Source of the DNA: Candidatus Spongiisociaceae bacterium
Lineage (GTDB): Bacteria; Actinomycetota; Acidimicrobiia; Spongiisociales; Spongiisociaceae
DNA: 64,000 nucleotides
Direction: 5' to 3'
Assembly: GCA_965262915.1 (NCBI GenBank)
Contig: OZ253564.1
Coordinates: forward strand, 928,001-992,000
Shown: positions 1 through 64,000 of the stretch, one piece after another
How the letters are laid out: each line of letters opens with the position of its first letter
Position numbering within the stretch: the first letter of the stretch is position 1
Notes under the pieces: generated by a model
Told to the model about the DNA's origin: nothing
What the model saw: only the letters and a program-made list of their open reading frames with translations
The model's database searches: none
Program-made: the position numbers and the translations under genes

Positions 1-1
1 G

Positions 2-676
2 CCCGCGATACCTGACCGTGTTGCGGCGAGTTCTGGGGGCAATAGCTGTAGCTTCTTGTTCGGAGGTTGGCATCCGAAGACAGGCGAGTACTTCACCAAC
101 TACCACATCGAAGGCATCGGCTGGGGTGGAACCGTAGCGGGAAACGGTAACAACTCGCAGAACGTCATCAACGGCAATTGTCGCAACACACCAATCGAGG
201 TTTTCGAAACCCGGTTTCCCGTCCGCGTGGGATGGCTCCGGCTCGTCCCTGACTCCGGAGGTGCCGGCCAGACGCGTGGCGGCCTCGCGTGTGAGCGTAT
301 GCTCGAGGTTCTGTCCCCTGAACTCACCGTCGCCGAATTCACCGATCGGATGACAACACAGGCATGGGGCCTTTTCGGAGGATCACCCGGCTCGAGCACA
401 GCGACATTTATGAGACTGCGTGGAACTGATGAGTGGGCAACGGTGGGAAACATGTTCGGTACAGTCTCGAACAGCAAGTATTCCGGCATCAAGCTGAAGG
501 AAGGTGATTGCGTATTGCTACGGACTGCCGGCGGGGGAGGATACGGCCCGCCGACGAATCGCGATCAGGCCCTTGTGGCAGCGGACGTTGCCGACGGATT
601 TATTACTCCCGAGGCGGCCCTCCGCTATTACGGCGTTCGGATTGCCACTGATCACCAATCGAGACAAGCACCGTGA
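2..676 (+). CDS. Hydantoinase B/oxoprolinase family protein, C-terminal part (5' end outside window)
   Basis: Frame open from base 2; motifs NTPIEVFETRFP, DSGGAGQTRGG, TAGGGGYG and DVADGFITPEAA...YG typical of HyuB/OplA C-terminus. Confidence 0.9.
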   Translation, partial: PAIPDRVAASSGGNSCSFLFGGWHPKTGEYFTNYHIEGIGWGGTVAGNGNNSQNVINGNCRNTPIEVFETRFPVRVGWLRLVPDSGGAGQTRGGLACERMLEVLSPELTVAEFTDRMTTQAWGLFGGSPGSSTATFMRLRGTDEWATVGNMFGTVSNSKYSGIKLKEGDCVLLRTAGGGGYGPPTNRDQALVAADVADGFITPEAALRYYGVRIATDHQSRQAP

Positions 677-900
677 GTGGAGACTGGGTCACCCTTGATC
701 GCCCGCTCTATGAGACGGAGATACAGGCTTGCTCTGCGTGCGGTGCGATGATTGCCGGACGCGGTTGGTGGACTGCCTCACCTGAGGGGCGCCTTTTATG
801 CGGACCGGAATGCGAGCAACTCGAGGTTCGTGTGTCCGAGTTGCGAGAGCGCTATCGAAGCGACGGAAGGCAGTTTGCTTCGTTGAGTATGGAGCCGTGA
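673..900 (+). CDS. Small Cys-rich putative zinc-binding protein
   Basis: 75 aa with CSAC and CGPEC; GTGA overlap with the upstream gene and abuts the downstream gene. Confidence 0.65.
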   Translation: MSGDWVTLDRPLYETEIQACSACGAMIAGRGWWTASPEGRLLCGPECEQLEVRVSELRERYRSDGRQFASLSMEP

Positions 901-902
901 GC

Positions 903-1796
903 GTGGCTGAGCACGTCATAAGCCTGGGCCCACTCCTATACGAGATTAGCCGGCTCCGCGAGCCGATGATAACGATCGACCCTGGGGATAGCGTCGTGGT
1001 TGAGACGGAAGACGCGTTCTCCGGACAGGTTCGGTTGCCCGGGGATGTCCGAGATCGCACGGCCCTACCGCTCAGTGATCCCGTCGCCGGGCCCATCGTC
1101 GTAAGCGGGGCTGAACCAGGGGATTCGCTACGCGTGTACATCGTTGACATCGAGCCACTTCTCGGCCAATGCGCGACCTACGTACTGCCTGCCCCGCCTG
1201 TTGTAGCCGCGCTCGCATCGCCAGTGCCGGATATGACGCGAATTTGCCAGATTGTGGATGGTCAGATCCTCTGGAGCGAGGACTTCACAATCCCGTATCG
1301 CCCTATGATCGGAACAATCGCTTGTGCTCCGGCCATGGGGGCCGCAACGACAGTATCCGCTGGCGACTATGGGGGCAACATGGACCTCCGCGAGGTTGCT
1401 CCTGGGTCTACTGTGATGCTTCCGGTGTTCGTTCCCGGTGGATTCCTGTACCTGGGGGATTGCCACGCCGCGCAAGGTGCGGGCGAGGTAAGCGGTATCG
1501 GGTTGGAGATGCCTGCACGAAGCCGGATCGTCGTTGATCTGGAGAAGAGCATCGAGTTGCGGTGGCCACGGATCGAGACGGAGAGCGATCTAATGGCTGT
1601 AGCGTGTGGGAGACCGCTCGATGAGGCAGTTGGCGTAGCGTTCAGTCGGCTCGCAGTGTGGATGGAGAGAAGCTATGGCTGGGCCTGCTGGGAGGCATTG
1701 AGCCTGCTCTCACAGGTGGGCGAGGTCAGCGTTGGCTACTACTGGGGTGGCGGCGTTGCTGCGAAGGTATCCAAGTCGTATGTCCAACGAACCTAG
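903..1796 (+). CDS. Acetamidase/formamidase family protein
   Basis: GPIVVSGAEPGD, PMIGTI, GGNMD and LYLGDCHAAQGAGE motifs; GTG at 903 follows GGAG at 891-894 (GTG at 897 is an alternative). Confidence 0.9.
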   Translation: MAEHVISLGPLLYEISRLREPMITIDPGDSVVVETEDAFSGQVRLPGDVRDRTALPLSDPVAGPIVVSGAEPGDSLRVYIVDIEPLLGQCATYVLPAPPVVAALASPVPDMTRICQIVDGQILWSEDFTIPYRPMIGTIACAPAMGAATTVSAGDYGGNMDLREVAPGSTVMLPVFVPGGFLYLGDCHAAQGAGEVSGIGLEMPARSRIVVDLEKSIELRWPRIETESDLMAVACGRPLDEAVGVAFSRLAVWMERSYGWACWEALSLLSQVGEVSVGYYWGGGVAAKVSKSYVQRT

Positions 1797-1830
1797 GCAG
1801 TGAGTCGAAATGAGGAAGTGAGTTCGCAAT

Positions 1831-2682
1831 ATGAACACACCTCGACCGAAGATTGGTAGCATGAACGATTCACGCGACGTTTCATTCGAGTTCCCATCGA
1901 TAGAACATCCGGCGTTGCTTCAAGTACTTCTCGAAGAGGCCAAGCGACGCAGTGTTCCTATCCACCGTATATCTATGGGTGGTGGAACCCGCATGCTGAC
2001 GAATGGCGAACGCGAGGACATGCTCAGTCAAGCGCACGAGCACGGTATCGACGTCTACTCATTCATATCGTCCCGCAACTCGTTCGAGCCTCTCGTTGAC
2101 AAAGGAGCAGGCGACCAGTTGCGAGGTGAAGTCGCGTTCCAAGATGCTATTGAAGAACTCCATCGATGCTCTGAATGGGGAATCGATGGAGTTCTCGTCG
2201 CAGACCTGGGGCTTCTCGATGCCGCGAACAAACTACGTATGAGCGGTGATCTGCTCGGACTCGCCTTCAAGACATCCGTAGTAATAGCTCCAACGAACGC
2301 CGCTACCGCCCAGCTGTATGAGAGGCTTGGGGCTACAAGTATCAATGTATCCGGTTCGTCGACGATCGATGATCTGGCTGCGATGCGCTCCCGGCTCTCA
2401 AGTTCCACCAGTCTCGATATCTACATCGAGATCTCTGCCGATTTGGCCGGAGGACTCCGCTACCGAGATGCTGCTGCTCTCGTGGAAGAGGCTGCTCCCG
2501 TGCATCTCAAGTTCGGGTTGCTAAACGCACCGACGCTATATCCGTATGGAGCGCATCTCGAGGCTATCGCACAGCAAACCGCCCGCGAGAAGGTCCGACG
2601 CGCCCAGCTCGTATGCGAAGACCTCGCCAGAGCAGGAGTCAATATACAAGCCGCAGTAGGCGCGAAGGCTAACAGCGTTTGA
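1831..2682 (+). CDS. U32-peptidase-like TIM-barrel protein (function unknown)
   Basis: EFPSIE..., PIHRISMGGG, GIDGVLVADLGLL, LGATSINV and LDIYIE resemble the actinobacterial U32-annotated family. Confidence 0.7.
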   Translation: MNTPRPKIGSMNDSRDVSFEFPSIEHPALLQVLLEEAKRRSVPIHRISMGGGTRMLTNGEREDMLSQAHEHGIDVYSFISSRNSFEPLVDKGAGDQLRGEVAFQDAIEELHRCSEWGIDGVLVADLGLLDAANKLRMSGDLLGLAFKTSVVIAPTNAATAQLYERLGATSINVSGSSTIDDLAAMRSRLSSSTSLDIYIEISADLAGGLRYRDAAALVEEAAPVHLKFGLLNAPTLYPYGAHLEAIAQQTAREKVRRAQLVCEDLARAGVNIQAAVGAKANSV

Positions 2683-2882
2683 ATGTCAGTGACCTTGTAA
2701 CATCCGTGCCTACCATCGATCTTGGCCAAGTAGAGGTGAACATTTCCCAGCCCCAAATGTCCGCTGATGAACGTAGGCTCAGAAACAGACCTGACTCCAA
2801 GGCCCACAAACTGCCGTGCAGAGCCCATATGCAAGTCCAGGCCAGCACAGTAGTAATCGCCTCCCGGAGTAGTGTGAAACGC

Positions 2883-2901
2883 CTTCCGACACTGTCGGAA
2901 G
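2883..2901. promoter_or_regulatory. Perfect 9-1-9 palindrome, candidate operator
   Basis: CTTCCGACA-C-TGTCGGAAG, about 220 bp upstream of the Ldh_2 gene. Confidence 0.35.
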
Positions 2902-3121
2902 CTGAGTTTATGGCTGCCGCGGCTATTCGTAACTTTCAGATCCTCTTGTCCGTGATCGGGTGCCGGATTGTCGAACGCTGTGCGGCTGTGGTTGATCGCG
3001 TGGGTTACAAACCACGATTCGAGAAGAACCCTACGAGGAAGAGGGCATTCCCAGAGTTCGATTTGCTGGCTGCCCAAGGCAGCCATCTACAGAATTCAGA
3101 AGCGACGGGAGGCCGTTTTCG

Positions 3122-4174
3122 ATGACACACGGCCGACGACTGTCCCCATCGGTATTGCACGGCTGGGCGACCGAGATCGTACGTTCGGCGGGAGCCTCCG
3201 TACCAGCAGCAGAGGCAACAGCGACAGCGCTGATTGACGCCAACCTACGCGGCCTGGACACACACGGCCTCGTCCTGCTCAGGTTGTATCTGCCTCGACT
3301 GAGAAGCGGGACAATCGATGGGCAGGCGAAACCCGAGGTTATCAACGACCTTCCGGGTGCGGTAGTAGTCGATGCTCGAAACGCACTTGGTCCATACGCA
3401 GCGACAATCGCAACCGAACTCTGCTGTGACAAGGCCGAGAGCAGCGGTGCTGCTGTCGCGCTCGTTCGGAGATCGAACCACTTCGGAGCGGCGTCGGTGT
3501 ACTCGGAGCAAGCGGTTCGGCGAGGCTGCGCGGCCATTGTTTTTTCGAATAGCGACCCGGGTTTAGCTCCACGGGGAGCTCTCGGTCCGATTCTTGGAAC
3601 CAATCCTCTGGCAATCGCCGTGCCCGCGCACGCCGAAGAGATCGCCCCTTCCCTCGATATCGCCACCAGCGTCGTCGCTCTCGGTCGAGTCCGAGCCGCG
3701 GCGCGAGCCGGAGACCGTCTCCCACCAGGATGGGCGATAGGGCCCGATGGAGCGCCGACCGAGGAGCCCGAACTCGCTCTTGCCGGCAGTCTGCTCCCTT
3801 TCGGAGAGCACAAGGGATTCGCGCTTGCCTTCATGATTGACACGTTGGCCGGATGTCTGGCAGGGGCACGAACAAGCCCGTCGATAAGTGCCGATCCGGT
3901 TGGGCTCAAGCCCCAACATCTAGGTCACTTCATCCTGGCCATCAGCCTTGGAGCCGTGGGCAACATGGCGGGTATTCTATCCTGTGTCGAAGCACTGACA
4001 GACACAGTGCATACGGCGGGGAGAGCTAAGGAGGTTCGACCATTCCTGATCCCCGGAGAACGTGAAGCACGGTTGGCCGCCGAGCGTCGCACGAGGATCC
4101 CAATCGGATCTGGAGATCTCGCCTTGCTCGAGGGTCTCGGCCGTGATTTCAACGTGACCTTCCCGAGTCGCTAG
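3122..4174 (+). CDS. Ldh_2 family oxidoreductase (malate/L-sulfolactate/ureidoglycolate dehydrogenase-like)
   Basis: ANLRGLDTHG, SNHFGA, LGTNPLA, LDIATS, HKGFAL and IPGERE motifs. Confidence 0.92.
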   Translation: MTHGRRLSPSVLHGWATEIVRSAGASVPAAEATATALIDANLRGLDTHGLVLLRLYLPRLRSGTIDGQAKPEVINDLPGAVVVDARNALGPYAATIATELCCDKAESSGAAVALVRRSNHFGAASVYSEQAVRRGCAAIVFSNSDPGLAPRGALGPILGTNPLAIAVPAHAEEIAPSLDIATSVVALGRVRAAARAGDRLPPGWAIGPDGAPTEEPELALAGSLLPFGEHKGFALAFMIDTLAGCLAGARTSPSISADPVGLKPQHLGHFILAISLGAVGNMAGILSCVEALTDTVHTAGRAKEVRPFLIPGEREARLAAERRTRIPIGSGDLALLEGLGRDFNVTFPSR

Positions 4175-4176
4175 CC

Positions 4177-4983
4177 GTGGAAACACGAGCCTTCGGTTCC
4201 ACCGGCCTGAACCTCCCTGTCGTAGGTCTGGGCACATGGTCAACGTTTGATCTCCCGGCGTCTCGCGAGGCCACCGCCTCCGGAGTTGTAGCGGAAGCAT
4301 TGGGCGCAGGCACTCGCCTCTTTGACACCTCTCCGATGTATGGGCGCTCGGAAGCCGTCTTATCGAGAGCGCTTGCCGATCGCCGGGCTGACAGCATCGT
4401 CGCCACCAAGATATGGGCACAATCCGAGACCGAGGGACATCACCAGTTCGCCCGGCAAGTCGAACTATTCGGTGGTTGGATCGACCTGGAGCAGGTGCAC
4501 AACCTTGTCGCCTGGAGAGCACACCTCTCATTCCTTGAGAAGGAACGAGACCGGGGTCGAATCGGGCTCATCGGTGCCACCCATCTCGATTCTGGCGCAT
4601 TCGACGAACTCGAAGTGGTGATGAATACCGGCCGGATCGACGCTATCCAGATCCCGTACAATCCATGGGAGCGGGTTGTTGAACAGAGGATCCTCCCACT
4701 CGCAGAAGAACTCGGCCTCGGTGTCATCGTCATGCGACCCTTCGCAGAAGGCGCGCTTTTCCACCAACCCGACTCATCCGAGATCGAAAGGCTGGGAGTC
4801 CGTTCGTGGTCGGAGGCGTTACTCAAGTGGGTGTTGTCGGACAGCCGCGTGCATGTTGTCATACCCGCCACAAGCAAGCGAGACCACGCGCGACTCAACG
4901 CGATTGCGGGGAGCGCTCCGTACCTACATGCCGACCAGCGTGCCGCTGTCGAGCGCCTCGCAGGCGATTGGGAGACCGCGTGA
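4177..4983 (+). CDS. Aldo/keto reductase
   Basis: VGLGTW, FDTSPMYGRSE, VATKIW, IDLEQVHN and VIPATS motifs. Confidence 0.92.
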   Translation: METRAFGSTGLNLPVVGLGTWSTFDLPASREATASGVVAEALGAGTRLFDTSPMYGRSEAVLSRALADRRADSIVATKIWAQSETEGHHQFARQVELFGGWIDLEQVHNLVAWRAHLSFLEKERDRGRIGLIGATHLDSGAFDELEVVMNTGRIDAIQIPYNPWERVVEQRILPLAEELGLGVIVMRPFAEGALFHQPDSSEIERLGVRSWSEALLKWVLSDSRVHVVIPATSKRDHARLNAIAGSAPYLHADQRAAVERLAGDWETA

Positions 4984-5274
4984 CGGAGGGGGCTCTCGCG
5001 ATTCTCGTGGATTGCCGACGGTCGTGGACTCCGATCCTGGAGCCCGGAGCTTGCCACAAACCCAGACGTGCCGGCGTCGGCCCGGCACACCACCAGTCAA
5101 AACATCCCGACTCCACGAAACCAGGGCATCACCCCACTCTCCGATAGACCCGAGGCGGTTCATACTCCAAGATCGGGTAATTGTTGACCCCCAAGGTTTC
5201 TGGATACCTCAACCGCTCAGCGGTGGATTACCACCCGTACCCCTCGGAATTACTCCTCTAGGCCGGCTCTCCCC

Positions 5275-6339
5275 TTATCCGCCCTTGCCCGAGACCCGTA
5301 GCACGATCTTGCCGACGTTGCGTCTCGACCGGAGGTCGGCATAGGCCTCCCGGATGCGGCGTAGGGGCCGGACGGAGTCGATTCCGGGATGGATCCTGCT
5401 TGCTGCCGCCAGGTCGAGACACCGCCGCATACCTCGGCTGGTGGATCCCGAACTGCCGTAGATCGCCACCCGCGATCTGAACAGCCAGTTGTTGTTGAGC
5501 TGAACGAGGGGTCCCGCATGCGATCCGCATACGACGACCCTCGCCCGGTTGCGCAAGGTCTTGAGGGCCTCATTCCACACCGTCGGGTTACTGGCCGGTT
5601 CCAGGTACACGGTGACCCCTTCCGGGGCGATCTCGCGGACCGAATCCGAGAATTCGGGCTCCGCCGTGTAGTCGATGGTCGCATCGGCGCCCGCCGCGGC
5701 TGCCTGCGATGCCCGGTCGGGTGACCCGGCGGCTCCGATCACGATGGCACCTGCGAGTTTGGCGAGTTGCACCGCGGCGAAGCCGATAGCGCCCGACGCT
5801 CCGGTCACGAGCACGACATCCTCTCCGGTAAGGCTCACACGCGTGAACATCTGCTCCGCCACGGGAAAGGAGTGGGCGAGCGCGGTGGCCTGCGCATGGC
5901 CGAGGCTGTCTGCGATGGGAAATACGCTGCGTTCGGGGACGGTCACGTACTCGGCATGTCCGCCCCATCGGTGAACCCCCACGTTGTGCAGGGACGGGCA
6001 GGAGTCGTCCTCACCGCGTTCGCAGGATTCACAGATGCCGCACGCTATCGGCGGTTTCACGACCACGCGCCGGCCGACATCGAGAGAGGAGACCTCCGAA
6101 CCGCGGCCCGCGACCACTCCCGACGGGTCGATACCCATCACATGGGGGAAGGACAGGTTGGCCTTGTGAGCCCGTCCGGACATGGTGAAGAGGTCCTGGT
6201 GGTTGACCGCAACCGTCCGAACCCGGATCAACACCTCGTCCGCGGCCGGTGCCGGCACCGGCAAGCGGGTTTCGACGATGTGCTGGGGGCCTCCCACCTC
6301 CACCAGCGCCATCACGTGCATGGTGTCCGGTACGTTCAC
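5275..6339 (-). CDS. Zinc-binding alcohol dehydrogenase/quinone oxidoreductase (MDR family)
   Basis: Structural Zn motif CGICESCERGEDDSC, VTGASGAIG and C-terminal GKIVL. Confidence 0.9.
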   Translation of the reverse strand: MNVPDTMHVMALVEVGGPQHIVETRLPVPAPAADEVLIRVRTVAVNHQDLFTMSGRAHKANLSFPHVMGIDPSGVVAGRGSEVSSLDVGRRVVVKPPIACGICESCERGEDDSCPSLHNVGVHRWGGHAEYVTVPERSVFPIADSLGHAQATALAHSFPVAEQMFTRVSLTGEDVVLVTGASGAIGFAAVQLAKLAGAIVIGAAGSPDRASQAAAAGADATIDYTAEPEFSDSVREIAPEGVTVYLEPASNPTVWNEALKTLRNRARVVVCGSHAGPLVQLNNNWLFRSRVAIYGSSGSTSRGMRRCLDLAAASRIHPGIDSVRPLRRIREAYADLRSRRNVGKIVLRVSGKGG

Positions 6340-6364
6340 GGCGTCCTACCCGAAAGGCGGCTCA

Positions 6365-7867
6365 TCAGCTCGGCATCTCGTCCTTGCCGGAGGGGTCTTG
6401 GGCTTTCGAGGATACCGGGCGCCTTCCGGAAATCGGTGCGGGTCGATTCCGGGAGCCTGGCCACACTCCATCCGGGCCAGGATTTCTGATGAGGTACCGG
6501 GCAATGATGGCGGCCCCGGCCAGAGCCAGGAGGGAGAGCCCGGTTTCGCCCACCGGGAATCCGGAACCGATCATCGGAAGGGAAAGGTCACGCTGGATGA
6601 TTCCTGTCGTCACCGCGCCCCCTGCAGACCCGCCTAGGAAGAATCCAAGGTAGAAGAGGCCGATGGCTATCGACTGGGAGGGCCCCTCGAAGCGCTGCGT
6701 CACGGCATCCACCAGTGGCGGTGTCAGAAGCCCGAACCCGATTCCCAGAGGTATCACGATCACGGCCACCGAAGCGAGGCTGCGGTCTATACCGAGCACA
6801 GCTAGCAAACCGGTTCCCGCGAATAGGAACAGTAAGGACACCAATGTGGTGGCGCTATGACCCAACCGTCGTACCAAGACGCCGTTGACGGTGGATGCGA
6901 TGGCAACCGACGCGGCCGTCGGCACGATGACAAGCCCGATCCCCACCGCGTCGATCGTATGAACCCTCGACAGTGCGGAAGGCAGTGCCACGATCGTTCC
7001 CAGATAGGCAGCGCTCCCCACCAGACCTGCGGCCGCCAATGGGAGAAACGCCGGATCACGCACAACCGACAGCGGAATGAACGGGGCCGGATGCCGTCTC
7101 GCCCGGGTGGCGGAGAGCAGAGCGCCCAGCATGGCCATCACAACGGCACCCCCCGTCACGAGGGTGGCGCCCTCGACGGGGAACCGGTTCATCGCGAATA
7201 CAAAGCTGCCGATCATCAGGATTGCAGATCCGGCTCCGGCGTAGTCGAGTTGACGGGTCCGGTCCCCACGCTGCGGCTGGTCGTACCAGACGAAGACCGC
7301 GACCGGGGAGATCAGCATTCCAATCGCTACGGCGGCTCGCCAGCTGACGAGGTCTACGAGCAGGCCTCCGATAATAGGGCCGAGTGCCTGGGCGATGCCC
7401 ACCACCGCGGTGATGATCCCGTAGGCGAACTGGCGCCGTTCGGGCGGGAATCTCGTGGCGAGGATGGCCACCGAGAGCGTTGGTATCGCGCCCGAGCCTG
7501 CGCCCTGGATCACCCGGGCCCCGATCAGAACAGGCAGCGTCGGGGCAACGACCGCTACCAGAGACCCGAACGCCAGGAGCAGGATCCCGAACGAGAGGGT
7601 CCTTCCCAGCCCGAAGCGGGCGGCGAGCCTCCCGTAGAGAGCGGTGGCCACCGCGAACGTCCCGGAGTATCCGAAGACGACCCACCCGACATCCGCCGGG
7701 CCGGCGCCGAAGGCCTGCCCGATGGCGGGTTGGGAGACTGCCGACGCCGACGTGTTGGCCACGGTCAGGAACACGGCCGCGGCCACCATCGCCAGGATGG
7801 CGGCGGGGGACAGGCGACCTTTAGCGGCGGTCACGAAGCGGATCCGTTGTACGCGTCCGGAAGACAT
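6365..7867 (-). CDS. MFS transporter (DHA2-like, about 14 TM)
   Basis: GRLAARFG motif A, ARVIQGAG, GPIIGG and many hydrophobic segments. Confidence 0.9.
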   Translation of the reverse strand: MSSGRVQRIRFVTAAKGRLSPAAILAMVAAAVFLTVANTSASAVSQPAIGQAFGAGPADVGWVVFGYSGTFAVATALYGRLAARFGLGRTLSFGILLLAFGSLVAVVAPTLPVLIGARVIQGAGSGAIPTLSVAILATRFPPERRQFAYGIITAVVGIAQALGPIIGGLLVDLVSWRAAVAIGMLISPVAVFVWYDQPQRGDRTRQLDYAGAGSAILMIGSFVFAMNRFPVEGATLVTGGAVVMAMLGALLSATRARRHPAPFIPLSVVRDPAFLPLAAAGLVGSAAYLGTIVALPSALSRVHTIDAVGIGLVIVPTAASVAIASTVNGVLVRRLGHSATTLVSLLFLFAGTGLLAVLGIDRSLASVAVIVIPLGIGFGLLTPPLVDAVTQRFEGPSQSIAIGLFYLGFFLGGSAGGAVTTGIIQRDLSLPMIGSGFPVGETGLSLLALAGAAIIARYLIRNPGPDGVWPGSRNRPAPISGRRPVSSKAQDPSGKDEMPS

Positions 7868-7972
7868 ACGATGGCTGTCGAAGTGGATCCGGGTCGTGTA
7901 CGGTGAAGTGGGCGGGCCGGATGCGCCAGTCGGAGGGAGAATTGCCCGTGAGCTCTATGTGTGCCTCCGCTA

Positions 7973-8000
7973 ACGTGTATACAGAGCACTGTATACACGT
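7973..8000. promoter_or_regulatory. Perfect 12-4-12 palindrome with two TGTATACA boxes, candidate GntR-type operator
   Basis: ACGTGTATACAG-AGCA-CTGTATACACGT between the divergent MFS and ABC ATPase genes. Confidence 0.7.
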
Positions 8001-8061
8001 GAACCCGGGGATATGACGATGCAAGCCGTATCCCTCCTCGGGTTCGAAGGGGAGCGCGGCG

Positions 8062-8880
8062 TTGGCTAACCCGAAGATCGAGATCGAGCACGTCGACAAG
8101 TATTACCGGTCGACCGGCACATCATCGAAGCGCCTCGGCAGGCGGGGGAGGATGCATACGGCGGTCCAGGCGCTGCGCGACGCCAACCTGACTGTGGCCG
8201 AGGGAGAATTCGTCAGCTTGATCGGACCGAGCGGATGTGGCAAGACCACTCTCTTGAAGGTGCTGGACGGCTTGGTGCCCTACGACACAGGATCCGTGAG
8301 GGTATCGGGAAGGCCGGTAACAGGACCCGGTCGCGACCGGGCGTTCGTGTTCCAACACTTCGGCTTGTTCCCTTGGCGGACCGTGATGGGGAACGTGACG
8401 CTTCCTCTGGAGGCCGCCGGGAAGTCAAGGGCCGAGCGTGAGGAGACTGCCTGGAATTACATACGCATGGTGGGCCTCGAGAGCTTCGCCAACCATCACC
8501 CCCACGAGTTGTCGGGTGGTATGCAGCAGCGGGTCGGGATTGCCAGAGCCTTGGCGGTGGATCCGGAGATCCTGCTCATGGACGAGCCGTTCGGCGCGCT
8601 GGACGCCCAGACCCGCGAGTTGATGCAGATCGAGCTCCTCAGGATCTGGGAGAAGACTCGCAAGACGGTCGTGTTCGTCACCCACAGCGTGGACGAGGCT
8701 ATCTTCCTGTCCAGGCGGGTAGCGATCATGTCGGCCCATCCGGGGACGATCAGCGAAGTCATCGAAGTCCCCTTCGGATATCCGAGGACCGAAGGGGACC
8801 TGAAGCGGGATCCGGTTTTCGCCGACATGCGGTACGACATCTGGAATAAACTGCTGCCGGGCAAGTCCGCCACCGTCTGA
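8062..8880 (+). CDS. ABC transporter ATP-binding protein, NitT/TauT/SsuB family
   Basis: GPSGCGKT, LSGGMQQR, LLMDEPFGALD and VTH motifs. Confidence 0.95.
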   Translation: MANPKIEIEHVDKYYRSTGTSSKRLGRRGRMHTAVQALRDANLTVAEGEFVSLIGPSGCGKTTLLKVLDGLVPYDTGSVRVSGRPVTGPGRDRAFVFQHFGLFPWRTVMGNVTLPLEAAGKSRAEREETAWNYIRMVGLESFANHHPHELSGGMQQRVGIARALAVDPEILLMDEPFGALDAQTRELMQIELLRIWEKTRKTVVFVTHSVDEAIFLSRRVAIMSAHPGTISEVIEVPFGYPRTEGDLKRDPVFADMRYDIWNKLLPGKSATV

Positions 8881-9369
8881 TACGCTCTTCCGATCCAGAC
8901 GACAAGCGGTGCCGGTCAGCGAGTATCCCCGGCGCTCGGGGGTTTCCGGATTTCGAGAACTGATCGACCCCTTTGGGGGCTTTCAGCCGCGGTTAGCCGG
9001 AACGCGAAAATCCATGGTCGTCGGGATTCACCCATTCGGGCCCTCCCCCGCTGCCACCTCCTCGATCTCGGAGCGTGTTCATGTACGCCTCTAGTTAGGG
9101 CTCGCTCCGGCAACATGATCCCTGCCACGGCCCGATCGACGCCGAAGAACCTGACCGTTGGTGAATATGGCTACCTAACAATATACAACGGACCACTGAC
9201 AGGAATACCCCCTTGCACCCGGCTCGGATGGGTCAATACACGCCTCCGGTTCGAAACCCCATGAGATCAAATGCTGATCGGGAGATTCCGGCTCAGGTCA
9301 GATCCGGCTGCGAAACTCGGAAGACCGGAGAACCGGCGAACACCGAAGAGCAAGAGAGGTGGACATTCA

Positions 9370-9660
9370 ATGCCAAGATTGAGATTGGAACTGAGTTGGG
9401 AGCCTCGACCCGCAACGAAGAGAGAGGCTGCTGTCAACACCCTAATATGGACGGGGCGGGTCCTGATTCTCCTTTCCCTCGTCGTAGGGTTCTTTGGAAT
9501 CCCCATGGTGTGGTTGGCAGTAGCGATGCTGATGATCTACCCGCTCTACGTTGCGATCTACTGGCGGGCTATCAGCGTCAGGCGGCCGGAGGTTGTCACC
9601 TTGGTGGTAATCGCCGTGGCGCTCGCGGCCTTGTTCATCATTGCAATCGGTCTTCGGTGA
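9370..9660 (+). CDS. Small hypothetical membrane protein
   Basis: About three hydrophobic helices; ATG at 9370 preceded by AGAGGTGG; start uncertain. Confidence 0.5.
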   Translation: MPRLRLELSWEPRPATKREAAVNTLIWTGRVLILLSLVVGFFGIPMVWLAVAMLMIYPLYVAIYWRAISVRRPEVVTLVVIAVALAALFIIAIGLR

Positions 9661-9754
9661 ATTGTCCGATGTAACCAGGCCTTTCAACAGCCTTTCCGTT
9701 CATCGAACGTGGGTAAGCAGGATCGTCGCGCGTCCGGTGAGGTACGCGGAGCAT

Positions 9755-9791
9755 TCGATCGTCGTTCCGGGTCTCCCGGGACGACGATCGA
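9755..9791. terminator. Strong hairpin between convergent genes, probable bidirectional terminator
   Basis: TCGATCGTCGTTCCGGG-TCT-CCCGGGACGACGATCGA, 17-bp stem with one G-U pair. Confidence 0.6.
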
Positions 9792-9819
9792 CCGGGGTTC
9801 CCCTTGACCTACGATCCGG

Positions 9820-10383
9820 TTATTCCACTCCGCGGGGAACCGTGTCTCGGATAACGGCACCATTGTGGTTGACGACTGTGTACACCGGAACCGCCCGGCG
9901 CGAGAATGCTCCGAGAGGGCAACGAGCATCGCCCCATTCGATCATGGCGAGGACGGCGCTGGCTGATGAGGGACTATCCACGTGTACGTCGAACACCAAC
10001 CACTGGATATGGACCGGCTTGTCGTCGAAACCATGCTCCCCACGCAGATCAAGGTGGGTGGTGATGTTCATTCGCATCCCTTGGACATCACAACCTGCGA
10101 AGGCGGCCCCCTTGGCGTACCAGCCGAGCATGCAGAAGGCGATCCCGCTGAGAAAATACCTGATCGGGCTCGGACCCCGCTCGTGCCCTCCCCGGTCGAA
10201 GGCTTCATCCCCGAAGAAGGTGAACTCCCGGTCGTACTGGATGAAGGAGGACTGGACGCTCACATTCTCGATAACCTCGGCAGACACGTAGGGATGAACC
10301 AGACCGGCCGCGTGGTTGCCTCCGAGCTTCTCCACCACGCCCAAGTAGTTGGACTTCAGCTTTCCGTGATCAACGATTCCCAT
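9820..10383 (-). CDS. OsmC/Ohr family protein
   Basis: DE...GG...GPSP...FC and RCP two-cysteine pattern. Confidence 0.8.
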   Translation of the reverse strand: MGIVDHGKLKSNYLGVVEKLGGNHAAGLVHPYVSAEVIENVSVQSSFIQYDREFTFFGDEAFDRGGHERGPSPIRYFLSGIAFCMLGWYAKGAAFAGCDVQGMRMNITTHLDLRGEHGFDDKPVHIQWLVFDVHVDSPSSASAVLAMIEWGDARCPLGAFSRRAVPVYTVVNHNGAVIRDTVPRGVE

Positions 10384-10386
10384 CGT

Positions 10387-11388
10387 CTAGCTCCTCCTAT
10401 CGGCTTGCGGCACGTTCGACCGGGCGATCTCGGCCCGCACGATCGGTAGAACGGACCGGCTGATCTCCTCGATGGTCTCCTCGAACCGGTCGAACTGGTT
10501 ACGCACGTCGAACGTGAAATGGTCGAACCCTCGGTTGTAGTACTCCAGGACGCCGGTCGCTACGTCGGCGGCGTCACCGACTAGCACCACGCCCCGGATG
10601 TCCTCGATGGTGCGGAAGCCGCCCCCGGGTGGGGTAACCCAGTTGCGCTTGCCATCTCTCGACATCCGGTCCACGTCTACCCCGCTCCGAGCCCGTTCCC
10701 GGTCGTCGTCGAGGATCGTGCGGGGGGTGGCCGAGAGGAAGAGCCGGTCGATGCCGCCGAGGAGTTCGCGCATGTAGGCGAGCCGGGCATCGACGGTCGT
10801 CAGCGGAACCGTGCCGGCCAGCCACCCGTCCGCATGGCAGGCCGCGATCCGGGCCGCCCGCCGGGACGGTCCCCCGTACAGGATGGGTAACGGGGATTGG
10901 AGCTTGGGTTCGAGGGATGCCTTGTGGACTCGGAATATCTCCCCCTCGAAGGTCACCCCGTTCTCGGTCCACAACCGGCGGACGATGTCGATCATCTCGA
11001 CGACCGCCTGGTGTTTCCGGCGAGGGTCGATGCCAGCGGCGCGCAGCTCGCCGCCGTGGCCGGCCCCGAAGCCTGCGATGACCCGTCCCCCGGTGAGGTA
11101 GGAGAGCGTCATGTACTGCTGGGCGACCCGGATCGGGTGGCGCACCGGGATCATCACCCCGGTTCCGATGACCACCCGTTCCACGAGGGTTCCCAACCCG
11201 ACCAGGGTGGTGAACGGTTCGAGGAAGGTCATATCGGAATGGTCCTCATGGCTGTGCGGGTGCCAGAGGAGGTGATCCCGGGCCCACACCGCATCGAACC
11301 CCAGACGTTCGATGAGCTTGATGCCATCGATCAGGCGGGTACGGGAGGCGTGGGGACCGAAGTGCGGGAGCAGAATCCCGAATGTCAT
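10387..11388 (-). CDS. LLM class flavin-dependent oxidoreductase (paralog 1)
   Basis: FGILLPHFG, LGFDAVWARDH and ADGW; start could extend to GTG at 11436. Confidence 0.9.
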   Translation of the reverse strand: MTFGILLPHFGPHASRTRLIDGIKLIERLGFDAVWARDHLLWHPHSHEDHSDMTFLEPFTTLVGLGTLVERVVIGTGVMIPVRHPIRVAQQYMTLSYLTGGRVIAGFGAGHGGELRAAGIDPRRKHQAVVEMIDIVRRLWTENGVTFEGEIFRVHKASLEPKLQSPLPILYGGPSRRAARIAACHADGWLAGTVPLTTVDARLAYMRELLGGIDRLFLSATPRTILDDDRERARSGVDVDRMSRDGKRNWVTPPGGGFRTIEDIRGVVLVGDAADVATGVLEYYNRGFDHFTFDVRNQFDRFEETIEEISRSVLPIVRAEIARSNVPQADRRS

Positions 11389-11548
11389 CCCCGTTTCGGG
11401 TCTCCGGAGGGGATGGCTGTCCAGATGCCGGCTCACGTCGGCCCCGGAGTCGGCGGGTGGGATGGCATCCCGGCACCGGGCCGCTCTCGGGCGATAGGCA
11501 TGCTTCCGTGTCTGCTGGATCGCACCGCGTCTCGTCGGCCCCGGTCTC

Positions 11549-12565
11549 TCAGAATGCTTTGGGCCGCCAGGAGGACAACCGGGCTTCCACCGCCTTGGTG
11601 ATAGCGATCATGATCGCTCCCAGCACCATCAGCAGAAAGGCCATGGCAAAGAGCCGGTCGGTGTGGTAGGCGGCCCTCGCGTCCCGGATCACGAATCCCA
11701 ACCCCGGTACACCGATCAGGAACTCCGCCACTATCACCGCAATGAGGGCCCGCTGCACCGCAATGCGAAGACCGGAGGCGAGAAAAGGGACGGCCCCGGG
11801 CAGGAGGATCTTCCAGAACATGTGCCGGTCCCTGATGACGAGCAGCACCACGGTGGCGAACAGCAGCACCACGCCCTGTACCACGGTGAGCCATCCCGCC
11901 GCGGTGGCCAGGAATGCAACGATGAGCACGATCGCTCCCGTCCATTCGTCGACTGCGCCCTTGCCTGCCCGGAGGTTGAAGGCGTAGGAGACCTCGTTGT
12001 ATTCCTTCATCAACTCGTGCACACCCGCCGCTGTGGAGAAAGCGATCAGGACCGAGCAGGCCACCACGACGCTGGCGATCACGAATTTGGACAGGGGAAC
12101 CTGGACCCCCGCCGCTACGAAGCGGGTCCCGATACCGAACCAGATCACCATGATCGGCACGAAAGCCACCCGGGGCACCGAATAGATAGCTGCGAGGTAG
12201 GGATCGAGTGCCACCCGGAAGACCCGGTACCGGCCGATCAGGAAGCCGATCGTCACCCCGACGATGAACGAGAGAACGATGCCCACCACCAGCGCCCCCA
12301 ACGACTTGCCGAGCAGTTCCCAGAAGCTCCCCTCGATGTACGGGAGCACCTCTTCGGCTCCCAGCAGCCTCCAGAGTTCGCTGACCGTCCTGGTGGGCTG
12401 CGAATACCACTCGGGTTTGCGACCTCCGAACACCTGCCAGAAGGCCAGGAACAGCACCACGCCGATAACCTGAAAAACCCTTATCCGGTTGATCGGGAAT
12501 GAGAACCGGGTAGGTCCGCCCGGTGGTGAGGTGTCCACCAGGTCCGGCGAGCGGGCGCCGGTCAT
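11549..12565 (-). CDS. ABC transporter permease, NitT/TauT/SsuC family, with internal insertion
   Basis: YSVPRVAFVP, WFGIG and VAEFLIGVPGLG; ATG at 12565 has AAGGAG and ATGA overlap with the upstream permease. Confidence 0.9.
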   Translation of the reverse strand: MTGARSPDLVDTSPPGGPTRFSFPINRIRVFQVIGVVLFLAFWQVFGGRKPEWYSQPTRTVSELWRLLGAEEVLPYIEGSFWELLGKSLGALVVGIVLSFIVGVTIGFLIGRYRVFRVALDPYLAAIYSVPRVAFVPIMVIWFGIGTRFVAAGVQVPLSKFVIASVVVACSVLIAFSTAAGVHELMKEYNEVSYAFNLRAGKGAVDEWTGAIVLIVAFLATAAGWLTVVQGVVLLFATVVLLVIRDRHMFWKILLPGAVPFLASGLRIAVQRALIAVIVAEFLIGVPGLGFVIRDARAAYHTDRLFAMAFLLMVLGAIMIAITKAVEARLSSWRPKAF

Positions 12566-13407
12566 ATCGACTCCTTGATGCTCCACGGGGTGACCCAGCG
12601 CTCGAGCAGCCGCAGACCGATGTTGATGGAGACTCCCACCGCCATGACGGTCAGCATCGCGGCGAAGGTCGTGTCCATCCGGAACTCGTTGGTCGCGTTG
12701 CCTATCAGGCCGCCGATGCCCTTCGCCTCCAGGAAGAACCCGGCCAGCACCACTCCGACCATACCGTGGAGGAGGCCCAGCCGTAGACCGGTGATGATGT
12801 AGGGAGCGGTTGCCGGTGCCACGATCTTGGTGAGCATCATGGCTTCGGGGATGGAATAGGACCTTGCCACGTCCACGTATTCGGCGTTGGTCACCTTTAT
12901 GCCGTCCCTAACGGTGAAGAAGACCTCGAAGAAGCTGAAGAGGATCACGACCAGCACCTTGGCGTTGAACTGGTAGCCGAGCCAGAGGGCGATGATCGGA
13001 AGCAGGGCAATCTTGGGCGTCATGAAGACCCCCACGAAGACCGGCTCGACGGTGTTGTCGATCGACCGGTAGCGTCCGAGGAGAAACCCCAGCAGGATAC
13101 CGGCCACGGCCGAAATGGCCAGGGCGGTGAACATGATCGCCAGGTCGGCTCGCCAGGCTTTCCACAACTCGCCGTTGACGGTCATCTCCCGGAGGGCTTC
13201 CCATGTCCTGGTCGCCGATGCGAAAGTGGCGGTGTGGGTGCGCCTTCCGAAGACCTCCCAGCCGGTGAGGATGACCGCCAGGGTGAGTACCCGTATCGTC
13301 CAACTCGACTGGAAGAGGTCCAGTGCACGCCCGAGAGGACCAGCGACTCCGGAAGCCAGGTAAGTAGAACCCCGCTCCCGGGCGGTCAGTGTCTTGACTG
13401 CGGCCAT
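12562..13407 (-). CDS. ABC transporter permease, NitT/TauT/SsuC family
   Basis: TPKIALLP, EYVDVARSY and IITGLRLG; ATG at 13407 preceded by GGGGAG. Confidence 0.9.
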   Translation of the reverse strand: MAAVKTLTARERGSTYLASGVAGPLGRALDLFQSSWTIRVLTLAVILTGWEVFGRRTHTATFASATRTWEALREMTVNGELWKAWRADLAIMFTALAISAVAGILLGFLLGRYRSIDNTVEPVFVGVFMTPKIALLPIIALWLGYQFNAKVLVVILFSFFEVFFTVRDGIKVTNAEYVDVARSYSIPEAMMLTKIVAPATAPYIITGLRLGLLHGMVGVVLAGFFLEAKGIGGLIGNATNEFRMDTTFAAMLTVMAVGVSINIGLRLLERWVTPWSIKESI

Positions 13408-13554
13408 ATGCGTTTGCTCCCCGTCCGAACAATCCGGCCAGGAGAATGCCGACCATCCGATCGTCGCCCCAGTCTTCCAACCGCGACATCGGGTGTCCAG
13501 CACCCTCCGGGAACCTTAGCGCCAGGTCCTCGCAAACGTTCGGTTACCCGGCGG

Positions 13555-13601
13555 CCTGCAGGCCTGCCAAGCCCCCTGAGGGGAGCTAGCAGGCCCGCAG
13601 G
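13555..13601 (-). terminator. Intercistronic stem-loop downstream of the binding-protein gene
   Basis: CCTGCAGGCCTGC...GCAGGCCCGCAGG 13-bp stem with inner CCCC/GGGG pairing. Confidence 0.5.
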
Positions 13602-13628
13602 TCCGTTCCTATGTTCCCTCCGTCCGGC

Positions 13629-15776
13629 CTATGCCGAGCCGAGGATTTCGAGTGCTTTGTCCTGGAACTCGAAGGTGACGAGTTCTTCGACGGTGTACTC
13701 ACGGTCGACCGCTTCGAATGAGAAGGAGGTGTCCAGGGTGGTCTGCATGAGGTCGTAGTCGAGCGATCCGTTTACGGGCCACATGTCGAGCTCATCGATG
13801 AGGTTGTCGTAGTCAAGCGAAGCAGCTTCGGGGGTGAGCCGTTCGTTCACGGACATGGCGTAATCGATCCACCGCTGCTTGTCGTCCTGCGCCCAGCGGG
13901 CCGACTTCAGCGAAGCGATGTTGAACGCCAGCGCGATGTCGGGGTTGGCCTCCACCCAGTCCCGCTCGGCATACCAGATCGAGGAGATCTGGGGGTTGGA
14001 CTCCCAGCCGGCGCAAAGCATGTTGTAGGCGCCTTCGCCTTCGTTGAGGGTGAGCTGGGTAAGACGCCAAGTTGCTGAGATTCCCCCGACGACCTGCCCC
14101 GACGTGATCGCCTGGGTCGCTTCACCGGTGTGCGCCAGGCGCACCAGCTGCACGTCGTCGACGGTCATTCCCACGTCAGCCAAACACTTCTGGAGGGTCT
14201 GGCCGGTGATCTGGTTCAGGCTCTGGGTCGCTGCCACGGGCTGGCCGCGCAACTCCTCCATCGACGATATCGGCGCCTTGGCGGCGATGATGAACGAGTT
14301 CTTCTGGTCGTCACCACCGAACGCTACGAAGTCCGAACCCGCCGACACCGCATTGGCCATACCGGCCAAAGACAGCTGACCGACCGCTACTTCACCGGCG
14401 ATAGTCGCCGCTACCAGCGGATCCGAGTCCAGAAGCCGGAACTCAACATCGAGACCGAAATCATCCCGCAGGAAGTCCATCGTCCGGAACGCCCCTGTCA
14501 ACGAAGCGTTCGGGAACCCCGAACTACCGACCACCACCGACTGGCCCTCGATACGAGACCGGATATCGGCGATCGTCGCTTCCGCATCCATCATCTCATC
14601 CTCAGGCATTGCGCCCATGGATCCGACATCAGGGTTGCGTTCGGCGACGCCGAGGATTTCGACTGCTTTGTCCTGGAACTCGAAGGTGACGAGTTCTTCG
14701 ACGGTGTACTCACGGTCGACCGCTTCGAATGAGAAGGAGGTGTCCAGGGTGGTCTGCATGAGGTCGTAGTCGAGCGATCCGTTTACGGGCCACATGTCGA
14801 GCTCACCTAGGAGGTTGTCGTAGTCAAGCGAAGCAGCTTCGGGGGTGAGCCGTTCGTTCACGGACATGGCGTAATCGATCCACCGCTGCTTGTCGTCCTG
14901 CGCCCAGCGGGCCGACTTCAGCGAAGCGATGTTGAACGCCAGCGCGATGTCGGGGTTGGCCTCCACCCAGTCCCGCTCGGCATACCAGATCGAGGAGATC
15001 TGGGGGTTGGACTCCCAGCCGGCGCAAAGCATGTTGTAGGCGCCTTCGCCTTCGTTGAGGGTGAGCTGGGTAAGACGCCAAGTTGCTGAGATTCCCCCGA
15101 CGACCTGCCCCGACGTGATCGCCTGGGTCGCTTCACCGGTGTGCGCCAGGCGCACCAGCTGCACGTCGTCGACGGTCATTCCCACGTCAGCCAAACACTT
15201 CTGGAGGGTCTGGCCGGTGATCTGGTTCAGGCTCTGGGTCGCTGCCACGGGCTGGCCGCGCAACTCCTCCATCGACGATATCGGCGCCTTGGCGGCGATG
15301 ATGAACGAGTTCTTCTGGTCGTCACCACCGAACGCTACGAAGTCCGAACCCGCCGACACCGCATTGGCCATACCGGCCAAAGACAGCTGACCGACCGCTA
15401 CTTCACCGGCGATAGTCGCCGCTACCAGCGGATCCGAGTCCAGAAGCCGGAACTCAACATCGAGACCGAAATCATCCCGCAGGAAGTCCATCGTCCGGAA
15501 CGCCCCTGTCAACGAAGCGTTCGGGAACCCCGAACTACCGACCACCACCGACTGGCCCTCGATACGAGACCGGATATCGGCGATCGTCGCTTCCGCATCC
15601 ATCATCTCATCCTCAGGCGGGGCGGTCTCGGTGGGCGTCTCCGTGGGTGCCGTTTCCTGGGTAGCCTGCGTTGTCACGGTTGCTTGGCTGGTCGCGGCGG
15701 GTTCGTCGTCTCCGCCGCAGGCCACGACGAGCAATGCGAACCCGAGTAGCAACGCCAACAGCCTCTTGTGTTTCAT
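13629..15776 (-). CDS. SsuA/NMT1-type substrate-binding lipoprotein with two tandem near-identical domains
   Basis: Lipobox LVVAC, Thr/Pro linker and AGGAGG RBS; two copies of a ~323-aa domain. Confidence 0.88.
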   Translation of the reverse strand: MKHKRLLALLLGFALLVVACGGDDEPAATSQATVTTQATQETAPTETPTETAPPEDEMMDAEATIADIRSRIEGQSVVVGSSGFPNASLTGAFRTMDFLRDDFGLDVEFRLLDSDPLVAATIAGEVAVGQLSLAGMANAVSAGSDFVAFGGDDQKNSFIIAAKAPISSMEELRGQPVAATQSLNQITGQTLQKCLADVGMTVDDVQLVRLAHTGEATQAITSGQVVGGISATWRLTQLTLNEGEGAYNMLCAGWESNPQISSIWYAERDWVEANPDIALAFNIASLKSARWAQDDKQRWIDYAMSVNERLTPEAASLDYDNLLGELDMWPVNGSLDYDLMQTTLDTSFSFEAVDREYTVEELVTFEFQDKAVEILGVAERNPDVGSMGAMPEDEMMDAEATIADIRSRIEGQSVVVGSSGFPNASLTGAFRTMDFLRDDFGLDVEFRLLDSDPLVAATIAGEVAVGQLSLAGMANAVSAGSDFVAFGGDDQKNSFIIAAKAPISSMEELRGQPVAATQSLNQITGQTLQKCLADVGMTVDDVQLVRLAHTGEATQAITSGQVVGGISATWRLTQLTLNEGEGAYNMLCAGWESNPQISSIWYAERDWVEANPDIALAFNIASLKSARWAQDDKQRWIDYAMSVNERLTPEAASLDYDNLIDELDMWPVNGSLDYDLMQTTLDTSFSFEAVDREYTVEELVTFEFQDKALEILGSA
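13638..15618. repeat. 970-bp direct repeat (13638-14607 and 14649-15618)
   Basis: Offset 1011 bp, unique 41-bp spacer, only 4 mismatches spotted by eye. Confidence 0.95.
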
Positions 15777-15877
15777 TTGAACTCCCTCCTGTAGATGCAG
15801 GGTGCGCGAGGAGCCCCGCCACCACTTGTTTCAATGCACTGCACATGTTGCACATGCAGCATCCAAGGTTCGCATAA

Positions 15878-15888
15878 TGTATACAGAG
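15878..15888. promoter_or_regulatory. TGTATACAGAG box upstream of the binding-protein operon
   Basis: Identical to 7976-7986; TGCACATG direct repeats nearby at 15840-15856. Confidence 0.55.
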
Positions 15889-16030
15889 TCGCCAACCGTC
15901 GCAACTAACGGACAGCCGGCCGGTTCCTTCGATATGACGATTTGGGTGATAGCCATAGTTTCAGATCGGTAGCGGCACGTAGACACCAATATGGCTGAAC
16001 GCCCTACAGATTTGTGATCGCTCTACGTGT

Positions 16031-17041
16031 CTATTGTCGTAGCCGGGTCCTACCAAATGCGGGGATGACCTCTGAGCCGAGTTGCTCGATACCGTCTTCG
16101 AAGGCGTCCATCCTCTCTCGCAGATCGAGAACCACCTCATCCACCCCTCGGCCCTCCAATTCATGGAGGTCTGTGATCACATCGTCGGCATTCCCGGCGA
16201 TCAGCGCCCCGCGCAGGTCATCCGCCGAGTCGAAGGGCCCATCCGGGCGCCAGGCCGGCTTCCGACGCGACTCCTCGAGAATCCCCTCGACGTTGACTTT
16301 GGCCAGGGCGCGCTCCCGGTTCCGGTCGAGGGAGACCAACGGGACGATGGCGACCCGCATCTTCTTGTCGGTGGCTTCGGCCTCTCCCCGGAGGCGTGCG
16401 GACAATCGATCGAAGACCCGCAGAGGGCACCGGCCGGGGAACCATCCGTCGGCGAAACGGACGGCCCGCCGTATTGCCGCCAGGCTGGATCCGCAATAGA
16501 GCAGCTCCAAGTCTCTCGGTGGGGCCGGGTCCAGCGTGAGATCATCGAATCCGATGAGTGACCCTCGATGGGATGCATGGGGCTGGGACGTGGCCCGCAG
16601 AACCGTCACCATCTCCTCGAACAGGGCCAGGCGATCGTCGATCGAGAGTCCGGCCAGCCGGAAGGCGTTGGGCTGACCGCCCAGCCCGACGCCGAGCACC
16701 AGCCTCCCGCGAGCCAGGTAGGCGAGCGACCCGACCATCTGGGAAAGCACCACGGGCGGGCGTATGGGAACGAGGGTCGCCATCCCCACGGTGAGGTCGG
16801 TGGTTGCCGCCACGGCGCTCATGGCTATGAAAGGATCGACGAAGTGGTGGCTGGGGTTCTCGAACGACACGCCGCCGGCGAAACCCAACTGATCCCGGAA
16901 GTAGACGCTCGAGAATCCGAGTTCCTGCAGGCGCGGGCCGATCCCGAACACCCGATCCCAGGTCGAGTGCGGGCCGAAGTGCGGTATCAGGAGACCGAAG
17001 CGGAGGCTCATTGCTGTCGGATGTTCATCGGTACCGGACAT
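16031..17041 (-). CDS. LLM class flavin-dependent oxidoreductase (paralog 2)
   Basis: FGLLIPHFG, LGFSSVYFRDQ and ADGWFPG; alternative ATG at 17011. Confidence 0.9.
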   Translation of the reverse strand: MSGTDEHPTAMSLRFGLLIPHFGPHSTWDRVFGIGPRLQELGFSSVYFRDQLGFAGGVSFENPSHHFVDPFIAMSAVAATTDLTVGMATLVPIRPPVVLSQMVGSLAYLARGRLVLGVGLGGQPNAFRLAGLSIDDRLALFEEMVTVLRATSQPHASHRGSLIGFDDLTLDPAPPRDLELLYCGSSLAAIRRAVRFADGWFPGRCPLRVFDRLSARLRGEAEATDKKMRVAIVPLVSLDRNRERALAKVNVEGILEESRRKPAWRPDGPFDSADDLRGALIAGNADDVITDLHELEGRGVDEVVLDLRERMDAFEDGIEQLGSEVIPAFGRTRLRQ

Positions 17042-17051
17042 CGTATACGAT
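17040..17051. promoter_or_regulatory. ATCGTATACGAT palindrome between divergent genes
   Basis: Perfect 12-bp palindrome with GTATAC core, flanked by opposing ATG codons. Confidence 0.55.
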
Positions 17052-17052
17052 C

Positions 17053-18237
17053 ATGCCCGTGCCTCCCGGATCTGACGGACCCGTCCGGGTAGCCGCGGTT
17101 CAGGCGGCCCCGGTATTTCTCGACCGGGCTGCGTCCTTGCAGAAGGCTTGCAGTCTGATAAGCGAGGCCGCGGCTGCCGGCGCCCGGCTGATCGCCTTCG
17201 GTGAGAACTTCCTCCCGGGACATCCGATCTGGTTCCACGCGCTGCCGCCCACCGCCGGTCGTTCGAGGGAACTCGCCACCGCCATGGTGGAGAACGCTCT
17301 GACCGTCCCGGGCCCGGAGAGCGACCTTCTGTGCGAGGCCGCTCGCAGTGCCGGAGCGATGCTGGTCATCGGATTCGTCGAACGTCCCGACCCTCGGGTG
17401 AGCGTGGTGTTCGACAGCCAGCTGGTCGTGGCGCCGGACGGCGAGCTGCTCGGCGTGAGGAGAAAGCTGGTGCCCGCCGTGGGCGAGCGGGTCTTCTTCC
17501 ATCCGGGGGGAGAGGAGTCGATCCGGATATTCGATTCGCCGTGGGGACCGGTGAGCGTGCTGGCGGGAGGGGAGAACTCCAATCCGCTCCTCACGTATGC
17601 GATGCGCGGTCTGGGCGCCCGGATCCATGTGGCTCTCTGGCCGCCTCATTTCCATGCCCCCGGCGTGATGCACAACGTCGTGTCGATCACGGGACGGGCT
17701 ATCGCGTACCAGAACACGGCCCACGTGCTCTCCGTGGCAGCTTCATCCGACCTAGCAGCCGTGGCTCGCGTGGAGGCCGGAGCCGATCACCGGGGCAACC
17801 TCGAAGCCATGACCGAGGAGCCGGGGTCCATGATCTACGCACCTCGCGGCACCGTTCTGGCCGGCCCGCAGCGCGGCGAAGGCATCCTGTATGCGGACAT
17901 CGACCCGAATGCCGGAACCTGGGCGCAGCTCGTGAACCGTCAATACGATCGTCCCGATCTCCTGCGGCTCGCCTGGGGTCGGGAAGATGAGCCGCAGGCG
18001 GAGAGCCCACGTGTCGGGGCGGGCACGGACCCCGGGGACTCTTGCACCGGGCAGGATTCTTGGTCGGGGCGTGCCCGGCGACTGATACAGGACCGGTTCG
18101 GGGACGCGCTCGAACCTGCTGATACCGAGGCCCTGGTTCCCTACGTGGTCCAGATCCTCCGTAGGACGGAGAAGCTTGCGCAGCTTGTCCCGGCCTCGGT
18201 CGATCCCCGCACTGCCATGTATGCGGGTGGGCGGTGA
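17053..18237 (+). CDS. Nitrilase-superfamily protein lacking the catalytic Cys, with C-terminal extension
   Basis: VAAVQAAPVFLD, GENFLPG (Glu), RRKLVP..ER (Lys); LAGGENSNP in place of LxCxEN. Confidence 0.85.
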   Translation: MPVPPGSDGPVRVAAVQAAPVFLDRAASLQKACSLISEAAAAGARLIAFGENFLPGHPIWFHALPPTAGRSRELATAMVENALTVPGPESDLLCEAARSAGAMLVIGFVERPDPRVSVVFDSQLVVAPDGELLGVRRKLVPAVGERVFFHPGGEESIRIFDSPWGPVSVLAGGENSNPLLTYAMRGLGARIHVALWPPHFHAPGVMHNVVSITGRAIAYQNTAHVLSVAASSDLAAVARVEAGADHRGNLEAMTEEPGSMIYAPRGTVLAGPQRGEGILYADIDPNAGTWAQLVNRQYDRPDLLRLAWGREDEPQAESPRVGAGTDPGDSCTGQDSWSGRARRLIQDRFGDALEPADTEALVPYVVQILRRTEKLAQLVPASVDPRTAMYAGGR

Positions 18238-19691
18238 GCGACAACGTAGCCTTTGTCCCGATCAGTGATTTGGCGCCCCGAGTCTCGTCCCGGGAGGTCT
18301 CCCCGGTCGAGTTGGTCTCCGTGGCCCTCGAACGCATCGACACCCTCGACGCCCGGCTGCGCTCCTACATCACTGTGTTCGAAAAGGAGGCCATGGCCGC
18401 GGCCCGAGCGGCCGAAGATGCGATAGCGAGCGGTAACTATCTAGGTCCGCTCCACGGTATTCCGGTCGCGGTCAAGGACAACATCGCCGTTGCGGGATTT
18501 CCCACCACCAACGGGTCGGTTTTCTGGGAAGACCACACGACGGACTTCGATGCCGAGGTCGTGATCCGTCTCCGCCGAGCCGGGGCCATCATCCTCGGGA
18601 AGAACAACATGCACGAATGGGGTATGGGAGGTACTTGCAAAGGTATGTACTTCGGCACTGTGCGTAACCCCTGGGATCCGTCGCGCATCCCCGGCGGTTC
18701 GAGTGGCGGCTCGGCGGCGGCGGTAAGCGCCGGGATGGCCTGGGCTGCCGTCGGTACCGACGGATGGGGGTCGATCCGGACCCCGGCGTCCTACTGCGGG
18801 GTGGTCGGCTTGATGCCCACCCATGGGCTCGCCAGCCGTTTCGGGGAGTTGCCACCGACCAGCTCGTGGCATCACACCATCGGCCCGATCGCCCGCACCG
18901 TTCGGGACGTTGCAACCCTGCTCGACGCGATGGCCGGACATGACCCGAAGGATCCGACATCTATCCACTGCGGATTCGAGGGCTCCTACCGTGACGGTCT
19001 CGAATCCGGGGTCAGCGGTATGAGGGTGGGTGTGCCCACGTCGTTCTTCTTCGACGACGCGCTGCCCGAGGTGGAGGGCGCGGTTCGGAAAGCCGCCCGG
19101 ACCTTCGAGGATCTGGGTGCGGTGCTGGTTGAGGTTGACCTGTCGGCCTCCTACAACACGCCTCTGGCTTTGGCGGCCGCCCAGCACGAGTCGCAGTCCG
19201 TCCTTCTCCCATACGCCCTCGGCCATCCGGATGGTTTTGCCACCCCCGAGATCCGCTACCGCATCCTGGCCGGGGAGTTCGTCTCCGCGGCCGATCACCG
19301 GAGAGGCATGCAGGTGCGCAACGAGATGCGCACCAAGGTTATGAAAGTGTTCGAGACCGCAGATGTCGTGCTGACACCCTGCAATTCGACGGTGGCTTTC
19401 CCCATCGATGCCAGACAGGTGAGGATCGGTGACGGAACCCACGTCGATCTGGGCGATCCCGGCGGACAGAGCAGGCTCACCACCAGACTCACCCTGCCCT
19501 GGAACCTGGTCGGGGTTCCGGCCATCTCCATACCTTCCGGGAGCCACCTCGACGGCCTGCCGGTGGGGCTGCAGCTGGCCGCCGGCCCGCTGCGGGAGCC
19601 CCAGCTGCTGAGGGTCGCGGCGGCCTACGAAGCCGCGGCCGGCGGTTACCAGGTACCGGGTCTAGTGAACGCCGGTGGGCTTCCGGAGTAG
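18234..19691 (+). CDS. Amidase signature family protein (GatA/AtzE-like)
   Basis: VAVKDNI, PGGSSGGSAAAV and GTDGWGSIRTPA give the Lys-cisSer-Ser triad; GTGA overlap. Confidence 0.95.
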   Translation: MSDNVAFVPISDLAPRVSSREVSPVELVSVALERIDTLDARLRSYITVFEKEAMAAARAAEDAIASGNYLGPLHGIPVAVKDNIAVAGFPTTNGSVFWEDHTTDFDAEVVIRLRRAGAIILGKNNMHEWGMGGTCKGMYFGTVRNPWDPSRIPGGSSGGSAAAVSAGMAWAAVGTDGWGSIRTPASYCGVVGLMPTHGLASRFGELPPTSSWHHTIGPIARTVRDVATLLDAMAGHDPKDPTSIHCGFEGSYRDGLESGVSGMRVGVPTSFFFDDALPEVEGAVRKAARTFEDLGAVLVEVDLSASYNTPLALAAAQHESQSVLLPYALGHPDGFATPEIRYRILAGEFVSAADHRRGMQVRNEMRTKVMKVFETADVVLTPCNSTVAFPIDARQVRIGDGTHVDLGDPGGQSRLTTRLTLPWNLVGVPAISIPSGSHLDGLPVGLQLAAGPLREPQLLRVAAAYEAAAGGYQVPGLVNAGGLPE

Positions 19692-19695
19692 TTGG

Positions 19696-20637
19696 GTGGC
19701 CGCTCCCGTCCCGCTCCGAGTGTGTCTGTTCAATGGCGCCTCCTCGCTGCCGATCCGCATCGCCGACCATCTCGGGTTGCTGTCGGCTGCCGGCTTCGCG
19801 ACCGAACTGCACCTGACAAAGGGCTCGAAGCAGCTGATGGAGGGTCTGCTGGACGGCCGGTATGACGTGGTGCATGCCGCCCCGGACAACTTCATCGAGT
19901 GGCGAGACCGGACCGGAGCGGACATCGTGGCCTGGATCGGAGGTACCAGCGGACCGCTGCAGCTCATCGGCGCGCCCGAACTGTTGAAAGTCGATGACCT
20001 GGCCGGACACGAGATAGCGGTGGACTCGCCGACATCAGGGTTCGTCTCGGTGTTGAGAAAGATCCTCCGTGCCGGCGGTTTGGCAACCGAGGAGGTCACC
20101 TTCGTACAACGGGGAAGCACGCAGATCCGCTACGAGGTGCTGATGTCCGGTGAGACCTCTGCCACGATGCTGGCCCTGCCCTGGTCTGCCCAGGCTCTCG
20201 AGGCCGGTTTCCGCCTTCTGGGGGACAGAGATCAGGTTCTTCCCGGGATGCAGGGATCGTGCGGAGCGTCGCTCGGAACGTGGCTGGACGCGCAGCCCAA
20301 CCTGGCGGATGCTTATCTGAAGGCGTTGTGCGCCGCCATCACCTGGCTCAACCACTCCGACAATCTCGATGAGGCCAACCGATACATCTCCGAGACCTAC
20401 GACACGAGCGACGCACTCGCCGATACGATCCGGCGCTCCATCATGGATCCCCGGACCGGGTGGTCACCTTCGGCGTTCATCGATCCCGCCGGGATCGACA
20501 TCGTGTGCCAACTACGCGCCGAGAACGGTCGACCTCCTGCCGGGCCGCCCACTTCCTACTACACGCTGGACCCGTACCGCCGGGTGTTCGGATTCGGACT
20601 GACGGAGTGCATAGAACGGCGTGTCTCAGCCGTCTAG
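19696..20637 (+). CDS. SsuA/NMT1/THI5-like binding-fold protein without evident signal peptide
   Basis: LLDGRYDVVHAAPDN, DLAGHEIAVDSPTSG; GTG at 19696 after GGAG. Confidence 0.75.
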   Translation: MAAPVPLRVCLFNGASSLPIRIADHLGLLSAAGFATELHLTKGSKQLMEGLLDGRYDVVHAAPDNFIEWRDRTGADIVAWIGGTSGPLQLIGAPELLKVDDLAGHEIAVDSPTSGFVSVLRKILRAGGLATEEVTFVQRGSTQIRYEVLMSGETSATMLALPWSAQALEAGFRLLGDRDQVLPGMQGSCGASLGTWLDAQPNLADAYLKALCAAITWLNHSDNLDEANRYISETYDTSDALADTIRRSIMDPRTGWSPSAFIDPAGIDIVCQLRAENGRPPAGPPTSYYTLDPYRRVFGFGLTECIERRVSAV

Positions 20638-20665
20638 ATGGTTAATTCCAAGAAGTTAGTAGAGG

Positions 20666-20872
20666 CTCGGTTCGTACTTGGTCGTCACCTTGGCCGAGGC
20701 AAGACGCAACGTGCTCGCGGACCGAAGGGCCATCGAATTGGGCTGCGACCCGCGAGGTGGCCGCATACCGACCTCCGACCAGGCCGCGGAGAAGGTGATC
20801 GCGCTTCACGCGGCGGATTGGAAACCGGGAGGCAAAGCCGAGGCCCAATGGCGGTTGTCGCTTACCGTCTAC
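20666..20872 (+). pseudogene. Tyrosine integrase remnant (IntA/P4-like arm-binding region)
   Basis: LGSYLVVTLAEARRNVLADRRAIELGCDPRGGRIPTSDQAAEKVIALHAADWK; no start region and no catalytic domain. Confidence 0.7.
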
Positions 20873-20999
20873 ACGATTGGTCTTCCTGTCGCTCCATCCT
20901 CCCCAACAAATCAAGTCGCCGAAGTAACCGGTGCGGTTCAAACCTTCCATTGTTGTTATCGAATTGTGAGCACATCGAGGATGCCTTGCAGTCCTGGTG

Positions 21000-21395
21000 C
21001 TAGTGTCCTGAATCAGAAAATCGTTACAGATACCCGGAAGCGGGCTGAGCAACCCACCCGCCCGATTCCCAATAACGAGAACGCCGAAAAACGCCCGAAC
21101 GGACCACTTCCGTGGGCCCGCCCCCGCCGCCACCTCCATCGGTCCCCGACCGCGCTCCCCTCATCCCCCGGGAGGGTCGGCGCGAAGCATTGTGATCCCT
21201 GCCCCGGTCCGCTTGACGTCGGAACCGAACCGGTGGTGTATACGGCTATCAAACATTATACAACGTGGGTGTGACAGGATCAACCCTTTCGTGGCAGCCG
21301 GTTACCTGGAGAGGGAGGACCGGGGTCCGGTCGGGGCCGTCGGCAGTCCGATGAAGCTGTATTCACCACAACGAACTTGAGATTCGGGACACTAG
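21000..21395. mobile_element. IS630-derived MITE (non-autonomous)
   Basis: CTAGTGTCCTGAATC ... GATTCGGGACACTAG, 14/15 inverted match and nearly the same as the IS630 ends at 33454 and 34629; no transposase. Confidence 0.7.
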
Positions 21396-21532
21396 AAGCT
21401 CGTACTGCAAAAGGCATGGTCCTCCGTAAACCTGTATAGTGAACCGCCATGGCTTCGTCGGGTTCGCGGACGCATGCCGACACACGGTGCCACACATCCA
21501 CGACGGCGCCGGACTTCAACTTGGAGGAGAGT

Positions 21533-22921
21533 ATGAGAAGCATTGCACGTCAGAACAAGGGGTGGGTTGCACTCACCGTTGTACTCGTCCTGATCGCCGC
21601 TGCGTGCGGAGGCGACGACGCTCCGGCGACGACCGCGGCCACAACTGCGGCGCCCACCACTGCAGCGACGACGGCCGCACCCACGACGGCCGTTGCAGGA
21701 CCAACGGGCGAGATAACGGTGGCTGTCCACCCTGACTGGGACTTCATACGTGACGGCGCCGACCAATACATGGCCGCGAACCCGGGGACCACGATCATTC
21801 TGGAGTCCATAGTCGGCGGAAACGACTATTTCCCGACCTTGCCGCGGATTCTCTCGACTGACGAGGCACCGGACGTGACCGTGCTCCAGGTAGGATTCGC
21901 CGGAACCTGGGAAGACCTCGTGAATACGGGGACTCTGGCGGATCTCAGCGGCGTATACGCTGAGGATGGCCTTGAGGACGCCTTTCTCGGTCCCGTGGTT
22001 GCGACCTACACCGATGCAGATGGAGGGCATTCTGCGATAAACGTCGGGCTCAACTGGATTCCGGTCGTCTATTACAACGAGGACATGTTCACCGACCTTG
22101 GGATTGAGGCTCCCGATGGCGGTCGAGTCGCCTCAATGGAAGACTGGTATGCAATCACGGATGCTCTGAAGGATGCGGGTAAGACACCCCTAGCGCTAGC
22201 CGTCAGCGGATTCAGAGCCACAATGTGGTTTACGGGCCAGTATATGGCGAGCAACTGCGGGACCGAATGGGCTCTGGCGCTGGAGCAAGGGTGGCTGCCC
22301 GGAGCAACTCCAACAGCTAGGTTCACGGATGCCTGCGCCGTAGAAGCATTTGAGGTCATTAATACCGATTGGAATGATCGGGGAGTCTACGGAGATTCTC
22401 CGTCGACCGTGACTCGGGATATCGGCCAGACCCTGTTCTTCACGGAAGAAGCAGGGATGTTCATGAGCGGCAGCTGGGAGGTGGCGGCAATTAACGCCGC
22501 GGACCTGCCCTTCGACGGGAGTTGGCTGCTGTTGCCTTCGTTGGCAGTTGAGCCGACCCATTTCCAGTTGGCAACGATTGACGGCTTGGGAGTTGCAGCC
22601 AATAGCGACAATCCAGAGTTGGCCGCAGACTTCATTTCCTACATTGCCGGCGCGGAATTTCAGACATATATGGCCCAGTACTCCCGGTTCTCGGGCCGGA
22701 AAGATGTTGTCCCGGATCCAGCGACGGTTCCCCCACTTGCCCTGAGTCAACTCGCAGCACTTGATGAGTTCGCGGGTCAGCCGGCACCGAACACGTTGCT
22801 ACACATCCGGCTTCGAGATCGAATTGCGGAAGGCTGGGTGGAGATGCTGGTAGGGACGACAACTGCCACGGAGCTCGCTGCGGATCTAGAGCGCATTGCA
22901 GATGAGCTCAGGGCGGGTTAG
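21533..22921 (+). CDS. Carbohydrate ABC transporter substrate-binding lipoprotein
   Basis: GGAGG RBS, lipobox IAAAC, TTAAP linker, VYYNEDMF and MFMSGSW. Confidence 0.9.
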   Translation: MRSIARQNKGWVALTVVLVLIAAACGGDDAPATTAATTAAPTTAATTAAPTTAVAGPTGEITVAVHPDWDFIRDGADQYMAANPGTTIILESIVGGNDYFPTLPRILSTDEAPDVTVLQVGFAGTWEDLVNTGTLADLSGVYAEDGLEDAFLGPVVATYTDADGGHSAINVGLNWIPVVYYNEDMFTDLGIEAPDGGRVASMEDWYAITDALKDAGKTPLALAVSGFRATMWFTGQYMASNCGTEWALALEQGWLPGATPTARFTDACAVEAFEVINTDWNDRGVYGDSPSTVTRDIGQTLFFTEEAGMFMSGSWEVAAINAADLPFDGSWLLLPSLAVEPTHFQLATIDGLGVAANSDNPELAADFISYIAGAEFQTYMAQYSRFSGRKDVVPDPATVPPLALSQLAALDEFAGQPAPNTLLHIRLRDRIAEGWVEMLVGTTTATELAADLERIADELRAG

Positions 22922-22960
22922 GAGACGGCTAACTACCAGCGTACCGGAACTCAGATGTAA

Positions 22961-23887
22961 TTGGTGATTTCGCCTTCTCGCCAAACTAGTCGGACACCTC
23001 CACCCAGTGGAGGTGTCCGACGTTGGCCGGTGTGGCTCGTGTTTGCCCTACCCGCCGTCTCTCTGTCGGCCTTCCTTCTCTTATATCCATTCCTAGATTC
23101 GGCGCGAATCTCATTGCTCGATTGGACAGGCGCCGGTCAGGGGACCTTTGTCGGACTTGACAATTACTCCGACCTGGCACGTGACCCAATTGCTAGATTG
23201 GCGATTCGGAATACCCTCGTCTATTCAATTGGAATGACGATCGGAACTGTCGGGATAGGCGGTGCCATCGCTTTAGCGATCGACCGGAGAATCCCAGGCT
23301 CGTCCGCATTCAAATTCCTTATCTTCCTGCCTGTATTGCTGCCGATCGTCTTCACCAGTCTTGTGTGGGCCTTCTTCCTTGATGGTAACTTCGGGGGGAT
23401 CAACGACATTCTTGGATGGATACATCCGGCCCTTCCGCGCCCCTGGCTTGGCGATCCTGCCACGGTCAACATCATGATCATTCTTGTTAGTGTTCTCCAG
23501 TTCACCGGCTTTCCGATGGTTATACTGATCGCTGCATTGCGGGATATACCGCGCGCCATCCATGAGGCCGCGACCATTGATGGAGTATCCGCACTGCAGC
23601 GTGTTCGACACATCAGCATTCCGTCTATCCGAGATGTCATTGCAACTATTACCCTCATCCAGTTCATGTTTGGCTTTCGAGTATTCGATCAGGTTTTTGT
23701 CATGACTCGAGGCGGGCCGGGCCGCCTCTCGGAAGTCGCAGCGACGTTTGTCTGGCGCGAGGCGTTCGTCAACAGAAGGTTCGGCTACGCAACAGCCCAG
23801 GCGATTGTTACGAGTTTGGTCATAGCCATAATATCAATGGCTTATCTCACCATTCTTAGGCCAAGACGCCTTGAGCAAGCCGGATAG
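22961..23887 (+). CDS. Carbohydrate ABC transporter permease
   Basis: FVGLDNY, EAATIDG and VMTRGGPG. Confidence 0.92.
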   Translation: MVISPSRQTSRTPPPSGGVRRWPVWLVFALPAVSLSAFLLLYPFLDSARISLLDWTGAGQGTFVGLDNYSDLARDPIARLAIRNTLVYSIGMTIGTVGIGGAIALAIDRRIPGSSAFKFLIFLPVLLPIVFTSLVWAFFLDGNFGGINDILGWIHPALPRPWLGDPATVNIMIILVSVLQFTGFPMVILIAALRDIPRAIHEAATIDGVSALQRVRHISIPSIRDVIATITLIQFMFGFRVFDQVFVMTRGGPGRLSEVAATFVWREAFVNRRFGYATAQAIVTSLVIAIISMAYLTILRPRRLEQAG

Positions 23888-23898
23888 CGCCTACTAAC

Positions 23899-24750
23899 AT
23901 GTCGCAACGATGGAGCATACCAGCAAGTGTCCTCAAGGTTCTCGGCTTCGCTTGCCTAGTTCTATGGACCTTGGCGACGATCGTACCGGTCCTAGGAAGC
24001 TTGCTCTCCTCGGTCAAGTCACAGACTGAGATCATCGCCGAACCACTGAACTCCCCATCGAGACTCCTCTTTGACAACTACGGCAGAGCTTGGGAGGGCA
24101 CCAACCTTGGGGAGCCATTGGTTGTATTTGCACGCAACAGCGTCATCGCAACCAGCGTAGGAGTTGTGCTCGGGGTTGGAGCGGGCGTGCTTGCCGGATA
24201 TGCGATCGCCAGAAGCCGAACAAGGTTCGGTGGGCTCCTGAATCGCTATTTCGTCCTCCTGATCACACTGCCGTTCATAGTGACATGGATACCGCTCTTC
24301 GTACTCTCAGACCGCCTTGGGGTCCTGAGCAACCCGTTAGTACTTGGCGTGATGTACGGTGCCCGGCTCATTCCTTTCGCGGCCGTCATGATGCGCGCCT
24401 ACTTTTCCTCGTTTCCTCTGGACCTTATCGAAGCGGCTCAGATCGATGGAGCGACCGAGTTCTCGGCCTTCCGGCGCATCGTATTGCCGCTATCCTGGGG
24501 AGGTGTGCTCGCAATTGCCCTCGTTCAAGTCATCTTTATTTGGAATGAACTCGGACTCGGACAAGTTCTCTTGTTGAGTCCCGATAGCCGAACACTACCG
24601 GTTGGATTGACACAATTTCGAGGCCAGTATGGTGCTGACTATGGGGCACTCTTCGCTTCGCTCGTGCTCACTATATCTCCGATAATAGTCCTCTATACCT
24701 TCACTGAGAGAAGACTTACGGAGGGCCTCCGAATAGGAGCCATAAAGTGA
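23899..24750 (+). CDS. Carbohydrate ABC transporter permease
   Basis: EAAQIDGA, WNE, TLPVGL and C-terminal GAIK. Confidence 0.92.
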   Translation: MSQRWSIPASVLKVLGFACLVLWTLATIVPVLGSLLSSVKSQTEIIAEPLNSPSRLLFDNYGRAWEGTNLGEPLVVFARNSVIATSVGVVLGVGAGVLAGYAIARSRTRFGGLLNRYFVLLITLPFIVTWIPLFVLSDRLGVLSNPLVLGVMYGARLIPFAAVMMRAYFSSFPLDLIEAAQIDGATEFSAFRRIVLPLSWGGVLAIALVQVIFIWNELGLGQVLLLSPDSRTLPVGLTQFRGQYGADYGALFASLVLTISPIIVLYTFTERRLTEGLRIGAIK

Positions 24751-24859
24751 CAAGTCATATAGATCATGGACTCTGTGGCCCTGGGCTAGGGAGAATACCT
24801 GACTCGACCAAAGTTTACCCAGGACCTTCACAAGGGTACTCATCTAGATACGTCTACGT

Positions 24860-25400
24860 TTTGGCATCCTTATCCGACGCCGCTTGGTCGAGTAAGGAAG
24901 CACCGTGAAAACAATTGCAGTCAACAACGCTAGTCGCCTCTTCGGAACCGCTGGTGTCTACTTCGGCGTCGAAGGGCCTTCAAGACCGTTGTTGCCGGTT
25001 CCTTCGGAATCCGTTGGGGTGAGGTTCTTGTCACAACCAAGTTCGGAGAACTCCATCCCGAGGGTGACGAAGGCTCGTGAGGCATCCACCGCGATTGATC
25101 AAACCGCTGTGGAGAACAGTCTTCGGCGGTTCGAAACAGAGTGGATCGATCTCTATCAACTCCGTGTGCCCGATCCATCGCGGCCGTGGAGGAGCCTCTT
25201 TGGTTCGGCTCAAGAACTTGTGGATACCCACAAGTGCGAGAGATCGGGAACGCTGGAGTCAACGTGGAACAGATGAAATACGCAGATCAGGCCGCCAGCG
25301 ACAGTGCCCAGGCAAGAGTCGGTACGAGGCAGTTCGAATGGGACCTGCTCACCTGGAGCGCGATGGCTCCAGAGGACGGTGCGCTGATGACGCGCTGATG
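24860..25400 (+). pseudogene. Fragmented aldo/keto reductase
   Basis: Motif pieces in different frames: EVLVTTKFG (25021), ENSLRRFETEWIDLYQL and VREIG; limits approximate. Confidence 0.7.
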
Positions 25401-25613
25401 ACGAACCGTCCCCTCGACGTGCGCCTCGACAGTGCTGGGGAGGGTCGACATGGTCTTTGCAAGCAGGCCGCCTAGGTCCTGTTCGATGTGAGACGGCGTA
25501 CCACGTGAGGGGTCATCGACCCCCAGCCCGGTGTCAGCGATAGCCACTTTGGCTATAGGTCCGGCGCAGCCTGGTCCGCGTCTGCAACGGTTTTCCTAGA
25601 GGAGGGATTCATC

Positions 25614-26663
25614 GTGGGAACACAGTCAATGGGGGTGGGTATTCTTGGCGCGGGGGAGGTCGCGAGTCAATATGTGCGGAACTTGGTGGCTAGCGATGAG
25701 ATTGAACTGATCGGTGTTGGCGACCTAAACTACCGCGCGGCTGAGCAGTTGGCTCAGAAGTATCACATCCCTAAGGTGTTCTCTGGTGAAGATATCCTTG
25801 GCTGCAAGGAGATCGAGCTTGTCGTCAATCTTACGCCTATTCAATCTCACTTCGAGACAAATCTACGTATCTTAGAATCCGGAAAGCATGTCTATAGCGA
25901 GAAACCTCTTGCGTTAACTACAAGGAGTTCCGCCGCATTGCTGGCGACCGCGGAGCAATCAGGGTTGAGCGTCGGTTGCGCACCGGACACAGTACTCGGT
26001 CCCGGGTTCCAAGCCGGTCGCCGAGCAATAGATCGGGGCTTAATCGGTAAGCCTCTTTTGGGGTTTGCCTCCATGTTGCGGCCTTTACCTGTGCTCGAAC
26101 GAAACCGCACCGGAGCGATTCCGCTCTTTGACATGGCGCCATATTATCTTTCCGCGCTTGTAAATCTCTTTGGTTCTGCCACATGGGTGTCGGGGATCAC
26201 GCGACTTTCTTCTGTCGCACCACGGACGGATCAGTCGGCGATTTTTACTTCCTGCAGTATAAGGTTTATGGACGATGTTCTGTGCACACTAACGCTACGC
26301 TGGGGTGACACGCCTTCAGACGAAGTTCCGATTCTGCAAATATTCGGTACCCAGGGGGTGCTCTGCCTGCCCAATCCCGACACGTTCTCGGCTTTTGCTC
26401 GCTGGCGGAGGCATGGCGAACTCTCTTGGCATCGGGTCGCGGAAGCGCACGGACATGGTAATGATACTCCGAATCTACGCGGGATCGGAGTCGCAGATAT
26501 GGCGCAGGCTATACGTCAGGGGAGGACTCCGCGTTCGGCGCCCGATGTCGCCCTTCATGTAGTCGAAATTCTTGAAACGTTGAGTCTGACTGACCCTAGT
26601 ACCGATGGTGTGGGCGGTCGCCTACAAACGGCTTGCAGCAAGCCAAGCCTGTTGCGGTCCTGA
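25614..26663 (+). CDS. Gfo/Idh/MocA family oxidoreductase
   Basis: VGILGAG, GKHVYSEKPLA, GCAPDTVLG and DMAPYY. Confidence 0.92.
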   Translation: MGTQSMGVGILGAGEVASQYVRNLVASDEIELIGVGDLNYRAAEQLAQKYHIPKVFSGEDILGCKEIELVVNLTPIQSHFETNLRILESGKHVYSEKPLALTTRSSAALLATAEQSGLSVGCAPDTVLGPGFQAGRRAIDRGLIGKPLLGFASMLRPLPVLERNRTGAIPLFDMAPYYLSALVNLFGSATWVSGITRLSSVAPRTDQSAIFTSCSIRFMDDVLCTLTLRWGDTPSDEVPILQIFGTQGVLCLPNPDTFSAFARWRRHGELSWHRVAEAHGHGNDTPNLRGIGVADMAQAIRQGRTPRSAPDVALHVVEILETLSLTDPSTDGVGGRLQTACSKPSLLRS

Positions 26664-26708
26664 ATGCGGGTTGAGGTCGGTGGAAATCGCGACAGAGGAA
26701 CTTCTTCG

Positions 26709-26850
26709 ATGGGAGATTGGTTGAGGGTGGGCTGTGTTCGTGAGGCATGGCGTCGTTTCAATATTTCTGAAGATACAGTGCTGTCAGAGATAGCACTGGC
26801 GGGTTACGAGGGAATTCCGCTCGCGCTCGCGAGGTACGAGCAGGCAGATC
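26709..26850 (+). pseudogene. N-terminal remnant of a sugar-phosphate isomerase/epimerase (IolE-like)
   Basis: LRVGC...W...EDTVLSEIALAGYEG, after which similarity is lost. Confidence 0.4.
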
Positions 26851-27046
26851 AAGAACGTCATCGATCCCTGGGCGAATCAGAGCCGTCGGACACGTTTCTG
26901 AACTCGACGATGGGAGGGAGAGGATCGCAAAGACGAGCCAGATGCAAGGGATATATCATATGTGGCCGGAGAGTACGACGGGTTCCGGAGAATCCGCAGC
27001 AGTCGGGCCGCGTGGCGGCGTCGGCCGCTCGGAAGGAGAGAGCACA

Positions 27047-28315
27047 ATGAGCGATCAGATGGGGTTCAGCGAGTTCCCTGTGGCGACCAGCCCCTCTCCG
27101 GGGGTCATGGCCGTCGACTGGGAAGAACGCGTCAACTACGAACGGCTTCGCTCCTACCGGCTCGACCGTGTACGAAAGGCACTCGATGCCTCCGAGCTCG
27201 GGGCCTTACTCGTCTTCGATACCGCCAACATCCGCTATCTGACGGCGACGCACATCGGGTATTGGGCTTTCAACAAGATGGAGCGATGGGGACTCATCAC
27301 CCGCAACGGCGATCCGTGGATCTGGGACTTCGGTTCGGCGGCAAGGGTGCACAAACTGCAGGCGCCGTGGCTCAACCCCGAGCAATCCATCGGTGGCAAC
27401 ACCGGACTTGCCGGGTCCATCGCCCCCACGTCGGGCCTGGTGACGCGGGCCGCTGAGGAGATCAAAGGCGTTCTCGAAGATGAGGGAGTCGCCGAGATGC
27501 CACTCGGCGTTGACATGGCCGAGACCGAGATGTTCCTTGAGTTGACCAGGGCCGGGATCGACGTGCGCAACGGGCAGCAAACCATGCTCAAGGCCCGTGA
27601 GATCAAGTCGGAGGATGAGCTGATGCTGCTGACGCAGGCATCGGCGATGGTCGACGGCGTTTACCAGGACATCTACGAAGCCCTCAAGCCTGGGGTTCGG
27701 GAAAGCGATATCGTCGCATTGGCCATCGCTCGTCTGCACGAGATGGGCTCGGAGCAGGTTGAGGCCGTCAACTCGATCGCTGGAGAGCGCTGCAGCCCTC
27801 ACCCGCACGTATTCTCCGATCGGCTCATCCGCCCTGGGGACACCGCCTACTTCGACATCATCCACTCGTTCAACGGATATCGCACGTGCTACTACCGCAC
27901 CTTTGCGGTCGGCAGGGCAACCCAGGCCCAGCGCGACGCGTACAAACAGGCCCGGGAGTGGATGGACGTTGCTCTCGCCATGGTGAAGCCCGGCGTGACG
28001 ACGGACGAGATTGCCAAGCTGTGGCCCAAGGCCGAGGAGTTCGGCTTTCAGAACGAGATGGAGGCCTTCGGCCTGCAGTTCGGTCACGGAGTCGGCGTAG
28101 CGGTCCACGAGCGACCGGTTATCAGCCGGCTCAACTCGCTCGACGACCCCATCGAGCTGCAGGAGGGCATGTTCTTCGCACTGGAGACATTCTGTCCCGC
28201 GGCCGATGGACGCTCGGCGGCCCGCATCGAGGAGCAGGTGATCTGCACGCCCGAAGGACCCAAGGTCGTAACCCTGTTCCCCGCAGAGGAGTTGATGGTT
28301 GCCAACGCGTACTAG
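27047..28315 (+). CDS. M24 family Xaa-Pro peptidase/creatinase-like protein
   Basis: NIRYLT, AREIKS, FDI...GYRTCYYRTF, GHGVG...HERP and ARIEE; AAGGAGAG RBS. Confidence 0.92.
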   Translation: MSDQMGFSEFPVATSPSPGVMAVDWEERVNYERLRSYRLDRVRKALDASELGALLVFDTANIRYLTATHIGYWAFNKMERWGLITRNGDPWIWDFGSAARVHKLQAPWLNPEQSIGGNTGLAGSIAPTSGLVTRAAEEIKGVLEDEGVAEMPLGVDMAETEMFLELTRAGIDVRNGQQTMLKAREIKSEDELMLLTQASAMVDGVYQDIYEALKPGVRESDIVALAIARLHEMGSEQVEAVNSIAGERCSPHPHVFSDRLIRPGDTAYFDIIHSFNGYRTCYYRTFAVGRATQAQRDAYKQAREWMDVALAMVKPGVTTDEIAKLWPKAEEFGFQNEMEAFGLQFGHGVGVAVHERPVISRLNSLDDPIELQEGMFFALETFCPAADGRSAARIEEQVICTPEGPKVVTLFPAEELMVANAY

Positions 28316-28344
28316 ACAACCCACGTTCCGACCGAAAGGCATGG

Positions 28345-28542
28345 ATGACCACGGGGCCGACCGCCGCCATCGACGAGCAAACCCAGATGAGGCCATACCG
28401 CATGATGGTGGAGGCGCGCGGCCTGGAGCAGCGTGCGTGCGACCTGTTCATGCAGGGGCTCGTCAAGTGGGAGGGGCTCCGGTGTGCGCTCGAAGAGATG
28501 ACGGAGCCCCGCATCTTCATCTTCTCGGACGTCCGACGATGA
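28345..28542 (+). pseudogene. Deletion chimera: TPP-dependent dehydrogenase E1-alpha N-terminus fused to aldehyde dehydrogenase C-terminus
   Basis: YRMMVEARGLEQRACDLFMQGLVK joined to EGLRCALEEMTEPRIFIF. Confidence 0.6.
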
Positions 28543-28570
28543 TCGGTCTACCGAGTTGGGGTGACTCTGC

Positions 28571-29461
28571 ATGGCAATGAACGTCGCCTTCTTGGGCGTG
28601 GGCACCATGGGCAGTCGCATGGCCGGCAACCTCGTGGACGCCGGTCACCGGTTGGCGGTCTACAACCGCACGGCTGCCAAGGCCGAGGAGTTCGCCGCCG
28701 TCCACGACGCGGCCCACGCGAGTTCGCCTGCGGCAGCAGCAGCACAGGCCGAGGTGCTCATCACTATGGTGTCCGACGCTTCGGCCGTGAACGAGCTCTA
28801 CGACGGGGAGGCTGGCGCATTGGTCGGCTTGCAGCCCGGGGCGCTCTGTATCGACATGAGCACCATCGCTCCCTCGGATGTGGAGGTTCTCGCGACAAAG
28901 GCGGCAAGCCGCGGCGCGGCCTTCGTTGATGCACCCGTCTCGGGCAGCGTCGCGCTGGCGGAGGCCGGCACACTCACCATCATGGCCGGGGGAGATGCTC
29001 CCGAGGTCGAGCGCGCTCGACCTTTGTTCGAGGCGATGGGCTCGAAGCTGTATCACGTCGGGCCGCTAGGTAGTGGCGCCACCATCAAACTGGCGGTCAA
29101 TTCGATCATCTATGGGTTGAGTGAGGCACTGTCGGAGGCCCTGGTCCTTGCCGAGCGCGCAGGAATGACGCGGGAGATGGCGTACGAGGTCTTCGCCAAC
29201 AGCGCCATCGCGGCTCCATTCGTGCAATATCGGCGCGAGGCGTTCGAACATCCAGGGACCGTGCCTGTGGCGTTTCGCCTCGTGCTCGCCCGGAAGGATC
29301 TCCGGCTGGCTCTCGATCTCGCAGAGAGCTTGGGCATGGACATGGCGCAGGCCAGAGTCAACCTCGAGGTCACCGAGGCCGCCATCGCCGGAGGCTACGG
29401 CGACCACGACATGTCCGCGGTGGCGGAGTATCTGCGGCACCACAGCCAGGAGGTCGATTGA
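28571..29461 (+). CDS. 3-hydroxyisobutyrate dehydrogenase family NAD(P)-dependent oxidoreductase
   Basis: [25 protein letters not shown] and IKLAVN. Confidence 0.93.
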
Positions 29462-30475
29462 ACGCCGTGCGCACGCTCCCACTCAGCGACATCCGCGTTA
29501 TCGACGCTGCCAACGTTATCGACGCTGCCAACGTGATCGGCGGCCCGAGCGCCGCCGCTCGACTGGGGGACTTTGGCGCCGAGGTGGTCAAGATCGAGCA
29601 TCCCAGCCTTGGAGGTCCAACCCGGCGGATGGGCTGGGAGGTGATGGCACCGCAATGTGGTGGCGGTCGCTCTCGAGGAACAAGCGGCCGGTGACCTCAA
29701 CCTCGGCCACCCCGAAGACCCAGATACCTTGTTGAGGCTCGCAGATACAGCGGACGTGGTCGTCGAATCGTTCCGGCCGGGGACGCTGGAGAAATGGTAG
29801 ATTGGTCCTGACCGGCTTCCCGACCGCAACCTGCGTTTGGTAATCTTGCGCATCTCTGGATTTGGCCAGACGGGCCCATATCGCCGCCCCCTCGGCTTCG
29901 GTACCCTTGCCGAGGCCATGTCCCGGTTCGTGCACACGAAAGGCGTTCCCGATGAGCCCCCGCTGTTACCGGCAATAGCGCTCGCGGATGACATGTTTCG
30001 CTGCAGCGACGGACAATGGATCGCCATCTCCGGCATTGCTCAGTCGATCGTGGAGCGTATCTTCAAAGCCATCGGCCAGCCCGAACTTGCTCAGGACCCG
30101 AGGTTCGTCACCAACGAACGTCGATTGGAGAACTCCGAGGAGCTCGATGGTTGCATCCAGGCCTGGATCAGCAACCGCCCCCTCTCCGAGGTGATAGACG
30201 TCTTCGAACGCCACGAGGTTGCGGCGGCTCCCGTGTGCGACATCCGCATGATCCTCGAGGACGAGCAGCATCGGGAGCGCAACACATTGGTCCGGGTGCC
30301 CGACGAAGACCGCGAGAGCATTCTGCTGCCCGATGTCCAGCCTCGTCTTTCCGTCTCGCCCGGAGAGTTGCGCCACTCCGGCGGCAACCGCGGGTCGGCC
30401 AACAAGGACGTATATGGGGAGCTCGGGATCACAGCGGAGCACCACCTCCGCTTGCACGACGCGGGCGTTGTCTGA
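29458..30475 (+). pseudogene. CaiB/BaiF family III CoA-transferase, disrupted
   Basis: [29 protein letters not shown] and ISGFGQTGPY; frameshift near 29640, TAG at 29798-29800, 18-bp tandem duplication at 29496-29531. Confidence 0.85.
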
Positions 30476-30963
30476 TGGCAACGGTCGGCGCCATCCACGG
30501 TGTCTGGCATTTCAGTTTTACCGTGTCCGACATGGATCGCTCTCTCGAGTTCTACGTGGGATTGCTCTCGTTCGAGCTGGTCCATCGTCAGGTTCAAGAC
30601 AACCCGTACACGCGACGCCTGGTCGGCTATCCGGACGCCCGGCTCGTCGTTGCCCAGTTGGCGGTGCCCGGCCAGCCGCGTCACCTCTCTACGCACGACC
30701 TCGAGCTCGTGCAGTACGTGAGGCCGTTGGGACAGCGAGGGGACTTCAGCATTGCCAATCCTGGCGCCGCCCACCTAGCGGTGACGGTCGACGACATTGA
30801 TGGGTGGTACGAGCGACTGAGCGCCGCGGGTGTCTCCTTCTTCTCAGAGCCGAACCGCATCATGGCGGGCGTCAACGAGGGCGGTTATGCAGTCTACTTC
30901 CACGATCCAGACCAGATCGTCCTGGAGTTGCTGCAACCGCCACCGGGACGGCTCTCGCAATAG
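30475..30963 (+). CDS. VOC/glyoxalase family protein
   Basis: HFSFTVSDMDRSLEFY, LELVQY, HLAVTVDD and YFHDPD...LEL; TGATG coupling. Confidence 0.9.
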   Translation: MATVGAIHGVWHFSFTVSDMDRSLEFYVGLLSFELVHRQVQDNPYTRRLVGYPDARLVVAQLAVPGQPRHLSTHDLELVQYVRPLGQRGDFSIANPGAAHLAVTVDDIDGWYERLSAAGVSFFSEPNRIMAGVNEGGYAVYFHDPDQIVLELLQPPPGRLSQ

Positions 30964-31085
30964 GGGGAATAGGGGGAGGTGTGGTTGAAGCGGGCATCAC
31001 ATTTCCCATAGGATATATCTTTGTGAGGGGAGCCCTCCTTCAGGTCGCCGCCCCTGCACGGAACCAGACTGGTAGGAGGCTCAAC

Positions 31086-31232
31086 ATGCACAAGAGGTGG
31101 GTGACCCTGATCGGGCTGCTCGCTGCGCTGCTTGCCCGCCACCCTGTCGTGGAATTGTTCGTCAATCAAAGTGAGCTGCGAGATCGACTCCGCGAAAGGC
31201 GACGACGACGCGCTCAGGCCACCCTCACCTAA
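31086..31232 (+). pseudogene. Probable deletion chimera of a signal peptide and a permease C-terminus
   Basis: GGAGG RBS, MHKRWVTLIGLLAALLA, then a basic tail VELFVNQSELRDRLRERRRRR. Confidence 0.4.
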
Positions 31233-31241
31233 GGACAGATC

Positions 31242-32060
31242 ATGCGAATCCGCAACTACGAAACCGGTCCGTTCACCGCTCAACGCGTGAGGGGAGGCGC
31301 CGGCGAGGTTGGGATGCTTCACGTGCTGGACCGATCGGACTTCGAGACCTCGTTCGCGTTCATCAAGGCGGGCCGCCTCGGTCCCGGAGTCAGCGTCGGC
31401 CTCCATCGCCACGAACGGTCCGAGGAATGCCTACTAGTGCTCGACGGTCCGTTGACAGTGGCGCACAACGAGCACTTCGGAGTCGTCGAGCCACCCTCGA
31501 TCGCGCTGTGCCGGGCCGGCGACGCCCACGGTATCCTCAATCACACCAACCGCTCGGCCAGCTTCATCGGGATCGGTGTGGCTCCGCAGGATGGACCGTT
31601 CGACGCGGTGCAGCTGGACGATGATCTCACCGGCCGGGAGCCCTACGATGGTGAGCTTGAGCTTGTCCAACGTCTCGATCCGGCTTTGCTCTCGCCTGGG
31701 CGCCCCCATCTCGGCCTGGGGGAGATCCTCTTTCGACGCGTCTTCGACCACGACGTGTTCACGACGAATTGGGGTTTCGTCGACCACGCTTTCATGCCTC
31801 CCGGCACCTCCGTCGGCTATCACCGTCACGACACCATCCAGGAGTGCTACGTGATCATCGGCGGTCGGGGGCGGATGAAAGTCGACGGTGAGGTCGGCGA
31901 CGTGACCAAAGGTGACTGCATCCCAAATCGGATCGGAGGTTCGCACGGGATCATCAACCACACAGACGCCCCTTTGGAGTACCTCAACATCGCCGTGTGC
32001 CAGCGCAAGGGCCGGGTTGATTTCACAAATCTCGAAGATGACCTGAGCGACCTGCTGTGA
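31242..32060 (+). CDS. Bicupin domain protein
   Basis: Two cupin motifs: GLHRHERSEE...GDAHGILN and GYHRHDTIQE...GGSHGIIN. Confidence 0.88.
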   Translation: MRIRNYETGPFTAQRVRGGAGEVGMLHVLDRSDFETSFAFIKAGRLGPGVSVGLHRHERSEECLLVLDGPLTVAHNEHFGVVEPPSIALCRAGDAHGILNHTNRSASFIGIGVAPQDGPFDAVQLDDDLTGREPYDGELELVQRLDPALLSPGRPHLGLGEILFRRVFDHDVFTTNWGFVDHAFMPPGTSVGYHRHDTIQECYVIIGGRGRMKVDGEVGDVTKGDCIPNRIGGSHGIINHTDAPLEYLNIAVCQRKGRVDFTNLEDDLSDLL

Positions 32061-32126
32061 GACTCGGGGGAGACATGCGAGGATTGGCGGTTCACCCACG
32101 CGGAACCGACAGGCAAAGAGACATCC

Positions 32127-32432
32127 ATGGCTGACAGAGACCTCATCGCATTCACGACGAAGAAAGAATACGCCGTCCAACTCCTGCGGGAGTTGGTGAT
32201 CTCGGGCGAACTCCGATCCGATGCTCGCGTGCTGCAGCCAGACATCGACGAGGAGCTCGGTGTAAGCGTCACTCCGGTTCGGGAGGCGATCAGGCAACTC
32301 GAGACGGGGGGCTACCTGGAGTCGACTGCTTGGCCCACGCTGCGGGGAGTTTGCGTTAGATCATCGGGCGTTCGGCCTCGGACAGGTGATCGGTCACGAT
32401 TTTCGTGGATCGGGAGTTGGGTAATCGGATGA
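32127..32432 (+). pseudogene. Truncated GntR-family regulator (HTH only)
   Basis: LRELVISGEL...EELGVSVTPVREAIRQLE; no effector domain follows. Confidence 0.75.
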
Positions 32433-32442
32433 GGGTTGTGAT

Positions 32443-33465
32443 ATGAAGTCTTTGCCTGACGCGGAGTCTGTCCCTCTTCGTGGTGGACCGGTGCTGCGTT
32501 GGGGGATCCTAGCGCCGGGAGTAATAGCCACTAAGTTCGTGCGGTCGTTGAAGCGTCACACCGACCAAGAAGTTACTGCAGTGGGTTCTCGGTCGCGCGA
32601 GCGGGCTGAGCGCTTTGGCCGGCGGTTTTCGATTCCGCGTGCGTACGCTTCTTATGAAGCGTTGCTCGGTGATAGTGATGTTGATATTGTCTATATCGCG
32701 TCCCCGCATAGCCATCATAGAGAGATGGCAGTGGCCTCACTTGAGGCTGGTAAGCATGTTCTCGTCGAGAAACCACTGGCCACTACAGCGTTAGAGGCGC
32801 AGGCCATTAGCGATTCAGTAAGTATTCACAATAGGTTTGCGATGGAGGCCATGCATACGCGCTTTCATCCGAGGACTAGCGTCTTGGAAAAGTTGCTAGA
32901 GGACGGTGAACTCGGGCAAGTACGAATGGTTGCAGCGGATTTGGGGGCGGTCTTCCCTGTAGATCATGGTAACCGACTCTATGATCCGGCGCTTGGGGGC
33001 GGGGCTCTATTGGACATGGGGGTTTATTCAGTTTGGTTCGCCGTCTTCATTATGGGCTTGCCAACCCGCGTTCAGTGCGTCGGAGAACTTACTTCAACAG
33101 GTGTCGATGGTCAATCCATAACTCTGTTGACCAATGAGAGTGGTCAACAAGCAGTTGCAAGTTGCAGTCTCTATACATTTGGCTCTGGAGAGGCCAGCAT
33201 AAACGGTTCGGGTGGCCGGGTCTTGATCCCTTCGCGCCATCCTGCTCCTGGTGGATTCACGCTGTATGATGATAAGAACGAACTTGTTGCGGAATACATC
33301 GATCGATCAGGCCTTCTCACCGCCGAGGATGGATTGTGCAGACAGGCGGTCTGGGCTGCCCGGCATGTCTCGGATGGTTTGACGCAGTCGCCACTGCATC
33401 CTCTGTCGATGTCTATAGATGTGCTACAGGTGCTCGATGAAGCTCGTGCGCAACTAGTGTCCTGA
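32443..33465 (+). CDS. Gfo/Idh/MocA family oxidoreductase; last codons and stop supplied by the IS630 end
   Basis: LRWGILAPGVIA, GKHVLVEKPLA and GGGALLDMGVY. Confidence 0.9.
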   Translation: MKSLPDAESVPLRGGPVLRWGILAPGVIATKFVRSLKRHTDQEVTAVGSRSRERAERFGRRFSIPRAYASYEALLGDSDVDIVYIASPHSHHREMAVASLEAGKHVLVEKPLATTALEAQAISDSVSIHNRFAMEAMHTRFHPRTSVLEKLLEDGELGQVRMVAADLGAVFPVDHGNRLYDPALGGGALLDMGVYSVWFAVFIMGLPTRVQCVGELTSTGVDGQSITLLTNESGQQAVASCSLYTFGSGEASINGSGGRVLIPSRHPAPGGFTLYDDKNELVAEYIDRSGLLTAEDGLCRQAVWAARHVSDGLTQSPLHPLSMSIDVLQVLDEARAQLVS

Positions 33466-34547
33466 TTCGGGGATTCGTTGTAGATAGTTGGTGAGGTTGT
33501 CGAAGATTTGGTCGGCGGTTTTGTGCCAGATGAAGGGTTTGGGGTTTTGGATCCAGTGTTGGGTCCATTCGTTGATGGCGTCGGTGAGTTCGGCTACGGA
33601 TCGGTGGGTGCCTCGGCGTATTTGTTTGGTGGTGAGTTCGGAGAACCGTCGCTCGACGAGGTTCATCCACGAGGCGTAGGTGGGTGTGAAATGGAAACTA
33701 AAGCGGGGGTGGCGTTGCAGCCAGCGCTGTATGGGCTCGGTTTTGTGGGGCGACGCGTTGTCCAACACGACGTGGACGTCTAGTTCGGGGGGGACTTCGC
33801 GGTTGATGAGGTTTAGGAACGTCTGGAATTCTTCGGTGCGGTTGCGTCGTGTCATGGAGGTGATGACCCGGCCGGTGGCGGTGTCGAGCGCGGCCCCGAG
33901 GTTGGTGGTGCCGTACCGGCGGTAGTCGTGGGTGCGCCGCTGGGGGGTCCGGGCAACAGGGGCAGGATCGGTGCGGTGCGGTCGAGGGCCTGTATCTGGG
34001 ATTTGTGGTCCACGCAGAGCACCACCGCCGCGTCCGGAGGGTTCAGGTACAAACCCGCCAGGTCACGGACCTTTTCCACGAACTGCGGATCGGGAGATAT
34101 CTTGAAATCTTCGGTCCGGTGCGGCTTGAGACCGAACGCCCGCCATATCCTTAGGATCGACGACTGGGACAGGCCGACGGCCCTCGCCATGGACCGGGTC
34201 GACCAGTGCGTAGCATCCGCAGGGGTCTCCTCCAGGGTCTTGACCACCACCTCCTCCACCTTGGCGTCGTCTATGAGGCGGGGAGGCCCGGGACGGGGAT
34301 CGTCGTACAGACCGTCGAGACGGCGCTGGGCGAAACGGTTCCGCCACTTGGAAACGGTGTTGGTGCTGCAACCCAGTTCGGTGGCGATGTCGACATTGGC
34401 GCGGTCTTGGGCCGCGCCTAGGACCACACGGCACCGCATCGCCAACCCCTGTGGAGTGGAGGGCCGCCGCGCCCAACGCTCCAGTGTCTCGCGTTCGGTA
34501 GCATCCAAGTCGATAACCACTGCTTTACGACCCCGCCGTTTTTTCAT
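33454..34547 (-). pseudogene. IS630 transposase, frameshifted
   Basis: HTH (KWRNRF, THWSTRSMA) and DDE (VDHKSQIQ, VLDNASPH, NLVER); frame change at the C6 run 33942-33947. Confidence 0.88.
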
Positions 34548-34629
34548 CAGCTGTTCCCAATATGGGCTATTACTGAACTACTTACACCATAGCAGAATAA
34601 GTCAAACGATCAAAGAATCAGGACACTAG
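33454..34629 (-). mobile_element. IS630 family insertion sequence
   Basis: Perfect 15-bp inverted ends CTAGTGTCCTGATTC / GAATCAGGACACTAG including the CTAG/TA target; transposase inside. Confidence 0.92.
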
Positions 34630-34710
34630 ATGGTCAGTTCCAAGCGGTTAGTGGTCGGGGGAGCGGGAGGGACCTGCAAGAGTCTCCGGGAAACCACTCA
34701 TACTTAAGGT

Positions 34711-34905
34711 GACCTCGACCGGGAGGGGCCTGGTCTGACCCACCGGGAAACTGGCGGTTGTGCCTTACCCCGGATCTGTCGGCTGGGCAACGGTGGGGGG
34801 GGAACGGGCAGCCAGCCCGGAGCGGATGTGACCTCATAGGAGCTTTGTTCGTTTCTCCCACACCCTGAGTGGTTTGTCCACCCGCTTCGGACCGGCGCTG
34901 CCAGA
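34711..34905 (+). ncRNA. Putative IS110 bridge RNA (limits approximate)
   Basis: Two stem-enclosed loops with guides CCGGGAAAC (34743-51), CCCCGGAT (34768-75), CATAGGAGC (34835-43) and TGAGTGGTTT (34866-75), matching the flanks and element ends. Confidence 0.75.
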
Positions 34906-34942
34906 TAAGCCTATCCAACACAAATAGGGGGGCGCAGACAGC

Positions 34943-36174
34943 ATGTCAGGACGAGACCAGGTCGATGTGTATGGCGGGGTTGACACCCATCGGGATACCC
35001 ATGTTGGGGCGGTGGTGGATGCTACCGGTCGCCTGTTGGGGTCGGAGGAGTCGGGGCCGACTCCCCAGGATATGTGCAGTTGGAGAGATGGCTTCGCTCC
35101 TGGGGCCAGGTGGTTCAGGTCGGTGTGGAAGGCACCGGCAGTTACGGCGCCGGCTTGGCCCGTCATCTGACCGCAGCAGGTGTCGAGGTGGTAGAGGTGA
35201 ACCGTCCTAACCGCCAGTTGTGCCGCCTTCGGGGCAAGACCGACACCGTAGACGCCGAAGCCGCTGCCAGAGCTGCTCTTAGCGGAGCGGCCACCGCCCG
35301 GCCCAAAGCTGGGGATGGACCGGTCGAAGGAATAAGGATGCTGCGTGTGGCTCGCCGCTCAGCGGTCAAGGCCCGCACCCAGGCCGCCAACCAGATCCAT
35401 GCTCTAGTGGTAACCGCCCCAGAACAGGTCAAACACCAACTACGGGGCTTCAATCTCCGAACACAGGTCAGAATCTGCGCTCGTTGGCGTCCTGGTGAAA
35501 CACAGACCACCACCGCATACGCCAAGAGGGCACTGCGGCACCTAGCCCGCCGATACCAGACCCTCGACACCGAGATCACACAACTCGACACAGAGATCCG
35601 CCGTCTCTGCGCACGGACCAACCCGGCGCTCCTAGCCGCTACCGGCGTGGGTCCCGACTCCGCTGCCGCGCTGCTGGTGGCCGCCGGTGACAACCCCGGA
35701 CGGATGAACACCGAAGCGTCCTTCGCGGCGCTGTGCGCCCTCAGCCCCGTCCAAGCATCATCGGGACGAACAATTCGCCACCGGCTCAACCGAGGCGGCG
35801 ACCGCCAAGCGAACAACGCGCTATGGCGAATAGCCACCAACCGGATGCGCACCGAACCACGAACCATCGAATACACCCGCAGGCGTCAAGCCGAAGGCAA
35901 AACCCGCCGAGAGATCATCCGCTGCCTCAAACGGCACATCGCACGCGAGATCCACCACCTGCTCACCAACCCAACCCCAACACCGCACGGCAACGATCTA
36001 CGCCTCCAACGTCACCAAGCCCGACAAACCCTCACCGACGTCGCCCAACAACTCCAAGTCCATCCCACCCTCATATCACTACTCGAACGAGGCCTCCACC
36101 ACAACCACCAGCTCGCCACCCGATACCAGCAATGGCTCACCGACACCACGAGAAACCCGATTTGCAAAACATAG
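34943..36174 (+). pseudogene. IS110 recombinase with C-terminal XRE-like HTH, one frameshift near 35065
   Basis: GGVDTH, VEGTGSYG and KTDTVDA (DEDD); SPVQASSG and RLNRGGDRQAN; split over ORFs 34943.. and 35074.. Confidence 0.88.
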
Positions 36175-36415
36175 GAGCATCCGGGGCGGTTCACAATAGA
36201 TCGACCACCCCGACCCCACCACTAGCCAATCGAACGTGCCCACCAACACCTCCACCACACGAATCCGCCGCAGGCACACACCAGACCGACATTCGGCCAT
36301 TATCGCTTGACGCTAGACATTCCGCTCTGCGATACTTCATCTGGACGGACACAACAGAGCTAGACACCCAGTCAGCTAGGTAGCGGTTGCGTCGTTTGAT
36401 TAGGAGGTAATCGTT

Positions 36416-38125
36416 ATGCGGGATACGTATATGCGTCGGGCACTGTTTTCTTGGTTGATCGTATTCGCTTTGGTCGTCGTAGCCTGTGGCGGTGACGACG
36501 ACACGCCACAGGCTACGACCCCTGCAGCAACGGCGGCGGTCACGACTGCAGCCGCTCCCAGCGACACATCTGCGCCCGGGACTACTTCCGCCACAGCCGA
36601 CACATCTGCGCCTACTACTGCCCCTGCCACTACTTCTGCAACGGAAACTCCTGAACCTGCAATGTCGGGTGGCACCATAATCATGGCCGAGGTGAAGGCA
36701 CCTGCCACGCTCGATCCGACCCAGACCTCGGAGACCCAGTCCGGGTTTGCCTGGCAACTCTCCTACGAGACCCTGGTTCTGGTCGCAGGGGGCGGGACGA
36801 GGATCGATCCGCTTCTCGCCACCGATTGGACAATCAGCGATGACGGGTTGGTGTACAGCTTCAACCTGCGCGAAGGCGTCACCTTCCACAATGGAGAGCC
36901 GTTCACCGCAGACGATGTCGTGTTTTCGTTCGAGCGGCTCATGAGTGACGGGCTCCCGTTCGCGCAGGCGCTGTTCCCGAATCTCGAATCAGTAGTCGAG
37001 ACGGGCCCGATGTCGGTTGACTTCATTCACTCTGCGCCGGTGGCGAGTTTCCTGCTCCAGCTCGGCGACCCGTTCGTGTTCGGGTCCGGAATCCTGAACC
37101 GGGAGGCGGGCGAAGCCGGGGACCCGAACCTCGAGATGATCGGTACAGGTCCCTTCAAGATGGTTTCCTACGATCCGCTCGACTCGCTGGTCCTCGAGAG
37201 GTACGAGGGCTACTGGGGCGACCCGGCCAAGCCGGACAGCGTCATCATTCGGTACATGCCCGAACGAACCGCGCAGTTGATTGCGTTGGTCGCCGGCGAA
37301 ATCGACATCATGGTGCCGGATGCCGACATCGCGTTGAATCTGGAAGGTCGGGGCGATGTTACGGTTCTACCGCTTCAGGGCTGTGACTACGGCCAGGTCG
37401 ATTTCAATAACGTCGGACCACTGCGCGACGTTCGCGTGCGGAGAGCGATTGCCCTGGCCATCGATCGGCAGGAGATTGCCGAGCAGGCGTATCTGGGCCT
37501 TGCCCAGCCAATGGGCTACACGAGCCCCTGCTTCGGGTGGTCGATCCCCGCTGAGGATCTCCCCTACTACACGCAGGATATCGAGGAAGCCAAGCGACTC
37601 CTCGCAGAAGCGGGATACGCCGACGGTCTGTCGATCAGGTTCAATCACCAGGCAGGCGTGAGCACGTCGAGCGATAGGGCTCAGGAGGTCATGCAGGCTC
37701 AGCTCGCCGAGGTCGGTATCGAAGTCACGATCGAGACGAACGAGTTCGGTGTGTGGCTCGATCAGTATCTGAGTGCCTTGGAGGTGGAAGAAGCGGGCGG
37801 TCCTGCGACCTACGACTTGACGACACTCCACGCCGGATTCCGGAGCAATCCGACGGCCGTGCTTCGCGTCAGAGAGGGACGACACGGCGGCGGCGTGCCC
37901 CCAGGAATCAACGAGCAGTATGCCGCCGCGAATGTCGGTTCGCCGGAGGACTACATCGACAACATCAACGAGCTCGTCCGGCGGCAGGTGGACCAGGTGT
38001 TCCCAGGTTTCAAGACCGTCGCGTTCACGATCTGGGTTGCCTTCCGGAGTGACCAGGTGACGGGGGTGGACATCGACGGCACGCTGAACAGGCGATTCCT
38101 CTTCGACGTAACTGAAGTCGGCTAA
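36416..38125 (+). CDS. Peptide/nickel ABC transporter substrate-binding lipoprotein (family 5)
   Basis: AGGAGG RBS, lipobox VVVAC, LREGVTFHNGEPFTADDV, GTGPF and VRRAIALAIDR. Confidence 0.93.
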   Translation: MRDTYMRRALFSWLIVFALVVVACGGDDDTPQATTPAATAAVTTAAAPSDTSAPGTTSATADTSAPTTAPATTSATETPEPAMSGGTIIMAEVKAPATLDPTQTSETQSGFAWQLSYETLVLVAGGGTRIDPLLATDWTISDDGLVYSFNLREGVTFHNGEPFTADDVVFSFERLMSDGLPFAQALFPNLESVVETGPMSVDFIHSAPVASFLLQLGDPFVFGSGILNREAGEAGDPNLEMIGTGPFKMVSYDPLDSLVLERYEGYWGDPAKPDSVIIRYMPERTAQLIALVAGEIDIMVPDADIALNLEGRGDVTVLPLQGCDYGQVDFNNVGPLRDVRVRRAIALAIDRQEIAEQAYLGLAQPMGYTSPCFGWSIPAEDLPYYTQDIEEAKRLLAEAGYADGLSIRFNHQAGVSTSSDRAQEVMQAQLAEVGIEVTIETNEFGVWLDQYLSALEVEEAGGPATYDLTTLHAGFRSNPTAVLRVREGRHGGGVPPGINEQYAAANVGSPEDYIDNINELVRRQVDQVFPGFKTVAFTIWVAFRSDQVTGVDIDGTLNRRFLFDVTEVG

Positions 38126-38174
38126 GCGTTCGTCCCACGTTGAGGCCGGCTATGCCACGACGGAATATCTCAGC

Positions 38175-39218
38175 GTGACAGTGGACTCGGGCGAAACGGG
38201 CGGCGCCGCACCAGCCGGTGTTCGCCCGTCCGAGCCCGCGGTCCTTGATATCCGTGACTTGGCAGTGAGCTTCTTCACCCGTGCCGGGGAGGTCCGTGCG
38301 GTTGACCGCCTTTCGCTCAGCCTCAGATCAGGTGAGAGGTGGGGATTGGTGGGCGAGTCCGGGTCGGGGAAGAGCGTCACTGCGCGTGCCGTGCTCGGCC
38401 TGGTGGAGCGTCCCGGGCGGATACTCGGCGGTGAGATTCTCTTCGAGGGCCGCAACCTGCTGGGGTTGCCGGAAGCCGAACTCAGGCGGGTACGAGGCAA
38501 GGAGATCGCGCTCGTCTTCCAAAGCCCCTCGAACTCGCTCAACCCTGTCCTTCGAACCGGCAGGCAGTTGGAGGAATCACTCCGTTCCCATGTCGACTTG
38601 CCTCATGCCGTTACTCGTGACCGGGCATTGAGTTCGCTGAGGGCTGTCGGCATCTCCGAGCCCGTTCAGCTTGCGCGCGGGTATCCGCACGAGTTCTCGG
38701 GCGGGATGCAGCAGCGGCTCTACATCGCCATGTCGATCATCAACGAGCCGAAAGTCCTGATCGCTGACGAGCCGACGACGGCTCTCGACGTGACGATCCA
38801 GGCCCAGATCCTCGACCTGCTCCGCGACACCGTTGCCGACCGGGGGATGACCCTGTTGTTGATCACTCACAACATGGGTGTGGTCGCCAACATCTGCGAT
38901 CGAGTTGCAGTGATGTACGCAGGAGAGGTTGTCGAAACGGCAAGAGTCGACGAGCTCTTTGATAACCCGTTGCACCCCTATTCCCGTGCGTTACTGCGGT
39001 GCCTGCCCGATCCCACGAAGGGTCGTCAGCATCTTGAGGCCATCCCCGGTTCACCGCCCACCTCTACTGCGCAACCAGCCGGTTGCAGGTTCCGGGAGCG
39101 GTGCTCCTTCGCCCGGGATATCTGCAGTGAACACCCGGACCTCCTGGAAGTACAGCCGCAACGTTCGGTCCGTTGCTGGGTCGCGCAAGCGGAGAAACGA
39201 CTGCCCGACGATGCCTGA
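38175..39218 (+). CDS. Oligopeptide ABC transporter ATP-binding protein (DppD-like)
   Basis: GESGSGKS, FSGGMQQR, ADEPTTALDVT, HPYS and GCRF...C. Confidence 0.94.
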   Translation: MTVDSGETGGAAPAGVRPSEPAVLDIRDLAVSFFTRAGEVRAVDRLSLSLRSGERWGLVGESGSGKSVTARAVLGLVERPGRILGGEILFEGRNLLGLPEAELRRVRGKEIALVFQSPSNSLNPVLRTGRQLEESLRSHVDLPHAVTRDRALSSLRAVGISEPVQLARGYPHEFSGGMQQRLYIAMSIINEPKVLIADEPTTALDVTIQAQILDLLRDTVADRGMTLLLITHNMGVVANICDRVAVMYAGEVVETARVDELFDNPLHPYSRALLRCLPDPTKGRQHLEAIPGSPPTSTAQPAGCRFRERCSFARDICSEHPDLLEVQPQRSVRCWVAQAEKRLPDDA

Positions 39219-40302
39219 GGCCGATCCCGGATCAAGCGGACTCCCTGCTGAGGAAATGCAGGCAGCGGCGTTGGACGCGGGAAACGTGATTCTATCGTTG
39301 GGCAAGGTTGTCAAGCGTTTCCGGATACGCGGCGGGCTGCTACAACCCAGCCGGGTGGTGCATGCGCTCGACGGCGTGACACTCGACGTCAAGGCTGGGG
39401 AGACATTGGGCATTGTCGGTGAATCGGGGTCCGGGAAGACCACGCTGGCACGGATCATGGTCGGGCTGGAGGAACCAACCTCGGGCACCGTGACGGCAAA
39501 TGTGGATCGGTCTACTGCCTCGAAAGGCCCGACGCCGTCCGTCGGGGGTGCCGCGGAAGCGCAAATGGTGTTCCAGGATCCCACCGGTTCGCTCGATCCC
39601 CGGATGACCATCGGCGCCAGCGTGGGTGAGCCACTTACTCGCGAGCAAAGAAGCTTCAGGCGGAATCGCGTGCAGCAGATGCTCGACCTCGTCGGTCTTG
39701 AGCCCGGCACGATCAACCGCTACCCCCACCAGCTGTCCGGCGGTCAGCAGCAGCGTGCATGTATTGCCCGGGCACTTATCGGCGGTACCAAACTGGTCAT
39801 ATACGACGAGGCACTGAGTTCGTTGGACGTCTCGCTGCAAGCCCAGATAATCGGCTTGTTGGAGGAGCTCCAAGCGAAGCTCGGTCTCACATACGTATTC
39901 ATCTCACACGACTTGACGGTCGTCGAATCCATCGCCACGCGTACCGGGGTGATGTACCTCGGGAAGATGGTCGAGTTGGGCCGATCCGAAGATGTCCGAC
40001 GCAACCCCTTGCACCCGTACACCTTGGCGCTGCGCTCTGCGGTTCCGGTTCCAAACCCCGAAGTGGAAAGACGACGACGGCGCATAATCCTGCACGGCGA
40101 AGTAGGCAGCTCTATCAATCCTCCAACCGGTTGTCGCTTTCATCCTCGCTGTCCGCTGGCCGAACAGATATGCCGGGAAGAGGAGCCCGCATTCGTCGAG
40201 TACCAGCCGGGCCAGTGGTCGGCCTGCCATTTCACCAATACCTGGTCGGAGCACCCGACAGGTCACCCGCAAAGCCTCCAACAAAGAGTCAGCGCCGGAT
40301 GA
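39211..40302 (+). CDS. Oligopeptide ABC transporter ATP-binding protein (DppF-like)
   Basis: GESGSGKT, LSGGQQQR and PPTGCRFHPRC; ATG at 39211. Confidence 0.94.
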   Translation: MPEADPGSSGLPAEEMQAAALDAGNVILSLGKVVKRFRIRGGLLQPSRVVHALDGVTLDVKAGETLGIVGESGSGKTTLARIMVGLEEPTSGTVTANVDRSTASKGPTPSVGGAAEAQMVFQDPTGSLDPRMTIGASVGEPLTREQRSFRRNRVQQMLDLVGLEPGTINRYPHQLSGGQQQRACIARALIGGTKLVIYDEALSSLDVSLQAQIIGLLEELQAKLGLTYVFISHDLTVVESIATRTGVMYLGKMVELGRSEDVRRNPLHPYTLALRSAVPVPNPEVERRRRRIILHGEVGSSINPPTGCRFHPRCPLAEQICREEEPAFVEYQPGQWSACHFTNTWSEHPTGHPQSLQQRVSAG

Positions 40303-41255
40303 GGACCGCTCGCTTCGTTGCTGAACGAGTTCTTGGAGTGCTAGGTGTGCTCTTCGTCGTATCGATTCTGGTGTTCACGTTGGGCAACGAGCTGATCCCC
40401 GGAGACCAGGCGATTGCACTCGTTGGTAGCGAGGGTGCCACTCAGGAACAATTGGCAGAGGTGCGAGAGGAACTCGGTCTCAACGATCCCATCGTCGAGC
40501 GATACTGGGCCTGGCTCTCCGCTGCGGTCACCGGAGATTTCGGGGCGTCCGCCATCACACACATTCCGGTGCGCGACCAGTTGGCCGTTCAGATTCCCGT
40601 CTCATTCGAGCTGGCAGGTCTGGCGCTACTCGGGGCAGTCGTCATCGGTATTCCGCTCGGTATCCTGGCTGCAGTTCGCTCCAATCGCACTCCGGATGTG
40701 ATCATTCGTACGACACTTCTGGTGTCGTTCTCGGTACCTAGCTTTCTCTTCGGCATCTTCCTACTGTTCGCAGGAGCCACATACTGGAAGTCTCTCTATT
40801 CGTCGGTGTACATTCCATTCACCGAGGATCCCGGCGCCAACCTGCGGGTTATGATCCTGCCGGCGGTTTCCATTGCGCTCCCTGTCTCGGCGATCGTCAT
40901 GCAGATGACCCGTGGCGCGATGCTCGAAGCACTGAACGCACCGTTCATATTGGCCGCGACGGCGCGGGGTGTCTTGAGGGTGCGCATTCTCTTCATCCAC
41001 GCTTTGAAGAACGCTTTCCCTCCCATCCTCACCCTGGTGGGTTTCGTATTCGGCACTCTCCTGGCCGGGTTGGTCGTCGTTGAGGAGATCTTCGGCCTGC
41101 CGGGTCTTGGACGGGGCCTCATTCAATCGATCGCCCGCCGGGAGTGGGCGTCGGTCATGGCGATCAGCGTCGTCATAGCGGCTGCATTCGTCGTGACGAA
41201 CACGGTTGTCGACCTGGTGTATCCGATACTCGACCCGCGCCAGAGGGAAGCATGA
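40299..41255 (+). CDS. Oligopeptide ABC transporter permease (DppB-like)
   Basis: PGD...ELGLNDP, GDFG, HALKNA and EEIFGLPGLG; ATGA overlap. Confidence 0.93.
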   Translation: MRTARFVAERVLGVLGVLFVVSILVFTLGNELIPGDQAIALVGSEGATQEQLAEVREELGLNDPIVERYWAWLSAAVTGDFGASAITHIPVRDQLAVQIPVSFELAGLALLGAVVIGIPLGILAAVRSNRTPDVIIRTTLLVSFSVPSFLFGIFLLFAGATYWKSLYSSVYIPFTEDPGANLRVMILPAVSIALPVSAIVMQMTRGAMLEALNAPFILAATARGVLRVRILFIHALKNAFPPILTLVGFVFGTLLAGLVVVEEIFGLPGLGRGLIQSIARREWASVMAISVVIAAAFVVTNTVVDLVYPILDPRQREA

Positions 41256-42109
41256 CAAACGTGGATAAGGCTAAGGCGCCCCGCCGCACACGCCTGAGAG
41301 ACCGCTGGCGTTCGACACGACTGCCCGGAAAGGTCGCTGCGCTGGTTCTGTTGGTCTACCTGGTTCTCGCCGTGGCGGGTCCATGGATCGTTCCCACCGA
41401 TCCGAACGAGACCGGGGCGGGACCGTTTCTCACCGGCCCTTCGGCGGCAAACCTCATGGGCACCGATGAGTTGGGAAGAGATCAGCTCAGCCGAGTGGTG
41501 AGTGCGGCCCGGGTTGCTGTTCTCGTCGCGGTGGAACCCATAGTCCTCGCGCTGCTCGTGGGAGGGGCGTTGGGAGTCATCGCCGGGTACGTGGGAGGAG
41601 TGATCGACTTCTTGATCGCCCGAGCGATGGACGTCATGTTCGGCTTCCCCACGATCCTGCTCGCCATCCTGCTGGTTGCCGCACTCGGACCGAGCCTGAA
41701 CAATGCAATGATCGCGATCGCGATCGTGTATGTCCCCCGATTCGCCCGCATGGCGCGTTCGTCGACGCTCACGGTGCGTCACCGTCCCTATATGGAGGCG
41801 GCTCAGCTTGCGAAGATCAGGCCCGTACGACGTGTCATCCGCCATGTCGTCCCCAACATCCTTACCCCCCTCATCGTGCTGGCCGCCCTCAGCATGTCGA
41901 CGGCGCAACTGTCCTACTCGACGTTGAGTTTCCTGGGTCTGGCGACCAGCCCTCCGCAGGCCGACTACGGAAGCATGCTTGCGAGGGCGACCAGTCTGTT
42001 GGGCGTGGCACCCTGGTTGGTCCTCTTTCCAGGCTTAGCTCTCGTGTTGTTCATCGTTATGCTCAACGTCGCCGGCGATGCCGTACGCGAGACGCTGGAG
42101 CCCACATAG
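41252..42109 (+). CDS. Oligopeptide ABC transporter permease (DppC-like)
   Basis: MGTDELGRD, YMEAA, HVVPN and LSFLGL; ATGA overlap. Confidence 0.93.
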   Translation: MTNVDKAKAPRRTRLRDRWRSTRLPGKVAALVLLVYLVLAVAGPWIVPTDPNETGAGPFLTGPSAANLMGTDELGRDQLSRVVSAARVAVLVAVEPIVLALLVGGALGVIAGYVGGVIDFLIARAMDVMFGFPTILLAILLVAALGPSLNNAMIAIAIVYVPRFARMARSSTLTVRHRPYMEAAQLAKIRPVRRVIRHVVPNILTPLIVLAALSMSTAQLSYSTLSFLGLATSPPQADYGSMLARATSLLGVAPWLVLFPGLALVLFIVMLNVAGDAVRETLEPT

Positions 42110-42125
42110 AGATATGGAGTCCACA

Positions 42126-43106
42126 ATGAAGCGATTGAACGTTCTGTACTTCTCCCATCCGGACCCGACTCTCCTGACCGAGTGGCCCGGTCCGCTCGCC
42201 GATGCCATAAGTGACCGTCACGACATGCGCTTCTTCAACTACGACGAACCGGCCGAGCCACAGATAGCGGGAGTCGACGCGGTGGTGGCAATAGTCGGCA
42301 AGCCATTCGTCACCCACGACATGATCGATGTGGCCGCCGAGTTTGCCGGGCTCTGGCAGGTTTACGGCACCGGGCTCGATCATGCCGAAGTACCGTATCT
42401 CCGTTCCAAGGGGCTGCAGGTTGCCAACTGCCCCGGTCCCGGGAGTGCGGTGGCATTGGCGGAATGCGCCATGATGCACATGCTCATGCTCACCAAGCAG
42501 TACTCCCGGGCGCGGGCAAGTCTCGAAGAGGGCGTGCTCTACACCCCGTTCACCAACGAGCTGGAAGGTCAGAACCTGGTGATCGTGGGTTTCGGGGCCA
42601 GTGGCCGGGCTCTCGCCTATCGGGCCAAGTCCTTCGGTATGGCGATCCACGCGATCGACATCGTCGACCTCAGCGACGAAGACGCCGCGACATACGGCGT
42701 GGTGTTCTCCGGAGGTCCTGAGGACATCGACGATGTACTCGCCGAGGCCGACTACGTGTCACTCCATCTACACCTCACCGAAGAGACGCGGAACATCATC
42801 GATCGGCGGCGTTTGGGGTTGCTGAAGCCGTCGGCGATCGTGATCAATGTGGCGCGCGGGGAACTCATCGATGAGGCAGCGCTGGCAGAGGCACTTGTCG
42901 AGAACCGAATCGGTGGCGCGGGTATCGATGTGTACTCCGAAGAGCCACCTGACATGAGTGACCCTATCTTCGGGCTGAGCCATGTGACGACCACCCCGCA
43001 CAACGCCGGAGTCACTGACGGGACAGCGCGGCGACGGTCCGCCATGGTGGCTGAGAACTTGGATCGGATAGCGCAAGGTTTGGAACCCAACCACCTCGTA
43101 GGTTGA
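42126..43106 (+). CDS. D-isomer-specific 2-hydroxyacid dehydrogenase
   Basis: GTGLDH, IVGFGASG, INVARG, DVYSEEP and TPHNAG. Confidence 0.92.
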   Translation: MKRLNVLYFSHPDPTLLTEWPGPLADAISDRHDMRFFNYDEPAEPQIAGVDAVVAIVGKPFVTHDMIDVAAEFAGLWQVYGTGLDHAEVPYLRSKGLQVANCPGPGSAVALAECAMMHMLMLTKQYSRARASLEEGVLYTPFTNELEGQNLVIVGFGASGRALAYRAKSFGMAIHAIDIVDLSDEDAATYGVVFSGGPEDIDDVLAEADYVSLHLHLTEETRNIIDRRRLGLLKPSAIVINVARGELIDEAALAEALVENRIGGAGIDVYSEEPPDMSDPIFGLSHVTTTPHNAGVTDGTARRRSAMVAENLDRIAQGLEPNHLVG

Positions 43107-43131
43107 GAGTGATCGAGAACAGGAGACCGGG

Positions 43132-43902
43132 ATGATCAGAGAGCTCAAAAAGGCGTTGGCCCTCAAGAAGCGATTGTCAGAGGGGAAGGCCGTCATCGGC
43201 GCCCAGATCGGCTTCGACGACACGTCGATGGTCGAAATGCTCGCCAGGGCCGGCTTCGATTGGCTCGTCATCGATACCGAGCACGCCACTCATGATCTGG
43301 CGAGCGTCAAAGGCATGCTCCAAGCCGGTGTCCCCTGGGACGCCGTCGTCCTTGCCAGACCGCTGCGCATGGACAAAGAAGAGATACGTCGCTACCTGGA
43401 CATGGGATCGCCCGGAGTTCTGTGTCCTTTCATCGAGACCGGTGAGCAAGCTGCGAGTCTTGTCGCGGCGTGCCGCTATCCGCCTGCGGGGGTCCGTGGA
43501 TACGGACCGCGCCGGGGCGGCGTCTATGGATTCGATGCCGACGAGTACTTCGCGAAATCCAACGATGCGATGATCTGTATCCCGATCATCGAATCGCAGA
43601 AGGCGATCGGCAACATCGACGACATCGTGGCTGTGGACGGTATTACCGGCGTCATGATCGGGCCGATGGACTTGTCGATCGATCTCGGGGTCTTCTGCCA
43701 ATTCGAGAGCGACCGGTATGTGGAGGCGGTCCAGCAGGTCCGCGAAGCATGCGGGCGGCATGGCAAGGCCATGGGAACCGGGTGCTATAGCCTCGACCAC
43801 GCCAATGCTTGCCGGGCTCTTGGTGACCAGATCCTCCTGGCCGCCACCGATGAAGGGCTGATGAGGCAGGCTGCGGAAGGCGTCATCAAGAGTCTTCGCT
43901 GA
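43132..43902 (+). CDS. HpcH/HpaI aldolase family protein
   Basis: GFDWLVIDTEH, CRYPPAGVRG and IGPMDLS. Confidence 0.93.
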   Translation: MIRELKKALALKKRLSEGKAVIGAQIGFDDTSMVEMLARAGFDWLVIDTEHATHDLASVKGMLQAGVPWDAVVLARPLRMDKEEIRRYLDMGSPGVLCPFIETGEQAASLVAACRYPPAGVRGYGPRRGGVYGFDADEYFAKSNDAMICIPIIESQKAIGNIDDIVAVDGITGVMIGPMDLSIDLGVFCQFESDRYVEAVQQVREACGRHGKAMGTGCYSLDHANACRALGDQILLAATDEGLMRQAAEGVIKSLR

Positions 43903-43950
43903 GGTCGAGCCACCGGTGAACTCAGCGTTGGAGCGGAGCGCTGCCAAACC

Positions 43951-45051
43951 ATGACGACCATCCCCATTCGAGTCGGCGTCGTGGGTGCTGGGATCGGGGA
44001 AGAATATGTGGCCGCATTTCAACGGCTGCCCGAGGCCGAGGTGGCTGCCCTGTGTGCTCGCACGCACGATCGCATGGATGCGGTCGCCCGTAAGTATGGT
44101 GTAGCCCGCCGATACACGGACTATGTCGAGATGCTGGCGAACGAACGACTCGACGTTGTCGTCGTGGCTACGCCGAACCATCTCCATCATCCGATCACGA
44201 TGGCCGCACTCCATGCCGGAATCAACGTCGTGTGCGATAAGCCGCTTGCGCTCGACGTTCGCCAAGCGAGGGAGATGGTTCAAGGCGCCCGAGATGCGGG
44301 GGTGCGGCATCTTGTACCGTTTGTGTGGCGCTTCCTTCCGGCCGCTGCTTACGTCAAGGAGCTGGTGGATTCGGGCTTCGTCGGTACGCCCTATCACATC
44401 AACGCGCAGTACCTGAATCTGGGCTGGGGCGACATCCACGGCCCGATGCGCTGGTACTACGACAGGGCGCAAGCCGGCAGCGGAGCGCTGGGGAATCTTG
44501 GTTCGCACGCCATTGACCTGATCCACTGGTGGGTGGGGGAGTTCAGTCGCGTGACTGCACACCTCGGGACCGCCGTCAGGAAGCGATGGGCCGCCGATGG
44601 AAGAGGGCCATTCTCGGTCGAGGTCGACGACGTCTGTGCCCTCTTGGGAGAATCGGTTGGCGGAGCACAGGTCGTGTTGAACGCCAGCCTGGTGGCTCAA
44701 GTCGATCGTGTGAAGGTCGAGATCGGAGTCTACGGCAGCGAGGGTTCCTTGGTTCTCCACAACACCCTCAACGCCCCGGATGCCGCGGTCGGGCGCGTCT
44801 ATGGCATGAGTCGCGGGGACACCTCACCCCGGGCTCTGCGCGTCCCGGCTCGGTTGACTGCAGGTGCGTCCCGAGGTCCGACCGACCGGGCGCCTCTCCA
44901 CGGATGCTTCGATCAGATTGCCGCGGCGTTCGCGGATGCGGTCATACGAGGACACAAGGTCCATCCCGGCTTCGAGGCCGGCCTGGCTGTGCAGAGGGTC
45001 ATCGATGCCGTGCAGCGGTCGGCAAGGAACGGACAATGGGTGACGCCGTAA
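43951..45051 (+). CDS. Gfo/Idh/MocA family oxidoreductase
   Basis: VGVVGAG, ATPNHLH, CDKPLA and GALGNLGSHAID. Confidence 0.92.
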   Translation: MTTIPIRVGVVGAGIGEEYVAAFQRLPEAEVAALCARTHDRMDAVARKYGVARRYTDYVEMLANERLDVVVVATPNHLHHPITMAALHAGINVVCDKPLALDVRQAREMVQGARDAGVRHLVPFVWRFLPAAAYVKELVDSGFVGTPYHINAQYLNLGWGDIHGPMRWYYDRAQAGSGALGNLGSHAIDLIHWWVGEFSRVTAHLGTAVRKRWAADGRGPFSVEVDDVCALLGESVGGAQVVLNASLVAQVDRVKVEIGVYGSEGSLVLHNTLNAPDAAVGRVYGMSRGDTSPRALRVPARLTAGASRGPTDRAPLHGCFDQIAAAFADAVIRGHKVHPGFEAGLAVQRVIDAVQRSARNGQWVTP

Positions 45052-45073
45052 CGGATCCGGAACCGGCTTCCGC

Positions 45074-45970
45074 CTATATCCGGTAGATGCGTTCGGCGTT
45101 GCTGCTGAAAAGAGAGCTTCGCTCAGCGTCCGAAAAACCTGCGCTGATCTCAGAGAACGCGTCGAAAACGGTGTCGTAGTCACTGTAGAGCCTGTCGACG
45201 GGGAAGTTGCTCGCAAACATGCACCGATCAACGCCGAATGTCTCGATGGTCTCGAGCACGATGGGGCGGATGCCGGCGACGGTCCAGGAATGGTCCACCA
45301 GCCCCAGGCCGGAGATCTTGACGGCGACATTCGACTGGTCGGCGAGCTTCCGCATGCCACTCCTCCAGAGTTCCATGCCTTCTTCGTCCCCGTCGATCGG
45401 CATCCCGGTGTGGTTCAGGATGATCTGCGTATCAGGGAAGGCTCCAGCGAGGTTCGCAGCATCTGGCATCTGGGCGGGATACAACTGAAGGTCGAACGAG
45501 AGATCGTACTTCTCGAGTAGCCCGAACCCACGACGCCAATCGGAGTCCGTCATGTAATCGGACCGGCTCGTAAAGCTCAGCACCGGGTCCTCGTGCCAGT
45601 TCAGCATCTGGCGGATGCCGCGGAAATTGGGAAACCGGGCGTGGGACGCTAGAAGTTGCTCGACATCGGCGTCTTCGAGGTGGGCTGCACCCACGATGCC
45701 ATGGGGGAACCCGTGCTCGTCGGCGGCGGCTTGGAGCCATTCGCTCTCCCCCGCCGGGTTCGACGGATCGAATTCGCACTGGATGTGGACCGACTTGATG
45801 ACGTTCTGGCTACCCGTATCCTTGAGATAGTCCTCTACGAGGTACGTGTGGGTAATTGAAGAGTAGTTCCCCACGATGGTGTCCAGGGGCTCGCCGGATA
45901 GCCACACGTAGTAGTACTTCTCGAGATCCCACAGGTGGTGATGGGGATCGACGATCGGCATGTCCGACAT
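45074..45970 (-). CDS. Amidohydrolase_2 family protein (sugar lactonase-like)
   Basis: DPHHHLWD, RGIRQ, NHTGMP, VKISG and MFASNFPVD. Confidence 0.9.
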   Translation of the reverse strand: MSDMPIVDPHHHLWDLEKYYYVWLSGEPLDTIVGNYSSITHTYLVEDYLKDTGSQNVIKSVHIQCEFDPSNPAGESEWLQAAADEHGFPHGIVGAAHLEDADVEQLLASHARFPNFRGIRQMLNWHEDPVLSFTSRSDYMTDSDWRRGFGLLEKYDLSFDLQLYPAQMPDAANLAGAFPDTQIILNHTGMPIDGDEEGMELWRSGMRKLADQSNVAVKISGLGLVDHSWTVAGIRPIVLETIETFGVDRCMFASNFPVDRLYSDYDTVFDAFSEISAGFSDAERSSLFSSNAERIYRI

Positions 45971-46009
45971 TGGTACTCCTCACAGCGGCATTAGGCAGCC
46001 TACCGCTCT

Positions 46010-46087
46010 CGAGCTCCCTCGTCTGGAGATCTGGGTACTAGCCAGTTTGCCGTAGCCCTTGTCGTCAGTCACCAGGAGCGTGTCTTC
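46010..46087 (-). pseudogene. Possible C-terminal remnant of an M24 peptidase
   Basis: Minus strand reads EDTLLVTDDKGYGKL, like the M24 terminal strand; short match. Confidence 0.3.
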
Positions 46088-46370
46088 GGAGTTCTTCCCC
46101 CGACAAACCTGACGTGGCTACCTGAAGTGACCTGCCGCGGCAATATGCGCCACAGGTATGCCTTGCTCGGCGGCGCGGTGGACAATCGGGCGAAGCCCAT
46201 GGACTATCAATCGGGGGTTACCTTGACCGTCGAAGCCCCTCGATGGCGAAGGTGGGAATCTCCACTCCACCCAGGGTTCCCTACTCACGTCGACTCGGTT
46301 GCCCACATCCCGGCCGAGTACGTATAGCGGTCGCTACGATCTGCCCGGAATTGGCTAACGGAGCATACGA

Positions 46371-47351
46371 TTGGGATTGATGCACCAGGTGGTGAGCGAT
46401 CGCGAGATCCCCGTTTCGGTCCAGGCGGCAGTGAGAAGAACCTACGACTTCGAGTTGTCGGGCCTAACAGGAGCCCACCAAGCCGATGCCCTCATCGCGT
46501 CGGGGAATCTGGCAGTGACCGCCGATCTGATGGGGAGCTTGGCGGATCTCGCGGTCGTTTCTCGGACGGGGGTTGGATACGACAACGTGGATGTCGAGGC
46601 CGCCACCGACCTTGGGATAATGGTGTGCCTCGCCGTGGACGCACCCACGGTCTCCACTGCCGAGCACGCTCTGACCCTCGCTATGGCGGTGAGTAAGCGG
46701 CTTCTTCCGGCGCGGCGAGCACTGCTCGATGGTCGTCGCGATGTCTTCAACGACTTCGACGGGCTGGAGTTGAAAGGCGCCGTGATGGGCATCATTGGAT
46801 TGGGCCGGATCGGCAAGCATCTTGCAGTACTCAGCCGCGGTATCGGTATGCGGGTCCTCGCATATGATCCGTACCAGTCCGCAGACAGTTTCGTGCTGGC
46901 CGGCGTCGAGCAGGTGACGTTCGAGGAGTTGCTCTCCCAAAGCGACATTGTTTCGGTTCACGTCCCGTTGCGAACGGAGACCAGCGGCCTGATCGACAAG
47001 GCCGCACTCGCGAAGCTCCGCCGTGGAGCGATCGTGATAAACACGGCTAGGGGCGGGGTCGTGGACCACGCTGCCCTACTCGATGCCCTCGAGTCGGGTC
47101 GCTTGAGCGGCGCCGGCCTGGATGTGCTCGATTTCGAGGATCCGGTGGCGGACGAACTCATGGTCCACCCGAACGTTATGGCAACACCGCATATCGCGGG
47201 CGCTACGAGTGCCAGCCGTGAGCGGTTGTGGCTGACGGCGTTGACACAGGCCATCGACTCACTCGAGGGAGTGCAGCCGGCGGGCCTCCTCAACGTCGAC
47301 GTATGGGACAGGCATAAGGCTTCACTCGACAATAGGAGTATTGCCGGCTGA
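46371..47351 (+). CDS. D-2-hydroxyacid/phosphoglycerate dehydrogenase-like protein
   Basis: RTGVGYDNVD, IIGLGRIG, INTARG and TPHIAG. Confidence 0.9.
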   Translation: MGLMHQVVSDREIPVSVQAAVRRTYDFELSGLTGAHQADALIASGNLAVTADLMGSLADLAVVSRTGVGYDNVDVEAATDLGIMVCLAVDAPTVSTAEHALTLAMAVSKRLLPARRALLDGRRDVFNDFDGLELKGAVMGIIGLGRIGKHLAVLSRGIGMRVLAYDPYQSADSFVLAGVEQVTFEELLSQSDIVSVHVPLRTETSGLIDKAALAKLRRGAIVINTARGGVVDHAALLDALESGRLSGAGLDVLDFEDPVADELMVHPNVMATPHIAGATSASRERLWLTALTQAIDSLEGVQPAGLLNVDVWDRHKASLDNRSIAG

Positions 47352-47452
47352 GTTGACTTCTCGCGCGGCGGGAAAGGAAAGAGGCTTCATCGGCATCGGC
47401 GGATTGCAGCAATCACGTACGAGATCGAATCGACAGAACTGGAGGAAACCCA

Positions 47453-47902
47453 ATGGTTGCCACCCGAATTGACCACGTATCCGTAACCGTGAGCGACATG
47501 GATCGTTCGTTGGCCTTCTACTGCGGCTTGCTAGGCCTTGAGCGATCCGGGAGCCACCGGCTGACCAGAGAACCTATCGTCACCATGACCAACAAGCCCG
47601 TGGTTGACATGCTCGTCGAGCGTCTTACCGCGCCCGGCGATCCGGAGTTCTTTGTCGACCTCCAGCAGTATGTCTTGCCGCCAGGTGGTGTTTCGAATGC
47701 GCGACTCGGAGACGTGGGCCATAGCCATATCAGCTTCCTCGTGGATGACATGGACGCAGTGGTTGCCAGCCTGACGGAAGCCGGTGTGGAGTTTGTCAGT
47801 TCTCCCGTCCACTTCGATCTCGAGGATACAGGTGCTCTCAGTGCAGTCTTCTTCTATGACCCCGACGGGTATGCCCTAGAGCTGATGCATTACAAGCGTT
47901 AG
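47453..47902 (+). CDS. VOC/glyoxalase family protein
   Basis: HVSVTVSDMDRSLAFY and FFYDPDGYALEL; GGAGG RBS. Confidence 0.9.
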   Translation: MVATRIDHVSVTVSDMDRSLAFYCGLLGLERSGSHRLTREPIVTMTNKPVVDMLVERLTAPGDPEFFVDLQQYVLPPGGVSNARLGDVGHSHISFLVDDMDAVVASLTEAGVEFVSSPVHFDLEDTGALSAVFFYDPDGYALELMHYKR

Positions 47903-47991
47903 AGCAATGCTGGAACAATGACGATTGCGATAGGCCCGTCACTCGCTGACCTGGCATTTTGACGTCGGCCGACGGGCCGCAGGTGGATTGG

Positions 47992-50373
47992 TCAGCACTC
48001 TCCTAGTCCGAAGCGTCTCCTCAAGGCAGAGGCTGCTGCTTCGGCTGTGCGTATGTACCTCAGCAGTTTCTCGGGCTGGAGAGGCATCTCGGTGATGCGG
48101 AGATCCAGCGGATGGAGAGCGTCCTCGACGGCATTGACAATGGCGGCGGGAGCACCCACCGTCCCCCCCTCGCCGCAGCCCTTGATCCCCAGTTCGTTCA
48201 GCGGGGTGGGAAACTCCTGGTGGTGCACCTCGATGGGCGGAACGTCGAGGGCGCGTGGTAAGCGATAGTCGACGAAGCTGCTGGTTTGGAGGTTTCCGAC
48301 TTCGTCGTAGATCGCTTCCTCGGACAGCGCGTTGCCGATTCCGTGGACGACGCCGCCGACGATCTGGCCTTCGACTACGGCGGGGTTGATGATGTTGCCC
48401 GCGTCGTGGACGATGACGTAGCGGTCGAGCGTTACGTGTCCGGTGTCGCGATCCACCTCGACCGTGGCGATGTGGGTTCCCGACGACCAGGTAACGGTGG
48501 GGGAGGCGAAGTAGTTGATCGCCTCCAGCCCGGCTTCCGTCCCCTGCGAGGAGTCCGCGCCGGGAATCCGGTGGCCTGTCCGTGCGACCTCGGCGAGGGT
48601 CATGATCTCTCTGCCGGACCCGTCACGGACCGCCCCGTCGACGATCGTGAGCAGGGAAGGATCGAGACCGTGGATGCGGGCTGCGATGCCGATCGCCTTG
48701 TCTCGGAGTTTTCTGGCGGCGCCATCGATCGCCATGCTGCCGGTTACCGCAGTCCGGCTGGCGAACGTTCCTCCACCTTGGCTGATCAGGGCGGTGTCGC
48801 CGTCCCGGAGCGAGATCGAATCGATATCGACACCCAGCGCATCGGCGCACACTTGGGCGAGGGTGGTCTCGTGGCTCTGGCCGTGGTTGTTCGAACCGCT
48901 GAGGATCGTCACCGCCCCCGTACCGTCGACCCTGACGATGGCACCTTCGGGAGGACCGAAACCGGTTCCCTCCATGTGAGCGGCTATTCCGATGCCGACA
49001 TGGCGGCCCTCGGCCCGTGAGCCGGCCTGGCGAGTCCGGAAGTCCTCGTAGCCGATCGCCTCCAGAGCCATCTCGAGCTGGGCGGGAAAGTCTCCGCTGT
49101 CGTACACCGACGGTTTGCCGTCGCGGTAGGGCACCCCGGTGTCGAAGGGCATCGCATCGGAAGGAATGAGGTTGATCCTCCTTACCTCGGCCGGGTCTAG
49201 GTCGAGTCGGCGGGCGACCCTCTCCAGTACCCGTTCGATCACGAAGGCGGCCGTGACCCGGCCGGCGCCGCGGGCGGGGGCGTTAGGCGTCTTGTTGGTG
49301 ATCACGCAGGTCGCCTCGGCCTCGTAGTTGTCGATCCGGTACTGGCTCCGCAGGTGCGAGATGGTGTTGTACGGCACCACCAGCCCGTAGAAGTTGGCTA
49401 TCCCCATGTCGACGAGGATGCGGTCCCGGAGCGCCAGGATCCGGCCCCGGCGATCGAACCCCGCCTCGACATCATGGATCTGATCGCGTGCATGCCGGGC
49501 GTTCACCAGGTTCTCCGCCCGGTCCTCGATCCAGCGCACCGGACGACCGATCCGGCGGGCCAGGTAGGGAATCAGGATGTCCTCGTAGTAGACGCCGCCA
49601 CCGAAGCTGCCGCCCATATCGGGGCAGATAACCCGGATGCGGTCCTCGGCCAGTCCGAGAATCCCGCCGATCACCTTGCGGGCGAGATGCTGCATCTGGG
49701 TGGCGGACCATACGGTGAGTTCGTCACTCTCCGGATCGAACCGGGCGAGCACGGCTCTGGTTCCCAGCGGGCTCCCGATCTGCCGCCGGATGGTGAACCG
49801 GAAGGCGGCGGTGTGCTCGGCGGTGCCGAGGGCCACGTCGACATCCCCCACCGCGACCGAAACCCGGCTCTGGACGTTGTTGCCGAGTTCGTCGTGGATG
49901 ACGGGTGCATCGGGATGCAACCCGGATTCGGGATCCAGAACCGGATCCAGAGGCTCGTAGTCGATCGAGATGAGGCGCTCGGCGTCCTCCGCCAGGTAGC
50001 GGTTCTCAGCCACGACCAGGGCGATCGGCTCGCCGACCCTCCTCACCCGTTCGCCGGCGAGGAGCGGGACATCGTGCGCCTTCTCCACCGGTAGGAGCAG
50101 GTCGGCGAAAGCAGCGGGTGAGCGGTGGTAGGGCCGGTAGGTACCGACGTCGGTCAGGTCAGCGGCGGTGACCACGTCTACGACCCCCGGTGCCCGGAGC
50201 GCCGCAGAAACGTCGATGCTCCTGATCAGCGCGTGGGCGTGGGGGCTGCGCTTGACGACCGCTTCGAGGATGTCCGGTAGGCGAATATCGGACACGAAGC
50301 AGGCCGTGCCCTTGAGGAACCTCTCGTCCTCCCGACGGAGAACCGGCTTGCCGAAGCTCGGACTGCGGGTCAT
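47992..50373 (-). CDS. Xanthine dehydrogenase family molybdopterin-binding subunit (CoxL form II-like)
   Basis: RREDERFLKG, RSPHAHA, GGSFG, RGAGR, HGQSHET and KGCGEGG; ATGA overlap at 50370-50373. Confidence 0.93.
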   Translation of the reverse strand: MTRSPSFGKPVLRREDERFLKGTACFVSDIRLPDILEAVVKRSPHAHALIRSIDVSAALRAPGVVDVVTAADLTDVGTYRPYHRSPAAFADLLLPVEKAHDVPLLAGERVRRVGEPIALVVAENRYLAEDAERLISIDYEPLDPVLDPESGLHPDAPVIHDELGNNVQSRVSVAVGDVDVALGTAEHTAAFRFTIRRQIGSPLGTRAVLARFDPESDELTVWSATQMQHLARKVIGGILGLAEDRIRVICPDMGGSFGGGVYYEDILIPYLARRIGRPVRWIEDRAENLVNARHARDQIHDVEAGFDRRGRILALRDRILVDMGIANFYGLVVPYNTISHLRSQYRIDNYEAEATCVITNKTPNAPARGAGRVTAAFVIERVLERVARRLDLDPAEVRRINLIPSDAMPFDTGVPYRDGKPSVYDSGDFPAQLEMALEAIGYEDFRTRQAGSRAEGRHVGIGIAAHMEGTGFGPPEGAIVRVDGTGAVTILSGSNNHGQSHETTLAQVCADALGVDIDSISLRDGDTALISQGGGTFASRTAVTGSMAIDGAARKLRDKAIGIAARIHGLDPSLLTIVDGAVRDGSGREIMTLAEVARTGHRIPGADSSQGTEAGLEAINYFASPTVTWSSGTHIATVEVDRDTGHVTLDRYVIVHDAGNIINPAVVEGQIVGGVVHGIGNALSEEAIYDEVGNLQTSSFVDYRLPRALDVPPIEVHHQEFPTPLNELGIKGCGEGGTVGAPAAIVNAVEDALHPLDLRITEMPLQPEKLLRYIRTAEAAASALRRRFGLGEC

Positions 50374-50867
50374 GGGTCCATCCGTCCTGACTTGCATCGA
50401 GCTGCCTGGATAGCCGCGCTGACGATGGTCTGGTAGCCGGTGCATCGGCACAGATTCCCGCTGAGGCGATGCCGGATCTCGTCTTCGGCAGGAGGTTCGG
50501 GTCCCGCGTGGTTCTGTAGGAGCGAGAACAGATTCACGAGGACGCCGGGGGTACAGAACCCACACTGGAGAGCGAAGTTCTCGTGAAAAGCAGTCTGCAG
50601 GTCGACCATGGTGCGGTCACCGTCCAGCCCTTCGAGGGTGGTGATCGATCGGCCCTCGGTCTGGAGGGCGAAGATCAAGCACGATGTGGCCGGCTCGCCG
50701 TCGACGAGCACCATGCAGCCCCCGCACGTCCCTTCCTCGCATCCGAGGTGGATGCTCCGCATCTCGATCCGGTCCCGCAGAACGTCGGCGAGCAGCATGC
50801 GGGGTTCGATAACGAGGGTATGTTCGGTGCCGTTGACACGCAGCGTGACGGGTACGGACTCGTTCAT
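50370..50867 (-). CDS. (2Fe-2S)-binding subunit (CoxS-like)
   Basis: GCEEGTCGGC, QCGFCTPG and NLCRCTGY. Confidence 0.95.
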   Translation of the reverse strand: MNESVPVTLRVNGTEHTLVIEPRMLLADVLRDRIEMRSIHLGCEEGTCGGCMVLVDGEPATSCLIFALQTEGRSITTLEGLDGDRTMVDLQTAFHENFALQCGFCTPGVLVNLFSLLQNHAGPEPPAEDEIRHRLSGNLCRCTGYQTIVSAAIQAARCKSGRMDP

Positions 50868-51736
50868 GACCGGCCCGCGGACGCCCTCGCCAGTGCCGAC
50901 CGGAGCGCTCTGGCCACCACGACCGGCGCCACCCAGCGCCGGTAATCCTCCGATCCGTGGATGTCGCCCACCGGAGCTATATCCTTCTCTACGGCTGCGG
51001 CCATCGCCTCGATGTCCGAGCCGGCGGGGCTGCCCATGAGGGCGACCTCGACCGATGGTGCCCTACATGGGGTTGCGGCCAGGCCGATGAGCGCCACCCG
51101 GGCACTCTCGACGTGAGAACCGTCGAGGGTGACGACCGCGGCCGCCCCGGCCACTGCCGGGTCACCGTGCCGCGGCGCTACCTCGGCAAAAGCCGCGCCC
51201 GATCGGGAGCCGGGCAGTTCGAGCGTCACCATGGTGATCAGCTCGGAACTCGCCAGGCTGGTCGAGTAGGGGCCGGTGAACAGTCGGTCGATCCCTACCG
51301 GCCGGGGCTCGGTCGGTCCCGCGACGTGGCATATCCCGTCGAGCACGAGGGCGACCGCGCTCCATTCGGCGTCGGGGTCGGCGTGCGCCAGGCTCCCGAC
51401 CACGGTACCCATCGTCCGGACCGGATAGTGTCCGATGTGAGCGGCTGCGTCCGTTATCAGAGCGTGTCCCCGGTCGGCGGCCCAGCGCTCGAGCGATCGG
51501 TGGGTCACCATGGCGCCGAGCGAGAGGGTACGGTGGCCGTCGAAGGAGATATCGTGCATCCCGTCGATCCTTCGGAGGTCAACCAGCACCTCCGGTTCGA
51601 CCAGGCGGTGGCGAAGCATCGGGATGAGGCTCTGCCCCCCCGCCAGGACCCGGCCCCTGCCACCCGCCTCGGCCAGCATCCCGGTAGCCTCGTGGACGGT
51701 GGTCGGCGCGGCGTATCGCAGAGGCGGTGGCTTCAT
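50864..51736 (-). CDS. FAD-binding subunit (CoxM-like)
   Basis: MKPPP, LAGGQSLIP, GTVVGSLAHADP and DIHGSEDYR. Confidence 0.94.
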   Translation of the reverse strand: MKPPPLRYAAPTTVHEATGMLAEAGGRGRVLAGGQSLIPMLRHRLVEPEVLVDLRRIDGMHDISFDGHRTLSLGAMVTHRSLERWAADRGHALITDAAAHIGHYPVRTMGTVVGSLAHADPDAEWSAVALVLDGICHVAGPTEPRPVGIDRLFTGPYSTSLASSELITMVTLELPGSRSGAAFAEVAPRHGDPAVAGAAAVVTLDGSHVESARVALIGLAATPCRAPSVEVALMGSPAGSDIEAMAAAVEKDIAPVGDIHGSEDYRRWVAPVVVARALRSALARASAGRS

Positions 51737-51837
51737 GTGGTTAGAGTGTCCGATCGGGGAGCAGCAGCCATCCGTCGAGGAGGCTGATCTTCATGGTAAC
51801 GCCGCTCCGAGGCGCCGTATAACGAGAGGTATGGCAG

Positions 51838-52239
51838 ATGGAAGACCTCGCGATAGGGTTGCTGAGAGCCACGATGGGCGCCGTTTTCGTCGCCCACGGT
51901 TGGCCGAAGGTCTTCAGGAACACCGCCACCGCCCACGGACCACGCCGTACCGAACAGCTGCTGCGGAGCAAAGGCGTTCCCTATCCGGCCGTGGTAGCGC
52001 AGCTCGCCGGATATGTGGAGTTGGTAGGCGGATCGATGGTGTTCCTGGGCCTGTTCACACGGGTGGCAGTCATCCCGCTGATCGTGATCCTGATCCTTGC
52101 GATTCCGATGGTCAAGTGGAAGAACGGGTTCGTGGATGGATGGGATTGGCCTTTTACCCTGATCATCGTGGGCATAGTCCTGCTGATGCTCGGCTCCGGC
52201 GAGATGAGCATCGACGCCCTTCTCGGCCTGGCCGGCTGA
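51838..52239 (+). CDS. DoxX family membrane protein
   Basis: LLR...FVAHGWPK, E..GG...LGLFTR and GSGEMSID. Confidence 0.9.
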   Translation: MEDLAIGLLRATMGAVFVAHGWPKVFRNTATAHGPRRTEQLLRSKGVPYPAVVAQLAGYVELVGGSMVFLGLFTRVAVIPLIVILILAIPMVKWKNGFVDGWDWPFTLIIVGIVLLMLGSGEMSIDALLGLAG

Positions 52240-52314
52240 AGGGGTACTCGATGAAGCTGATGCCCGTTCCTGCGGGCTACCCGACCACACCAAGATAGGA
52301 GGAGGGCTCCGAAG

Positions 52315-53580
52315 ATGAACGAGATACTGGAGAGGCTGAGCCCTGCCTTCACCTCCGAACTCCGAGACGAGATGGTGGGCATGACGTGCGATCTCGTCGA
52401 CATCCCGAGTCCCACCGGAGAGGAAGGTCGGATAGCCGACTACGTGGCTCACCGGTTCCGGGAGATCGGAATGGACATCGAACTTCAGGAGGTTGAACCC
52501 GACAGGTACAACGTCATAGCCAGGTTGAGAGGCCGAGGAAGGGGTCGCAGCCTCCTGCTGGGGGCACACTTCGATACCGGGATGACCGGAAAGGATCCCG
52601 GAATGCCGTTCGGTCTTCTACCAAAGGCGACCCTGGACGGTACCGGCTGGATCTACGGCCTCGGTGTTTCCAACATGAAGTCGGCATTCGCCGCGTACTA
52701 CGGGGCTATCCGAGCGATACAGGACTCGAACCTCGACCTCCGCGGCGACATCATCGTCGCCGGTGTCATAGGGGAGACGGAGAAGTCCCCCACAGACGAG
52801 TTCGCGGGTCCCGCATACCGGGCCGGAGGGTGGGGAACCATGTACGCGGCCCAGCACGGCGTCGTGGCGGATGCGGCCATCATCGGCGAACCCACCGGGC
52901 TGAGAGTGCAGACCGGTAACTCCAGCTACATCTTCGCCAAGGTGACGACCCGCGGCGTATCGCGCCACACATGGTCCAAGGAACACGGGGATGACGCCAT
53001 CGAGAAGGCTGTCCGCGTGCTGGACGCCTTCCGGGCTTGGGAACCGGAGTTCGCCGCCGGCCACGATCATCCGACCATGGGTACCCGGATCGGTTTCGGA
53101 GCGATCCGGGGTGGTAATCCCTTCCAGCCGGCGGTCAACCCGGCTCGCAGCTGCACCCTGTACCTCGACTTCCGCTTCCCACCTACCGCCACCATCATGG
53201 ACGTGCATCGCCAGGTCAGGGGGTTCCTCGACGATCTCCGCGAGCGGGACCCGGTGTTGGAGACCGAACTCTCCTTCTACCTGTGCCGCAACGGGTACGA
53301 GATCAGCGATGACGAGCCCCTCGTCCAGACGGTCGAACGCGCTCACCAGGCGGTGTTCGAAACCCCTTCGAGCCATGTCGAGCCCTACCGCTACGACGTG
53401 TCCGCCGACACCTCGATACTTCACGAATACGGGGTGCCGGCCCTGACGTACGGCCCGGGTGGTATCCGAAAGGACGGCGTCTACGACGTGTACGACCAGT
53501 ACGGAGAGATTGTTTCGATCGAGAATCTGGTCCGCTGCACCCAGGTCTACGCGCAGTGCATCGTTGACATCTGCGGCTAG
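52315..53580 (+). CDS. M20 family (ArgE/DapE-like) metallohydrolase
   Basis: IPSPTGEE, GAHFDT, IYGLGVSNMK, IIGEPT and YGPG. Confidence 0.88.
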   Translation: MNEILERLSPAFTSELRDEMVGMTCDLVDIPSPTGEEGRIADYVAHRFREIGMDIELQEVEPDRYNVIARLRGRGRGRSLLLGAHFDTGMTGKDPGMPFGLLPKATLDGTGWIYGLGVSNMKSAFAAYYGAIRAIQDSNLDLRGDIIVAGVIGETEKSPTDEFAGPAYRAGGWGTMYAAQHGVVADAAIIGEPTGLRVQTGNSSYIFAKVTTRGVSRHTWSKEHGDDAIEKAVRVLDAFRAWEPEFAAGHDHPTMGTRIGFGAIRGGNPFQPAVNPARSCTLYLDFRFPPTATIMDVHRQVRGFLDDLRERDPVLETELSFYLCRNGYEISDDEPLVQTVERAHQAVFETPSSHVEPYRYDVSADTSILHEYGVPALTYGPGGIRKDGVYDVYDQYGEIVSIENLVRCTQVYAQCIVDICG

Positions 53581-53726
53581 CCGGCCAGCAGGCAAGAGCG
53601 GAGCGCGTCCATCGCTTTTCGTACGGGTTCTGGAAAAACTAGATGTATACCGTATATCTGGACGCCTATACTCGCCCGATGACCAATCAGGACTGGGTCG
53701 AACGGACCTAATGTGAGCGATGGATC

Positions 53727-54653
53727 GTGAGGGTCGAAGAAGTCTCGTTCTACTCGGAAGGAGACAGCATCTCGGCGATCCTGCGTCTCCCGGACGGGGA
53801 GCCGGACCGCCCTTACCCCGCGGTCGTCCAAGGTCCCGGTTGGCTCGGTCTCAAGGACGCTCAGCTCTACCTCCGGTATCACGAAGCGCTCACCGGCGCG
53901 GGTATCGCGGTGCTGATCTTCGACTATCGCGGGTTCGGCGGGTCCGAAGGAGCGAGCGACCTCCTCCTGCCCTCCCGCCAGCTGGAAGACCTCATCAATG
54001 CTGTGACCTACCTGGCGTCACGACCGGACATCGACGAGGACAACATCGGCGCGTTCGGGAGCGGGGGAACCGGCGGAGGGAATGCGGTGATGCTGGCCGC
54101 GGCGGATCCTCGGATCGGCTGTGCCGTTTCCCAAGTCCCCGTCGCTGATGGAGAGGACTGGCTTCGCCGGATGCGCCGCGAGTACGAGTGGCACGAGCTC
54201 CTGGATTCCCTTGCCGCCGACCGTACCAGTCGGGTGTTGACCGGGGAGAGCAGGCTGGTGCATCCTCGCGAGGACATCATGCTGCAGACACCGGAGCGAC
54301 GGACCACGAAGGTCAAGAAAGATGTCGACTCGCGTGTTCCCACCAGGGTGCAGTTACGCAGCGTGGATGGCCTGCTGGCTTACAAACCGATCGAGGTAGT
54401 GGACAAGATCGAGGACGCCCCGCTCCTCATCATCGCCGTGGAGGACGACCCGGTTACCCCCACCGATCACGCGGTTGCCCTTTACGAGCGCGCCCGCCCC
54501 CCCAAGAAGCTCATCATGCAGCGCCACACGACCCACTACGGCGCCTACGCACAATATGGAGATACGGTCGCTCCCCAGATTGCCGCCTGGTTCACCGAGC
54601 ATCTACGGCGGGGACCCGTCCGGCTCCACCATGACCCTGGAGGAACAACGTGA
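53727..54653 (+). CDS. Alpha/beta fold hydrolase
   Basis: FDYRGFGGSEG, IGAFGSGGTGGG, EDDPVTP and THY. Confidence 0.88.
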   Translation: MRVEEVSFYSEGDSISAILRLPDGEPDRPYPAVVQGPGWLGLKDAQLYLRYHEALTGAGIAVLIFDYRGFGGSEGASDLLLPSRQLEDLINAVTYLASRPDIDEDNIGAFGSGGTGGGNAVMLAAADPRIGCAVSQVPVADGEDWLRRMRREYEWHELLDSLAADRTSRVLTGESRLVHPREDIMLQTPERRTTKVKKDVDSRVPTRVQLRSVDGLLAYKPIEVVDKIEDAPLLIIAVEDDPVTPTDHAVALYERARPPKKLIMQRHTTHYGAYAQYGDTVAPQIAAWFTEHLRRGPVRLHHDPGGTT

Positions 54654-56023
54654 CACACGACCTGGCCGTAGTAGGCGGAACGCTCGTATCCGGCTCGGGT
54701 CGACGCCGCGCCGATCTCCTGATCTCCGATGGGCGGGTAGCCGAGGTCAGATCCGGCGACGGCGCCGGCCAGGAGGCGCGTCAGGTGGTCGACGCCACCG
54801 GCAAGCTGGTGCTCCCCGGCATGGTCGACGTGCACGTGCACACTCGGGATCCCGGTTACACGCACAAGGAAGACCTGATCACCTGCACCCGGGCTGCGGC
54901 AGCCGGCGGGGTGACGACCATCTTCGGGATGCCCAACCTCGATCCCCCCACCGTCACCAGGACCCATCTCAGTGACGTACTGGATCTGTACCGCACCAAG
55001 AGCATTGTCGACTACAACCACAACCCGGTACCCACCCACGGCGAGACCGAAGCGATGGCTGAGGCTGGAGTGGCGGCTTTCAAGGTCTACATGGTGGTGG
55101 ACACGGGTCGTACGTATCCGCATCCGGCCGGTACGGGTATACACGACCACGGCCACCTGCTGCAGATGTTCGAGGATGTTGAAGCCACCGGGCGGATCTT
55201 CATGGTCCACCCACACGACCAAGCCCTGATGGACCATGTTGAGCAGGGCTACTGGAAGAGGGGGGACCGCAGTCCCGAAGCCTATGCCAAGACCCTTGCA
55301 ACCCACGACGGCATCATCTGGGACACCGCAACCGCCACCCTGCTCCGGATGGCCAAGGCCACCGGGTGCCGTCTCCACATCGTCCACGTGCAGACCACCG
55401 AGGGGATAGCGATGATCCGCCGGGCCAAGGAGGAGGGCCTGCCGATCACCGCCGAGGTCAACCACTGGGCCCTGTTTCTCGGTAGTTGGGATGATGTGCT
55501 CGAACTCGGTCCCTATTGCCTGTCCTACTGGGTGCCCGATCACCACAAGGCCGCTGTCTGGGACGCCATCAACGATGGGACGATCGACATCGTGTCGTCG
55601 GATCATGCCCCCCACACCCGGGCCGAGAAGGACGTGGGCTGGGAGGACATGTGGGCGGCCCACACGGGCACACCGGGGATCCAGCATCAGGTGCCGTTGC
55701 TGCTCGACGCGGCTAGCCGGGGGAAGCTGACCATCGAGCGGGTGGTGGAGTTGACGGCCGAAGCGCCGGCTCGGTCCTTCGACATAGCCTCCAAGGGCTA
55801 TCTCGAACCCGGGTTCGATGCGGACCTGATGATCGTCGACCCGTCCAAGGAGTGGACCATCAGACACCAGGACGTGCTGTCCAAGATCGGATGGACCCCT
55901 TATGACGGCCGCCAAGTGGTGGGGGCGGTGGAATGCACCTTCCTTAGGGGTACCGAGATCTACGGTGACGGAACCGTCAAGGGCAGGCCCGGATACGGTC
56001 GTCACGTGAAACCCAGCCAATAG
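54650..56023 (+). CDS. Cyclic amidohydrolase (dihydroorotase/allantoinase-like)
   Basis: PGMVDVHVH, AAAGGVTT, FKVYM, SDHAPH and GFDADL. Confidence 0.92.
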   Translation: MTHDLAVVGGTLVSGSGRRRADLLISDGRVAEVRSGDGAGQEARQVVDATGKLVLPGMVDVHVHTRDPGYTHKEDLITCTRAAAAGGVTTIFGMPNLDPPTVTRTHLSDVLDLYRTKSIVDYNHNPVPTHGETEAMAEAGVAAFKVYMVVDTGRTYPHPAGTGIHDHGHLLQMFEDVEATGRIFMVHPHDQALMDHVEQGYWKRGDRSPEAYAKTLATHDGIIWDTATATLLRMAKATGCRLHIVHVQTTEGIAMIRRAKEEGLPITAEVNHWALFLGSWDDVLELGPYCLSYWVPDHHKAAVWDAINDGTIDIVSSDHAPHTRAEKDVGWEDMWAAHTGTPGIQHQVPLLLDAASRGKLTIERVVELTAEAPARSFDIASKGYLEPGFDADLMIVDPSKEWTIRHQDVLSKIGWTPYDGRQVVGAVECTFLRGTEIYGDGTVKGRPGYGRHVKPSQ

Positions 56024-56042
56024 AAACAAGAGGATTACCGGT

Positions 56043-57035
56043 ATGAAACTTGGCTTGCTCCTGCCCCATTTCGGTGTTTACGCCAACCGCGAGCGAATCC
56101 TGATCGGCTCGCGCCTGGCCGAAGAGCTGGGGTTCGACTCTCTGTGGGTTCGGGACCATCTCGTGTTCGAGCCCCACGCGGAACTGGAGAACCCGAACAT
56201 CGTGTTCTACGAAGCCCTCACGACCCTCACGGCGGTGGGTGCCGTGACCGACCACATCACGCTCGGAACGGGATCACTGATCCCGTTCCGCCATCCGATC
56301 CACACCGCCCTGTCAGTCGGTTCGCTCGCACAGCTGGTGGGCGATCGGATCATCCTCGGCTATGGCGCGGGTACGTTCGATCACGAGTTCGAGGCCATCG
56401 GCATGCCAGGCATCTTCCGTCCCGAACTGGTCGAGTCGAACGCCAACATCCTCAAGCGTCTCTTCTCCGAGGACAACGTGGATTACGTCGATGATCATTA
56501 CGAGATCAAGGCGATCTCGATCGAACCGAAGCCTACCGGCCCCGTTCCCTTCTGGTATTGCGGGTCGACACCGGCTTCCGCCCGCCGGGCAGTCAGGTAC
56601 TGCGACGGCTGGATGCCGGGAAGGACCACCCTGGCCACCATCGAAAAGAGAGTGGCGGCGATGGACAGGATGGCTGCCGAAGCAGGCCGGAGCCGTCCCA
56701 CGGTTGCGGTCATCCCCCCGACCTCCATCGCCAAGACCCGCGAGGAGGCTTTCGATGGCCTCAACATCGACGGCCTGCTGAGGTGGGCCAACGAACGCGG
56801 CAAATGGTGGGTGAAGCCTCCTTCGGGTGTATTCGAGACCGCGGCCGACATCGAAGGTTCGCTGATCGCTGGGTCACCCGACGACGTGGTGGAGGAGGTG
56901 ACCAAGTTTGCCGCCGTCGGAGTGGAACACCTAGTTTTCGACCTGCGGCTCAGGTTCGACAGGTGGTTCGAGTCGATCGAGCTGCTCGGGGATCAGGTCC
57001 TTCCGCGGTTGAGAGAACTGGGCTTGGCGGATTGA
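56043..57035 (+). CDS. LLM class flavin-dependent oxidoreductase (paralog 3)
   Basis: LGLLLPHFG, LGFDSLWVRDH and CDGWMPG. Confidence 0.92.
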   Translation: MKLGLLLPHFGVYANRERILIGSRLAEELGFDSLWVRDHLVFEPHAELENPNIVFYEALTTLTAVGAVTDHITLGTGSLIPFRHPIHTALSVGSLAQLVGDRIILGYGAGTFDHEFEAIGMPGIFRPELVESNANILKRLFSEDNVDYVDDHYEIKAISIEPKPTGPVPFWYCGSTPASARRAVRYCDGWMPGRTTLATIEKRVAAMDRMAAEAGRSRPTVAVIPPTSIAKTREEAFDGLNIDGLLRWANERGKWWVKPPSGVFETAADIEGSLIAGSPDDVVEEVTKFAAVGVEHLVFDLRLRFDRWFESIELLGDQVLPRLRELGLAD

Positions 57036-57111
57036 TCCGAGTTCGTCCGGTCTGTTCGGGCGATAGCAGCGCGGCGTCATCACCGCAGGAGGTACAGTCG
57101 GGGGCCGGGTC

Positions 57112-58344
57112 ATGGATCTAGATATCAACACCACCCAACCTGACCCTCCCCCCAGCCCACCCCTGCGCCTGCTTCTCCGGAGGAACTTCGGTCCCTACTT
57201 TGTCGGCAACCTGATGTCGAACATGGGTACCTGGATCCAGAACATCGCTCTGGCGCTCCTCATCTTCCGGCTCACCGGGTCGACCTTTCTGGTCGCAATG
57301 ACCACCTTCTCCCAGTTCCTCGGCCTGATCGTGCTCGCCCCGTGGACCGGTTCGGTCGCCGACCGCTTCGACCGGCGAAGATTGATCGTCCTGACACAGG
57401 TAGTGGCCTCGCTTTCCGGCGGAATCCTTGCCCTGGTTACCTACCTGGGGTTGGTGACCCCGGCGTGGTTGATAGGGACCGCCCTGCTCTTCAGCATCAC
57501 GAAGGCCTTCGTGCTCCCGGCGCAGCAGGCGCTGGTTACGCAATTGGTGGAGCGGAAGGACCTGCAGGCTGCGGTGGCTCTGAACTCGATCACTTTCAAT
57601 CTGGCGAGGGCCGTAGGACCGGTAATAGGTGCCGGGCTTATCCTGACCCTCGGTTTCACTTGGGCCTTCTCGATCAATGCGCTCTCCTACCTTGCTCTGG
57701 CCGGGGCGGTGATGGTCGTGAGGATCGAGAGCCCCGAAGCGGGCCGGTCGACGGAACGTACGAGTCTTCTCGAGACCATCCGGGTCGTCAGGAAGGATCC
57801 GCTGATCGGTCCCCTGCTGATTGCGGTGGCGGCGACCTCGATAGCGGTCGATCCCGTGAACAACTTGACTCCCGCATTCGCCGTCGAGATCTACGGGAAG
57901 CCAGACACCTTCACGGGTGTGCTCATAGGAATGTTCGGGTTGGGCGCCGCGCTTACTGCCGCCTTCGTAGTGACGAAGGTACGAGCTACCTTCCGCAGTA
58001 TCTCTCTCGGGATGGCCGGACTCGGCGTGGCTATCGTGACCTTCGGGATGTCCGGTCATCCGAATACGGGTATGGCCGCCCTGTTTGTCGGCGGGATCAT
58101 GTACATAGTCTCGGTAACCCTCTCGACCACCCTGGTGCAGATCAACACGGCCGAAGACCATCGCGGCCGCGTGATGGCCCTGTGGGGCGTAGCCTTCCTC
58201 GGGCTTCGGCCCCTGGCGAGCTTGGTCGATGGGTCCGTGGCCACCCTGGTGAACGTCAGGATGGCGGCGCTCGTAATGGCTGTACCCGTCCTACTGGGAG
58301 CGGCCTACCTGGCCCGACACAGCCGGCGGTCGAAGCGGACCTGA
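57112..58344 (+). CDS. MFS transporter (MFS_3/DUF894-like)
   Basis: SNMGTWIQ, ADRFDRRR, FNLARAVGP and RGRVMALW. Confidence 0.92.
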   Translation: MDLDINTTQPDPPPSPPLRLLLRRNFGPYFVGNLMSNMGTWIQNIALALLIFRLTGSTFLVAMTTFSQFLGLIVLAPWTGSVADRFDRRRLIVLTQVVASLSGGILALVTYLGLVTPAWLIGTALLFSITKAFVLPAQQALVTQLVERKDLQAAVALNSITFNLARAVGPVIGAGLILTLGFTWAFSINALSYLALAGAVMVVRIESPEAGRSTERTSLLETIRVVRKDPLIGPLLIAVAATSIAVDPVNNLTPAFAVEIYGKPDTFTGVLIGMFGLGAALTAAFVVTKVRATFRSISLGMAGLGVAIVTFGMSGHPNTGMAALFVGGIMYIVSVTLSTTLVQINTAEDHRGRVMALWGVAFLGLRPLASLVDGSVATLVNVRMAALVMAVPVLLGAAYLARHSRRSKRT

Positions 58345-58528
58345 CACCGGCGCCCTTCCGGAGCCTCTACGCTTCCGTGTGAATGGTGTCACCCCCGGAC
58401 GGCTTCTTCGAACGCGGCGCTCGGACCGCTTGGAATGACTCGCAGTGGCTCGTGTCCTATCCGGACATGGGCCGGGAACGGGCGAGGAGTGCCCAGTTTC
58501 CCTCTTCCCGACCTGCAGCCGGGCTTAG

Positions 58529-59878
58529 ATGATGGATGCTACCGGGTCGTCGGTGTTCTACCGGAGTCCGGGCGACGAGTACCCGTTGTTCGTCCGCGCC
58601 GAGGGCTGCCGCCTGTGGGATGCAACCGGGCACGAACTGGTCGACCTCACCAGCGGCGTCTCGGGTGCGGCGATCATCGGTCAGGGCCGCGAGGACATCG
58701 CGACAGCGATGGCAGAACAGGTCCGGCGCCTCTCCTACATGCACACGGTGGCCGGAACCACCGTCCCTCAAGAGCGCCTCGCCGAACGGCTGGCGGATCT
58801 CGCGCCCGACGGTGTTGACCGGGTCATGTTCAGTTCGGGTGGGAGCGAGGCCAACGAGGTCGCCTTGCGCATCGCCCGCCAGTACCACCTCGCCCGCGGC
58901 GAAGCCTCCCGATGGAAGGTTGCCAGCCTCGCGCCGAGTTACCACGGCGCCACCGCCGGGGCACTGTCGATGACCGGGCGGTGGGACATCAACCGCAGTT
59001 ACCAGCCATATCTCTTCAGGACCTCCAAGGTCCCCGCTCCGGTCACCTACCGGGGTCCGTACAGTGGTCTGGCGCCGGAGCAGGTCGCGAAGCGCGCCGC
59101 TGCCGCGCTGGACGCCGCCATCGAGAGCGAGGGACCCGATTCGGTCTCGGCGTTCATAGCCGAACCCATCGCCCTGTCGACCGGAATGGCGGTTCCCCCG
59201 GACGAATACTGGACCCTGGTCCGGGAAGTCTGCGACCGGCACGGGGTCCTGTTCATAGCCGACGAGGTGATAACCGGGATGTGGCGCACCGGTAGGTTCC
59301 TGGCCCTGGAACACACCGGGGTGGTAGCTGATATGACCACCATGGCCAAGGGGTTGGGAGCGGGCTATGCACCGCTGGGTGCCACCCTGATCAGCAGAAG
59401 CGTTGCCGACACCATCGCCGCCGAGAACCGCCGGATGGCCGAGGTCCACACCTACAGCGGCAGCGCCCAGTCCTGCGCGGTCGGGCTGGCCGTTCTCGAC
59501 GCCATCGAATCCGAGGGCTTGGTCGAGCAAGCCGGGAAGAAGGGTGATCTGCTGTCGGACCTGCTAGCAGACCGGATAGAGGATCTGCCGTGGGTGGGCG
59601 ATGTACGCGGGCGCGGTCTCTTGCGGGGAATCGAACTGGTGGCCGACAAGGTAGAGAGAGGTCCACTGCCTCCGGAGGCCGGAGTCACCCGATCCCTTCC
59701 GGACACCATGTGGCGGCGCGGTTTCCTATCCCGCACCCTGCACCACGGAAGCGCGCTCGTCGGTGATGTCGTCAGCGTCAATCCCGCTCTGACCATCGAC
59801 ATCGAGGACCTCGAGCGCGGTGTCGACTCTCTGCGTTCCTCGATCGTCGAACTCGGTACCGGATGGTTGAACCTGTAG
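58529..59878 (+). CDS. Class III PLP-dependent aminotransferase
   Basis: SGGSEANE, SYHGAT, FIADEVITG and MAKGLGAGY (PLP Lys). Confidence 0.93.
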   Translation: MMDATGSSVFYRSPGDEYPLFVRAEGCRLWDATGHELVDLTSGVSGAAIIGQGREDIATAMAEQVRRLSYMHTVAGTTVPQERLAERLADLAPDGVDRVMFSSGGSEANEVALRIARQYHLARGEASRWKVASLAPSYHGATAGALSMTGRWDINRSYQPYLFRTSKVPAPVTYRGPYSGLAPEQVAKRAAAALDAAIESEGPDSVSAFIAEPIALSTGMAVPPDEYWTLVREVCDRHGVLFIADEVITGMWRTGRFLALEHTGVVADMTTMAKGLGAGYAPLGATLISRSVADTIAAENRRMAEVHTYSGSAQSCAVGLAVLDAIESEGLVEQAGKKGDLLSDLLADRIEDLPWVGDVRGRGLLRGIELVADKVERGPLPPEAGVTRSLPDTMWRRGFLSRTLHHGSALVGDVVSVNPALTIDIEDLERGVDSLRSSIVELGTGWLNL

Positions 59879-59948
59879 CCGGGAACACCAAGCTGTATAG
59901 GTTTGGCCGCGGTCGATTCGTTTCAATATGCGATCTCGTAGCCCGGCC

Positions 59949-59969
59949 ATACCGTATCTGATACGGTAT
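59949..59969. promoter_or_regulatory. Perfect 10-1-10 palindrome, candidate operator
   Basis: ATACCGTATC-T-GATACGGTAT upstream of the ABC operon; ATACCGTAT also at 53647-53655. Confidence 0.6.
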
Positions 59970-60057
59970 TCCATAAGGTTTCGGCGGCGGGCCGCTCGGA
60001 CCCGCCTGATTGAATGGGAGGGCAGAGACGATGAGGTACCGGCCGGGGCAGGGGCGG

Positions 60058-61281
60058 ATGAGTATCGCCCGGAAGCTTCTAGTAGGTCTGTCTGTACTGC
60101 TCTTGGTGGCGGCCGCCTGCGGAGACAGCGAAACCTCGTCCGGCGGGGAGGCAACGTCGGCTGCCACGACCGCGGCGCCCGCGACAACAGCCGCGCCACA
60201 AACCACCGCGGCTCCAGAGACGACGGCCGCGCCGGAAGCTACGGCGGGTCCGGACACCACTGCCGCTCCCGATACGACGGCGGCCCCTGATACGACTGCC
60301 GCCCCGGACACTACGGCAACACCGGAGACCACGATGGCGCCACCGGAACGGGCCACGATCAGGATCGCCCTCGACTTCATACCCAACACCAACCACGCAG
60401 GTGTCTTCATCGCTCGATCCATGGGCCTGTTCGAACGCGAGAACCTGGATGTAGAGGTCATTCCGTGGGCGTTCACGGTCACGGGTGTCCTGGTAGAGGC
60501 AGGGGACGCGGACTTGGGCATAGCGTATCCACCCGACTTGCTGCGCGAGGTGGCGCTCGGTTCTTCGCTGAAGATCGTGGCGGCCATCATCCAGGAGAAC
60601 AACGTCGCTTTGGTGGTTCCTGCCGACTCTCCGTACCAGACGGCAGCCGACCTGGACGCTGCCGAGTCGTACGGTGGTTATGGCACTCCGCACGAGAGAC
60701 CCCTCGTAACTGAGATGCTCACGGCGGCCGGGGCTGCTACCCCCGGTGATTTCCAAGAGGTCGTACTTCAGGGTGGCGCAATCGAGGCCTTGATCGAGGA
60801 CAGGGTCGATTTCAGCGCGGTATTCCAAGGCTGGAGCGAGATCGCTGCCCGACTCGGTGGTACCGAACTCCGCCTCTTCCCCTATGTCGATTTCATTCCG
60901 GAGATCGTGTATCCGGATGTGGTCTTCATTGCTCGATCCGAGATGATCGAGCAGCAACCGGATGTTCTTGTGAGGGCTCTGAGAGCCTTGGGTGAGGCGT
61001 ACACCTTCGCTGCGGAGAACCCCGACCAGGCAACGGACATTCTCATCAGCGAGGTCACCGATCTGCAACAGAGCGAACCACTGGTGAGGGAGAGCGCCCA
61101 ATACCGGGCATCCCAATACCTCAACGCGGCCGGCGTCTGGGGTTGTGTCCAGACATCGCACTTTGCGGGTATCGGCGGTCTGCTGGAACGCTCGGGTGTC
61201 CTGGTGAACGAGGACGGTCAGGTAGTGACAGCACCGGAGTTCTCCGTGTATGCAACCAACGAACTCCTACCCGATTGCTGA
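60058..61281 (+). CDS. NMT1/ThiY-like ABC substrate-binding lipoprotein
   Basis: Lipobox VAAAC and LDFIPNTNHAG motif; YGGYG. Confidence 0.88.
   Translation: MSIARKLLVGLSVLLLVAAACGDSETSSGGEATSAATTAAPATTAAPQTTAAPETTAAPEATAGPDTTAAPDTTAAPDTTAAPDTTATPETTMAPPERATIRIALDFIPNTNHAGVFIARSMGLFERENLDVEVIPWAFTVTGVLVEAGDADLGIAYPPDLLREVALGSSLKIVAAIIQENNVALVVPADSPYQTAADLDAAESYGGYGTPHERPLVTEMLTAAGAATPGDFQEVVLQGGAIEALIEDRVDFSAVFQGWSEIAARLGGTELRLFPYVDFIPEIVYPDVVFIARSEMIEQQPDVLVRALRALGEAYTFAAENPDQATDILISEVTDLQQSEPLVRESAQYRASQYLNAAGVWGCVQTSHFAGIGGLLERSGVLVNEDGQVVTAPEFSVYATNELLPDC
60163..60342 (+). repeat. Ten imperfect 18-bp coding repeats (xTTAAP linker)
   Basis: ATTAAP ATTAAP QTTAAP ETTAAP EATAGP DTTAAP x3 DTTATP ETTMAP. 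Confidence 0.9.
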
Positions 61282-61318
61282 TCCTCCGATCGGGATAAGA
61301 CAACTCGAATCCGGTATC

Positions 61319-62209
61319 GTGGAACGCAGCCTGCAGACAGTTGATGGGGAGGACCTCCATCAGCAAGGAGTTGATCGGCTCTCCCCACCCGCTCGCCCTC
61401 GATCTGAGCCCGATATATCCGCGTCGCTGGATGCCAGGCCCTCTCTTGTGCGATTGGCCTGGCCTCCGCTTGTCACCGTGCTGCTCGTCCTTGCCGCATG
61501 GGAGATATTCGTCCGTTGGCAGGACATACGCCCGGCGGTCCTGCCGGCCCCCACCGATGTTCTCGATGCTATGTGGGACGACCACGTCAACCTGTGGGGT
61601 GCCACCTGGATAACCCTCCAGACGGTGTTCTTCGGGTTCGGATCCGCGCTGGTGCTGGCTATCGTCATAGGTGTTCTGGTCGACAGCTTCGGTTGGGTCA
61701 GGCGGAGCATCTATCCGGTCATCGTGGTGTCCCAGACCCTCCCAATAGTCGCTATCGCGCCTCTGGTCGTTATCTGGTTCGGTTTCGGGATATCGTCTCA
61801 CGCGTTCGTCGTCGCTATGTACACCTTCTTCCCGGTTGCTGTTTCCCTCGCTCAGGGACTGGCGTCTACGGACAAGGAAGCGATGAACCTGCTGCGCACG
61901 ATGGGCGCTGGCCGGATCCGCCTTCTGCTAAAGGTCCGGTTTCCCAGTGCCCTGTCGCAACTCTTCACGGGCATAAGAGTGTCGATGTCGTTCGCGGTGA
62001 CCGCGGCGGTCATCGCCCAGTTCGTCGGAGCGGTAGAAGGACTTGGGATCTACATGCTCACGATGAAGAACGCTCTGCGGACCGACCTCGTCTTCGGGGC
62101 GGTTACCGTCACTTCGGCAGTCACGCTTCTCCTGTTCGGAGGGGTCGTGTTCCTGCAGCGACTCGTGATGCCGTGGTACCGGCCCAAGACCCAGGGAGAC
62201 TCTCGATGA
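61319..62209 (+). CDS. ABC transporter permease (ThiX/SsuC-like)
   Basis: LPAP, SQTLPIVAIAPL, WFGFG and GLGIYM; start uncertain. Confidence 0.88.
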   Translation: MERSLQTVDGEDLHQQGVDRLSPPARPRSEPDISASLDARPSLVRLAWPPLVTVLLVLAAWEIFVRWQDIRPAVLPAPTDVLDAMWDDHVNLWGATWITLQTVFFGFGSALVLAIVIGVLVDSFGWVRRSIYPVIVVSQTLPIVAIAPLVVIWFGFGISSHAFVVAMYTFFPVAVSLAQGLASTDKEAMNLLRTMGAGRIRLLLKVRFPSALSQLFTGIRVSMSFAVTAAVIAQFVGAVEGLGIYMLTMKNALRTDLVFGAVTVTSAVTLLLFGGVVFLQRLVMPWYRPKTQGDSR

Positions 62210-63006
62210 CCATGGCGGAATCGAAGAGTGGTGGACAGGGAGGCATGACGATCAAGGGTCTGACCAAGACGTTCCGTCCCAAATCGGGTCCGGTCGTTGC
62301 CCTCGACGGTGTCGACATGGTGGTCGAGCCAGGGGAGTTCGTAACCCTGATCGGACCGAGCGGGTGCGGGAAGAGCACCCTCTTCAACATCGTTGCAGGC
62401 CTTGAGATGTTCGATTCCGGTCGGATCCGACTCGATGGTGCAACGAGCCACGATCGGCTGGGCGAGATCGCTTACATGTTCCAGAAGGACCTCCTATTCC
62501 CGTGGCGGACGGTCGTGGGGAACGCCATCCTCGGACTCGAGATGGACGGTCTCTCCCGTACGGAGGCCAGAAACCGGGTCGAACCGTATCTGGAGCGTTT
62601 TGGACTGGCCGACTTCGGCAGTGCCTACCCGGACCAGCTCTCGGGGGGTATGCGCCAACGCGTTGCCTTCCTGCGGACGATGGTCCAGGAGAGGTCCATA
62701 ATGCTGCTCGACGAGCCGTTCGGCGCGTTGGACAGCTACACGAGGACCAATCTGCAGCAGTGGCTGATGGGGGTATGGGAGGAGATCCGCACCACCGTGC
62801 TATTCGTAACCCACGACGTTGCCGAGGCCGTGTACCTGTCGGATCGGGTCTACGTGATGACCCCCCGCCCGGGCCGGATCCAGGCCGTGTACGACATCGA
62901 ACTATCCCGTCCACGCGAGAAGGGGATCGAGGTCACCGACGAGTTCCTCCAATTGGAGCGCACCCTGAAGGCCGAACTCCATCTGCATGGGACGGACGGC
63001 TCATGA
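62206..63006 (+). CDS. ABC transporter ATP-binding protein (ThiZ/SsuB-like)
   Basis: GPSGCGKS, YMFQKDLLFPW, LSGGMRQR and DEPFGALD; ATGA overlap. Confidence 0.93.
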   Translation: MTMAESKSGGQGGMTIKGLTKTFRPKSGPVVALDGVDMVVEPGEFVTLIGPSGCGKSTLFNIVAGLEMFDSGRIRLDGATSHDRLGEIAYMFQKDLLFPWRTVVGNAILGLEMDGLSRTEARNRVEPYLERFGLADFGSAYPDQLSGGMRQRVAFLRTMVQERSIMLLDEPFGALDSYTRTNLQQWLMGVWEEIRTTVLFVTHDVAEAVYLSDRVYVMTPRPGRIQAVYDIELSRPREKGIEVTDEFLQLERTLKAELHLHGTDGS

Positions 63007-64000
63007 CGGCCGAGGCGCTCCCGGATGCAGGTGATCCCAGCGGCAGCATCCTGATCCGGAACGCGACCATCGTGACCCTGAACCGGGACGGTGACATCTA
63101 CCACGACGGCTACATATTAGTTCGAGATGGTCGGATCGTGTCTGCCGGCCAAGGGTCGGCTCCCGATGTTGCCGTGGGTCGGACAGTCGACGCTTCGGGT
63201 CTGGTGGTGATGCCCGGTCTGGTGGACCTGCACTTCCACACCGATATCGAACGGGGTGGCTATTCCGAGTCCCTTGAGGTCGAGGAGGCTCTCTTCCAGC
63301 ACTGGTACCCGATGATGAGGAACCTGGATGCCGAGACGGCGTATGCGGGAGCCCTCCACAGCTATGTCCGGGCGCTGCGGGGTGGTACGACCACGGTGAA
63401 CGACATGTTCCGGCACGTGGAGTCGCTCGCCCGGGCCGCTAGAACCGTCGGGATCCGCGCCACCCTGAGCAGTCTGGTGGCGCGCCCCGAGGACGGGCTG
63501 GATGTGCTGGAGGACAATCTGGCCGCGTTCCATGCATGCGCCGAGCAGCCCGACGATCTTGTCCGGGTCGTGGTGGGGATCGAGTGGATCCCGCTGGCCA
63601 CCGCAGGAATGCTCAGGGAGGCGGCGAGGATGGCTACCGAGGTGGGCACCGGCTTGCACATCCACCTGAGCGAGTCTCAGCAAGAGGTCGAGACCTGCCG
63701 TCAGGTGTTCGGTGCCCGGCCGGTCAGGGTTGCCTACGACCATGGTCTTCTCGGACCGTCGACCGTGGCGGCACATTGTGTATGGCTGACCGATGAGGAC
63801 ATCTCCATGATCGCGGAGACCGGGACGCATGTGTCCCACAATCCGGCCGCCAACTCGAAGCTGGGAGAGGGGATCGCCCCGGCTCGGAGTCTCTTGGAAG
63901 CGGGCGTCAACGTCGGACTCGGGCATGACTCCACTGAGGGCAACAACACCATGGACATGTTCGACGTGATGCGGACTGCAGCCTATCTGCAACGGGCCCT
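63003..64000 (+). CDS. Metal-dependent deaminase-like amidohydrolase (AtzA/SsnA/MtaD family), runs off window end
   Basis: Not in the ORF track; manual translation gives MTAEAL...MPGLVDLHFH, GGTTTVND, HIHLSES, AAHCVW, HNPAANSKL and GLGHD; ATGA overlap. Confidence 0.9.
   Translation, partial: MTAEALPDAGDPSGSILIRNATIVTLNRDGDIYHDGYILVRDGRIVSAGQGSAPDVAVGRTVDASGLVVMPGLVDLHFHTDIERGGYSESLEVEEALFQHWYPMMRNLDAETAYAGALHSYVRALRGGTTTVNDMFRHVESLARAARTVGIRATLSSLVARPEDGLDVLEDNLAAFHACAEQPDDLVRVVVGIEWIPLATAGMLREAARMATEVGTGLHIHLSESQQEVETCRQVFGARPVRVAYDHGLLGPSTVAAHCVWLTDEDISMIAETGTHVSHNPAANSKLGEGIAPARSLLEAGVNVGLGHDSTEGNNTMDMFDVMRTAAYLQRA

What the first reader, a model, noticed from the sequence alone, without database searches (positions are those of the whole stretch)
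34711..34905. IS110 bridge RNA with all four guides readable against its own insertion site
Seen: target loop closed by CCTGGTCTGAC(34729-39)/GTCGGCTGGG(34778-87) holds CCGGGAAAC (identical to left flank 34686-94) and CCCCGG (reverse complement of 36181-86). Donor loop closed by CCGGAGCGGATGTGAC/GTCCACCCGCTTCGG holds CATAGGAGC (identical to right end 36170-78) and TGAGTGG (reverse complement of 34694-34700). Known: this order and polarity match the IS621 bridge RNA. Inference: a programmable RNA-guided recombinase with target CCGGGAAA-CC-GGGG and a CC rather than CT core. The left donor guide match stops 2 nt short of the core, unlike IS621.
Basis: partly seen in the sequence, partly recalled or inferred. 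Interest (0 to 1): 0.85.

Follow-up and report, generated by a model that had tools for sequence, protein, structure and literature searches.

The report
IS110 bridge RNA, guides match site
This is a genuine bridge-RNA gene in the left end of an IS110-type insertion sequence whose four guide segments match its own insertion site and ends, a known kind of RNA-guided recombination system, here in a copy whose recombinase gene is broken by a frameshift.

Summary
The region is the 247-nt left end of a 1,486-bp IS110-group element (34696-36181). It encodes a two-loop bridge RNA upstream of a DEDD/Tnp recombinase.

The genome holds 31 related elements with 7 guide types. With relatives, 12 guide types score 14.1 of 15 against their own flanks and 7.1 against others. 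None of 100,000 permutations reached the observed sum. Both loop-closing stems are kept with compensatory changes.

Corrections:
- Only the second core base, C, is shared. The donor core is TC and the target core is CC.
- The right donor guide match is 10 nt, including a 3-nt handshake.
- The left donor guide stops 1 nt before the TC core.

The target is an IS3-type terminal repeat. The recombinase frameshift also appears in DNA contigs from two other studies. Transcription has only a weak hint.

Verdict: a real new member of a known kind, with some variant geometry.

The parts
34680..34695 (+). Left half of the target. It is part of a 29-bp IS3-type terminal-repeat motif (AGAGTCT CCGGGAAA CC). 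Left target = 34686-34693; target core CC = 34694-34695.
   Evidence: 9 empty copies of CCGGGAAACCCGGGG in the genome; the multi-copy host encodes HTH_21 + rve.
34696..36181 (+). IS110-group insertion sequence, 1,486 bp counting one shared core C. Left end is 247 nt and right end is 6 nt after the stop codon.
   Evidence: ends ACTCATA... and ...TAGGAGCAT-C are conserved in the 25 of 31 own-genome elements that keep both ends (26 left and 30 right ends parsed).
34699..34704 (+). -10-like hexamer CATACT. With TTTGCA in the right end it would form a promoter only across the circle junction.
   Evidence: E00 scores 8 of 12. Most relatives have TTGACA-17-CATAAT or CATACT, scoring 10-11 of 12.
34728..34739 (+). 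Target-binding loop closing stem, 5' strand. It pairs with 34778-34788, with U34736 bulged.
   Evidence: helix 1 has 93.9% of cells paired, and 5 of 15 pairs have changes on both sides.
34743..34752 (+). Left target guide CCGGGAAAC (same sense as 34686-94), followed by a U that could wobble-pair opposite core position 2.
34753..34764 (+). Inner hairpin of the target loop (GGC/GCC).
   Evidence: the 3 pairs are invariant, so this is uninformative on its own.
34768..34775 (+). Right target guide CCCCGG (antisense to 36181-86), plus AU complementary to the donor's A-T (36179-80), a handshake-like position.
   Evidence: The GAUC is invariant in all 24 aligned RNAs.
34778..34788 (+). Target-binding loop closing stem, 3' strand.
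34816..34831 (+). Donor-binding loop closing stem, 5' strand. It pairs with 34875-34889.
   Evidence: -22.1 kcal/mol, formed in 24 of 24 sequences. UG/CA changes to CA/UG as a compensatory pair.
34834..34842 (+). Left donor guide CATAGGAGC (same sense as right end 36170-78).
   Evidence: The A/G at the 8th base from the end covaries with the right end in the 4 records with G.
34865..34874 (+). Right donor guide TGAGT (antisense to the left-end bases 34696-700). It is followed by GG opposite the target core CC and by UUU opposite AAA of the left target (a handshake guide).
   Evidence: 10 of 10 match to 34691-34700. The orthologues in a sister genome carry U instead of G where their junction has A instead of C.
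34875..34889 (+). Donor-binding loop closing stem, 3' strand.
34943..36174 (+). IS110-family recombinase gene in two frames. The N-terminal 35 codons (GGVDTH) run 34943-35047. The rest runs from 35035 in another frame to the stop at 36172-74. The frame changes within 35035-35047.
   Evidence: The same frame break is in DNA contigs of two other studies.
36161..36166 (+). -35-like hexamer TTTGCA in the right end.
36170..36181 (+). Left donor CATAGGAGC (36170-78), unmatched A (36179), donor core TC (36180-81).
36182..36193 (+). Right half of the target. Right target CGGGG = 36182-86, followed by the rest of the terminal-repeat motif up to GGTTCA.
   Evidence: In one search, similarity of an independent copy ends at 36194.

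Best explanation
Bases 34711-34905 encode the bridge RNA of an IS110-group insertion sequence (34696-36181).

How the RNA is built: it has two internal loops, each closed by a stem. [quoted passage not shown] How it would work: bound to a tetramer of the DEDD/Tnp recombinase, the RNA would bring the circular form of the element (junction ...GGAGCAT-C-ACTCATA...) to the site CCGGGAAA-CC-CGGGG. That site lies inside an IS3-type terminal inverted repeat. Strands would be exchanged after the shared C. The bases next to the right guides (AU, UUU and one G) are complementary to the other partner, which fits the handshake step described for IS621.

What is shown here: the sequence relations, the covariation, the stems and the family membership of the protein. 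What is inferred by homology to IS621: RNA production, the circular form and catalysis.

This copy is most likely inactive on its own, because its recombinase gene carries a frameshift.
For: - All reported strings verified. Chance expectations are 0.0027, 0.19, 0.0011 and 0.010 per guide.
- Protein: Pfam PF01548 and PF02371. NCBIfam NF033542 'IS110 family RNA-guided transposase' scores 161.4 bits against a cut-off of 140. A family profile hits the IS621 transposase 8wt6 at E = 1.5e-12, with the E, D-x-x-D and S-G motifs aligned.
- 31 related elements in the same genome.
- 12 guide types: own flanks score 14.1 of 15, others' flanks 7.1 of 15, and 0 of 100,000 permutations reach the observed sum.
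- Of 80 named Acidimicrobiia loci, 47 parsed for the target loop and 26 also parsed at both flanks. In 22 of those 26 the left guide matches at least 7 of 9 and the right guide at least 5 of 6, across 19 guide types.
- Empty sites fix the target and the single shared C in five subfamilies.
- E00-type copies in two sister genomes (3 fully parsed in G002, 1 in G001) sit in the same repeat motif. A further copy in a metatranscriptome sits in a different IS3-like host copy.
- Structure: 90.1% of cells paired against 34-50% when slid. There are 29 double-sided changes against 11.1 +/- 2.4 in shuffles (0 of 500).
- Many G-U pairs mark the + strand as the RNA strand.
- The predicted circle junction gives TTGACA-17-CATAAT or CATACT (10-11 of 12) in 21 of the 25 scored elements.
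Against: - No direct proof of an RNA with defined ends. The only RNA-library contigs come from two runs of one study, carry upstream host sequence, and could be DNA carry-over.
- The minimum-free-energy fold of the whole left end is no better than shuffles (z = 0.37).
- No Rfam family matches.
- No sigma-70-type promoter is found in the integrated left end. E00's own junction promoter scores only 8 of 12.
- The recombinase is frameshifted. Nine perfect empty targets in the genome are unoccupied against one occupied.
- E00's target-loop stem is the weakest of 24 (-17.2 against -25.7 to -28.4 kcal/mol in its orthologues).
- Exceptions to the guide/site match: L012 (5 of 9 and 2 of 6 with its own guides), L074 (3 and 3), and the G002 orthologues (7-8 of 9).
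- The left guide's register relative to the core differs by 1 nt between subfamilies, and IS621 gives no precedent for this.
Confidence: 0.9

Rival explanations
1. This is a relic. The bridge-RNA gene is still readable, but the whole element is dead. It has been fixed at this locus since the frameshift, and neither the RNA nor the protein does anything now.
For: - The frameshift at 35035-35047 separates the first catalytic Asp from the rest of the protein.
- The same frame break, at the same locus, is in DNA contigs from two other studies (X3, X6).
- One occupied site against 9 perfect empty targets.
- It has the weakest target-loop stem of 24, having lost the outer CCGG/CCGG pairs kept by its orthologues.
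- Its junction promoter scores 8 of 12.
Against: - All four guides and both inner stems are intact.
- E01 and E02 have the same 8 of 12 junction promoter, yet have intact reading frames and more than one copy.
- RNA-library contigs cover the left end of a near-identical copy.
Confidence: 0.55
2. The RNA is made and acts in trans. With recombinases supplied by the roughly 30 paralogous elements, whose donor ends are nearly identical, it could move this or other elements into CCGGGAAA-CC-CGGGG sites.
For: - Donor ends and donor guides are nearly the same in all subfamilies (xATAGGAGC and CACTCA).
- One E05-family element (L012) sits at a site that matches the E09-type guides 13 of 15 but its own guides 7 of 15, as expected from trans guiding.
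- Trans supply of bridge RNA works for IS621 (passages of PMC11208160).
Against: - No second element of any subfamily is found in an E00-type site (9 empty, 1 occupied).
- Paralogous recombinases are only 67-73% identical to the intact E00-type orthologue (G002; itself 84% identical to E00's ORF).
- There is no expression proof.
Confidence: 0.25
3. No RNA is involved. The internal copies of flank and end sequences are DNA sites for a protein-only site-specific recombinase, or the matches are chance.
For: No transcript ends are shown. The whole-region fold is not better than shuffles.
Against: - The internal segments covary with sequence outside the element, in 12 and 19 guide types. A fixed protein-DNA code would not produce this.
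- Paired stems have compensatory changes and strand-specific G-U pairs.
- The joint chance expectation is about 1e-8.
- The protein belongs to the family shown experimentally to use such an RNA.
Confidence: 0.02

Closest known systems
IS621 bridge RNA and recombinase (E. coli; Durrant et al. 2024, PMC11208160; Hiraizumi et al. 2024, PMC11208158; passages read)
   Same: - The RNA is encoded in a long left end upstream of a DEDD + Tnp recombinase.
- The target loop comes first and the donor loop second.
- Left guides are in the same sense as the top strand, and right guides are antisense to it.
- The second core base is invariant and the first is variable.
- Bases next to the right guides are complementary to the other partner (handshake).
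- A promoter forms across the circle junction.
   Different: - The invariant core base is C, not T.
- Donor (TC) and natural targets (CC, AC) differ at core position 1, whereas IS621 has CT in both.
- The contiguous left-donor-guide match skips position 7.
- The left-target-guide register differs by 1 nt between subfamilies.
- The protein is distant: only a family profile, not the single sequence, finds 8wt6.
- This copy's recombinase gene is frameshifted.
ISCro4 / IS622 (10.1101/2025.05.14.653916, passages read; PDB 9t56)
   Same: Same two-loop, 14-nt recognition scheme with handshake guides. The family profile hits its transposase at E = 9.9e-12.
   Different: It uses CT or GT cores that are matched between donor and target. 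It comes from an enterobacterial host.
[quoted passage not shown]
   Same: Same lifestyle. The element inserts at a fixed position inside the terminal inverted repeat of another mobile element. Here that is an IS3-type repeat for this element and an ISL3 end for the largest subfamily.
   Different: IS1111-group elements carry the RNA in a long right end. Here the left end is long (247 nt) and the right end is 6 nt.
CazIS110-1 top-strand insertion and IS621 single-strand excision (abstracts only: 10.1101/2025.10.25.684509; 10.64898/2026.08.31.748434)
   Same: Every informative natural junction here keeps the target's core base at the left junction and the donor's T at the right junction. That is the product expected from transfer of the top strand.
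   Different: This is an inference from genome sequence only. It holds only if the exchange region is 2 nt.

Membership tests
IS110 family, IS110 group (insertion sequence) | Recombinase with a RuvC-like DEDD domain (PF01548) and a Tnp domain (PF02371) | tested here: met
   PF02371 at 5.9e-17 and PF01548 at 6e-16. NF033542 at 161.4 bits against a cut-off of 140; family profile against IS621 8wt6, E = 1.5e-12.
IS110 family, IS110 group (insertion sequence) | Intact catalytic set (D, E, D, D, S) in one reading frame | tested here: not met
   The E, D-x-x-D and S-G motifs are present and aligned to IS621. The first Asp (GGVDTH) lies in another frame, with the frame break at 35035-35047. The break is also in contigs of two other studies.
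IS110 family, IS110 group (insertion sequence) | Long non-coding left end, short right end, no long terminal inverted repeats, no target duplication beyond the core | tested here: met
   The left end is 247 nt and the right end is 6 nt after the stop. Comparing junctions with empty sites shows only one shared C.
Bridge RNA (IS621 type) | Two internal loops, each closed by a conserved stem | tested here: met
   both stems form in 24 of 24 distinct sequences; 90.1% of cells paired against 34-50% when slid, with 29 double-sided changes against 11.1 in shuffles (0 of 500). The sequences are related, so the shuffle control overstates.
Bridge RNA (IS621 type) | First loop: the 5' side is the same sense as the left target and the 3' side is antisense to the right target, and both covary with the insertion site | tested here: met
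   12 guide types, 14.1 against 7.1 of 15, 0 of 100,000 permutations; 22 of 26 named loci. Exceptions: L012, L074, L070, L072 and L133.
Bridge RNA (IS621 type) | Second loop: the 5' side is the same sense as the right end and the 3' side is antisense to the left end | tested here: met
   The donor ends vary little, so covariation is limited to one A/G position of the left donor (4 records with G) and to the core and handshake positions.
Bridge RNA (IS621 type) | The same CT core in donor and target, included in all four pairings | tested here: not met
   The core is N-C. The donor has TC and the targets have CC, AC or TC. The right guides cover the C. The left target guide covers core position 1 and reaches position 2 only through a G-U pair in this copy. 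The left donor guide's contiguous match stops at position 6.
Bridge RNA (IS621 type) | Handshake guides next to the right guides, complementary to the non-cognate partner | tested here: met
   UUU (34872-74) pairs with AAA of the left target, and AU (34774-75) pairs with A-T of the donor. Window copy against G002 orthologues: G changes to U in the guide where the junction changes from C to A. In other subfamilies the match is only 1-2 nt.
Bridge RNA (IS621 type) | Transcribed as a non-coding RNA | tested here: inconclusive
   contigs from two RNA-library runs of one study cover 34680-34885 and 34680-34855 of a near-identical copy, and nothing from 34942 to 35112. DNA carry-over is not excluded, and contigs cannot show ends or strand.
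Bridge RNA (IS621 type) | Directs recombination, and reprogramming the loops redirects it | not testable with these tools
   This needs a bench assay.
Bridge RNA (IS621 type) | Match to a curated covariance model | tested here: inconclusive
   no Rfam 15 family matched 34000-37000 at E <= 1 apart from one chance microRNA hit. I could not establish whether Rfam holds a bridge-RNA family.

The most novel reading that the evidence does not exclude
In this Acidimicrobiia branch, the exchange core may have shrunk to a single invariant C. Position 8 would then act as a handshake base: the right donor guide reads the target's base and the right target guide reads the donor's T. The left target guide would tolerate a 1-nt register shift.

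Two further readings follow. Natural junctions may record top-strand-only integration. Co-resident subfamilies with near-identical donor ends may guide each other in trans, as with the E05-family element at an E09-type site. If so, one genome would give a natural experiment on questions now argued from IS621 and CazIS110-1 in vitro.
Probability: 0.3. Interest if true: 0.6.

Novelty: new member of a known kind. Interest (0 to 1): 0.4.

Why it matters
Bridge RNAs have been a known class since 2024, so finding one in an IS110 left end is expected rather than surprising.

The value here is the context. One 5-Mb genome holds 31 related elements with seven guide types. Empty and occupied copies of the same targets sit side by side. 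That allows the target, the shared core base, the handshake positions and the guide register to be read directly from sequence.

The family differs from IS621 in three ways that bear on guide-design rules:
- the invariant core base is C;
- donor and target cores differ at position 8;
- the left-guide register shifts by 1 nt between subfamilies.

The junctions and one apparently trans-guided insertion also bear on the current dispute over single-strand versus Holliday-junction integration. For this particular copy the practical value is low, because its recombinase gene is broken. Intact orthologues exist in a sister genome.

Tried and rejected
- **Whole-region fold.** The minimum-free-energy fold of 34696-34942 gave z = 0.37 and a structure that is not the two-loop one. 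Global MFE is a poor test for RNAs with large internal loops, so I used stems and covariation instead.
- **Rfam scan.** No relevant family matched.
- **Single-sequence PDB search.** It found nothing. A family profile was needed.
- **Promoter and terminator scan of the integrated element.** It found no promoter in the left end and no terminator.
- **Alternative core model.** I tested a donor core AT with the exchange after the left guide's ninth base. It fits E00 and E05 but predicts one C too many at the E01 left junction. A model with a CC core in the donor predicts the wrong number of Cs at one junction or the other. Both were rejected.
- **RNAalifold on the donor loop.** It did not recover the donor-loop outer stem, because a 1-nt indel misaligns its 3' strand. 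I scored it with duplex folds and a hand-set structure. In that structure the outer four pairs are broken in 4-14 of 24 rows for that reason.
- **Second copy of the terminal-repeat motif.** A search of the window found none within 3 mismatches. I therefore cannot say that the neighbouring IS630-like gene owns the repeat.
- **Earlier notes of this scan.** None exist for this genome.
- **RNA-library contigs.** Absence of cover over 34942-35112 in X19 and X20 is not evidence of a transcript end.
- **First version of the right-guide extraction.** It was off by one base and was corrected.

Full report
**1. Observation**

- CCGGGAAAC lies at 34686-94 (left flank) and at 34743-51 (loop).
- CCCCGG at 34768-73 is the reverse complement of 36181-86.
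- CATAGGAGC lies at 36170-78 (right end) and at 34834-42 (loop).
- TGAGTGG at 34865-71 is the reverse complement of 34694-34700.
- Both pairs of closing strands are present.

The last match is longer than reported. TGAGTGGTTT (34865-74) is the reverse complement of 34691-34700.

Chance was estimated from genome-wide word counts. The expected numbers in a 247-nt stretch are 0.0027, 0.19, 0.0011 and 0.010 for the four words. The 10-mer occurs only twice in 5 Mb.

**2. What the element is**

Downstream lies an IS110-family recombinase gene.
- Pfam gives PF01548 and PF02371.
- NCBIfam NF033542 'IS110 family RNA-guided transposase' scores 161.4 bits against a cut-off of 140.
- The single sequence finds no solved structure.
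- A profile of 11 family members finds the IS621 transposase 8wt6 (E = 1.5e-12) and the ISCro4 transposase (9.9e-12). The VEGTG, KTD-x-VDA and SSG motifs align.

The gene is in two frames. The first 35 codons, with the GGVDTH motif, run 34943-35047. The rest runs from 35035 in another frame. Most paralogues have intact frames of about 410 codons, as does the orthologue in a sister genome.

DNA contigs from two other studies cover the same locus. They share its left flank but differ by a GTAT insertion behind 34656 and a 4-nt deletion at 34721. They show no insertion or deletion at the frame break. The frameshift is therefore real and shared, not an assembly slip.

**3. Relatives and ends**

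The genome holds 31 related elements at 72-77% identity to this one, which is single-copy. Where the ends are kept, elements begin ACTCATA (26 of 31) and end TAGGAGCAT followed by C (30 of 31). Twenty-five have both ends. The rest are truncated or interrupted.

**4. Target, circle junction and core**

The same genome holds empty copies of the targets.
- For this element, nine copies read CCGGGAAACCCGGGG.
- The occupied site reads ...CCGGGAAACC|ACTCAT... at the left and ...GCAT|CCGGGG... at the right.
- The two junctions therefore carry one C more than the empty site.

The same holds for four other subfamilies: E05 (ACTGAAATCCGATGA, 12 empty copies), E01, E24 and E08.

The element therefore contributes one C. 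The circle junction would be GGAGCAT-C-ACTCATA in all of them.

By the IS621 numbering, the core is positions 8-9. Position 9 is always C. Position 8 is T in the donor and C, A or T in the targets. The left junction always keeps the target's base, and the right junction always keeps the donor's T.

**5. Guides**

Definitions come from passages of PMC11208160 and PMC11208158.

- *Right target guide.* It pairs with core C plus five bases of right target, in one fixed register in every subfamily.
- *Left target guide.* The 9-mer ends at core position 2 in E01, E24, E09, E08 and the sister-genome copies. It ends at core position 1 in this element, the E05 family and E27. There the next base, U, could pair with the G opposite position 9. 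I have no explanation for this 1-nt register difference.
- *Left donor guide.* It matches nine bases, misses A36179, and is then followed by UU opposite T-C.
- *Right donor guide.* It covers ACTCA and the core.
  - Its base opposite position 8 equals the target's base in 9 of 13 guide types by my reading of the table. It never equals the donor's T.
  - In this copy three more bases (UUU) match the left target.
- *Right target side.* The invariant AU next to the right target guide matches the donor's A-T.

This is the handshake logic described for IS621. The sister-genome orthologues carry UGAGUGUUUU where their left junction reads AAAC|ACTCA. The window carries UGAGUGGUUU where its junction reads AACC|ACTCA. 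That is a matched change.

**6. Covariation**

For 12 guide types, the left guide was scored on the best of two registers and added to the right guide.
- Own flanks score 14.1 of 15.
- Other flanks score 7.1 of 15.
- None of 100,000 permutations reaches the observed sum.

High non-cognate values occur only between related guide types.

A scan of one genome per species returned 80 named loci, all but a few from Acidimicrobiia metagenome-assembled genomes.
- 47 of the 80 parsed with the loop motifs.
- 26 of those also parsed at both flanks.
- 25 of the 26 match at least 7 of 9 in the left guide.
- 22 of the 26 also match at least 5 of 6 in the right guide.
- The 26 loci span 19 guide types.
- The misses are L074 (3 and 3), L072 (right end duplicated, 1 of 6), L070 (4 of 6) and L133 (3 of 6).

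Some of these loci are the same places as earlier unnamed loci.

**7. Other copies of this subfamily**

Three fully parsed copies in sister genome G002 and one in G001 (83-85% identical) all sit in the same repeat motif, TCTCCGG(G/A)GAAAC|CGGGGCGGTTC. A fourth G002 copy parsed only at its left junction, which reads GACTCCGGGGGAAC|.

Their left guide matches only 7-8 of 9.

Contigs from an RNA library of another study carry a near-identical left end. It is joined to the body of an IS3-like host copy rather than to the window's flank, and it diverges after GGTTCA on the right. That is an independent insertion at the same target.

**8. Structure**

- RNAalifold recovers the target-loop stems.
- Duplex folds give both closing stems in 24 of 24 distinct sequences, at -17 to -31 kcal/mol. 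This copy's target-loop stem is the weakest.
- On a hand-set structure, 90.1% of cells pair against 34-50% when slid. There are 29 double-sided changes against 11.1 +/- 2.4 in shuffles (0 of 500).
- The rows are related, so these controls overstate.
- Frequent G-U pairs mark the + strand as the RNA strand.
- The whole-region MFE is unremarkable.

**9. Expression**

There is no sigma-70-type promoter in the integrated left end.

Across the predicted circle junction, 21 of the 25 scored elements have TTGACA, a 17-nt spacer, and CATAAT or CATACT (10-11 of 12). This copy, E01 and E02 score 8 of 12.

RNA-library contigs cover 34680-34885 and 34680-34855 of a near-identical copy and nothing over 34942-35112. 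They come from one study and may be DNA. This is a weak hint only.

**10. Context**

The target is a 29-bp motif that ends a multi-copy element encoding HTH_21 + rve, which is IS3-type. The largest subfamily targets a point 9 bp inside the end of an ISL3 element.

In the window the motif lies 133 nt upstream of an IS630-like gene. No inverted second copy is present, so which element owns it is unclear.

**11. Comparison and verdict**

This is an IS110-group bridge RNA by every structural test that could be run. It differs from IS621 in core identity, in a donor/target core mismatch at position 8, and in guide register. Bridge RNAs were predicted in most IS110 elements in 2024, so this is a new member of a known kind.

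This copy is probably inactive on its own.

G032 is unpublished.

Noticed in passing
G000:C1:3663279-3665465 (locus L012, element E11): This is an E05-family element, 98.7% identical to E29 over its whole length. It sits at a site that matches its own guides only 7 of 15 but matches the E09-type guides 13 of 15 (8 of 9 and 5 of 6). The simplest reading is that a co-resident subfamily's bridge RNA guided the insertion in trans.
   Followed up: partly
All occupied sites with an informative core: The left junction always keeps the target's base at core position 8 (C or A). The right junction always keeps the donor's T (30 of 30 right ends read GCAT-C). The reciprocal product was never seen. This fits top-strand transfer as proposed in two preprints (abstracts only), provided the exchange region is 2 nt.
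   Followed up: partly
L036 / L066 / L091 (G021, OZ219922.1 about 1,560,000-1,562,400): An element is inserted into the left-target-guide segment of another copy's bridge-RNA gene (GTCTGACTCACCTTGTAAC|ACTCAT...). The guide's own DNA served as the left half of a target.
   Followed up: no
L072 (OZ244034.1 1,095,450-1,097,843): This element's left guide TTGACAAAC matches the conserved right end (GATTTGACAA...) of related IS110 elements. It lies next to a second partial right end (TAGGAGCAT twice). One IS110 appears to target another's end.
   Followed up: no
L074 (CBDCBK010000010.1): The guides AACTCAACC / CGAGCC do not match its site (3 of 9 and 3 of 6). The site is the ISL3-end target of the E05 type. 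This is either another trans-guided insertion or a drifted guide.
   Followed up: no
Own genome, 25 elements with both ends: The right end carries a -35 box (TTGACA) and the left end a -10 box (CATAAT or CATACT), 17 nt apart, but only across the predicted circle junction. Junction scores are 10-11 of 12 in 21 of 25 (8-9 in the other four), against 6-9 of 12 in the integrated state.
   Followed up: yes
Right flanks of E02-E04, E08 and E16: The E01-type and E08-type targets lie about 20 bp apart in one repeat (...GCGCGAAAAC|GTGGGTTGGGTGGGGTGAAATC|CTTGGAATGGGGG...). Two subfamilies therefore aim at neighbouring points of the same element.
   Followed up: no
window 33454-34547, minus strand: An IS630-like transposase lies in two overlapping frames. 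The HTH part is 33852-34547 and the DDE_3 part is 33454-33855. It sits directly upstream of the insertion site.
   Followed up: partly
E28 (G000:C1:4175027-4177215): The right part of this element is replaced by the inverted end of the ISL3-type host (GGCTCATCGGATTTCAGTGGGG...). An ISL3 copy has inserted into an IS110 copy, the reverse of the usual arrangement.
   Followed up: no
window 34656 and 34721: Contigs of two other studies carry GTAT inserted behind 34656 and lack 4 nt at 34721, just upstream of the target-loop stem. The RNA-library copy also lacks the 4 nt. The window's version is therefore the less common form among the four runs laid.
   Followed up: no
window 36477-36518: A perfect 15-bp inverted repeat scored as a microRNA family at E = 0.53. 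It lies inside the 5' part of the ORF 36416-38125 and is a chance match to that family.
   Followed up: no
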